DNA of 64,000 bases. Origin: Eledone cirrhosa. Taxonomy: Eukaryota. Made by a program: the position numbers and the translations under genes. Below the pieces are notes generated by a model. The model was given only the letters and a program-made list of their open reading frames with translations. It was not told where the DNA came from and did no database searches. Positions 1-64,000 of this stretch are shown here, in pieces. Positions within the stretch are counted from its first letter, which is position 1. The number at the start of each line of letters is the position of its first letter. The DNA lies in contig OZ024740.1 in assembly GCA_964016885.1 (NCBI GenBank), positions 324,074,001 to 324,138,000 of the forward strand. Reading direction: 5' to 3'.

Positions 1-95
1 TGGCGCATGCGCAAACTGAGCACGCAACCCACACACAAACAAAATGGCGTAGGATAGAAGAAAGGAAAGGCACAGAAACGAAGAAAGAAATCCCC

Positions 96-140
96 AGTCA
101 CTGAAGAGGTCACAGAGTGTGTGACGAAAGAACTATGACT
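96..140 (+). ncRNA. Minimal type-I hammerhead ribozyme candidate
   Basis: AGTCA / CTGAAGA / G / GTCAC-agagtgt-GTGAC / GAAA / G-aa-C / TA / TGACT. Stem I AGTCA:TGACT, 5-bp stem II, CUA cleavage triplet. One extra G precedes stem II. (TA)n follows immediately. Confidence 0.65.
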
Positions 141-354
141 ATATATATATATAAACAACTATCTGGTTGTGGAACCAACCAACCAACCAGAAATTTATAA
201 ATTTGTAAATTTATAAATATATATTAAATTAAATTGAAGTGAAAGCAACTGGTGCGTGTGTTTCTTATTGGCAACATGACCCTCCCAAAGTATAACAATA
301 TCGGTTTCAACACACGATTTCAGATAAAGAATCTTGCTAAACAAATTCAGAAAC

Positions 355-525
<171 letters not shown>

Positions 526-578
526 GAAAATATTCAAGACACCGACGGCAAAGCTGGTTCCTTACCACACTTCCTTCG

Positions 579-760
579 TGGATTGTCAGTATCCGTAGAG
601 GGTCGGACGCCATGCTTTGACGCATAGAGTTATGGCCCTTGCCATTCTCAGTTCAAATCCCGCCGAGGTTAACTTTGCCTTTCATCCTTACGGGGTCGAT
701 AAAATAAAGTACCAGTAATGTACTGGTTAATTTGCTGCCCTTGTGCCAAAAGTAGAAATA
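579..760 (+). mobile_element. tRNA-derived SINE, family A (type copy; about 20 copies in the window)
   Basis: tRNA-like head with B-box-like GTTCAAATC, then conserved CCCGCCGAGGTTAACTTTGCCTTTCATCCTTACGGGGTCGATAAAATAAAGTACCAG, recurring on both strands throughout the window. Confidence 0.85.
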
Positions 761-948
761 AGATTGTTTTGGTAAAAACAGGAGTAAGCAGGAGAAAGCA
801 CTCAACAATCTTTGTTTTAGTTACGATGGAGAAATTTATAAAATAATAAAATAAGATGCTGAAGTTACATGTAACGTCAGCAAAGTACCAGTAATGTACT
901 GGGTAATTTCTGGCCTTGTGCCAATAGTAGAAACAATTATATATATAT

Positions 949-972
949 AATTTAGCTCCATTTTTGCCTGAT

Positions 973-1024
<52 letters not shown>

Positions 1025-1062
1025 ATATATATAAACTAATCAGGCAAAAATGGAGCTAAATT
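949..1062. repeat. Inverted duplication flanking a (TA)n tract
   Basis: AATTTAGCTCCATTTTTGCCTGATTAGTTTA ... (TA)n ... TAAACTAATCAGGCAAAAATGGAGCTAAATT. Confidence 0.9.
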
Positions 1063-1816
1063 TCAAAGAAAGTGTAGTTAGTTTTAAGTCCTTTAAGCTA
1101 TACCCCACCCTCGTTCACTCATTTACCAATGGACAGACACAATAATTGCGCCTTCCCTCACACACTTTTTTCCTTTTCTTTTGACAATCTTTCAGTCTTC
1201 ATAGCTGATTGATTTTTATCATTGAAAGGGAATCTGATGGCGGCGGTAACTTAGGTTGTTTTTTGCTTCTTCTCCCTCTCGGTTGATGGCATGGCAAGAA
1301 ACTAAACATTATTGCACCGGTTGTTGTTGCTGATAACAGAAATAACAAGTGATAGGTCTTGCCTTTCATGTCACATGGAATCTCCGGAATTTTATCAACG
1401 TTTATTGGAATGTATTGAGAGCAGGGAGTAGGAGTGGAGGGGGGGGGGGGAGAAATAATGGGAGGAAAATCGAGTATAGGTCTAGTTTAAAGACATGACT
1501 AAATTGGGTTATTTTCCTTTCATTTTCCTTTCTTATTCCTTCCCATCACCGCGTTGTGGTGAAAGTGTTCGCTTCGCAACGACGTGGTTCTCAGTTCAAT
1601 CCCAGCACATGGTGGCCTCTTGGGCCAGTGTCTTCTACGATAGCTTCGAGTTGATGAATGCATTGTGTATGGAAACCATGCACTTATAGAACAGCAGTAA
1701 AATGACTACAATAACAACAACATGAACAGCAACAGTGACACCTCCATTCTTAACAACAGTATGAAAGACTACAAAAATTAAAACTGCATGCAGCAGTAAA
1801 AAATTTGAAATCTAAA

Positions 1817-2045
1817 CGTATGTGTGTGTATATATCTATGTGTGAGTGTATGTGTGCATGTGAATGTATGTGTGTGTGTGTGTATATATGTGTGCATGTG
1901 CATGCCTGTGTGAGTGTATGTGTGCATGTGAATGTCTGAGTGCGTGTGTATGTATCTATGTCTGAGTATGTATGCATGTGAATGTATGTGTCTGTGTGTC
2001 TGTGAGTGTATGTGTGTATCTATGTGAGTGTATATGTGCATGTTA

Positions 2046-2097
<52 letters not shown>

Positions 2098-2110
2098 ATG
2101 TGAATGTGTC

Positions 2111-2160
<50 letters not shown>

Positions 2161-2172
2161 CATGTGAATGTA

Positions 2173-2224
<52 letters not shown>

Positions 2225-2244
2225 AGTGTGTACATATGAATGTC

Positions 2245-2302
<58 letters not shown>

Positions 2303-2374
2303 AGTGTGTACATGTGAATGTCTGTGTGTATGTATATCTATGTGTGACTGTGTGCATGTGAATGTATGTGTGTA

Positions 2375-2413
<39 letters not shown>

Positions 2414-2446
2414 GTGTGTGAGTGTGTGTGTGTGCGTGTGCGTGTG
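1817..2446. repeat. Compound (TG)n/(TA)n microsatellite with a recurring GCATGTGAATGT unit
   Basis: Direct reading. Confidence 0.9.
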
Positions 2447-2627
2447 TCAACGTTGTTGTCAAGATGACATTAATATGTCTCAACATTTCAAGTTATAGCA
2501 GCAACTCAATAATGGAACAGTTGAAATAAGAACTACAGTTGAAGATCTATTTAGTGTGCTCATTAATTAAATCTAGTCAGTCCACCGTTGATTAGTCACG
2601 TGGTCAATTATCTGTCTGTTGTCACGT

Positions 2628-2686
2628 ACACCACCACCACCACCACCACCATTATTACTACTACTACTGTTACCACTACCACCACT

Positions 2687-2722
<36 letters not shown>

Positions 2723-2729
2723 GTTACCA

Positions 2730-2782
<53 letters not shown>

Positions 2783-2789
2783 GTTACCA

Positions 2790-2839
<50 letters not shown>

Positions 2840-2869
2840 GTTACCACTACCACTACCACTACTACTACT
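2628..2869. repeat. (CAC)n/(TAC)n trinucleotide array
   Basis: Direct reading; source of the poly-Thr/Val/Leu ORFs. Confidence 0.95.
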
Positions 2870-3174
2870 AGAACTGCAATTATTGGTGTCTGATTGTTGA
2901 TACAGTTAATTTTAATGACAAAGTTAGTATCAGTAATACTACCATCACTTCTATTATGGTAGTACAACTGTAGTTAATGGTGACTCTGCATTTAGTATCA
3001 ACACTCACATCACTAATACTGCAGCTAACACGGCAGTTCTGGGTGGCTGTTTGTTGGTACAGTTAATATTTCGTGTCGCTGTATCTATTGTTACCCCTAA
3101 CACCATTATTGGGTTGTTGACAATATGTATGTTGGCGACACTGCGTTTAATGTCACACCACTGGCACCATCGTT

Positions 3175-3852
3175 ACGGGGTCGATAAATAAAGTAGCAGT
3201 AATGCACTGGGGTCGATTTAATCGACTTTCCCCTTCCCCCAAAATGTTGGCCTTGTGCCTAAATAATTGGCAGTATCGGTAGAGGGTCGGACGCCATGCT
3301 TTGCAGAATGGAGTTACCACCCTTTACGATCTGAGTTCAAATCACGCCGAGGTTAACTTTGCCGTTCATCCTTACGAGATCGATAAAATAAAGTACCAGT
3401 AATGCACTTGGATAATTGCTGGCCTTGTGTCAAAAGTAGAAACAATTATTACTCTAGCGTCAGACGCTATGCTTCGCAGCATAAAGTTACGGACCTTTAC
3501 GTTCCGAGTTCAAATCACGCCGAGGTTAGCTTTGCCTTTCATCTTTACGGGTTCGATAAAATAAAGCACCAGTAATACACTGAGGTTGATTCAATCGATT
3601 TTCCACATCCCTTCAAATTTCTCGCCTTGTGTCTAAAGTAAAAACATTTATTACTCTAGTAACTAGTATTAGTTATTGATGTCTCTATGTTGTGGTACAA
3701 TGTCTATTACTCTAACACATTTACCAATTTATTTATGATAAAAACTGAATAAAGATGATGTTATTTACAGTAACAAGGCCAGCAATTACCCCAGTACATT
3801 ACTGGTACTTTATTTTATCGATCCCGTAAGGATGAAAGGCAAAGTTAACCTC
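3175..3852. mobile_element. Cluster of SINE family A copies (three on +, one partial on -)
   Basis: Core GGGGTCGATAAA..AGTACCAG and head repeated near 3175, 3267 and 3457; reverse copy at about 3770-3852. They lie inside a decayed ~90-bp tandem array (about 2870-4320). Confidence 0.8.
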
Positions 3853-4732
3853 TAATAATGACAACTATAATGACGGCAATAACAAAAAAAGGGAAAGAAA
3901 AGGAAAGAAAGAATAGGGAAATATAGAGAGAAAGAAAGAAGAAAAAGAAGGGGAGGGGATGGGATGGCAAGAGCTCTGGTGTCGTAGAAAAGAGGGGAAG
4001 GGGTGAAGGGGAACGGTGATTATGCTTTGGGCCTCAGACAAGAGGGCAGAAGTGCTGCACGCCGCGGACAAGACGGCAAAAACATTCCCGCGGACGATGG
4101 CCTGTGACACCCGCTGCAACAGCCACCCAACCTAACAAATAGTACTGCAGTCGTTGGTGTCTATATGTTGGTACATATAATGTTACTGATACTGCATATA
4201 ATGTCACACCACTGGCACCATTACTAATCTAGTAACCAGTACAGCAGTTATTGGCGTCTCTATGTTTGTACACATAATCTTGGTGACACTGTATTTAATG
4301 TTCCCACCAAAACTATTACTTTAAAACAGTCATGGGCAACCTGCGACCCGCGAAGCTTTCTGAATGGTGCGCCTAAGTCGCCTAAGTGAAATCTTTTAGA
4401 TTTTTTTACCCCAACTTTTCAGTCGTAATTTATCTTTCTATCATTTTTTACGGTCGAGGAAAACAACGTTGTACGAATTCGGAGGAAACAAATCAAAACA
4501 AACCATTGCTTTGTACGTGTGTGTGGAAGCGGCTGTGTATGGGTGAGTGAAGCACACACAAGCATACGTAATCACATACAAACACAAATTATGTACACAC
4601 GCATATATATATATACATACACACACATACACTTATTATATATACATATATACACAAGCGTTAACCTAATATATTCTTTTCATATACTCTACCGATTGTG
4701 TTGTTATTTCTGTTACCTTTTACATACATATA

Positions 4733-4942
4733 TAGGAAAATGTTTAACCCCGACGGCAGAGCTCAAGCCGTTTCGACGGCTATTTTTGGACTAACTATTT
4801 CTGTAGTCCAGAAATAGCCGTCGAAACGGCTTGACCTCTGCCGTCGGGGTTAAACATTTTCCTATTACCCACTCTACTATCTAAAGTATTGAGTACTCTG
4901 GTGCGTTATGGTCCATCTGGTTCCATACCACACTTCCTTCGT
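4733..4942 (+). mobile_element. Palindromic (TA)n-associated element, family P (60-bp-arm hairpin plus ~80-bp tail)
   Basis: Arms 4733-4793 and 4804-4864 are near-perfect reverse complements. The tail TTACCCACTCTAC..ATTGAGTACTCTGGTGCG..CCACACTTCCTTCGT is shared with other copies. Confidence 0.85.
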
Positions 4943-5182
4943 TATATATATATATAACAGCATTTTGTATATAAGCTTTGGAACCTTGAGTGAGTTGAAA
5001 GGCTTAGAAATGTAGAAAACGCACATAGACGTTTATAGGGGTATTTTACCCGATTTTCTAACACTGTTAATAGCTATTTTCTTGCATTCGAGATTTCCTA
5101 CATTTCTAAACACACAGACACACGCGCGTTTGCAATATGAAAACTTAACTTAATAGTCGCCAAGCTTTCCCTTCTAACAGTA

Positions 5183-5253
<71 letters not shown>

Positions 5254-5599
5254 ATATACCCTTCTACATAGATGCATATAGGTCAGCTAGATATTATTCT
5301 CTCCATGACTCCACATACCTACCTATCTACACACCCTATTTCTGTTTACTGATCTGAACTCTATCATATCACCCCATGTTTCATTAACTTCTACATCTGA
5401 TCATCAGACAACCTTAACGAGTCTAACAGACACATATTCTACTATCAACATATCTCTCCTTACTTCCTGGTTCCTCTTGTTGTTGTCGATGGCGATGCAG
5501 TTGTTGTTGCTGCCGATTCTGTTGCTGATTTTGTTAGTGGAGCTGTTGGTGTGTATATAGGCTAGTGGGAGTTTTACGGTTGATCGTATTTACAAACAG

Positions 5600-5638
<39 letters not shown>

Positions 5639-5715
5639 TAATCAACCAACACCTTGGAGAAAATGTTCTTATCCAATGTTAACAGTTACACGCGCACACA
5701 TTTTATATAGAGAGG

Positions 5716-5765
5716 GTTTCAGAAGATCCCGTAAAAGGGTAAAAGCACCGATCCATTGCTTGAAC
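5716..5765 (+). ncRNA. Decayed copy of the CAGAAGA-core hammerhead-like family
   Basis: GTTT CAGAAGA T CCC gtaaaa GGG T AAAA GCA..TGC TT GAAC; homologous to 47873 and 55631, but GAAA is changed to AAAA. Confidence 0.45.
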
Positions 5766-5782
5766 TTTAATCTGTACATATG

Positions 5783-5837
<55 letters not shown>

Positions 5838-5907
5838 ACTCCCAAGAGCGTGAAACTAATAAACCTTTGTTCGTACTGCCTCTCTCTTTTGTTCCCGTTC
5901 AATTTTT

Positions 5908-5949
<42 letters not shown>

Positions 5950-6116
5950 ACGTATATACATATATGTGTACAGACGCACAGTAGTATGTATATATATATA
6001 CATACATGCACACATATATATGTACGTATGGGTTTACCGAACATTTATTATAATGCTCGGTTTGTTTGGTATCAACCGTACTAAGAGTGAGAAATGAAAT
6101 TTCGTTTAATTCTTTT

Positions 6117-6190
<74 letters not shown>

Positions 6191-6754
6191 GTATAGCAAT
6201 GTATATCCACTGTATATATATATACAGTGGAAGATAAACACAGATACACTGCATATATGTCTACACGGGTATACACACTTCGTCTCTGCTTTATTTCTTT
6301 AGATTTTATTAAACACATCTTCACGCTCCCTGCATAACTACAAATACAGATGCAACACATAAATACACACATTCAAGCACACAAATACTTATATACAAGC
6401 ACACACATATTCATATACAAACATACTTGCATTTCTCACTCATCTTACTCCTACACAAAGAAATCATATACGACAGGTTTGACTTCATACAAAGTCTAGT
6501 TGTATAAAAGCTAAGAAACTAATTACTTCAAACTATTTGTAGCTATGTATATTTTGTCACCAACAAACCTGAAATAGGGAACCCCGTTCATTGAAATATA
6601 ACCTCACTTGGCCTAGTAGGTAGAGGCAGTGGATTCACAATGAATGTTGTGAATTCAATACCTAGACCATGCAGTACCTTGTGCTCTTGATCAAGATACT
6701 TCATTTCAGTAGCTTTTCATGATAGACAAATACAACCTTGTAACAAGCCTGAAA

Positions 6755-7100
6755 AATCTACATTAAATGTGAACTCTAAGAACAACAACACATAATACAA
6801 CTGGGGCCCTTATTATTAAAACATACGAAAAAACCTCCTGTGAGATACAACGTTGCACGAGGTTAGATAAACCTACATGGGTGTGATCTCTAACAACATA
6901 ATACTACTGGAACCCTTATTTTTAAAACATACGGAAACAAATCCTATGAGATACAACGTTGTACGAAGCTAGCTAAATCTACATAGGTGTGAACTGTAAC
7001 AAAAACAACATGATACGATTAAGGTTCTTATCATTAAAATACCCCAGAAAGCTCCTGTGAGATACAATCTCGTAGGTCAGCTAAATCTTCATGGGTGTGG
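6755..7100. repeat. Diverged ~110-bp tandem repeat, about 3 copies
   Basis: Recurring TGAGATACAA / AAATCTACAT / CTTAT..TTAAAA motifs at ~110-bp spacing. Confidence 0.75.
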
Positions 7101-7520
7101 GCTGTAAATTTCATTTGATTCTGTTTTTAATTCTTGTCATCTCACAACATCCCTTTATGCTACAGGAATAATTTGATGACGGGTTGTATTGCGGTCGGAC
7201 AAAACAAACAACAAGATGGACTCTTCTTTTTTTTTTACTGATTACAGGTAATAGACTGCGATCATGCTGGGGCAAAGCTTGAACAAGAAGACCGGCATCT
7301 TTGAAATATATCCCTCTTTGGTATGTTATCTCACCACATCTCTTTACACTACGGGAATACTTTGAAGACGAGCCTTATAAACAAAAACAAAAGGGAGGAT
7401 AGGAATACTGAAGAATAAACTAATGGAAACAACGAGGACGTTTAGTTGGGAAGGAAACATACGCACACACACCCCTCTCTTTCTCTATCCCTATCTTACA
7501 CACACATTATCTCTCTCCCT

Positions 7521-7632
<112 letters not shown>

Positions 7633-8087
7633 CTTACACACATTCAATGAATATCACATACGATGAATATCAAGGGAGCCAAAAATATATTTATGCAATT
7701 CACATCCTGCAATCTTTCCATTTTTATCCATTTGCAGCTGTTCATACTGGAGGATTGGGGGGGGGGGGGGTCTTTTACCAAAGGGGTTTCTATTGGCATA
7801 TATTAGTACATCGTGGAGAAATGTGGGGATGTTAAAACTGACGTTTCGAGAGAAACATTGTTTAAATGACTATGGTGCCATTGAGCACATAGATAGGTAT
7901 ATTGGGTGCGATTATATACATATAAATATCTATGGTAGCACATACCATATGGTTTTGCTCAGTTCTACCTACCATACATATTTAAATGCCTATAGTAACA
8001 GAATACACATACTACATTGTATGGCAACACTTTACATACACGTTTACTCAATGCTACCACTACACAATCTGATGTCTATGATAGCAA

Positions 8088-9036
8088 TCTATATATATAA
8101 AACTGTGGTTGTCTGTCTGTCTATCGATTTTTGGCACACATCTGCTCTTAGAATCTCTCACGGAATTGCACCGAAATTGCTATACTTGTACATTGAGCCC
8201 TAGCGAAGACATCAGAAAAAAAAATATTTCAAATTGACCCACCCTATGTGACGAAATCGAATATAATGTATCGATTTTTGAGCGTAAGTTATCAGTTATT
8301 TCCCTTTGTTCTGTTTACATTGAGCGTCTTACGTAAAAAATTACGCTGGCTTTCTCAGCGTTTACGAACAGTTGTCGAGCCAGCAAAATATTGACCTGCA
8401 AAATTCATCAGTTCGAACACTAAGCTTCCGTTTTGCTTCATTTCCATTTAAAAGCATTTTAAAACAATATTTTTACTTGAAAACAAGTCTATTTAAAGAC
8501 TACGTAAAACAAGCAAATATTTCGTCGTTAGGCGTGCAGACAGACAGTCGTGCAGAGAGGTGATATACGCGTGCAGACAGACAGTCGTGCAGAGAGGTGA
8601 TATAGGCGTGCAGACAGACAGTCGTGCAGAGAGGTGATATAGGCGTGCAGACAGACAGTCGTGCAGAGAGGTGATATAGGCGTGCAGACAGACAGTCGTG
8701 CAGAGAGGTGATATAGGCGTGCAGACAGACATAACTGATAATTTGGTTACGCTAATGTTTTTCTCTGCGTTGCAGTGTTTACATTTTCGATCTTTGTTAA
8801 TAAATAACCAGTGCAGTTTCTATCCCCAGCATCCTCTTTTGTTATAACATTCGGGTTATCGTTATGTTTTCTTAACTTCATAAGGCATATTGTTGGTTGA
8901 GGGAATATTAATCAAAAACACCACATGCAAGTCTGCACAGTAGACACTACAGTTTTTAAGCCAAGAAAGAAACTTAACATTGTAACTTTAACACAGCTAC
9001 TGAGCGACCCCGAGCAACGCCGGGCTTTACTGCTAG
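8088..9036 (+). mobile_element. Non-autonomous Helitron
   Basis: 5' A|TCTATATATATAAAACTG..GTCTGTCTGTC; 3' hairpin CCCGAGCAACGCCGGG then CTAG|T. No TSD; inserted between A and T. Confidence 0.85.
8530..8730. repeat. 37-bp minisatellite (~5.4 copies) inside the Helitron
   Basis: Unit AGGCGTGCAGACAGACAGTCGTGCAGAGAGGTGATAT. Confidence 0.95.
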
Positions 9037-9411
9037 TGCACATATATATTAATTCAGTGCTACCATACATATACAACTGTCTATGGTAGCACAATACATA
9101 TTCGTTTGCTGAGAGTAAACATACATATAAATTCAAATGTCTGTTCTCGCTATAAATATTTTCAGCGAAATGCCATGGTTCAACGAGCTTGAAAGCGTTA
9201 AACTTCCCTCAGTTTTGAAGACGTGTGCTCCAGCCGATCCAATCAACGAAACAGCCTGCTTGTGAATTTAACGTGCAAGTGGCAGAGCATTCCAAAGACA
9301 CGTATTCTCTTCGTGTAGTTCGCAGGGAGATTCAGCGAGACCAGTGTATGATAAGACTAGCCTATTAAACTACAGATACATCTAATAAAGTGAGTTTGGA
9401 TATATATATAT

Positions 9412-9843
9412 GGTGGCTGCCAACTCGTTTTCGAGTATGGCCACTACTTTATATCCATGTAGGAGAACCCCTACCGATGCGCTGAACGAGTGTGACTTTT
9501 TAGTCCAGCCAGCGACTTGAAAACTCTGGTACAAACACTACACCTGTGACAATTATTGACACATAGTGCTGGGCCCATGGTACCATGTGACGACAAGTGC
9601 AGAGAGATCTCCAGATATAAAGCAATGCCTGTGCCGTGAAGCTTTTATAGTGAGCAAAGGCACTGCACAAAGCCAGTCCCACCCTCTTAACCTAGATTAT
9701 ATTTACCAAAAAGAAGAACAAAAGGCAAAGGGGCTCTTAATAGTCAATATCCATCCAAAATCACCGGGAGAGATGACCCCTTATCCTTTGTCAAGGCAGA
9801 ATTCTAGGAGAAGTAAAACTGATATAACACCTGCAACACTGAT
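9412..9843 (-). mobile_element. Short RTE-derived retroelement, copy with inverted 5' segment
   Basis: 9412-9721 matches 24239-24540 in the same orientation; 9722-9843 matches about 24559-24682 in the reverse orientation. Confidence 0.75.
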
Positions 9844-10010
9844 ATATATTGATATACATACATATATATATATATATACACATACATACTACCACAGATG
9901 TCCGACGAGCTATTGATTTCATAGTCGGGCTAGATCGAACCTTGAACTGATCAATAGAGAAACGGGCTTCACCAACCAATAAACGCAATGAAGGAGTAAC
10001 CATTCGCCCT

Positions 10011-10110
<100 letters not shown>

Positions 10111-10449
10111 CCAAGCTCACTTACGGGTAGTCTTAGATTTCACGTCTCAAGATTATGTATGCCAAAGATGAATTATACACTCAGACAGACACATTCACAA
10201 CTCTACATAAACTTATAAATCGACATAACATATTTTATTTGGTGATTGCCTGAATCTGCTAAACATATGTAATATAGTTTATAATATCCAATAAGATCAC
10301 ACACACACACACAAATATCGGTACAAACGAAAGAAAAGGCAATCAACACAGTGAAAAAATTGAGAGTATATAAGCTGTTTGAGGTTATGTGTGTGTGTAT
10401 ATATGTGTGGATGTATGCATATATATATATATATATATAATGTAGAGCG

Positions 10450-10525
<76 letters not shown>

Positions 10526-10885
10526 GATTTCATTTATTTAATAAATAAGATATATGGATGTTTTTTGATTAAGGCAAGAATCGATCTTTGAAGAAAGTTG
10601 ATCGTGAAATATTCATGGTGTGAAACAGGAACACAACTTAATCGAAGAAAATTAATATGGCTGACAGATTCATATATCAAAGTAGTTTAATATTTTGATT
10701 TATGAAGCGCCGTCATAGCTGTAAGGTTAAGTATTTTGCTGGTGGTTTCGGGTTCTAACACACCGCGGGAAGAACTTTGTCAACTGTATTTCTACTATAG
10801 CACCGGGTCCACCAATACCTTAACGGAGAAATTTGGTAGAAGAAAAGTATTGGGGAACCCAGGTGTGTCTCTGTGAGTGCGTATG

Positions 10886-11095
10886 AAGGCGCGTGGCTGA
10901 GTAGTAAGAGAATTGGATTGTGAGGTTGTGAATTCGGTTCTTGGACCGGGTGATGCGTTATGTCCTTGAGCAAGACACTTTATTTCACATTGCTCCTTCT
11001 ACCTGTATTTGCGATCGATAGAGAGTATTATCAACTGGAAAGACCAATGGAAACATTGTTTCCTCGGCCCAATTTGACGAAAGTCGATCGACTGT
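10886..11095 (+). mobile_element. tRNA-headed CORE-type SINE, family B
   Basis: GAAGGCGCGTGGCTGAGTAGTAAG head and GTCCTTGAGCAAGACACTTTATTTCAC core resembling the CORE motif. Confidence 0.7.
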
Positions 11096-11122
11096 CACAC
11101 ACACACATTATATAATATATAT

Positions 11123-11168
<46 letters not shown>

Positions 11169-11171
<3 letters not shown>

Positions 11172-11312
11172 CTGTGCTGGTGAGACCGGGGAGACTCAAA
11201 TAATGGAAGTACTCAATGCATGGGGAGGTGTAAAATCCCGACGGCGGTGCCAAACGGATTCAGCTTGTGTGTTCACAAGCCGAAAACGCTTGGTACCCTA
11301 GTCGGGATTTTA
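11169..11312 (-). mobile_element. Microsatellite-anchored hairpin element, family Q
   Basis: Hairpin 11231-11312 (TAAAATCCCGAC..GTCGGGATTTTA). Tail homologous to about 33800-33890 and 52945-53005. Confidence 0.6.
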
Positions 11313-11538
11313 TATCTCTCTCTCTCATATTTGTGTGTGTCCGTGTTTGTTTTTTGTTTGACCACTTGACCATGTACGGTAAGTATTGGGTTTCATAAAG
11401 AGATCGATGAAATACTGGGGTTGCATGTATCCATCCAGTTTTTAAAGGACAGACTTAATCCCTCGCCCATTTTATCACTACCACCTCGCTTTTGGGCGCT
11501 CTAACATTCTAGCTAGTGTCCAGCCTCAAGATAATTCT

Positions 11539-11790
11539 GAAGGTGTGCGATCCAGTGGTTACAGTGTTCAGCTCATGACCGTAATGTCACGGGTTCGATT
11601 CAGGATATAGGTGACACATTGTTTTCCTGAGCAAACATTCCATTTCGTATCGCTCAGCTTTAAACAACAGTAGCAGCATCTGTCGGTTACCTGTGTAGTC
11701 GACTAGCGTCCCGTCATGGGAAGTAAAGGCATATATTCGAAGTTGATTAACGCCGCATGAAGCAGGGGTAAGCTCGGGCCTGACGAGCCT
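11539..11790 (+). mobile_element. Degenerate CORE-type SINE
   Basis: GAAGGTG..CAGTGGTTA head, GGGTTCGATTC B-box, TTCCTGAGCAAACA core. Confidence 0.55.
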
Positions 11791-12650
11791 TCACAGACTT
11801 TAATTTATCATGTAACGAAACTTTGTGGCTCCAAAAAAGTTCACTATTTTGTGGGTTCAATTCCCACGCTGTAACCGGGCGTCCACACACCTGAAAAGGG
11901 GTGCCAGTGGCAACAGCAATAGTTAGGACTAGACCAGCAATTAACATGCGTTCTGTCTCGTCCAAAGGAGTGAAGTATAGCAATGACAATAAACCCGGGG
12001 TAAGTTCCAGCCTGATGAGCCACTAACATTGGGGCAGGGACAAATTTTAACAATTCTTTAATCCTGGTAGTATATTTCTTTTTTGAACTAAGACAAAAAG
12101 AATGTAAAAGGTGTGTGCGTTACCCCAGACAATATCTACCAAGCTGTGAGTAAAGGTACTTAAAGATTCCCTTCTCTCAGTCTACATACCTTACAAAGGA
12201 GCAGGTAATACCGGTGAAGAGTCGAATGACTTAGCAACTTAGCAGAAGAGTACATAAAAAAACAAAAAGCACCAGACAGAGAGACACACACATATCGACA
12301 GAGACAGGCAGTAAGATAGACAGACAGACAGATAGACAGACAGACAGACAGAGAAACAGACTGACAGAGAAATAGACAGAGGGACAGGCGTAAGTGATGA
12401 GAAAAACAAAACAAACAAAAAATAAAGGTTAAATAAAAAGCAAATTATAGAAATAACAAGGTACGATAAAACCTACTACAAAAAAATATAAAATTGATGC
12501 GAAATGGGTAAAACAATTACAGTTTTACGACACCTAGACGGCTGTTTTCTTGAGCTCATTTACAGAGCCAGGGCAGGCAACCATCATTAAATACAACAAA
12601 CAGTACAATAACTAAGTAAATAAATATATTACAAACAAGCTAGCCTTATG

Positions 12651-12722
<72 letters not shown>

Positions 12723-12967
12723 CACATACACATATGGACACATCTATATACACACACACAAACACACACATATATATATATGTCTGAATGGATATGTAGA
12801 ATGGATGATTAGTAGAACGGTTAAGTTATGTTGGGTGGTGATGGCGGTAATGTTTAGTGGGTCTGAATATGGCAGAGGAGCAAATTGCACTCCTCTGCAC
12901 ATATGCAACTGGAAATGCACAAGAGGCATATTAACGATGATAATTGGCGTTTTATATGCGCACAGAC

Positions 12968-13012
<45 letters not shown>

Positions 13013-13113
13013 CATACACACAGCTACATATATAATATATGTAAACCACAAACATGAATGCTAGAACCTTAAAATTCAAATAACTTTGTACAAATGTATA
13101 TATATATATATAG

Positions 13114-13154
<41 letters not shown>

Positions 13155-13512
13155 CGTATATATATATGTGTGTGTGTTTGTGCACGTATATATCTGTGTA
13201 TGTATCTATATTTGTGTATATATATATATTTATTTGTGTGTGTCTGTGTGCATGTGTTTATATATACATGATGACATATGCATGCATATACACCACATTT
13301 ATAGGCATAAATGCGAACACACATTTCTTCTATCCACCGATATTCACACACAGAAATACATGTAGGTATATGGGAACGTGTGTAGAGGCACACGCTCGGA
13401 TAATGGCACGAGTGTGCGTGTATGTATGTAGTTTATAGTACGTGTCTATGAGCTTAATAAATAGCAAGGTGATAGAAAGAACAGCTGTCATAGTAAGAGC
13501 ATGTCATAGAGA

Positions 13513-13543
<31 letters not shown>

Positions 13544-13882
13544 GCGGGGGGGGGGGGAGATTGGGGTTATAATATGAAATGTGGCGTCTTCATTCAGCTG
13601 AAATAGTTAACTCTTATTAGATATCATTTTAACAAGCCCCCCCCCCCCACCACCACCATCCTCATATTACCTACCGACCGCCAACCTCCACCTACATGAG
13701 TCAACTGGTTTATTAATCGGATGTGTGTGTATATGTGTGCGCATGTGTGTGTGTAGTAGATACATGTATGCTGGCTGGTGTGTGTGTCGTATAGTTTGTG
13801 TGTATGTGTGTCTGTGTTGCCTTGTTATACGTGCGTAGATTCAGAGAGAGTGATCGTATATATATATATATATATATATATA

Positions 13883-14070
13883 ACGAAGGAAGTGTGGTAA
13901 GCAACCGGATGGACCATAACGCACCATAGTACTCAATATTTAGGGTAGTAGAGTGGGTAATAGGAGAATGTTTAACCCCGACGGCAGAGCTCAAGCCGTT
14001 TCGAAGGCTATTTCTGGACAGAAATCGCCGTCGAAACGATTTGAGCTCTGCCGTCGAGGTTAAACATTCT

Positions 14071-14074
<4 letters not shown>
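13883..14074 (-). mobile_element. Palindromic element, family P copy
   Basis: Hairpin 13961-14074 with the tail in reverse orientation; (TA)n on both sides. Confidence 0.85.
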
Positions 14075-14103
<29 letters not shown>

Positions 14104-14257
14104 TATGTGATATATGTACGCATATAGGTGTTTCGGTACCGGTTTGCAAATGATGAGGTCGTCTTATCCACCAGAAAGACATTTGGGCATATTTATTTAT
14201 TTTGCTCATTTTACAATTTATCTTATCTAAGCTGGATTGGATAATGAATATATCAGA

Positions 14258-14296
<39 letters not shown>

Positions 14297-14574
14297 AATA
14301 TACACACACACATAAATAGATTCTGGGATATGGTACCCGAGACAGGTCTATCATATAGGGAATATAACAATCTTCCATGCAATTGTGCGTTGCCTGAGTG
14401 TTCCTTCATATATAAGCGCCACACACGTATAAGCAAGCATATACCATGACATACACCTATAACGGTACACACACACATGCAATGAAATACACATGTATGC
14501 AGGTACACACATATAGAAAGATGTAAACATATATATGAGTAGATACAGACATACCATGACATACACATATAATT

Positions 14575-14740
14575 GTTTCTACCACAAATACCCAGTGCAT
14601 TACTGGTACTTTATTTTATCGACCCCGTAAGGATGAAAGGCAAAGTCAACCTCGGCGGGATTTGAACTCAGATCGTAAAGGGACGTAACTATGCTGGAAA
14701 GCATGGCGTCCGACCCTCTACTGATACTGCCAATCCACTA
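14575..14740 (-). mobile_element. SINE family A copy
   Basis: CTGGTACTTTATTTTATCGACCCCGTAAGGATGAAAGGCAAAG..GATTTGAACTC. Confidence 0.85.
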
Positions 14741-14791
14741 CAGATATAATGGTACAAAAACACACATGCAATGATGTACACACACAGAAGA

Positions 14792-15122
14792 TCCCCGTCG
14801 GTCACGAATGACCATGTGATTTGCACTTAGAAAGTTTTCCTCTGAGGCACAAGTCCGTGCAAGGTTGTTTGAGGCAGACCACCAGTCTCCCATGCCTACC
14901 AGCCTCCCCTCTCCACGCCAGCGATGATGTCCAAGGGAAAGGCTATGGCCGATACAGCTTGGGACCAGTGACGTCGCAACTCATTTCTACAGCTGAGTAA
15001 ACTGAAGCAACGTGAAATAAAATGTCTTGCTCAAGGATACAACACATCACCCGGTCCGAGAATTGAACTCACAACCTTTCAATTGCAAGCCCAATGCTCT
15101 AACCACTAAGCCATGCGCATTC
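14792..15122 (-). mobile_element. Near full-length CORE-type SINE, family B
   Basis: Reverse tRNA head (CTAACCACTAAGCCATGCGC), core GTGAAATAAAATGTCTTGCTCAAGGA, and a distinct 3' tail. Confidence 0.75.
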
Positions 15123-15566
15123 ATACACATGCCTTAGAAATCTGCTTCAATGATACGCAATGAAGTTAAACCTCCCCAGTTTTATGTTAATTACAGATTG
15201 GTCACTGGCCACTAGAGGACATGTTATGTTGAGACAGATAGACAGACAGACAAATAGATAGATAGATAGAAGGTTGGATGGATGGGTGGACAGAGGGATA
15301 GATAGTTATCTTTCTTTATTTGCCACAGGGGTGTCACAAATGGGACATTACAAGACGTGACGACGGGGGCTTTACATAAAAGTCATATAACTAGATAGAT
15401 GGAAGGATGGAAGGATGGAAGGATGGATGGACAGATACATGATGTTTGAAAGAATAATAGACGTGTGTATGGAATCATTTACGATAAGTTTATGTATCAT
15501 AAACATACATATGAACGATTTAAGCTGTGCACATATCACAGCTATCTCAGTATTCTCATGAGAACG

Positions 15567-15606
15567 TCAGGACCCGTGTTTCAGGATGTTTATCCATCAT
15601 CAGTGA
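15567..15606 (-). ncRNA. Type-I hammerhead candidate with weak stem I
   Basis: Minus strand: TCA CTGATGA T GGAT aaac ATCC T GAAA C acgg G TC c TGA. Confidence 0.5.
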
Positions 15607-15693
15607 AGCTTATTCTCTCGGTATTACGACAAGAATAAGCTTCAGATTATTTACTTATATAGTTTCTGCGTTTAAAAGAAACGTTCTATCATC

Positions 15694-16531
15694 TATGCCT
15701 TCATATAACCTTTATATAGTCTTCCTCTGTTAGGGATGACGCTATAGTAATGCTATGGCTACTATCAGGAATTATATATGCCTTCATATAACCTTTATAT
15801 AGTCTTCCCCTGTTAGGGATGACGCTATAGTAATGCTATGGCTACTATCAGGAATTATATATGCCTTCATATAACCTTTATATAGTCTTCCCCTGTTAGG
15901 GATGACGCTATAGTAATGCTATGGCTACTATCAGGAATTATATATGCCTTCATATAACCTTTATATAGTCTTCCCCTGTTAGGGATGACGCTATAGTAAT
16001 GCTATGGCTACTATCTGGAATTATATATACCTTCATATAACCTTTATATAGTCTTCCCCTGTTAGGGATGACGCTATAGTAATGCTATGGCTACTATCTG
16101 GAATTATATATGCCTTCATATAACCTTTATATAGTCTTCCCCTGTTAGGGATGACGCTATAGTAATGCTATGGCTACTATCTGGAATTATATATACCTTC
16201 ATATAACCTTTATATAGTCTTCCCCTGTTAGGGATGACGCTATAGTAATGCTATGGCTACTATCTGGAATTATATATGCCTTCATATAACCTTTATATAG
16301 TCTTCCCCTGTTAGGGATGACGCTATAGTAATGCTATGGCTACTATCTGGAATTATATATACCTTCATATAACCTTTATATAGTCTTCCCCTGTTAGGGA
16401 TGACGCTATAGTAATGCTATGGCTACTATCAGGAATTATATATACCTTCATATAACCTTTATATAGTCTTCCCCTGTTAGGGATGACGCTATAGTAATGC
16501 TATGGCTACTATCAGGAATTATATATACCTT
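15694..16531. repeat. 83-bp tandem repeat, about 10 near-identical copies
   Basis: Unit CCTTCATATAACCTTTATATAGTCTTCCCCTGTTAGGGATGACGCTATAGTAATGCTATGGCTACTATCWGGAATTATATATR; period read from 15781 to 15864. Confidence 0.95.
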
Positions 16532-16656
16532 CTGGGATATAAAACCTGAGAAATCTGACGTACAAGGAATATAATCGTTTGTTGTACACCTGAGGATACA
16601 CTAAGTATTGGCTTCATTACAGTTGTGGGTGTCAGTGTGTGTGTTTGGGTACGAAC

Positions 16657-20333
<3,677 letters not shown>

Positions 20334-20909
20334 TGTTATACTTTAAATTTAACCTCGGCGCGATTTGAACTCAGATCATAAAGAGCCGTAACTCTATGCC
20401 GCAAAGCATGGTGTCTGACGGTCTACCGATACTGCCAATCCACCGCCGTAAAACTACCAATATAATCCAACCCACAAACTGTTCAGTTCACTTGATCGAA
20501 TCGAACAAGTAGAATACCCAACAATAATCATCGTCTTAACCGACGGATGATCAATTTCCAGGCAATGCCAATAATCTCCCAGAACACAGCTGTCTCCAAG
20601 CAACAACCCACACGGAATAGATTAACCAATTCCTATTTATACTATTCTACAGATTGCAGCTCCTTCTTTCCGACGCCTGCTCCAGCTAATATAGTCCAAT
20701 ATTTGAAACAAAGCATGCACAAATTCTTCCCTTTCTTCATGGCTGCACAACTTAATTAAAGGGTCACTGGATAATAGGATCAACGTTTTCTCTGATAACG
20801 ATAAGCAAATTGATACTGGATTTGTTGGGGTGGGGTCGGGCTGGAGGGGTAACTGTGAAAAACAGATGGGATTATAATCCAGACCATCTACATAAACAAG
20901 TCCGTTCCT

Positions 20910-20969
<60 letters not shown>

Positions 20970-21031
20970 AAAAAAACATCTGGCATGAAGCCATGGTCGA
21001 GTACAAGTAGTGACTATAGATATATATTGGG

Positions 21032-21091
21032 TCGTCAAGTATGACAATTGTAGAAAAAAAAACAAATTTCTACAGATTTCATACTTGACGA
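21032..21091. mobile_element. Tiny MITE-like inverted-repeat element (also at 50989-51053 and 51079-51148)
   Basis: TIR consensus TCGTCAAGTATGAAATTTGTAG / CTACAAATTTCATACTTGACGA in three copies. Confidence 0.65.
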
Positions 21092-21092
21092 T

Positions 21093-21267
<175 letters not shown>

Positions 21268-21669
21268 CCCTAGTCGAGATCCGTAGATGAAAGATCAAGA
21301 GTAACAGTGCTCGATCTGTTGGAAGAAAACTTATTGATTATAAACAAAGTTTTATACACTTAACATGTATGTGCTACCATTGGTTTCGAGATCCAGTCAT
21401 GGGCCCCACTGTATAATACAGGAACCACTTTCAAACCGGCCCCTCATTCAGGCACGTGGACAAAAATATTGAAGCACCACGAGTTTGATTATTTTTATAA
21501 AGTATTTTTTTTTTTTTTTAGTTTTCAATATTTTCCGCTCAGTTCTTTGTTTTTTTGATTTCATACAATGACGTCCATATGCCAAGGGCGGTGCCACATT
21601 ATGGCCTCAGCCAGAGGGCTGGAACAAGTCAAAGAGTATGTCTATTAACTTTTCTAGACCTCGTTATCA

Positions 21670-22056
21670 GAATAATTGTTTCCACTTTTGGCACAATGCC
21701 AGCAATTACCCCAGTGCATAACTGGTGCCTTTATTTTATCGACCTCGTAAGGATGAAAGGCAAAGTTAACCTTAGAGGGATTTGAACTCAGAACGTAAAG
21801 GGTCATAACTCTATGCTACAAAACATGATGTCTAGCACTCTACTGATACTGCCAATTTTCAGAATAATGGCTCGTTATATAGGCACAATGCCAGCACTTT
21901 TGAGGGAGGAGAAAGTCGATTAAATCGACCCCAGTGCGTGACTGGTACTTTATTTCATCGACCCCGTAAAGATGAAAGGCAAAGTTAACCTCGGCGGGAT
22001 TTGAACTCAGATCATAACTCTATGCTGCTAAGCATGGCGTCTGACCCTCTACCGAT
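21670..22056 (-). mobile_element. Two tandem SINE family A copies
   Basis: Reverse core and head present twice. Confidence 0.8.
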
Positions 22057-22529
22057 ACACCCAAGAATAATGATGGTAATAAAGAAGGGTGTAATTTACA
22101 CCGGCACATTGCCTTTAAACGCGAAGATACAAACACTGGTAAAATTGGTTAAGTCCTTGCAGATTTTAAAGTTAGAGGTCTTAATGCTAATTGTAGAGTC
22201 ATATATAAAACGGGCTACTCAGATATCTATGCGATCATAAACGAACAACAACAAACCAAGGTCACTTAGACACACACGTTTCTAATATATTTGTTTAACT
22301 CAGGTAGCTATTTGGGAGTGTACTGAAATCTCGTCAGGTTGCCTGCTTAATGGAGATGTTTATAAATTACCTTTTAGTAAATAGATGGAATTCTGGTAAC
22401 TTTACTTAAGCTGAGACATAAATATAAATTAGTGTTTTGGTTATATTCCAGACAATGTTATTAAAGAAAATGAGTATCACTCTACAAAGATAAGCCATGC
22501 CTGTATATCTTTCTCTCTCTCCCTCAAAC

Positions 22530-22590
<61 letters not shown>

Positions 22591-22713
22591 CCGTATGAAT
22601 ACCTGTATAGATATGCGTATGACTAAATATATGTATGTGTGTTTGTCTGTATGTATGTACTCAGCTTGGTATCAATGGAGAGATTAAACGACGAAACAAC
22701 AAGCATAAGTGTG

Positions 22714-22788
<75 letters not shown>

Positions 22789-23302
22789 TTGTACGTATGC
22801 GAATGTAATTCTGTGTGTATGTATTTGTACAAAGAGATTCCATAACAATTCAACCCACTTAAACAGAAAGAGAAAAATAACATGCTGCTATATAAGAAAG
22901 AACACTTTATTTAAGTTTATGAACCACGAGGAATACCTCTGACTATACAACCACACAGAATATTTCTATTCTTTTACTCTAGCTTTCGTCGTTCATAACG
23001 ACCCCAGTACTTGTTTGAATCGGGTACATATATTTTTTTCTTTTTTGCTGGTTTCGGTCAATTGACTGCGGCCAGGCTTTGGCTGAGCCTGGAAGGGATT
23101 TAATTGATCATTAGTGATTCTATCGATCCTAGAGCCTATTTTTTTTTTACGACTTGTATTTATTTTCTCTTTCATTTGTCGAAACGCTAAGGTACAACAC
23201 ACAAGCAGCAAACGTAAACACAGAGATGAACAAACACAAGTAGGTTATGAGGATATTTATATATATATATACGAGAGGCTGCAGACATATATAGCTTATG
23301 GA

Positions 23303-23395
<93 letters not shown>

Positions 23396-23398
<3 letters not shown>

Positions 23399-23573
23399 GG
23401 GTGTGCAAACAATTCCTGGCTTAGGGTGAAAGAAAACTCAGGAGGATCAGTTTATTATGATTTTATTCAACATATTCCCCTCTCAGATTCATATACTCAT
23501 TGCAGTGGCTTTACTCTCTTGTAAAGCTATCAGCGCTACCCTTAAAGCCAGGAACGTTTCAGCACAACCTCGT
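23396..23573. mobile_element. Mariner-like MITE
   Basis: Imperfect TIRs AGGGTGTGC..TTCCTGGCTT.AGGGT / ACCCTTAAAGCCAGGAA..CAGCACAACCT, between TA tracts. Confidence 0.6.
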
Positions 23574-23577
23574 GTCG

Positions 23578-23615
<38 letters not shown>

Positions 23616-23687
23616 TACATATATATACGTAAACACAAGGACGAGCACATGCACGTCATTATGAAGATGTATGTTGTGTGTGTGTCA

Positions 23688-23726
<39 letters not shown>

Positions 23727-24029
23727 CATATGGCGATGTGGCTTTCCTTTCAACAAGACGTGTACGTGCGTATATGTGTGTGTATATATATATACTTACA
23801 TATGTAGAGATTTGTGAGTATATAGTTGAATTTACAACATTAGAATTACATTAAACCGCTCCCATCTAATCCGTATGTAAAGCCTGCCTTAGACGAAACT
23901 AAACATTTCACTATAGATTTATAATTTACTTCGACATCACGTTCTTGGAGTGGTGCCTTTTCTTTCATTTAACATGCTGCTCACTGTGTGCCTGTACGTA
24001 CGAATGTGTTTATATATATACACATTTGT

Positions 24030-24061
<32 letters not shown>

Positions 24062-24108
24062 TACGCATACATATACATACATGCATATACATATATAAAT
24101 ACACACAC

Positions 24109-24158
<50 letters not shown>

Positions 24159-24174
24159 GTTTTAATATAGATGA

Positions 24175-24223
24175 GATTCTACAGGACTAGAACTGTTTCA
24201 TTCTTTAGAAATCATCAGGAATC
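24175..24223 (-). ncRNA. Type-I hammerhead ribozyme candidate with complete core
   Basis: Minus strand: GATTC CTGATGA T TTCT aa AGAA T GAAA CAG ttctagtc CTG TA GAATC. GUA site. Relatives at about 32937-32977 (-) and 49588-49615 (+). Confidence 0.8.
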
Positions 24224-24238
24224 AGAATATATATATAT

Positions 24239-24836
24239 GGTGGCTGCCAACTCGTTTTCGAGTACGGCCACTACTCCATGTAGGAGAACCCCTACCGATG
24301 CGCTGAACGAGTGTGACTTTTTAGTCCAGCCAGCGACTTGAAAACTCTGATACAAACACTACACTTGTGACAATTATTGACACATAGTGCTGGGCCCATG
24401 GTATCATGTGACGACAAGTGCAGAGATCTCCAGATATAAAGCAATGCCTGTGCCATGAAGCTTTTATAGTGAGCAAAGGCACTGCACAAAGCCAGTCCCA
24501 CTCTCTTAACCAAGATGATATTTACCAAAAAGAAGAACAAGTCAACATCATTGGATACAATCAGGGTTGCAGGTGTTATATCAGAGTTTTCCTTCTCCTA
24601 GAATTCTGCCTTGACAAAGGCTAAGGGGTCATCTCTCCCGGTGATTTTGGATGGCCATTGACTCTTAAGAGCTCCTTTGCCCTTTGACAGGTTTTGTTTT
24701 TAGTCCTGCAGGATGTCCAAAGTCACCCTCCTCACCAAGAAACCTTGGTCGGGTTGCCAGTTTAGTCGCCAACGACCCGACCATGAGACAGGTTGTACTG
24801 GGATACATGTTACCAGTAGCACCAACTGGTGACCTG
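24239..24836 (-). mobile_element. ~600-bp non-autonomous RTE-derived retroelement (5'UTR-like part plus ORF2 C-terminal zinc-finger remnant)
   Basis: Minus strand has the TCTAGGAGAAGGAAAACTCTGA motif typical of RTE-like 5'UTRs and ends in CSVCIRVFKSLAGLKSHTRSAHR* (C2H2-like). Short 3'UTR runs into (AT)n. Confidence 0.7.
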
Positions 24837-25315
24837 ATATATATATATACACACACACATGTGCATATTGATATATACCTATACATATGTATATATATAC
24901 ATTCACTTACGTATGTGTGCGTATATTTTGGTTGCATCTCGGTTTCGAGAACTGCAATTCCTTGACCTTTTTTTCTCCTACATGAGTGACACGAATATAT
25001 ATATATATATCTATATATTTCCTTCCAAGGACATAGATACCTTTCTGCATATGCTGCAGCGAAAGATAAAAGGAAAGGCTCGTGCAACACACGTGGAAGT
25101 CGTTTAGATCAAGTGATGCCTGTGCTTGAAGAAACGAACTGCATTGGACCAAACCCACTCTCTGAACAATGGTGACAGGTTTCCCAAAAGAATAGGTTAA
25201 CACCATTGGCAGCCATCGAATCGCAGGTTTTACATCAGAACTTCTTTCTCCTAGAATGAGGTCCTAACAAGAGCTAGGGGTATCTCACTCTCGCGCGATC
25301 GTGCTCGAAACCGAT

Positions 25316-25365
<50 letters not shown>

Positions 25366-25837
25366 TCAGCTAAGTATTTGGTATTTTCTTGATGGGTACT
25401 TTCTTTCAATAACCTAATGTAATCATCGTAAACATAGCCCATCATCACCACTGTTATCATCATCATCATAAGCATTTGGTCCAGAAACTATATTTATGCA
25501 GACACGCAACTACACACAAACTCACACACATACAGCCACACAAAGTAGCATTAGTGAATAAAAATTGAGATACTTGTTTACATTGACTGATATTGAGAGC
25601 GTGTCTGTATGTGTGTGTGTGGAGGGGGGGGGGTAGATACACACACTCGTACAGACACATACGCACATATATGTAAGCATACATATGGGCGGACACATAC
25701 GATGACGTACACCTCAGAGATTTATGTTTCATCAACGATGCACAATTAAGTTAAACCTCTCCAGTTGTATGTTAATTACAAATTGATTACTGGCCACCAG
25801 AGAACATGTTATGTTGCAGTGTGTTTGCGGGGGAAGC

Positions 25838-25907
<70 letters not shown>

Positions 25908-26451
25908 AATAGAGTAAACATGTTTCATCATATATATTCTGAGCAGCAGAGTAAACATGTTTCATCATATATATTCTGAGCAGAAGACAGTGTATGTGCG
26001 TCTGTGTGTGTGGAAAGTAAATGAAATATTACTATGATTTCAGTTGTGTTGGAAAAATGCTAATAGAGTCTAACCACTAGTGATTTTGAGCATATATATA
26101 TATATATATTAAGACAGGGGGGAAGAAAAAAATGGCTTCACTTGTGCTTTCAACAAATTTATTTTCTTCACAAAATCCAAAAAGAATTTTTTTTTTCCCC
26201 CGGATTATAAAAAATGTTTTCTTAAAAATTTTTTTTTTATAAATGAAGTTGTTGGTTGTTGGTTAGGTCTTAGGAGTTGTTGGTTAACGTAGGAGGTATT
26301 GTTTCGTTTTTAGAAAGACCTTTCACGCTGAGGTGCGCTTGTCAAACTGATGTGTATGTGGTGTGTTGTTCTATATATAGGGATTTAACATGTCTGTGGT
26401 GTGGTGGTGGTTTTTTTCTCCCCCTTTAATAAGTGTAGGGGTGTAGGTGTG

Positions 26452-26663
26452 TTGAAAAAATGTTAATAGCAGTAATGAGTTGAGACAATGAGTAGGGTGC
26501 GGTTTGCCTATGACCATCTTCGAAACGAAGGAACACTAAAAGCTTTTTCGCCTGAATAAAGGAATTTTTCGAAAATGACCGGGGCAGGCCGCACTTGCTA
26601 CATTTCTCCCCACCCAACCCTACTCACTGTCTCAACTCATTACTGCTATTAACATTTTTTCAA
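26452..26663. mobile_element. MITE-like element with 47-bp inverted repeats
   Basis: TTGAAAAAATGTTAATAGCAGTAATGAGTTGAGACAATGAGTAGGGT and its reverse complement at 26617-26663. Confidence 0.7.
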
Positions 26664-26695
26664 ATAATGATTTCTTTATTAATAATAATGATTTC

Positions 26696-27246
26696 TATAT
26701 ATATCTAAAATAATAAACATGAAACAATCACAGGGAATAATTTGTAAACGTGTGTAAGCACACATAGCTATGTGTGCACCCTAGAAATAAATTTAATTTA
26801 ATTTTGAATATATATATATATATATATATACGGCCCCTTAATTATTGAGCTAACTCATTTGAAAGGACTCGACTGCTATTTCTAGTTGTCGATAACCCTA
26901 TTCACGCCACTGAGATGAAGCTGGTACGGTGTGTGTATTTTAGATAAGTGCAACACGTGCTACTAGCCATTCGCAGATTTGGATTTGCTGTGTAAACACA
27001 GATAGTTAAGTCTTCTTCCTTGTTGAAAATCCGGTTTTTTGGCTACTGTGGTTTACCGAAAGATTGATGGTGAAATATATTTCTTTAATGAAATATATAC
27101 AAGGAAGATTAATCCATTTATAAGGTATCTATTTTTAAAGTTTTAGTTAAACTTTAATTAGTTACCTACCTAGCTATGTGTGCTTACACACTTTTACAAA
27201 TTATTCCCTGTGATTGTTTGATATGTTTATTATTTTAGATATATAT
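26696..27246. mobile_element. MITE-like element with ~75-bp inverted repeats, ends in TA runs
   Basis: 26696-26770 is the reverse complement of 27171-27246 with few mismatches. Confidence 0.7.
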
Positions 27247-27506
27247 ATATATGTCAATCAATTTCTAGTTGATATATATATATATTATTGTTTTCCTTTC
27301 TGCTATACTGCGGCTACAACTTCGATTTATAGCCATTTATATATATACATACACAGTTTACAGAATTTATTTCAGCGGTTTCCGGCCATGACCCACCCAC
27401 TCAATGAGACAATAACCTTGCAGTTGTGAAACTGCATCTTAAAGTCGTGATTGCACATCTTATAGTTAGTGAGTACTATGGCAGTGTTTTGGTAAAGATA
27501 CCGAGG

Positions 27507-27582
<76 letters not shown>

Positions 27583-27974
27583 ATTGACGCGTTGTCTGTT
27601 CAGAGACCGGGAACAACACAAGTCAGGGTAGGGGCCGATAGGTATTAGGTGGAGAGTAGATATAGGGGTATGGATGTACTGTTAAATCATAACGGATCTA
27701 TCTGTGACTGAGCCACTTGATATTTACCGTGTGTGTATGTTAATGTACAGTACCATAATGATGTACAAAATTGCACACTTTGTGGGTGGCTTAAGAGAAG
27801 CACAGATACTTGTATTCACTTGTCATTTATTATTGTGTGTGAGCACACAAACATATATACACTCATGACGACTCATACAGAGACACATGCACGCAGACAC
27901 ACTGGAACATAAACAGACATATAAACACCATAATGATGCTATACATATGTTGCTTACTTGTATTCTCACAGCCA

Positions 27975-28825
27975 TGTATAGAGAAACACACAGACATACA
28001 TAGATAGATACACACACATACATACATAGACACACACACATACATAGATAGACACACACACAGACATAGACACACACACATACATAGATAGACACACACA
28101 CAGACATACATAGACACACACAAACATACATAGACACACACACGGACATACATAGACATACACACATACATACATAGACACACACACAGGCATACATAGA
28201 CATACACACATACATACATAGACACACACACAGGCATACATAGACACAGACACAGACATACATAGACACACACACAGACATACATAGAGAAACACACAGA
28301 CATACATAGACACACACACATACATACATAGACACACACACAGGCATACATAGACACACACACAGATATACATAGACACACACACAGACATACATAGACA
28401 CACACACACACAGACATACATAGATAGACACACACACAGACATACATAGACACACACAGATAGACACACACACAGACATACATAGACACACACACATACA
28501 TAGATAGACACACACACAGACATGCATAGACACACACACAGACATACATAGACACACACAGAGACATACATAGACACACACAGACATACATAGAGAAACA
28601 CACAGACATACATAGACACACACACAGACATACATAGAGAAACACACAGACACACACAGACATACATAGACACACACACAGGCATACATAGACACACACA
28701 CACAGACATACATAGACACACACACAGACATACATAGACACACACACATACATACATAGAGAAACACACAGACATACATAGACACACACACAGACATACA
28801 TAGACACACACACAGACATACATAT
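27975..28825. repeat. ~22-bp minisatellite (CATACATAGACACACACACAGA)n
   Basis: Direct reading. Confidence 0.9.
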
Positions 28826-29574
28826 AAACACGCTATATATAGATACCATACGTATGCTGCCTGCTTGTGTTCTCACATACATACACAATTGCAGTGAGAG
28901 AGAGAAACTCATACATACACAGAGGCAGACCGTACATTTATAACACACAAACACACATACACGCACATACACACGTACATAAATATATAGATGATATATA
29001 AGTGTATACGTGATAACAATCCAATTTCATCTTCGACAAATTTACAGTTTCACAGGGAATATAGGAATATAAGAATATAGGAAGGCAGGAATAATGTTCC
29101 GGTGAACTAACAGCAATGAAACATCTTCCCAATTCATGACGGGACCCAGGAGAGGATTAGACTTCATTCCAACAGTAATAGATTTACATATTCATATACG
29201 TACGTATGCGAGCCTGGGTTTGTTTGTGTGTGTGCGAGAGAGAGAGGGGGGGGGGGTAAGAGAGAGAATAGAGAATAGAGAGAGAGAAGAGAGAATAGAG
29301 AGAGAGAAGAGAGAGAAAAGAGAGAGAAGAGAGAGAAGAGAGACAGAGAGAGAGAGAGAGAGTAGAGAGAGAGAGAGAACGAGAGGAGAGAGAATTGGAG
29401 TAGAAAGTGAAGATGCGATAATATTAATTCTGTATATGTGCACGTAAATAGACGATGGTGATGATGATGGTGATGGTGATGATGGTGGTAATGATGATGG
29501 TGGTGATGGTGATGATGATGATGATGATGGTGGTGATGGTGATGATGATGATGATGATGGTGGTGATGGAGCTC

Positions 29575-30000
29575 CGTCGGTTCTGACGATGAATCCTCCA
29601 ATTGTTTCCAACAACGAAACGTTCAACTAATGAAATTTATATGCAAGTGTCTGAGCATTCCATAGTCATGCACCCAATGTAGTTCTCAGGGAGATTCAGC
29701 GTGGCACAGTGTGTTACACGGATGGTCCTTTTAATTTACAGGTACAGCTCCTTTTTGACAGGTCAGTGAACTGATGCAACGTTAAATACAGTGTTTTGAA
29801 TGGGGACATAATTGTGTCTACTATTTGGCACAAGGCCAGCAATTACCCAGTGTATTACTGGTACTTTATTTTATCGACCCTGTAAGGATGAAAGGCAAAG
29901 TTAACCTCGGCGGGATTTGAACTCAGAATGGCAAGGGCCGCAACTCTATGCGTCAAAGCATGGCGTCCAACCCTCTACCGATACTGCAAATCCACCGCGT
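29575..30000 (-). mobile_element. SINE family B tail fragment followed by a SINE family A copy
   Basis: 29575-29808 matches 9230-9380 and the reverse of 43380-43510; 29820-30000 is a near-complete family A copy. Confidence 0.75.
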
Positions 30001-30463
30001 GCCATACATTGATGTGATAAAAAGCTTGACAGTGTAAGGTCTCATCAAAGTATAACGGAGTTTCGATGTGGTTAACTATAGCTGGATATGACACCTTGAC
30101 TCGGTGACGGGCTTTGCGAGGACCAAGGAAAACTCAAGCTATGCCAAGCACGTTCAACAATGCTGGAAAAATTGGGTTCGAGGTTCCAGAACATGACCAC
30201 ATCCATCCCTTTCCAATGCACACTGGGCCAGCGTGGTAGGGTATGGATCACCCACTCACCATGTTACACGACACAACTCAATTTCTTTTCAACAGATATA
30301 GTCTTCTGAAAGGGGCGGTGAATTGACACATTCTGATAGAATGTTTTGTGGTACTCGTTCCGGCTCGCGGAGCTCTGAATTGCAATGCCACCGAGGTGAA
30401 ATTTGCCTGCAACCCTTCGGTCGATAAATATAGTACCGATCTATTCTATATCTCTTTCTCATT

Positions 30464-30528
<65 letters not shown>

Positions 30529-33059
30529 AATACATCGGCTGTGTTCAAACCTAGAGAGAAAGATGGGATATCCTACATACACACATGATATTTACAGTAA
30601 CACATCAGTTATTACGAATTACAATGACAGGTGTAGACACGTGGTCACTCAACCTGCTAGAAATAGCAGCCAAATAAGGTCCATGAATTGAATGACAATC
30701 TCAGATATATGCACTGCAGCTGAAAATAAGGTGAGAATAGTGTTAGCTAGGTCTACTGGAGCAGGACTAACCTCACGCTTAACAGCAACAACAACATCAA
30801 AGAGAACAAGGCCCCAAAACAACAACAGAATTACTACTGCTATTGGCTTTATTTGTTTATTAATACAATGTGTATATTCTTGAAAAAAAGAGAACGTCAT
30901 GTGAATAAAAAAAATAGAAGGTTGGAAAAAGAAGGAGAAAAAAATGGCGGCACGGCTGATGGTGTGAGCGGAAGTGTTAAAAGAGTTCAATAATATAAAA
31001 TATGATTTTTAATGTCGTCGGATTGAATTTCATTAATGGCCGCTATAGTGTGTCTTTATATCAGATATCAGAATTGTAGACGGACACGGAAAATGATGAC
31101 TATACACAGACATACACATATACACAGAAACACAAACACACATATGGGCGTACACAGTCATATATACACACAAACAAACAGACCCACAACACGCATGCAC
31201 ACATAGACGCATACAAACACTCATGTACATATGCATTTGTGAGTGCGCATCCATAATCATATATACAGACATACCCACATACACTCATAAAGATATAAAC
31301 ACATACGCATACCTGCTAAAAACCTATAAATGTGCGCACACATGTACATAGACTTGCACACACATAAACTCTGTAAATTAACATATAACAGCAACAAATT
31401 TCTTTTAAAAGTTCACCGATTTATTGATACCAGTAGTAGTAGTATTAGTAGTAATTTTTTTTTTCTCAATACTTACTCTTTCAACCGAGCTTTCAATTCG
31501 CGCCACCTCACTTTCTCTATTTTTGCCTTCCTTCATCATCATCAGATGAGAAGGAAGGAGATGAAAGAGGGGGGGGGGGACAGAGACGGCTGCTTTGGGG
31601 AAGAGAGTGAGTGAGTGAATGAATGAATGGATGAGAGAGCCGGTTTCTTCGGCTGCTCTTGGGAACCAAAGTCTGCGAGAAGGAAGGGAAAGGAAGTTAC
31701 CAAAAATGGCAATATGGCGTCTCTTCACTTCTAATATACGTTCTAACTATTGTTAGATGCCTCCTGGCTTTGAAAAAGAATTTTAAAAAATGGATGGGTT
31801 GTGATGAGATTATTTCCAGATATAGCTAAAACAACTAATTCCAATACGAGCTCTAAGTGCATATACAGAAACAAACACACACATACATATATACACACAT
31901 ATATGTAAGAGTGTATGTGTACATATATACACATCATTATTCATATATATATATATATATATACCTAAATATACGAACGTGCTTATGCACGCAGACATAT
32001 GTGGCTAGATTTATATATAAAAATATACACCCACGTGTATATATAAAAATACACATACACGTGAGAGTGTATGTCTACATATATACACACCACTATTCAT
32101 ACATATATATCTATATATACGAACGTGCTTATGCACACAGACATATGTGGCTAAATTTACATACATACATACATACATACACACACAAGTACCCACATAA
32201 ACATATTTATACAAAAAATAGCCATGTAGGTGTGTGCTTGCGCGTTCATACGTATAATTGTGTCAGTAAAGTAGGTTGTATAACCAAGAAAGTTGTGTTC
32301 TTTGTTCCTGGCACCAATAATAAAACGTATTCTTTATTAACTTATCCCAGTTCCAACCCTTCGGCAAATCTTTTATTTAGCTTTGTATACGATTTATATT
32401 GGTTAGAACGACAGGCCAAAAAGCTTTGCAGTGTTCGTACCGGCGTCCCTGGATCAAATCACGCTGATGTCAACTTTGCTTTCATCCATTCAAGGTCGAT
32501 GGAAACTATACCAGGGGTCGATTCTTCGTCTATATCTTTTTTTCACACCTTCTCTCCTTCTCTAGGAAATAAACCGTGTATTCAGACCTCGAGAGCAGAT
32601 GTGATCCGCCAGGGGTAAAGGGCCCAAGACATGCCATATTCCACGAAGCACACCTACGAACACATCAGGATTAATGGGTCCAAATATACGTACGATTCCT
32701 AACAGCATAATCGACTCTTTTTTTTTCTTTCTCTTTCTGGTGCGGTATGTAAACAGTCACACACGTCTATACCATTTACAACAAAGTTGTCAGGTACTCA
32801 GCAAAACAAAATAGACCTCTATATAATATCAGTCTTGTATATATATATATATATATATACATCGGGGCTAACCACAGTAAGTAAGGTACTCAATATATTA
32901 AAACAGTGTAAATATCATATTTAATATACAAATGGCTTCTACAGGACTAGAACTGTTTCATTCAAAAGGAATCATTACTATATAAAACATGATATATATA
33001 TGTGTGTGTGTATGTGTGTGAAAGTCACAGGTTCAATCAAGGCATTTCTATATTAAAGG

Positions 33060-33116
<57 letters not shown>

Positions 33117-33731
33117 CGTTAAAGAAATATATAGCTCTACTTTAAAGCGAGCTACAACAACAGTCTTTGAGTGTGGAAGCCCAGGGAGGTAAAGAAATAT
33201 AAATGCAAAGAAGCTAGGTGCAGCCTTTAATGCATCCCGTTGATTGATGTGTGGCTGTCATAGACTAACAAACAGTAACACTCCCGCCTCTCCCACACAG
33301 ACATACACACTCTCTCTCACTCACTCCCTATATATATATATTTGGCAGGCATTGCCTCGTCAGCCACTAGGATATAATCAGCAGCAGCTAGTACTATATA
33401 AACGTCAGCGACATCAAATAGGATGAACGGCATCATAGTTCATAATCGCCTAAAGGCAACAAAGGAAGCTTTTTTTCTTAATTATTATTATTATTTTCTA
33501 TTAGTGGTGTCTCACACTCCATCCCAGTGAAGATGATATGGCACCTCCTTTCCCACTTGCACTAGTTCAGACGTTATTATAAGGCCATGTTGGTGCACCT
33601 CTTTGATTTAGTCAATTCTCCAGTATTTTATGCATGTTTTAAGTAGTGTTTGTTACTTATCGATCTATCTATATAATATCCTTTGTTGAAATACTAGGTT
33701 ATGCGTGCGGGACACATATATTTCGAGAGAG

Positions 33732-33775
<44 letters not shown>

Positions 33776-33890
33776 ATAGAGAGAGAGGGGGGGGGGGGAT
33801 TCAAAATCTCGACCGAGGTGCCAGTCTGCATCCCCCCATGTATTGTGCACTCCCATGATTAGTGGCCTCCTCGGTCTCAGCACTGCAGAT

Positions 33891-33949
<59 letters not shown>

Positions 33950-34106
33950 AGTAAGTAAGTTAATTTTATAATTTTCTTATTTTACGTCTCTTATATTATT
34001 GTTCTGCAACCCCATGCATCCAACCACACTGTTATTAAGACAAAACCTATATATTTGCTAGCATTGACATGCATCTGTATGTATATGTTACTAGATATGA
34101 AGTCTT

Positions 34107-34218
<112 letters not shown>

Positions 34219-34349
34219 GTTTAACCCCGAAAGCAGAGCTGACGGCTATTTATTTCTGAACAGCATATATATGTATAGGTTATATTTAATTTGTTGGGAT
34301 TCAACAAGCTTAAAGATTTTTATAACTGATATAAAGCACTCAACAAATT

Positions 34350-34547
34350 GAAACTATATTTATAAAACCATATTTATTTTATTATACATATTTCAAGGGC
34401 AACCAGGCGTGTATGGTGCGCTTTCATGTCAATATTTATTTATAAAACAAATCTGTATTTTATCTGATGAAAGCGCACCATAATTTGCCTTGGTTGCCCT
34501 TGAAATATGTATAATAAAATAAATATGGTTTTATAAATATAGTTTCC
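34350..34547. repeat. Head-to-head inverted duplication (~80-bp arms)
   Basis: 34350-34428 is the reverse complement of about 34467-34547. Confidence 0.85.
34456..34521 (+). ncRNA. Type-I hammerhead candidate
   Basis: TATTTTAT CTGATGA AAG..ACC(loop)GGT..CTT GAAA TA tg TA TA ATAAAATA. 8-bp stem I, AUA site. Confidence 0.65.
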
Positions 34548-34578
34548 ATTTAGTAATATATATATATATATATATATA

Positions 34579-34616
34579 CGAGCTGAGGATCCGCTCAGGT
34601 GAAACAATTGTTCTCG
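34579..34616 (+). ncRNA. Minimal type-I hammerhead candidate
   Basis: CGAG CTGAGGA T CC gctca GG T GAAA CAATTG TT CTCG. Stem III region is palindromic (CAATTG); GUU site. Confidence 0.7.
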
Positions 34617-34658
34617 GTATGGTGAACTAACTGTTGTGTAACCACTTCTATATATATA

Positions 34659-35552
34659 TGGAAGCACGGCCTAGAATCAAAAGGCCTTAAAATTAACCTG
34701 GCTAAGACTAAAGTTCTAGTTTGTAGGAAAGAAAATAAGGCGGCGGTCCCATCTGGGAAATGGCCATGCTCAGTGTGTAGGAAAGGCGTAGGTAGAAACT
34801 CCATTTTATGTCCCAAATGCAAAGTATGGGTGCATAAAAGATGTAGTGGGATCACAGGTAAGCTAACTAAGAACATAGATTTTACATGTGGCCGGTGCTC
34901 TGGTGCAATAAGTAGCAGCAAGTGCCCACAAAATACTAGCTCCTTCAACTGCGCAGAGGGTTCTATAGAAATAGTGGACAGCTTCCGTTGTCTGGGTGAC
35001 AAAATCAGCAGTGGGGGAGGGTGCTCTGAAAGTAAGGTAGCTAGAGTCAGAACTGGATGGAAAAAGTTCAGAGAGCTTATACCACTATTAGCCGCTAGAG
35101 GGTTCTCCCTAAAAATGAAAGGCAGGTTATACGATGCCTGCATACGAACAGCAATGCTGCATGGCAGTGAGACCTGGGCATTGTGTGCAGAGGATATACG
35201 CAGACTAGAGAGGAACGAAGCTTGCATGCTCCGCTGGATGTGCAATAGTAATATACGTGAACGGCAAAGCATAAACGAACTAAGGAAAAACTTAGAAATA
35301 AGAAGGATCAGATGTTGTTTACTCGAGAGAAGGCTACGTTGGTACGGTCACGTGATGCGCATGAAAGACGACAGCTGTATAACAAAGTGCAGGGCAATAA
35401 AGATAGACGGTAGCCACGGAGTAGGCAGACCCAGAAAAACATGGGACGAGCTGATAAATTCCGACCTCACACGCTTACACCTCTCCAAGACAATGTCACT
35501 GGACCGAGACCTTTGGCGGTACTCAGTAATAGAGAAGACCCGCCTTACCTAA
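34659..35552 (+). CDS. RTE-like ORF2 C-terminal fragment (end of RT, PHD-like Cys/His domain, C-terminal region)
   Basis: In-frame from WKHGLESKGLKINLAKTKVL through CxxC..CxxC..WVHxxC..CxxC, MLHGSETW, RRLRWYGHVMR and GRPRKTW, with no stops. Confidence 0.85.
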   Translation, partial: WKHGLESKGLKINLAKTKVLVCRKENKAAVPSGKWPCSVCRKGVGRNSILCPKCKVWVHKRCSGITGKLTKNIDFTCGRCSGAISSSKCPQNTSSFNCAEGSIEIVDSFRCLGDKISSGGGCSESKVARVRTGWKKFRELIPLLAARGFSLKMKGRLYDACIRTAMLHGSETWALCAEDIRRLERNEACMLRWMCNSNIRERQSINELRKNLEIRRIRCCLLERRLRWYGHVMRMKDDSCITKCRAIKIDGSHGVGRPRKTWDELINSDLTRLHLSKTMSLDRDLWRYSVIEKTRLT

Positions 35553-36056
35553 ATACAAAGTAAAAACCTACTACAGTCAGTAGGCATCTCTATCAAAACA
35601 CACCCCCGTCCCACCACCTCCACCCCATCCACACCGCCCCTTTCAATGTAAAGTTATGTTGGTCCCACAACATCCAGGCCGAAACAAATGAGATCGTGTA
35701 GGTGTCACGACAAAAAAACACACAGTCCACGCTGTAAATGTGGCCGTGTAGGCAACACGGTAAAAACCTCCCAGCCCCACACTGTAAATGAGGTTGGTGT
35801 TAGGAAGGGCATCCAGCTGTAGAAAACCCGCCAGACAGTCCACGCTGTAATGTGGCCGTGTAGACAACACGGTAAAAACCTCCCAGCCCCACACTGTAAA
35901 TGTGGTTGGTGTTAGGAAGGGCATCCAACTGTAGAAAACCCGCCAGACAGTCCTATGCGAGCAAGACAACCACTCTTGCCTCAAGTGGGAAAACCCCCGT
36001 CCAAACCCATGCAAGTGTGGAACACGGACGCTAAACCTGATGATGATGATGATGAT
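34659..36056 (+). mobile_element. 5'-truncated RTE-clade LINE
   Basis: ORF2 C-terminal portion, then a 3'UTR with a duplicated ~112-bp block containing GTTAGGAAGGGCATCCA, then a (GAT)n tail. Confidence 0.85.
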
Positions 36057-36057
36057 A

Positions 36058-36287
36058 TTGGTAAAAGGAAAAGAAAATGCTGACAAATTGTTCACAGTGA
36101 AAAATAGTTTAATTAGAAATGTATTGGTTAGTATTCAGTTTTGGTTTTAAGTTTTACCGGTTGCGCATTTCTAATGCTTTTCAAAAATAATTTTGAGATA
36201 GAACGCCCGTGATGGCATTTGAACTGTCAACAGGCTGCGGTTCGCACACACATCTCTGCTGACCATTATCACAACAACGAACCTCTT

Positions 36288-36323
<36 letters not shown>

Positions 36324-36756
36324 AACTACTACACACACACACACATATATTTGTTTTGAAAGACTTATTTTTCAGTGATTTCTCAATCAGCCGACACAAA
36401 CCTACATTTGGCGCAAAATCAATTTTTAACATTCACATGACCTCTACCGACCAATCAAAATTGTTTTGACCACAAGAATTTTTGCAACACGAATTGGCGC
36501 GAAACTTATTTTAATACATCTGAAGCCACTTTTTTCACATAAAACAGGTAGAATTTCCAAAACTAATCAGATTAGAGCAAACATCACGGGCGCTCTATCT
36601 CAAAATTATTTTTGAAAAGCATTAGAAATGCGCAACCGGTAAAACTTAAAACCAAAACTGAATACTGACCAATACTATTACTAATTTTCACTTATTCCTA
36701 ATTAAACTATTTTTCACTGTGAACAATTTGTCAGCATTTTCTTTTCCGTTTACCAA
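36058..36756. mobile_element. Non-autonomous DNA transposon with ~160-bp TIRs and TA flanks
   Basis: TA|TTGGTAAA.. (36058-36214) vs (36582-36756) ..TTTACCAA|TA. The right arm has a ~20-bp insertion. Confidence 0.8.
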
Positions 36757-36801
36757 TATATCATAACTCGTGTGTTACACCTCTATTCTTTTATATATAT
36801 A

Positions 36802-36860
<59 letters not shown>

Positions 36861-36984
36861 GCTTTTTCAATTCCCGAAGTTAGACACCATGTGCTTGCCA
36901 AGCGATCCCCTTTTATCACACAGACATTTACTTACGCAGCTATTTGATCGACTTTCAAAATACATTTATAATAATAGTTTTTGA

Positions 36985-37190
36985 TTTAGGCACAAGACCA
37001 GCAATTTGAAAAGAAGGAGAAAGTCGATTAAATCATCCCTAGTGCAGTACTGTTGATTTATTTATTGACTCCGTAAGGATGAAAGGTAAAGCTAAACTCG
37101 GTGGGATTTAAACTCAGAACGTAAAAGACCGTAGCTCTAAGCCGCAAAGCAGGGTGTCCGGCACTCTACTAATACTGCAAACCCACCGCT
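36985..37190 (-). mobile_element. SINE family A copy
   Basis: Reverse core and head. Confidence 0.75.
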
Positions 37191-37483
37191 CATTACGTTT
37201 ATATTAATGACAAAAAGAAAACATTGGACAGAGGGGGAGGATCTCTACACCTTCGATTGGACGATATATACCTCAACAAAACATACAGACAAGATATTGC
37301 TGTGAGGAGACAGTTAGTGATACACACTGCATTAACAAGCAGTTCACCTGGTGAGGCAAACTGAGATAAAACCAAATTAGACGGTGGGGGTGGGGGAGGG
37401 GGGAGGGGTAAATGCAAACAGAACTGTGTATATAAATCACATAAGAAACAGAGAATCAGTGGTGCGACGAATAAGATTTATTA

Positions 37484-37566
37484 GACATATGACAATCGTT
37501 TCTCTGCGACCAGCTCGATGCAATGATCAAACCTGACTCTGAAATCGCAAGATACTCAGATATGTC
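37484..37566 (-). ncRNA. Type-I hammerhead-like fold with long stem II and G8U core change
   Basis: Minus strand: GACATAT CTGAGTA TCTTGCGA..TCGCAGA GAAA CG at TG TC ATATGTC. 7-bp stem I, GUC site. Confidence 0.55.
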
Positions 37567-37616
37567 TCGATTCTACGAAGCAGAGTTTCCAATATATATA
37601 TACTTACGCACACAGG

Positions 37617-37677
<61 letters not shown>

Positions 37678-37835
37678 CTATTTCTGGACTCAAATAGTCC
37701 AGAAATAGCTGTCGAAACGGCTTGAGCTCTGCCGTCGGGATTCTGACTCTTCTCCTATTACCCACTCTACTACCCAAAGTATCGAGTACACTGGTCTGTT
37801 ATGGTCCACCTGGTTCCTTACCACACCTCCTTCGT
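37678..37835 (+). mobile_element. Family P copy with the left arm truncated
   Basis: CTATTTCTGGACT caaat AGTCCAGAAATAG..GAAACGGCTTGAGCTCTGCCGTCGGG plus the shared tail. Confidence 0.8.
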
Positions 37836-37875
<40 letters not shown>

Positions 37876-37994
37876 AATACGTACATGCACACACACATAT
37901 ATATATATATACACACACATACACACATATATATATATATACACACACATACACACATATATATATATATACACACACATACACACTCACACAT

Positions 37995-38026
<32 letters not shown>

Positions 38027-41000
38027 TATACACACACACACACAGAGACTCGTGTATTTATACACACTCTCACGCGTGTGCGCTGTTTGAGGAATGTTGA
38101 TTAAAACTGACAATGCTCAGCTTCTCACTTAGCAGCACCATTTATTTTGCATCTGGGGGCCTCCATTTTAATAGGAAGACATGGGCCATTAGAGGTGAAG
38201 GAGGGGGAAGAAGGAATTAGGGTGTAGGCCCATATATATATATCTGTTAGCAAGAAGATTTATACACAGGCACATACGCGTGCACGCCCGTGTGTGTGAG
38301 AGAGAGAGAAACTGAACACATTACTATAGTGGTATATTAGTTTAACGCTTATTAGAAATTTCAAAATTCTTAACGTTTCCTACTCTTGTCCTTCATCGGA
38401 TGGGAGAGAGAAAAGGTTGTTTTGAAGACAGAAAGAATATCAAAGGAAACATGCGAGAAATATGTGTTCTTGCGATATATAGCTCTCACAATTTACGTGT
38501 ATATCTAAAAAAAAATGTTTATAATTAAATGAGGATGTTGTTGTGTACGGTGTATGTGTGTGGGTGAATGGAGGTGGGTGAATGGAGGTGGGTGTATGTG
38601 TGTGGGTGAATGGAGGTGGGTATGGGTAGTCTATGGGTGCCCCTGGTGCATCATCTACAATAGCAAGGGTGACATTGATCATATGCTGATTATTAAAAGG
38701 ATGACAAATGAGATTAAATCAAGAATTATGGCAATGTTAATGATAGTGAGGAGGGGGTTTACACGGTAGAGGACATCGTGGTGATGATGATGATGATGAG
38801 GAGGAGGCGGAGGAAGGTGATCATTGCGGTTATGATGATGACCATTATCATCACTATTATCACCATCATCCATATAATATATTTACTCAGATGATATAAA
38901 ACTCGAGGATGATAATGATAATGATGACGATGGTCGTGGTGATGATGATGACTATAATGATAAACGTTGATGACCACGATGATGATGCTGATGATGACAG
39001 ACATAATAGCTACTATCATTATAATAGACACCATGAAGATACAAATCTTGAAGGTTGATGTTCCTTCTAAACTTGTTCACCAGAAAGATTTATTTTTGTG
39101 ATAAAGATTTCTTATAATGGAACTAGATTAGGCAGAATGAGTTTGAGTATCTGACAAAATGCCTTGTGGTATTTAGTCACTAGCGTTTACTTTCTGGGGC
39201 TAAATCCCGCCAAGAATAACTTGCCTTTCATTTATCGCGAGTCAATAAATTTATACCAGTAAAATATTAGGGTGAATATACTTGACAATGCCGACTAACT
39301 AAAATTCTGTCGACTTATGTCAATATTAGAAACCAAGTATGATTTTAATGTAGACTCTAAACCTCATAACTTTGGGACTCCTCAAATATACAGCCGATTA
39401 AATCGACCCCAGTAACATGTGGGCTAATTCAACGAGTAAAGTATTGATGTTAGAAGGATGCAAGATAAAGCTAAATCCAGCGGCATTTAAAATCAGGACC
39501 CAAATAGACATATCTAAATACCGCAGAGCATTTTGCCCATTCTATTACTGAGTCTGTAAAATTGTCGAAATCAGGACGCTAATAGGAGTAGCCTGGCGAT
39601 TTATCTAGCTACATGGAATTTCCATAAATATTAAAACTAAAAATTCTGAAACAAAACAAAACGCCCGCATTAAAACATATAAAGTTGTTAGTGTTGCTGT
39701 TATTATTTTGCACTCAGTCATCCCGTTTTTTTATTGCCCACAAGCAGTGTATCTAGGATTGTTAACGTGTTCCTTGTTTATTGTTCATATAGAATATTTA
39801 GCGATTCAATATCTAATTTGTCCTATTTCTCGAGACAACAGAATGTAGTAAGAAATTATTAAAGATTTGGCTGCTATTTCAAGCAGGTCAAACTACGATG
39901 TAAAGGCTTCTATTCCACCCTTAACTGTGCTTTTCTCTTCTATTTGGCCCGAAACTTTGGCAGCCTACGGGTACGTACGTTTTTAAGTACATGACAAACA
40001 ATTTTGGAGGAGAGGAAAGTCAATCAAAACGACCCCAGTACTTGACTGGTAAATTATCACATCGATCCCGGTATGTTAAAAAGGTATAATCGATTCCAGC
40101 GATTACACTGTTAATTATTATATCTAGAATTAGACCTTTATACAACTGTGTGACCTTGGTTATAACCTAACGCTATAAACAAGAACAATAGACACAACTA
40201 AACATCTTCAAAACCAATAACAGACTACAGCAGTTAGGATATTGGCAAGGCAAGTCTATTATATTACATTACACTACGTTACACAACTATAATTGAAACT
40301 ATCATAATCATCATCTCGTTATCCTTATTTTGGATATTATTATCATCATTATTATTATTATTATTTCTCATTGTCTCTTACACTAACAGTTCAAAAACAA
40401 ACAGAGAAATCCCAGCTATCTCAAGGCTATCCAAATACAATGTTTTATGAAACTAATTACAATACCAACAACAACTACAATAATAATAATAATGACATAT
40501 GATAAAATAAACGTCTGCAATGAATGTGTATTAATGGAAACATTATCAAGAATATTAGCCTCTTGCAATATTCGTCAGCATGGGGAGATGCGGCTTCTGT
40601 GTTCAGCAAGCCGAAACCACTTGACGCCGCGGCCGGAATTTTATCTCTCTCTGTCTCTCAACACCAAAGGCGAACCCACACATTTGAAGTGGTTTTCACA
40701 AGTATTTTCAAGGGTACTATTGAAAATAATATTAAAGCATCGTCTCTCTCAAAGTGTGCATCCTACTAGTGAGTTTATACCCAACCATATCATGGTTAAT
40801 TATATGTGAAGATATAATCTTGATGTCATCTACTTCACTGACAATAAAGTTCCGTTGGTTTGACATTTGATACACAAACTTTGGCATAATATCTCAATAC
40901 AATCAACTTTGGCTCTAATCACATTTAATTAGTTAATTAAAACCTATTGTAATAGCTGCTAGCACCGCAAGATCAGAATCATTAACAATGCAATAAAACG

Positions 41001-41394
41001 ATTTCTAATTTAGGAACAAGCCCAGCAATATTAGGTGAGAGATGAAAGTCGCTTATTGGCCCCGTTACTTTATTTCATTGATCCTGGAAGGATTATATGC
41101 AAAGTTGACCTCCTCGGGATTTAATCTGAAAACCCGGATCAAACAACAAACATCATTTTGTCCAACGCTCTAACGATCCTCCCAATACACCACCCTTCTC
41201 TATAACTTTTATATAATTCTGTTGTTGTTGTTGTTGCTGTTCTTTGGGTTTCACTATATCAAAGCTTGTGGATTTACTGGAAGCATCAATCCGTTTTACA
41301 GTCGTTTGAAGGCTCCGGAGAGATGCATGGAGACCATTACACCACATTTTCTTTTGGAAATCAACAACACAGTCATTACTATTACCAGCACCAG

Positions 41395-42195
41395 CACAAT
41401 CACTACTTGTGTCACCGCCATCACACCACCAACACCACCACCACCACTGCTTGTGTCACCGCCATCACAACACCAACATCACCACCACCACTGCTACTTG
41501 TGTCACCGCCATCCCAACACCAACATCACCACCACATCCACCATCACTGCTTGTGTCACCGCCATCACGACACCACCACAACCACGATCACTGCCTGTGT
41601 CACCGCCATCACAACACCAACACCACCACTGCTTGTGTCACCGCCATCACAACACCAACACCACCACTGCTTGTGTCACCGCCATCACAACACCAACACC
41701 ACCACTGCTTGTGTCACCGCCATCACAACACCAACACCACCACCACCACAACCACCACCACTGCTTGTGTCACCGCCATCACAACACCAACATCACCACC
41801 ACCACTGCTTGTGTCACCGCCATCACAACACCAACATCACCACCACCACTGCTTGTGTCACCGCCATCACAACACCAACATCACCACCACTGCTTGTGTC
41901 ACCGCCATCACAACACCAACATCACCACCACCACTGCTTGTGTCACCGCCATCACAACACCACCATCACCACCATCACTGCTTGTGTCACCGCCATCACA
42001 ACACCAACATCACCACCATCACCACCATCACTGCTTGTGTCACCGCCATCACAACACCAACATCACCACCACCACCACCACAATCACTGCTTGTATCACC
42101 GCCATCACAACACCAACATCACCACCACCACAACCACCATCACTGCTTGTGTCACCGCCATCACAACACCAACATCACCACCACAATCACCACCA
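41395..42195. repeat. Variable-length (~37-55 bp) minisatellite, about 17-18 units
   Basis: Constant part ACTGCTTGTGTCACCGCCATCACAACACCAACA plus a variable number of (CAC) triplets. Confidence 0.95.
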
Positions 42196-43222
42196 CCATC
42201 ATTACATTCACAATCCCCATTATCATGATCACAATCACTATCATCTCCTCGCTGCCATCACCACTCTTAAACTACCATTTCAAAAACAACCACATCTTCA
42301 CCATTTCTACTATTTTATATATGTTAACTTCTCCCATTAAAACATGGCCGCTGCAGTATTATTGTTATTGTTATTTTTGTTATTTAAAACAACATAGTTG
42401 CTTGTCTTTTCATTAGAAATTCTCTCCATAATGGTAGAATCATGTCATTTGAGGATAAAGGCTGAGTTGGAGAAAACCTCAAGGGTTTCAGCTAAAACGA
42501 ATAAATAAATTCTAAACACTCATTAAAAAACATTATCTCAATATTCAGATATGGCGATTCGTTGTTAGTCAGCTTAAAGAAGCAGAAATATTAAATTACT
42601 ACTTTTCGAAATATATTTTATATTATTTTTTTGTGTGTGTGGTCATTATGTTTTGTTTTCTCTAAAGCCACTACGTTCTTCAGCCATGTTCTACTGAACA
42701 CCGCCTACCCAACTCCTGTTTCTATGAAATTAATTTACATTATTTTTTCTTGGCTATCTCCATTAATGATCTTCCAATGTTTAGCTCCATTTAACCGACT
42801 ACACCCTTTCGTCATTGCATCAACATCCCTTCATCAGCTGTACTACACCGCGCCTATTGTTTCCTATATGAAAGAGGGGATTAACTATAACTTGATCTGT
42901 AGTTGGTCGAGATAAGGAGGTAGAAGGGAAGGCTACATTTAAAGCAAATAAGGGTGAAACCAGCAGAACGTGTCGAAAGGCGAATGGAAATAGCGACTGA
43001 ATTCCAAGACAAACATAGCCAGTCATGTCATTCCTTGAACAATCCTTAAAACGTTCTTCAATTCCCAACACATGTTCCAACTCATCAACTCTTTACGTCC
43101 TTCTTACACTCAAAAATAAACATTTATAAATTATTAATAAGAGCTTTCTAAGAATATGGCTTCCGTTTCATTTGGTAAATCTTCGGCAACGTGTTTTCCC
43201 TCTTACTACTTTAAATCTTTGA

Positions 43223-43510
43223 GAAGGCACATAGCTTAGTGGTTGGGGATGTTCAGCCAACGATCGTAGGATCAAAGGTTTCATTCCCGGCGATGGATTG
43301 TGTCCAAGAGCAAGACACTTTATTTTACATTACACAGCTAGTGTAAATGTTTTGTACCCGTCATTGAAAGAGCCAGGCCTGTTTTCCTGAGATCTACGTT
43401 AAGGGGACACGTGTATGTGGAATGCACAACCAATCGCACGTTGATTTCACGAGCAGTTGGTTCCGTCAATCAAACAACTGTAACACTCGTCGTCGTATTG
43501 GACGAAGGTC
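43223..43510 (+). mobile_element. CORE-type SINE, family B
   Basis: GAAGGCACATAGCTTAGTGGTT head, GAGCAAGACACTTTATTT core, shared tail. Confidence 0.75.
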
Positions 43511-43808
43511 CAACATTTTAATTCTTTAAGTCTGTATTTTATTATTGTTTATTTTAATGTCCTGCTATCAAATCTCGCCGAGTTCCACTTCGTTCCTCAT
43601 CCTTTCTAAAAAAAAGTACCAGTCAAGTGCTGGTGCAGCCCTCTACTCTTTCAGCTCTCACACCCAGTAAATTATGCTGATTCAAAGAAGGGAGGGCCAG
43701 AATGTGTCTGTGTCTGCCCGCGACTGTATAGGCACTAAAACCTCTTAGCGAAACTATGGTATATACAGTACTACCAAGTTATACTCGATAGCGATCAATG
43801 GATGTAGT

Positions 43809-43890
<82 letters not shown>

Positions 43891-44578
43891 CCTGTCGGAT
43901 ACCGTCTTGAGCCGACCACTCCAACGTAAATGCCTATCGCTATGTAGACGTTCGTTTGTTTGTGTAACTTGAAGAGACACTTGAATAGTTACTGAACATG
44001 TCCTATCCCCTATTCACACAACAACACTGTTGCTATTCACTCGAAGGACCTAAACTGCATTTTATTGACAGCAGACAAAAATATATTCAATAAGTGGTTT
44101 GCACGAATTTCCCATTTAGTTGTGACCTGCCAAGAAATCAAGAGATTTCTGAGACCAAAAATGAAATATTTACTCTCATCTCCACCCTTTCCCTCTATCA
44201 ACTTGGGAATGTGTAATACGAGAAAAATCACTTATCGGCCATTAAAGTCAAACCTACATTCTACACAGTTCTGGTGTTCATTTATCACTCGAAGAGACTC
44301 CTAAACCTTTTCTGCCCCTTCACTATCTCTCTCCCTACCAGTCTCTGCTCCTCTATTTCCGACTATCCTTCTCTCTACCCCTCACTCTATATAAATATCT
44401 AATTTTTCTTCTCTCTTTCTTCTTCATTGTATCACCTTTTATAAAGACTCTTCACACCTTTGCTTATATATTTTACACACCTTTATCTCTTAACATTTAT
44501 TTATTTCTATATAATTGTCCTAAATTCAACTTTATCACTTTTACTGCTTTTACAGTCCTACTCTTAACTATATATTAA

Positions 44579-44579
<1 letters not shown>

Positions 44580-44609
<30 letters not shown>

Positions 44610-44631
44610 GACTATATATATATATATATAT

Positions 44632-44688
<57 letters not shown>

Positions 44689-44793
44689 TATATATATATA
44701 TATATAGACTATATATATATATAGAGAGACTATATATATATATATATAGACTATATATATAGAGAGAGACTATATATATATATATATAGACTA

Positions 44794-44830
<37 letters not shown>

Positions 44831-45034
44831 TATATATATATATATATAGACTATATATATATATATATAGACTATATATATATATAGACTATATATATAT
44901 ATATATATTGACTATATATATATATAGAGAGACTATATATATATATATATAGACTATATATATAGAGACTATATATATATATATATAGACTATATTTATA
45001 TATATATATAGACTATATATATATATATATATAT

Positions 45035-45073
<39 letters not shown>

Positions 45074-45138
45074 TATATATATATAGAGAGAGAGAGAGAC
45101 ACACAAATACACATATATTATATATATGTATACACACA

Positions 45139-45234
<96 letters not shown>

Positions 45235-45299
45235 TGTGTGTATACATATATATAATATATGTGTATTTGTGTGTCTCTCTCTCTCTCTATATATATATA

Positions 45300-45358
<59 letters not shown>

Positions 45359-45420
45359 ATATATATATATATATATATATAGTCTATATATATATATAAA
45401 TATAGTCTATATATATATAC
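44580..45420. repeat. (TA)n/TAGAC array containing a long inverted duplication centred on (TA)n near 45190
   Basis: GAGACACACAAATACACATATATTATATATGTATACACACAGAC is mirrored exactly at about 45232-45275. Confidence 0.85.
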
Positions 45421-46144
45421 ACACATACAACCACACCGATCACCATTCTTCCCTTTTTATTTTTTACACATCAGCTTTTCTACTTTAGCGCAGTATAACA
45501 GTATCACTGCCAGTTTATCATTCCATTACTCTCTAAATCTATCACTTTAAACATCCCTCTCAGTCCTTCTATATATCATCCACTATCTCTCTCACAATTT
45601 AGTACCGTATCACTCTCTATCACTCTCCTCTGACTAGAAATAACAGGTAAATATCACGCAATTCACATGCTACCCTCTTTAAAATGAAAGGATACGCGGA
45701 ATAATATAATCCAAGATACACTATATATTCTGTCCCTTTACTACTTGCTTTTTTTTTTTGTTAATTATTTTGTTGCTTTCATTCATTTGATTGTAGTCAT
45801 GCTGGAGCATTGCCTTAAAGGGACAATCTGGACAATCATATCGCCCCTAGTGCATAGGTTTTCGAATCTGATATTTATTTTATAGATTTATTTTTGTCGA
45901 AATTACTAAGTTACATGTCATATAGAGACTCGTCACCCTACCAAATGTTACCAAAACCCGAGGTTATAGTAGAAGGCCTTTAACGAAGGTGATACACTGT
46001 GGGTTTGAACCAGATTGTTAGGCAGGTGAGAAGTGAAATCACTAAACATCGTGACTGAATAAAAAGAATAAAACAAAAGTAAACAACAAGACTTATACCG
46101 ATGAAATTGTCTTTGATAAAGACTGACTTGGAATTAAATAACAG

Positions 46145-46648
46145 GCACAACATCACCACAACACCAGCACATATAGCAATACTACTACCACCACTACCAC
46201 TAACATCAACAACACCACAGCCACTACCACTAACAGCAACACCACCACCACCACCACCACCACCACCACTAACAACAGCAACACCACCACCACCACAGCT
46301 AACAACCACCACCACCACTAACAACAATAGCAGCACACCACCACCACTAACAAAAACACCACCACCGCCGCCATCACCGCTAACACCAACACCACAACCA
46401 CCACCGCTAACAACAATAACCGCAACACCACAACCAACATCAACAGCAGTAACACCACAACCACCGCCATCGCCGCTAACAACAACATCACAACCACCAC
46501 CACCAACACCATCACCACCACTAACAACAACAGCAGTAACACCACAACCACCGCTATCACCGCTAACAACAACACCACCACCACCACCACCACCAGCGGT
46601 AACACCACCACCACCACCACAACCACCACCACCAACAACAGCAGCAAT
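46145..46648. repeat. Degenerate (CCA/ACA)n triplet array
   Basis: Direct reading. Confidence 0.9.
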
Positions 46649-47143
46649 ACCAAAGAATATTTTATTCCATGTTTTTCAAAGAAATGTTCCTTAATGAGTC
46701 ATTAAATTATTTTTTATGTCTATCTGATTTCTTTATCTCTTGCCTGGGTAAAATGCCGTCTCCCCCACCATCTGAACTCTCATTCCCCTCCATCCATCAG
46801 AGGGATATGTCTGCAGTAAAACCCATGTTCTGATTTCTCGATTGATTTAGAAACAACTCTCGTAGTTACTCATATTTTTATCCCCTCTATATTATTTGTT
46901 TTATTTTTAATCTTATTTGCCTTAAACCACCGAAATGATAAGTTTCGCATCTTGAAACATAATGCTTATCTGATCCTCGTCCAGCTATCCCCACCACTGC
47001 CACTGCTATCATGACCATCACCACAACTATCATCATCATCACCATTGTTGCCTCAACCACAATAATCAACAACGATGACAATTACAAAGGGAATTTGTTT
47101 ACCATTCTGCCATTATCACTTCATACACACACATACATACACC

Positions 47144-47198
<55 letters not shown>

Positions 47199-47344
47199 AC
47201 ACACACCAATACACACACACAGTCTAATATATAGTAGGGTTAAGAACAACTTCGTACTAATTTCATGTTTGTCTTCCAGGCGTTCTTTATTAAAACCCGA
47301 GACATGTGCCAGGCCTTTCCCAATTTTTTTGCTGTTAAAGTGTG

Positions 47345-47416
<72 letters not shown>

Positions 47417-47757
47417 TATATTACTAAACAGAGAATGTCTGTTTGTCTGTCTGTCTGTACAATCACTAAAACTCGAGAACCACCCAACCGATTGTTTTCA
47501 AACTTTACACATGTAATACTTATGGTCCTATTGAATGTTCTGAGCAAAAACAATTTTCAAATGTTCAATGCCCTAGGAACCGACCGCATTAGGCGATTTA
47601 GCGATCTCTTTCTCTCTGTTTTGTCTTTCTCTTTTTAGATAGATACATAGATATTACGTTGCGCCCTTATAATATCTGTCTGTATGCCTGGCTGTCTGCA
47701 TTACATCATTATGACGCGGTGTGTGTGTGTGTGTGTGTGTATGTATATATATATATA

Positions 47758-47819
<62 letters not shown>

Positions 47820-47872
47820 TGTGTAACGTTTTTCGAAATATTACTTCTGCGTTCACAGATTTATTATTTTAA

Positions 47873-47919
47873 TTTCAGAAGATCCCGTTAAGGGTGAAAG
47901 CAGCGATTCTTTGCTTAAA
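47873..47919 (+). ncRNA. Hammerhead-like fold with CAGAAGA (U4A) core
   Basis: TTT CAGAAGA T CCC gttaa GGG T GAAA GCA gcgattctt TGC TT AAA. Confidence 0.55.
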
Positions 47920-48579
47920 CTTTAATCTGTTATTTTAATAAATAAATAAATATATCCTAAACGGACGGTAGTCCGTTTAGTAATATTGTTGTGGTCGTGT
48001 TTTCGTTGGCAATCGTCTGTTTACGACAGTACAGCGCGGCTCTACTTTATTTAACCGAGATAAAACTTATATGAGCATGAACAGTAGATCATTACGCATC
48101 TTTTGGCTTAAAAATCTAGAAATTTGGTCCAGCGGGAAAAAGTTTATAATCAAAGTTCGCTGATAAATCTTGTGTTCAATTGAGCGAGTAGTAAGCGTGA
48201 CGCTAGGGGAGGTAATCCAGAAATGACGACGTTTGGAAAAGTTTAATTACTGCATGAAAGAAATGATTCAAAATTGAACTTGCCCAATCTTCACAACATT
48301 GAAAATTGGTCAAAATTTGACAAATCTGACTTCAAACCAGATATGATTCATTTGAACAATGTTGGAAATCTTAAATTGACACACATTTTTGCCACCTGAT
48401 CCTTGTTCTATGGCTGACTGACTAATTTTGTGACTTAATAAAATGTCATCATACTAGTAATCCACAATGGTCATTTTTAAATTTTAATTTTATTAAATAG
48501 TTGTTGCTTGCATTGCCTTAAAATAGTAACAAGAATGTACACATACTTTTTAAAAATACATCATTATCAGTCAAATCAG

Positions 48580-48939
48580 TCAAATGTTACTAAAAGCCAG
48601 GTGGTCGATAACAACTTCTATAAGATTAGTTACATGTTCACACATTGGATCACCTCCCATCAATGGCATTGGGTGTCTGAGATAATCGTGGAGATAACTG
48701 ATGAAGTCACAAATGAAGTGATGGTCTTCCAGTGTGAACAACTCCTTATATCCATTGATATATGTGATGGCTTCCGATTCATAGGTGCATTTTATGAGGA
48801 ATTCCATGCATTCGATTTTCAGTGATTCAATGGGCATTTTATCAGAGATGATAAGGTATTTGACCACGTTTTGCTTTGTAAGTAAATTGGAGAGAATCAC
48901 TGCAGTCAAAGTCATTTCTTTGCATGGGTTTTTGTCCAT
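48580..48939 (-). CDS. Exon-like 119-codon ORF of unknown function inside the Helitron
   Basis: High-complexity, protein-like composition. Preceded on the minus strand by TTATCATTTTAACTTTTTAG (acceptor-like). No family recognised. Confidence 0.4.
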   Translation of the reverse strand: MDKNPCKEMTLTAVILSNLLTKQNVVKYLIISDKMPIESLKIECMEFLIKCTYESEAITYINGYKELFTLEDHHFICDFISYLHDYLRHPMPLMGGDPMCEHVTNLIEVVIDHLAFSNI

Positions 48940-49054
48940 TCTAAAAAGTTAAAATGATAAAGTATTACTACTATATAACTTACATCTATTGTTGTAACAA
49001 CATTGAAATGCACAAGTTTCACCAATTCACTATTATTCACTAATCATTTTTTAT

Positions 49055-49180
49055 TTCTTGTCCAATTCTTTAAAGTTTTATCTTAGTTTCTTGTCCTATT
49101 CTTTTAAAGTTTTATCTTAGTTTCTTGTCCTATTCTTTTAAAGTTTTATTTTAGCTTCTTGTCCTGTATTTTTAAAGGTT
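49055..49180. repeat. ~33-bp tandem repeat, about 4 copies
   Basis: TTCTTGTCCTATTCTTTTAAAGTTTTATCTTAGT. Confidence 0.85.
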
Positions 49181-49902
49181 TATATTCCAACAATATTACT
49201 TTTTTTTGCTGTACGCATTTTTCTATCTGGTATATATATATTCGGGTACAGATATTTTTGCATGCACATATAAACAAAAGTATTTATTTCGCGATAAAGT
49301 GTTGATTTTCTTCGAACGGAAAAAAACCCTGGTAATGTACGACGAACTTTTTTATAAGCACAAAATGTAGACACCAACCCGAAGCCGAGGTACTCCGTAC
49401 TTCTCTCTACTGTTATTTATATATTCGTGTACAGATATTTTTGCATACACAATAACAAAATATAAACAAACGTATTTACATCACGAGGCTCGAGAAGGAT
49501 AAATAAATATATATCAAATATATAAGAACCCTATAGCAAATCCCGAGCAACGCCGGACCATTCTGCTAGTATATATAAATGTCTCATGAATGAAACAGTT
49601 CTAGTCCTGTAGAGGCCATTTATAATGTGTGTGTGTTTGTGTGTCTGTGTGAGTGTGTATATATATATATATATATGCAAAAGGTAAACGGAAACAACAC
49701 AGTACAAGAGGAAATATATTAGTTTTTACATATCAGTTTTTACGTTTCGGACATTAAGATGAGAAATAAAAAGCTAGAGAGTGAGCAGGGGAATGAATAG
49801 GGGAAAACATGTACTTGAGAAATAACCGTGTGTATTCAGTCAGACATTTTGGAAAGTGAGAGGGTGTGTGTGTGTGAGGGCAGGAGAGAGAGGAGGTGAG
49901 TG

Positions 49903-49966
<64 letters not shown>

Positions 49967-50003
49967 ATGTGAGAAAAACCACAGACCCTCCATCTCAACT
50001 CTA

Positions 50004-50036
50004 CTTTTGAAAAGCAGAACTGCGAAACCGGTAAAG
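50004..50036 (+). ncRNA. Minimal hammerhead candidate with U3-A8 in place of C3-G8
   Basis: CTT TTGAAAA GCAG aa CTGC GAAA CCGG TA AAG. Palindromic CCGG, GUA site, then AAATAAA. Confidence 0.55.
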
Positions 50037-50168
50037 GAACCAAATAAATATATATATATTTTTTTAAATAAGACTCCAGTTGCATTTTCGATTTCATCTT
50101 TTTTTCTTTATACTTTCACTCGTGTAGGACACCTCGGTTATTTTTCATTCTGTAAAAAAAAAACTCAC

Positions 50169-50240
<72 letters not shown>

Positions 50241-50348
50241 TATTTTCCCACATCTTACGTTAATTATTTTCCATTTTGACGTTATAGTCACTTATATATT
50301 ATGAAATACCGTTGGCTTCACGCTCACAATAATTTCTATACTTTCATT

Positions 50349-50507
<159 letters not shown>

Positions 50508-50700
50508 GTCCATACTGTCGTCAAAGATACGTCTGTTTTTCAGTTTCAATTTCTCGTATTTTCTAATATGGCCTCGAGAGTTGGTAATTTTATAGACGTT
50601 TCCACACCTTTCGAATGTTTCTAATAAAGAAACTGAAACTGGAATGCAGTTGTATCTTCAACTATACATGTATAAAAGAAGGGCTGCTGCCTACATATAG

Positions 50701-50833
<133 letters not shown>

Positions 50834-51236
50834 CGTGCGTGTGAAAGAGAGAGAGAGTTTTATAAAATAAATTAACTCCATTATGGCGCCAATTCACGTC
50901 TTTTCAATTGGCATGTGCTGCAGTTATATATTGACTGCCAACTACTTCGTTGTAATGTGTATGTGTGTACACAACAAACACACACACATCGTCAAGTATG
51001 AAATTTGTAGAAAAAACGACCATATGCCTCACTACAAATTTCATACTTGACGACCATATATATATATATGTATATACATCGTCAAGTATGAAATTTGTAG
51101 AAAAAAACACATGACCATATGCCTCACTACAAATTTCATGTTTTACGACCCGATATATATACATATATACATACACTTACATACTCATGAACATACACAT
51201 CGTCGTTTAAGTGAGTTAGACCTATAGATAGATAGT

Positions 51237-51288
<52 letters not shown>

Positions 51289-51494
51289 CACACACACACA
51301 CACACACACAAAGATTGTATATGTTTGTATGTATGTGAGCATGTGTGGAGAGGATATAAACCCCGAACCCCGTTGGCTGATATTCCCCAGCATTCCTAAT
51401 AAATCTATATCATCAATCATATGAAATCTAGAGAGTAATAGCGGGTGTATTGAGTGCGGAGTACACATTCACATGAAATTGGAAGTGTTGTATG

Positions 51495-51546
<52 letters not shown>

Positions 51547-51549
<3 letters not shown>

Positions 51550-51636
51550 GGTGTCCCCCCAACAAATGTGTACACATATTTATTGGAATGCTGTTGAAGT
51601 GTATATACATTTTTTGGGGGGTGGGGGACACTCTGT
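51547..51636. mobile_element. Tiny Tc1/mariner-like MITE
   Basis: AGGGTGTCCCCCC..AAATGTGTACAC / GTATATACATTT..GGGGGACACTCTG|TA. Confidence 0.6.
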
Positions 51637-51729
51637 ATATATATTTATACACACTAACATCTCTCTTTACATACATATATATATATACTCACACATAAAT
51701 CTCTCTCTCTCTCTCTCACTCTGTGTATA

Positions 51730-51953
51730 TATCGACAGTCGATTGACGTTCGTCAAATCGGAACGAGGAAACAATGTTTCCATTGGTCTTTCCAATTGCT
51801 AATACTATCTATAGGCCGCAACTCCAGGAGTAGAAGGAGTAATGTGTCTTGCCCAAGGACATAACGCATCACCTAGTCCGGGAATCAAAAATCCAAAAAT
51901 CACAATCTCACGATTGCGAATTCAATTCTCTAACCACTCAGCCACGCGCCTTC
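51730..51953 (-). mobile_element. CORE-type SINE, same subfamily as 10886-11095
   Basis: Reverse complement of the 10886 copy, including the GGAAACAATGTTTCCATTGGTCTTTCCA tail. Confidence 0.75.
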
Positions 51954-53015
51954 ACTGAATGTGTGTTTATATATATATATATATATATACACATACACAT
52001 TGTTAGAAGGTGTGTTATAACCCCAGTAATTAAGGCAATACTGGTCGTAGAAGTTGACACAGGTGATAGATTGTGGTAGTGGGATATGTTTGGGAAGAGG
52101 AGATATATAATGGTGGGGAACATACCGCCGGGAAATGTGATAGAATCAGGGGTGAGAGAGGGAGACAGGCAAACAGATAATTGGAATAGCAAAATAAAAC
52201 AACATGCCGTTGTTTCTAAATCGATACATTCCGATGTGTGTGTGTAAAATGTTTGTGTTTTTAGAAAGATTGTTTATCCAATATATAACACACACTCCTG
52301 TAGTGGAAACACGCATACCTCTATAGGATCGTAATTTTGTATACATACTCATTTGATAATGGGTCCCAATTTTAGGCAAAAGCCAGCAGTTTCGGAGGAG
52401 TGTTACGTCGATTATATCAACCCCAGTGCTTGACTGGTCCTTTATCGCAATTAATCTACGAAGGATGAAAGCAAAGTAACGTTGGAGTCATTTAAACTCA
52501 GAACTTAATAAACCGAAACAAAATGGTGTAAAGCAGTTTATTTTGTCCGTCGATTAAACGATTCTGCCATCAACCACCCTCCGTACACATTAAATAATTC
52601 TTTCTAACGTTGGCATAATGCGAGAAATTGGGAGGGAGGGATAAATTGATTTGATCTATCCGAATACTTAACTGGTACTTTATTTTATTGACCCCAGGCG
52701 GATGAAAACAAAGTTATCCTCGGCGGGATTTGAACTCAGAACGTAGAGTCGTAACAAAAGATTCTGCTAATCCATTTCCCCAGGACATACCTGTTTCATA
52801 ATACGTTCCAGCTCAGACACACGTTAATTTCATGAGCAAGCTGTTCTGGTGATCGTAAAACTGGAACACTCATCATCGAAACCAGCCTAAGCTCATAGCA
52901 CGAGTGAGTGTGTGTATATGAATATATTATATATATATATCCACACAGCATCTCACCATGCTTTGAGTACTCCTATGATTTGTGGTCCCTTCGGTCTCAG
53001 CACCTCTCTCTCTCC

Positions 53016-53073
<58 letters not shown>

Positions 53074-53548
53074 GCCCTTTACGATGCTTGGGTTTCATTT
53101 CTGTCAGCTGGAATTTTGTAATAAACCATTCAAAGAAATATGATTTATCCATTTATTGTTCCATTCCAACTATATCATGTTTACTTTGCACTGAAGAATT
53201 TTTTTGGCACTGCTTAGGGTAGAAATTCTAGCTTAGCATCTAAAATTGAAGATTTATCACCATCACCATTATAACCACCAGCACCGCCGCCTCCATCTAT
53301 ACGAATCAGTATCAAGAACATCAGTAACATCACAAACACAACTACCGCCATTTATCATCATCACCATCAATATCCTCAGCCACGTCATCAACAAGATCAA
53401 CATCATTTTCAACTCAACATCAATATTATAAATAACATCAACATCATCATCATCATCGTTATGGTTAAATAAACAACAAAAAAATCTAGAAAACTATGTT
53501 AGTCATCTATCATCAGTGTGTTTATAGTACCATCTGAATGCGTGAGTG

Positions 53549-53626
<78 letters not shown>

Positions 53627-53829
53627 GTTGTTACATGTTTTCAAAGAACAATGAGAGTAGTTAGGTTCCTGAGGAATTCTTATGGTGCAAATTCCTTCTA
53701 TCTTTGCTGACTTTCTTTCAATAGGTCAACAACAGCAACATATTAGAGATTCATAGATTCATAATTCTGAGGGAAACAGCACCTGAATCTCGGTAAAAAT
53801 TCACGGAATGGAATGGGCTTTCGTTTGTT

Positions 53830-54215
53830 TCAACGATGAATGTTCCAGATACTCGATCAACGGTGCAGCTTAGTCCTGGAATTAGCGTGAAAGTTGCTAA
53901 TCACATGTCCAGAACACGCTCACGTCTAGAACACATTTGATCCGACGCTCATTGGTGGAATACATTTGATCTAATGTTGAGAACACGTTTCTTCACACTT
54001 TCACGACTGGAACACGTTTGATATTATGCCTAGAGCACATTTAATCAGGCGTTCAAGGCTGGAATACATCTGATCGTAGGTTTAGACTATATTCACAGCT
54101 ATAACACATCTGGTAATATGTGTAGAAAAGATTCGCGACTAGATCACATTCAGAATTAGAAAACATTTGATCAATGGTTTCGAACACGCTCACGACAGGA
54201 ACTCATTTGATCCTA
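53830..54215. repeat. Decayed short tandem array (GAACACATTTGATC motif)
   Basis: Motif recurs about 10 times with variation. Confidence 0.6.
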
Positions 54216-54473
54216 GCTCTGGTCGGTTAAGGTTAAATAAACTTCAACAATAAGCATGCGATATTATTTAGAAAACAAATATTGTATACAATAGACGAGC
54301 AATACTGTGAGTGTTTGTGCTTACCTCTAGGTTGTGTATGTATATTTTATAGAAAACACGTGTTTACAATGTCAATTTCTCTACACATATGCGCACACCA
54401 TTTATTTTTAACAGAAAAATTATATAAAAATGTTTAAAGGGAAATAAAACAAAAACGACAGCAGCGATTACAT

Positions 54474-54572
<99 letters not shown>

Positions 54573-54763
54573 GAACTATATCGTCTCTGTCTGTTGTTCA
54601 TCAGATGTTGAGATTATTGTGTTTATGTGTTTATAACCTTAAAAAAACTATTTTAACGACTGAAGTAACATTGACAATGGTCGACTATGGAAAAACATTA
54701 TAAAGTAGCATAGTTAGAACATTACGTGTCATTTCATTTTTCTACGCCCCCCGGCCCCCTATC

Positions 54764-54834
<71 letters not shown>

Positions 54835-54968
54835 TTAAAATACAGCAATAGAATTTAAAACATTCAAACATTAACTGAAGGAGCACTGAGTACATTCGTG
54901 TGGCGTATAGAAATTAATTTTCTAAGCAGGAAAGTGGCGTTGACTTACAAGTTTCTGCTTGATTGCTT

Positions 54969-55060
<92 letters not shown>

Positions 55061-55131
55061 GGGAAGAGGGAGAGAGAAGGTGAGTGATTGAGTGGTTAGA
55101 GAATTGGAGGGCGGTGAAGGGAGAGAGAAAG

Positions 55132-55230
55132 AGTTCCACAACAAATTAGCAAACCATACTCGAGGACGGGCGTTTCACGGAACAAATTTCGTGCATCCTC
55201 GAGAATGGTTTGCTAATTTGTTATGGAACT
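55132..55230. other. ~99-nt hairpin with 35-bp arms enclosing a decayed hammerhead-like junction on the minus strand
   Basis: AGTTCCACAACAAATTAGCAAACCATACTCGAGGA / TCCTCGAGAATGGTTTGCTAATTTGTTATGGAACT. Confidence 0.7.
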
Positions 55231-55301
55231 AACTCTATACCAAATTCGTCGTCAGGACTGAGTGCTCTATTTACTACGGATATAACTTCCGGATTTTTCA
55301 C

Positions 55302-55344
<43 letters not shown>

Positions 55345-55345
<1 letters not shown>

Positions 55346-55521
55346 ATAATTGTTTTTACTTTTGGCACAAGGCCACCAATTATCCCAGTGTATTACTGGT
55401 ACTTTATTTTATCGACCCCGTAAGGATGAAAGGCAAAGTTAACCTCGGCGGGATTTGAACTCAAACCATAGAGGGCCGTAACTCTTTGCTGCAAAGCATG
55501 GCGTCCGACCCTCTACCGATA
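55345..55521 (-). mobile_element. SINE family A copy (near consensus)
   Basis: Reverse core and head. Confidence 0.85.
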
Positions 55522-55630
55522 CATAGTAATAATAATAAATTTGAAGACTAAAAAGTATCGTCTTCCTGTCTTCCTTCGGTTGCGACGTTTTTTGAAATAT
55601 TTACTTCTGCGTTCACATATTAACATTTTT

Positions 55631-55681
55631 AGTTTCAGAAGATCCCGTTAAGGGTGAAAGCAGGGATTCTTTGCTTAAACT
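55631..55681 (+). ncRNA. Hammerhead-like fold with CAGAAGA (U4A) core
   Basis: AGTTT CAGAAGA T CCC gttaa GGG T GAAA GCA gggattctt TGC TT AAACT, then AATAAA and TA. Confidence 0.6.
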
Positions 55682-56102
55682 TTAATCTGTTATTTTAATA
55701 AATAAATATATATATATTTTCTCTCGCTCGCTCTCTTGAATCTTCAGTACTGACCAATACAGCTACTAGTTAAAATCATTACCTATTCAGCTCTCCCTCT
55801 GGCTATATCTCCGCTCCTTTTTCCTATTTTCAATATCCACTACCACCACTAATACCATTCCATTTATCTATCCATAACTATTTCATGAGGGCACTAACAC
55901 TTTTGTTCAGTCTGAATGTAATAATAAGAATATTAAACTTATTGATGTAGTATTTGTTTAGCAACTGACATGATCTGAGTGTGTTTAGAAACTAATGCAA
56001 ATACAGTGTGGGAGGAAATCTTGGCCACATATGTCCCTGTCTGGTGACTTGATACACAGGACACACTTCAGAGTAACAAGATAGAAGTATGGTTTTAATA
56101 AA

Positions 56103-56159
<57 letters not shown>

Positions 56160-58304
56160 CCACACACACAATGCGTAGAAATATCCATGATCCCCAGCAG
56201 ACAACGGATAAAGGAACATTTTCTCCCGTTCGTGCTTTCCTCTTATTTATAAGTACACCTTATCAAGCAACTACACAGCCCCTCTTTCTTCTTACGTTTA
56301 TATATATACATATTTATATAAACATATATATATAAATTTGTTTCATATATATATATATATACATACATACATACACATCAACCCATACACACCTGTTACC
56401 TGGTTATACATAGGTCACATATACATCATCTCGGATTAATGATTAATGTCACATAGTATTTAGGGATTGATATTAGGGTTAATGCAGTTAGGCCTTGACA
56501 TTCCTTCTTCCCAAGTAAACATAGAGCAGAGAAACAAACAGGAAATAAAATAGGGAGAGAAAGAGGAGAAGTGGGGGAGAGGTTGACGGAGGGAGAAGTT
56601 GTCGGCGGGAGTGAGAAACGACGCGTGGGTGGGGGAAAGAGATAAAGAAAGTTAGGTATAATGTAAAAAGGAAGTGTAAAAGGAGAGAAGAAAAAATAGA
56701 CAATATAAAAATATATTGAAATTATTCAATTATAAAAGGGGGATGAAGGTAATAGTGATTGAATAGGATTGGGAAGATGTAAAACGGAAGAGAGAAAGAG
56801 AAGGAGAAAGAGTGGAGAGTGAGAGAGGACGGGTTTGAAATTATAAATGAAGTAGAAGAAAAATATAACAATGACGAGAGAGAATTTTTTTAGTTAAACA
56901 CTTTGATAAAATCTGGGACAGTGTTGAGAAGATTGAAGGAGGCATAGGGTAATGAGAACGAAAAAAGGGAGAAAGAGAGAGAGGGGGAGAAAGAGAGAGA
57001 GGGGAAGAGAGAGAGAGAGATGTGGGAAGCAGGTGTATGTTCCAGTTATGGGAAAAACTGGAACTATTAATTTTATTGTAGCATTGTGTAAGTGGTTGTC
57101 TGTGTTCACACACACACACACACACACACACTTGCACTATTAAATGTAGACCTTAGAGAGATGCACCGTGACATAGCCTGATTATTACTGCAATAGAAGG
57201 TTGAGTATTCCGCAAATACTATTTGTACTCTTGATATAAAATATTCAGGAGACGTTTCGATTTTAATTACAGCTACATTCTATTTTCTATTATAGAGTAA
57301 CTGGTTGAATATTCCATAGACACCTCGGACCAGCGGCAGACGTGTCTACGATTCGTTTTAATGTCCTGCTTCCATCGTTCTAGCGGGTATTACACAATAA
57401 CCTCGTGTACCTAGGAGAATAAAGGTTATTTTCAATAGACCAGTTAGAATAAAGGTTAGTTTCAACTTACCACTGTACATTTGATAAATATTTATCATGT
57501 CTATATGATATGCATGCGTTCTCCGCTTTCTCGGAGAATGGCAAGGGACGTTACCGACTTCAGTGCAGTGGCCCCAACTGGGAATTTGGGTAACGGTTCA
57601 CGGAATTTATATTTACATTTAAATTAAATCAGAGAAAGAAAGGGTTCGCGGAAAGTGGACCTACCTTTGACTACTATACGTATTCGCATTACCAAATACT
57701 AATTAAACCCGTATTTAAAACATAGAAAAAAAATAGGGTTAGGAGAAGTATCTCTAAAGATAAATCGAAATCCACTGACCAACCGTATTACATATCAAGC
57801 TGTGCACGTGATAAACTGCTAACAACAACCTGCTCACGTGATCAATTTTATAATTAACTACAAACTCCCGGCGCCAACATGAATATTTCTCATTTAGGCA
57901 CGACGCTAGCAATATTAAGAGGTGGAACCACTCGATTATATCGACCGCAGTACTTGACAAGTATTTTATTTTATCGACTCCGGAATGGCGGCGTTGACCT
58001 CTGCAGGATTTGAACTCAGGATGTGAAGAGTCGAAATAAATACTGTTACATATTTGTCCAACGTACTTACGATTCAGCCACAGCACTGTCCTGTACGTGA
58101 CCTGCATAATAAACACAAATTTATTCTACTTCCGCCAGTTTCGTCTTTCGCTAAATATGATGTGATGGATCTTCGCCGGTTACGACGATCCATATTGCAG
58201 TTGTTCGACCAACGAAGTAGTCTGGTCGGGAAATTAACTTGCAATGGCTGAGCATTCCACTGACACGTAACGTCGTTTTAGGGGTGATTCAAATAGATCA
58301 AGTA

Positions 58305-58358
<54 letters not shown>

Positions 58359-58638
58359 GGGAAGAAAGAGGAAGACTGCGTGGTTGCACATGGGTTACAT
58401 ATTATAAAATTAGTCCTTCATCAGTGATTTGCCAACAATCATTGGTATTTCATCGCATTAAAAATCATATACCTCAGGTTGGTGCGAGCAATAACTAAAA
58501 TAAGCTATTGGGACAAGTGAATCGCGTAAAGCGAGTGAGACAAGTAAACAACATAGAAGGAAAAGCAAATATAAATGGAATAGAATGAAACGAAATTTCA
58601 TGTCTCACTCTTAGTACGGCACTTACTTAAATGTAAGT

Positions 58639-59217
58639 ATGTATGTATGTATACGTACATACATATATGTATACAGACGTACAGTAGTATGTATATATAC
58701 ATACATGCACACATATATATATATGCACGTATCGGTTTACCGAACATTTATTATAATGCTCGTTTTGTTTGTTTGTAAACAAACAAACAGCCCGGATTAC
58801 GCCGTACAGTGTTTCATTCTATTCCATTTATCGTTTTCGGTGCGCCCAGCCGACTGAACTCACTCGATATGCAAATTAGGCTACTCAGCCGTTAATAAGC
58901 ATAAGGAAAGTATATACTCTCAGACGTTCAACCATCTGGCAGGAAGATATACGATGCTGAAGATCGCTAATAAGCTTGAAACTAGTACATCGTTCCTGTG
59001 TCAGTGTTGAACAAAAAGGTGACGTGGTTGCCTAAACACTGTACGGCGTAATTCGGGCTGTTTGTTTGTTTACAAACAAACAGCCCGAGCATTATAATAA
59101 ATTTTCGGTAAACCGATACGTGCATATATATATGTGTGTGCATGTATGTATATATATACATACTACTGTACGTCTGTATACCTATATGTATGTACGTATA
59201 CATACATACATACATAC
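58639..59217. mobile_element. ~175-bp inverted repeats enclosing a hammerhead-bearing spacer
   Basis: 58639-58814 is the reverse complement of 59034-59217. A third related copy lies at about 5940-6120. Confidence 0.8.
58951..58993 (+). ncRNA. Minimal type-I hammerhead candidate
   Basis: ACGATG CTGAAGA tc GCT aata AGC tt GAAA CTAG TA CATCGT. 6-bp stem I, palindromic CTAG, GUA site. Confidence 0.75.
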
Positions 59218-59240
59218 ACACACATATATATATATATATA

Positions 59241-59392
59241 TAGGAAAATAGTCAAGACCCCGACGGTTGGGCTCCAGCCGTTTCGACAGCTAGATCCGAA
59301 CTGACTCTTTTCTTATTACCCACTCTACTGCCCTAAGTATCGAGTACTCTGGTGCGTTTTTGCTTCAGCTGGTTCTTTACCACACTTCCTTT
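59241..59392 (+). mobile_element. Family P variant with the right arm partly deleted
   Basis: TAGGAAAA..CCCCGACGGTTGGGCTCCAGCCGTTTCGACAGCTA plus the shared tail. Confidence 0.75.
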
Positions 59393-59395
59393 ATT

Positions 59396-59467
<72 letters not shown>

Positions 59468-59777
59468 CAAGTGAGTGATAATATGCCTCTATGCAGGTTC
59501 ATTTATTGCGTGTAAATTGTGTGGTTTTAAGGAATCTCTTGGATAAGTGTGTGAAATTTATATAGGGTATACATTTAGTTATGAGATACATGCACCAATA
59601 TGCATATATATATATATGTGTGTGTGTGTGCATACATATTTATACAAATATATCTAACTATATATGTGCGTGTATATATATATGAGTATACATATTTATA
59701 TGAATATATATAAATATATGAGTATACATATTTATATGAATATATATAAATATATATGAGTATACATATTTATATGA

Positions 59778-59844
<67 letters not shown>

Positions 59845-60318
59845 GTGATTGAACTAGACGAGTATTGTTCTAGAAATTGCTCTAGAAATATCATCAAGGA
59901 ACCATGACTCACAGCAGGGGAGGCACGATGAGTCACGGAGCCCGACTCCCAGTCAACCCCTAGCTCCTTACCCAGCTAATAACGTTGGTGAAGGGCGCGG
60001 GGACGGAGGTGAAGTAAGGGGTTGAACATATATATGACAGAAACTAATAGTGACAGGACAGGATGGAGCGGCAGACGAACCCGGGTTTATTACCATGGCA
60101 GTCATACAATGTTCCCTCCCGATTAACTATGTTCTACCCTCACCACCCCTATTTCTTCCTCCCCCTCTCTACCTCCGTCTATCGATTTACCTATATCTCT
60201 CTCATTCTATGTATCACTCTCTATCTGTATCTACCCCTGTTTCTCCCTTCCTCCAACTATCTCTCCTTGTATCTTTCTATCCTACCCTCTCTCTCTCTAT
60301 ATCCATTTCTCTATATCC

Positions 60319-60487
<169 letters not shown>

Positions 60488-63049
60488 TGTGTGTGTCCAT
60501 TTCTCTCTCTATTTCTACTTATCTCTGTATCTCGCTTTTCTCTCTTCTTCCATCCCCTATCTATCTTTCTCTACATCTTTCTATCCTGGCCTCTCTCTCT
60601 TTCTCCACTTATCTCTCCTCCCTATCACTTGTATATCCCCACTTATCACTCCATCTCCCTATCTCTCTATCTCTCCACTCTATCAATTTCTCCCTCTCAC
60701 GGTCTGTTTCTATCTACCTCACTCCCTTTATCAAAGATACAGTGAGAATGGCGGGGTTTGAAACAAAACATTAGGGTGTGGAACCAAGAAGGGTTCAAGA
60801 GATAGACCGCAATTCTTGTTCCCATTTCAAGTGATAAACAACATTGGGGAAATTTAAAAAAAAATAACGAATAATAATTTTTTTTAATGAGATTGATACA
60901 GAAAAAACCTGCAGTATTCTCCCTCTCCCATTATATCACGTGATAGCTTATTCCTTTTTACGTTTTTGTTGTTGTTGCTGTTTTCATATTTAAATCTAAT
61001 CTAGATTATTACTTTACAAGTTTCGCTTCTCTAAATTAAATGATTCCATTTGGTTTCCCATTAAAAAGTGTTTCTATTATCTAAACTCATTTATGTGATA
61101 CAACACAACATCCACAGCTAGATAAAACCATCTTCTGTATTATTATGTTACAAAGAATAGGGTTCATCAATGAGATACATCGTGTTAGTCATGCAGAAAA
61201 ATGGTTGGTAACTAATAGCGTGAAATGATGGCGTACGACATTTTAAACACACACAAAGTCTTAATGCATTTTCTGGGGACAGGGATTTGAGAATTCTTCG
61301 TTTTTTATTTTTTGTTTTTTTTTTGTAGAGAAGTGTCATTATTCAACTCTTCTCATGGACAATACACAAAGAAAACTATCCTAAGCCCCATTTAAAATTC
61401 AAATATCACAGACCTGTATGACACTAGCTATGTGGTCAGGCTAAATGTAAAATATAGGCTACCACCCCCCAATCTGATAAAAGACCCATACCAGATGTAA
61501 ATTGTAGCTCCCAGCTATTCTCGATCCAACAGTACCTATGATGGTTTTAGGTCTACTCGCCCACACTGACCAAGTGTAGGTTGGACAGGGTAGCGAAATT
61601 TAACTAGGAATGCAAGAAGTCGAACTAGATACAGTAAAACATCCCGTCTGATGCTCTAATAGAAAACAATGTTGCTTCCGTTGGTATTTTCCAGAGGTCA
61701 CAACTACTGGCAACAGAAACAGAATTTGAACTTCGAATACGCAGAGCTGAAACGGATGCCACAAAACGACCCGCCCGACTCCTTATTCATACCACCAATC
61801 AACGCTCCCTTGAATGGTATTTATCGATCTCTAAAAAATTATAAAAGGCAAAGTTTGCCTCGGCGTGATTTGAACCTAAGACGCAGAAACTCAGAAGAAA
61901 TACACCGGAGGCGTTTCATTCATAACAACTCTGCTAATTTGTCACCTAAATTATTCAGGTCCAATTATCATTATCATCATCACCCTCATCACCGTTATGG
62001 TCATCATCATCATCATCATTTTAACCCACGCTGCATACATCAACTTATGGGTGAAGTCTTCGAAATCCCCTTCCAGAACTATATTATCTTTGACACCCAA
62101 AACATAATCTACCATTTAACTAAATATCCTATTACAAAATCAAACTGGATGTTATTGATACAAATCACTTCTAGTCACTTCGATTACTAAGTACGAGAAA
62201 ATCGAAGTGGCTGTAAATGATTTTTGTTCCTCCAGGAAATATTGAATATTTTCAATCGATATTTTGTAGCCCTATTAATACGATAATAAATTTATAAATA
62301 GCAATTACCTCGTGGAAGAGTTATTTAAATCATTTAATAATCAGACAAAACTATTTGATTCACTTTACATTTATCATTAATTTTGTGGTGTCAAAATTTT
62401 CGTCGTAAAGTGTTCCGTTGAAAATTTTAACACCATGAAATATAGGAAAAGCGAAAAATGAATTCGATGTTTTTTTTGTTTTTGCTTTTTTTTTCGAATG
62501 ACTTTTACAAAACTGTTAAAGTCAATTTTCCACGATGTTAGTGCTTTAAGTTTCAACACATGGTTTCAGATCAAATCCCTTTCCAGATATGTACAACAAA
62601 AATGACTCTTCTGCGAAAATGACTCTTCTGTAATTGTTTTAATAGAGGCATATCTGAAAGCATATACTATATGTTTATGTATAACTATTATATACAAGTC
62701 ATGCTGCGGGTCTTTTAAGCAGTGATTGTGTCACAGCTACCTCAGTAATGATTTTAGTTTTAACACACGGTTTCAGATCACGTTACAGACCAAATACCAT
62801 ATAGAACAAATGTTCTTTTATTCTTTTATATTCAGAATACGACTACGTTGGGTCACTATCTTAAAGGGATTTAGACGATCATATATTACTACTTAATTTA
62901 TCGATCACTTTACACACAGACACACACACAATTATTTGGTTGTCAAACGCACATCTTGACAACACATTCATGCCTAGAACAATTTGAAATTGTGAAGTCA
63001 AGTAACACATATTTAACAGTTTTACTAGGTTATTGTGGATATAAATATA

Positions 63050-63251
63050 TAGGAAAAAGTATGACCCCGACGGCAGAGATCAAGCCTTTTCGACGGCTAT
63101 TTCTAGACTCCTTCAGTCTAGAAATAGCCGTCGAAACGGCTTGAGCTCTGCCGTCGGGGTCATACCTTTTCCTATTTCCCACTCTACTACCCTAAGTATT
63201 GAGTACTCTGGTGCGTTATGGTCCATCTGATTCCTTACCACAATTCCTTTG

Positions 63252-63252
<1 letters not shown>
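63050..63252 (+). mobile_element. Family P copy
   Basis: Hairpin 63050-63174 plus the shared tail running into (TA)n. Confidence 0.85.
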
Positions 63253-63339
<87 letters not shown>

Positions 63340-63371
63340 AGAATATTTTCGAAACAGCGAGTTGATTTGAA

Positions 63372-63604
63372 ATTATTAGAAATGTTAGCTATCGCCGTAT
63401 TTTGACTAAAGAAATTAAAGAAATTATTTAGCCTGATAGTGGGGTTAAGAACCCTCGGAGAAATGGAAAAAGATGAGTATTGACGTACATGTACGTCTAT
63501 ACTCATCTTTTTCCATTTCTTCGAGGGTTCTTAACGCCACTATCAGGCTAAATAATTTCTTTAATTTCTTTAGTCAAAATACGGCGATAGCTAACATTTC
63601 TAAT

Positions 63605-63607
<3 letters not shown>
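63372..63607. repeat. Spacer-less ~236-bp palindrome between (TA)n tracts
   Basis: Centre GACGTACA|TGTACGTC at 63489/63490; about 4 differences between the arms. Confidence 0.9.
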
Positions 63608-63667
<60 letters not shown>

Positions 63668-64000
63668 GGGAGAGAGAGATGAAAACAGTGAGAGAGAGAG
63701 AGAGAGATATGAGGAGAGTGTATGAGTAGAGTGAATGAGAGAGAGAGAGAGATGATGATGAGAATGAGAAATGAAGGAAATGAGTGAGAGACGAAAAGAG
63801 AGCATGTGTGGGTACGTAAGGGGCTAGCACAATTTTCTGGAAACTCGCCATAAAAGTAAAATTCCTCGTTCACGTTTTATAATTATATAACATAATATAT
63901 TCATGTTGCTGGTTGTATATTATCTGAATGGTTCAATATGTTGGCTGCTATATACTCATCAAAGTTAGATAAATATAGAACAAAGCTTTTTACAAAATAT

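What the first reader, a model, noticed from the sequence alone, without database searches (positions are those of the whole stretch)
4733..4942. Palindromic family P: the 3' half of a hammerhead on both strands, with no CUGANGA
Seen: copies at 4733, 13883, 37678, 59241 and 63050, plus fragments at 524 and 34211, nearly all abutting (TA)n. Each arm reads stem-C-GAAA-CGGC(loop)GCCG-UC-GGGG, which matches hammerhead stem II', GAAA, stem III, a GUC site and stem I'. The 59241 copy has a different but still pairing stem III (CGGCTGG/CCAACCG). Where CUGANGA should be, the reverse complement of the 3' half stands instead. Loop and arm ends differ between copies while the two arms of each copy stay matched. 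Inference: a hammerhead pLTR symmetrised by template switching that still amplifies, either as a trans-cleaved substrate half or as a dsRNA/hairpin element.
Basis: partly seen in the sequence, partly recalled or inferred. Interest (0 to 1): 0.75.

Follow-up and report, generated by a model that had tools for sequence, protein, structure and literature searches.

The report
Penelope stubs starting inside their hammerhead
These palindromes are back-to-back stubs of an abundant Penelope-like jumping gene whose full-length copies carry the whole hammerhead motif; the stubs lack its first half, likely because the element's RNA begins in the middle of the ribozyme and is copied twice from there, which makes the insertion mechanism testable.

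Summary
The repeat is real, but it is not a self-amplifying palindrome. It is a ~130-bp hairpin plus an 80-bp one-sided tail in (TA)n. Walking upstream through the genome leads to a Hydra-clade Penelope-like element (PLE) with intact 717-aa ORFs in 3.5-kb tandem arrays. Its pLTR holds a complete type I hammerhead motif. The 'missing' half lies ~40 nt upstream of the hairpin apex and mostly reads UUGANAA (U3-A8; 1,684 exact matches); U3·G8, C3-G8 and C3·A8 copies also exist. Hairpins are two 5'-truncated pLTR copies joined head to head: 112 of 128 apices differ, 120 of 128 have exactly one tail, and arms match in subfamily in 71 of 75. Arms stop at TTAGTCC in loop II, often behind an extra G (42 of 74; null 22%), the expected trace of a copied cap. 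So the apex likely marks the RNA 5' end, and both target strands are likely primed on one RNA. Stems show no covariation, cleavage is not shown, and no RNA data were available. Inverted truncated copies, tails and U3-A8 cores are in print; this scan noted the same architecture in other families.

The parts
4733..4794 (-). Inverted, tail-less, 5'-truncated pLTR copy (left arm): from the predicted RNA start to the proximal reverse-transcription start site (..TTCCTA)
4795..4803 (.). 9-nt junction insert at the apex; it repeats part of the left arm and puts a G in front of each arm (read on each arm's own strand)
   Evidence: L001 is this copy
4804..4865 (+). Direct 5'-truncated pLTR copy (right arm), starting at TAGTCC inside hammerhead loop II
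4823..4849 (+). Hammerhead 3' half: GAAA 4823-4826, stem III 4827-4830/4840-4843, GUC 4843-4845 (predicted cut after 4845), stem I' GGGG 4846-4849
   Evidence: sequence; register against long copies
4866..4945 (+). 80-bp tail between the two fixed 3' ends (..CCTAT| and ..GTTAT|); in full-length copies it runs on into the ORF leader
13880..14074 (-). Full hairpin copy with the tail on the left, between (TA)n runs
37678..37838 (+). Right arm plus tail; the left arm is only a 13-nt stub
59241..59395 (+). Copy of a divergent subfamily: inverted arm 59241-59302 with the hammerhead half; the direct arm starts downstream of the GUC and carries the tail
63050..63255 (+). Full hairpin copy with tail
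521..582 (+). Fragment: short inverted arm joined to the last third of the tail
34208..34262 (+). Fragment of an inverted arm next to (GA)n

Best explanation
Each palindrome is two short 5'-truncated pLTR copies of a Hydra-clade Penelope-like retrotransposon joined head to head, likely made in one insertion event in which both cut strands of a (TA)n target prime reverse transcription on the 5' end of the element's predicted capped RNA. Shown: the parent element, its full hammerhead motif, two fixed 3' ends 80 nt apart used one per arm, a 5' hotspot at TTAGTCC inside loop II, an excess of G before it, unique apices and same-subfamily arms. Inferred: transcription starts at that hotspot from an internal promoter, so the leading pLTR of the mRNA has only the 3' half of the hammerhead (predicted cut at +41, RT start sites at +61 and +141, ATG at +232), while the trailing pLTR has the whole motif. 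A dimeric RT-endonuclease would start at both sites, mostly on the same RNA, run off the cap and copy it as C. End joining with short inserts or microhomology would then fuse the two cDNA ends. Starting at the trailing pLTR instead would give the long copies with the full hammerhead. The stubs are dead-end products that decay neutrally.
For: Parent: a 43-mer extending the arm upstream has 587 exact matches, several as inverted pairs 0.4-3.8 kb apart. These contain RT/endonuclease frames. Three of five tandem arrays fetched hold intact 717-aa ORFs in 3.53-3.54-kb units. Full hammerhead: 1,684 exact matches of the U3-A8 5' half. In 48 copies not selected on it, N7 is the only variable core base (A14 C28 T4 G2) and the other six core bases are 47-48 of 48 invariant. 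Three U3-A8 copies fold as three-way junctions. Hotspot: of the first 100 arms on contig C1, 80 end within 14 nt of the anchor, 44 at GTCC/AGTCC/TAGTCC, and 8 reach the 5' core. In 128 pooled hairpins, 125 of 256 arms end at those three positions. Cap trace: G precedes the arm in 42 of 74 insert-bearing junctions at the hotspot (null 0.22, p 1e-10; 16 of 63 elsewhere), in 21 of 34 after dropping templated inserts (p 7e-7), and on both arms in 8 of 24. One tail: 120 of 128. Same subfamily: 71 of 75 classifiable pairs, against a shuffle mean of 25 and maximum of 39. Of 30 pLTRs that run into the ORF leader, 6 begin with this hairpin and 15 follow a full hammerhead. In print: a PLE protein cuts and extends both strands and starts internally at two sites that bound the tail, and is predicted to dimerise (PMC11167929). 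Penelope has an internal promoter in the pLTR (PMC2377424). An untemplated 5' G is read as a copied cap in L1 (PMC9341517).
Against: No RNA data, so the start site and cap are inferred from DNA junctions only. The G excess is partial (57%), and C is also frequent before AGTCC (12 of 41). The 128 hairpins were pooled from loci picked by different searches, and 53 were dropped from the subfamily test because an arm could not be classed. The 100-arm sample counts both arms of some insertions and comes from the first 24 Mb of one contig. Rfam finds no hammerhead in the window listing shown or in 5 long copies. Stems show no compensatory double change and do not beat the shuffle control. The youngest subfamily's fold has z -0.09, and only 1 of 7 G8-bearing copies folds as a hammerhead by MFE. 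Pfam and PDB give no RT or GIY-YIG hit for the broken-copy frames, ten homologs or the profile.
Confidence: 0.8

Rival explanations
1. The structure is the same, but the hotspot is a structural stall: the RT starts in the trailing, complete pLTR and stops in loop II because of RNA structure or bound protein, not at an RNA end.
For: The hotspot lies inside a predicted stem-loop. Ends spread over about 15 nt. Reverse transcriptases can add untemplated bases (recalled).
Against: The added base is G-biased at the hotspot and much less so elsewhere (42 of 74 vs 16 of 63, p 2.6e-4). ORF-linked leading pLTRs begin at the same place. Long copies read through the site.
Confidence: 0.1
2. Fold-back: one cDNA runs to the RNA end, folds on itself and is copied back, so the second arm is a DNA-templated copy of the first.
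For: Arms are usually of one subfamily (71 of 75). 42 of 128 apices are blunt or microhomology joins.
Against: The tailed arm is longer in 42, shorter in 45 and equal in 33; both arms carry the extra G in 8 of 24; 4 of 75 join different subfamilies. In L080 and L081 the tail-less arm is the longer one by kilobases.
Confidence: 0.06
3. One reading: a symmetrised hairpin element that amplifies as a unit, as a trans-cleaved substrate half or a dsRNA element.
For: High copy number (3,319 strand matches of an exact hairpin pattern). The short apex GGACTCC recurs in that listing.
Against: 112 distinct apices in 128 hairpins. The arms are not homogenised and show mostly G>A and C>T decay. Few copies start at the GUC cut: 1 of 30 tail-anchored arms, and 3 clean of 30 short second arms, against a spread over 30 positions.
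Confidence: 0.03
4. An ordinary MITE or Helentron that targets TA.
For: An inverted repeat in (TA)n, with TTAA-CCCC...GGGG-TTAA inside some copies.
Against: The inverted repeat is not terminal, because the tail lies on one side. TTAA is one of several subfamily variants. The sequence is collinear with the pLTR of an RT-encoding element.
Confidence: 0.01

Closest known systems
Hydra clade of C-terminal EN+ Penelope-like elements (Craig et al. 2021, PMC8557442; outline, passages, section 11, supplement parts 1-2 and a supplement search)
   Same: RW(K/R), DKT, YRDD, CxCx5C linker, CxxC and CxH around the E and N, no CCHH, ~700-aa ORF, (TA)n targets, partial tandems, inverted 5'-truncated copy, tail, hammerhead in the pLTR.
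   Different: All Hydra hammerheads in File S2 have CTGANGA cores and loops II of 3-10 nt. Here the core is mostly UUGANAA, loop II is ~33 nt and the tail is 80 nt. The unit is 3.5 kb rather than under 3 kb. Four motifs of this family have 0 hits in that supplement, so it is not Hydra-1_Obim.
Poseidon PAc of Anolis (Frangieh et al. 2024, PMC11167929; parts 1-2 of 4 read)
   Same: Internal RT initiation at two sites that bound the tail, both target strands cut and extended, AT-rich targets, predicted dimer, hammerhead not needed for insertion.
   Different: A different clade. The parts read do not map a capped 5' end inside the hammerhead or describe short head-to-head stubs. Here the two sites are 80 nt apart and lie upstream of the ATG.
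U3-A8 minimal hammerheads of Schistosoma Cercyon PLEs (Cervera and de la Peña 2014, PMC4209133; parts 1-2 of 4 read)
   Same: U3-A8 covariation in a PLE hammerhead; pairs of motifs on opposite strands 100-700 bp apart.
   Different: Those are minimal motifs with no helix III. Here stem III has 4-5 bp plus a near-palindromic loop, and four states of the 3:8 pair occur within one lineage.
Penelope of Drosophila virilis (Schostak et al. 2008, PMC2377424; 7 passages)
   Same: Internal promoter and start site within the pLTR; partial tandems flanked by inverted repeats of variable size.
   Different: A 34-bp tail and an intron near the start; no stub class is described in the passages seen.
Metazoan non-LTR retrozymes (Li et al. 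2026, bioRxiv 10.64898/2026.07.22.740005; part 1 of 5 read)
   Same: Short non-coding, hammerhead-related, PLE-derived repeats.
   Different: Retrozymes are tandem units that each hold a complete hammerhead. These stubs are inverted, hold half a motif and are not a replicating unit.

Membership tests
EN+ Penelope-like element | Single ORF with RT and C-terminal GIY-YIG endonuclease | tested here: met
   717-aa ORF with YRDD and VIY..YIG; 229 homologs, the best 120 at 35-56% identity; Atlas neighbours carry GIY-YIG and RVT_1 in 18-77% of members. Pfam and PDB gave no hit for fragments, homologs or profile.
EN+ Penelope-like element | Tandem or partial-tandem copies forming pLTRs | tested here: met
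   3,531-3,543-bp head-to-tail units.
EN+ Penelope-like element | Inverted 5'-truncated copy at the 5' end | tested here: met
   77 of 100 arms have an inverted partner nearby; long inverted pairs.
EN+ Penelope-like element | Tail at one end only | tested here: met
   120 of 128 hairpins; 80 nt instead of the published 30-40.
Hydra clade | RWK, DKT, CxCx5C, CxxC/CxH motifs and no CCHH | tested here: met
   LRWRT (K to R), SDKT, CNCPDRSIC, CNLC, CKH; CCHH judged absent by eye.
Hydra clade | Insertion into (TA)n | tested here: met
   TA follows 100 of 114 tail-less ends and 104 of 125 tail ends.
Hydra clade | Canonical CUGANGA hammerhead | tested here: not met
   The dominant core is U3-A8 (1,684 matches); C3-G8 occurs in 11 matches. 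A variant, not an absence.
Hydra clade | Placement in the RT phylogeny with published members | not tested
   Published sequences were only seen in the supplement text; no tree was built with them.
Type I hammerhead ribozyme (full pLTR) | Core nucleotides in register around three helices | tested here: met
   the hairpin stubs themselves lack positions 3-9.
Type I hammerhead ribozyme (full pLTR) | Covariation in the helices | tested here: not met
   32 copies: no double change in stems I-III; only the 3:8 pair changes on both sides (UA 17, UG 10, CG 4, other 1), in a set enriched for G8 by my choice.
Type I hammerhead ribozyme (full pLTR) | Self-cleavage at GUC | not testable with these tools
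   Indirect test only: no clear peak of copies starting at the cut site.
MITE | Terminal inverted repeats at both ends | tested here: not met
   The tail lies outside the inverted repeat on one side.
MITE | Target-site duplication | tested here: inconclusive
   (TA)n flanks mask any TA duplication.
Non-LTR retrozyme | At least two tandem units, each with a complete hammerhead | tested here: not met
   The stubs are inverted and hold half a motif.

The most novel reading that the evidence does not exclude
The stubs are a genome-wide record of Penelope's insertion mechanism: one dimeric enzyme copies a single capped RNA twice, from two fixed start sites, onto both strands of the target. The promoter sits inside the hammerhead, so the RNA's leading end carries only a substrate half that cannot cut off its own cap unless the trailing pLTR lends the 5' half. 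Meanwhile the catalytic 3:8 pair of this lineage has switched repeatedly among U-A, U·G, C-G and C·A while the element kept transposing, which gives a natural allelic series for asking whether PLE hammerheads need to cleave at all.
Probability: 0.4. Interest if true: 0.6.

Novelty: new variant of a known kind. Interest (0 to 1): 0.38.

Why it matters
How PLEs build their inverted ends and what their hammerheads do are named as open questions in PMC8557442 and PMC11167929. This family supplies an intact, young 717-aa protein, two precisely mapped 3' ends, a predicted RNA start and thousands of natural products, so the two-strand, one-RNA model can be tested directly in the published in vitro assay. 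It also warns annotators: such palindromes look like MITEs or miRNA hairpins (one search shows a sub-threshold miRNA match at 63081-63143) but are PLE by-products.

Tried and rejected
A search for CTGANGA within 8-36 nt of the arm gave 19 matches. All were apex or flank sequence without the stem register; the true gap is ~55 nt, so that search could not find the parent. A Neptune assignment was my first reading from the linker; I dropped it after the Hydra motifs matched. Rfam: no hammerhead among the 150 of 411 window matches listed or in 5 long copies. Pfam: nothing meaningful for five broken-copy frames and ten homologs; the intact protein was not scanned against Pfam. PDB: no hit. The structure prediction had not finished, so there is no fold evidence. 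Cleavage-derived 5' ends: no clear peak. A-to-I editing: no A>G excess in young copies (A>G 30 vs T>C 78 over 46 overlapping alignments); the arm test had only one A and is uninformative. RNA: no RNA holder listed. Contigs of four runs were laid; their depth is not a copy number and is not used as evidence. No PLE ORF lies in the window. Supplements of PMC11167929 and PMC4209133 were not read and may bear on stub classes and U3-A8 activity.

Full report
Observation. The stretch at 4733 is a 132-bp hairpin followed by an 80-bp unique tail, between TA runs. Related sequence lies at all seven places named, but only 4733, 13883 and 63050 are full hairpins. The arm has GAAA, a 4-bp stem III, GUC and GGGG in hammerhead order, and no 5' core lies near the five main copies. 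An exact 22-mer of the arm has 17,737 matches in the 3.0-Gb genome.

The parent. Some apices kept extra sequence. Using it as a pattern gave 587 matches, several as inverted pairs 0.4-3.8 kb apart, and these contained RT and endonuclease frames. A pattern for the tail running on into the leader (447 matches) led to head-to-tail arrays of 3.53-3.54-kb units. Three of the five arrays fetched hold intact 717-aa ORFs, and units in one array are 99.97-100% identical. The protein has RWR, DKT, YRDD, CxCx5C, VIY..YIG, CxxC and CxH, the motifs that define the Hydra clade (PMC8557442 section 11). It is not the published Hydra-1_Obim: four motifs had 0 hits in the supplement. Against: Pfam and PDB searches were blank, and no tree with published members was built.

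The missing half. About 40 nt upstream of the apex, long copies read CCCC-UUGA(N)AA-G, then stem II, a ~33-nt loop, stem II', GAAA, stem III, GUC and GGGG. This is a type I hammerhead with U3-A8 in place of C3-G8, a variant in print for Schistosoma PLEs (PMC4209133). It has 1,684 exact matches. In 48 copies not selected on the core, only N7 varies, as expected for the one free core position. Three such copies fold as three-way junctions, with z -2.9, -2.7 and -0.09. A search for G8 gave 59 matches, 48 U3·G8 and 11 C3-G8 (counted from the listing); C3·A8 copies occur too. On a tree of 44 copies (of 96 found; 26 dropped as truncated and U-A copies thinned from 52 to 26), the four states need 11 changes, and well-supported branches force at least 5 for U-A (bootstrap not fully settled). 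Against an active ribozyme: Rfam does not score it, the stems show no compensatory double change, only 1 of 7 G8 copies folds correctly by MFE, and few copies start at the cut site (1 of 30; 3 clean of 30).

How the hairpins arise. Of the first 100 arms on contig C1, 80 stop within 14 nt of the anchor, 44 of them at three adjacent positions in TTAGTCC, and 8 reach the core; 77 have an inverted partner, and 73 of those pairs have exactly one tail. In 128 pooled hairpins, 112 apices are distinct; 86 have inserts, 22 are blunt and 20 use microhomology. So each hairpin looks like a separate junction, not a copied unit. At the hotspot, the base in front of the arm is G in 42 of 74 insert-bearing junctions (null 0.22; 16 of 63 elsewhere), in 21 of 34 after removing templated inserts, and on both arms in 8 of 24. 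An untemplated 5' G is the accepted trace of a copied cap in L1 (PMC9341517), and Penelope has an internal promoter in its pLTR (PMC2377424). The same hairpin heads 6 of 30 copies that run into the ORF leader, while 15 follow a complete hammerhead in tandem. I infer that the apex is the RNA 5' end. The two 3' ends are fixed, both end in TAT, and TA follows in 100 of 114 and 104 of 125 cases; they match the two internal RT start sites described for PAc. Arms share subfamily in 71 of 75 classifiable pairs (shuffle mean 25), which points to one RNA, or one source, for both arms, with occasional mixed templates. Neither arm is consistently longer (42, 45, 33 equal), which argues against fold-back. 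The arms differ from each other as much as from other copies and show mostly G>A and C>T changes, so they are decaying and not maintained as hairpins.

Comparison and novelty. Inverted 5'-truncated copies, one-sided tails, (TA)n targets and U3-A8 cores are all in print. I did not find a paper placing a capped start inside the hammerhead or explaining short PLE palindromes that way, nor one on U3-A8 activity in these elements; the library lacks most subscription papers. Earlier notes of this scan describe the same architecture for other families in this and other genomes; none matched this sequence. I had reached the same reading before opening them. Verdict: a new variant of a known kind. Interest is moderate, because the family offers a concrete test of an unsettled mechanism, but the RNA start, the cap and cleavage remain inferred.

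Noticed in passing
window 63284-63664: A second, unrelated ~330-bp hairpin directly after the 63050 copy, between (TA)n runs; probably a stub of another PLE family.
   Followed up: no
window 34345-34551: 207-bp hairpin with CTGATGA at 34464 near its apex.
   Followed up: no
window 11225-11318: Degenerate hairpin with GAAA..GTCGGG arms that resembles the same half-hammerhead layout.
   Followed up: no
window 21015-21109 and 51032-51100: Two short hairpins of another shared family (CATACTTGACGA) next to TA runs.
   Followed up: no
window 580-760 and 16 other places: A SINE-like repeat with 17 hits in the window; its likeness to cephalopod tRNA-derived SINEs is recalled, not tested.
   Followed up: partly
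L344, L352, L358: Copies of the youngest subfamily with A8 changed to G and little other A>G change. They were selected for G8, so site-specific A-to-I editing is neither shown nor excluded.
   Followed up: partly
L300-L303, L305: Tandem arrays of near-identical 3.5-kb units with intact ORFs, so the family was active very recently.
   Followed up: yes
L272, L283, window 59241: A divergent subfamily with a different sequence before GAAA; its arms end near a GTTC motif at a similar distance from the core.
   Followed up: partly
alignment A3 columns 112-125; The 9-11 nt after GGGG, predicted as the internal loop of stem I, are the most variable part between subfamilies, while CCCC/GGGG and GGAA/TTCC stay fixed.
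   Followed up: partly
window 15694-16532, 16710-20333, 8529-8731: An 83-bp tandem array (10 copies, 98%), a 3.6-kb TA-rich array and a 37-bp array.
   Followed up: no
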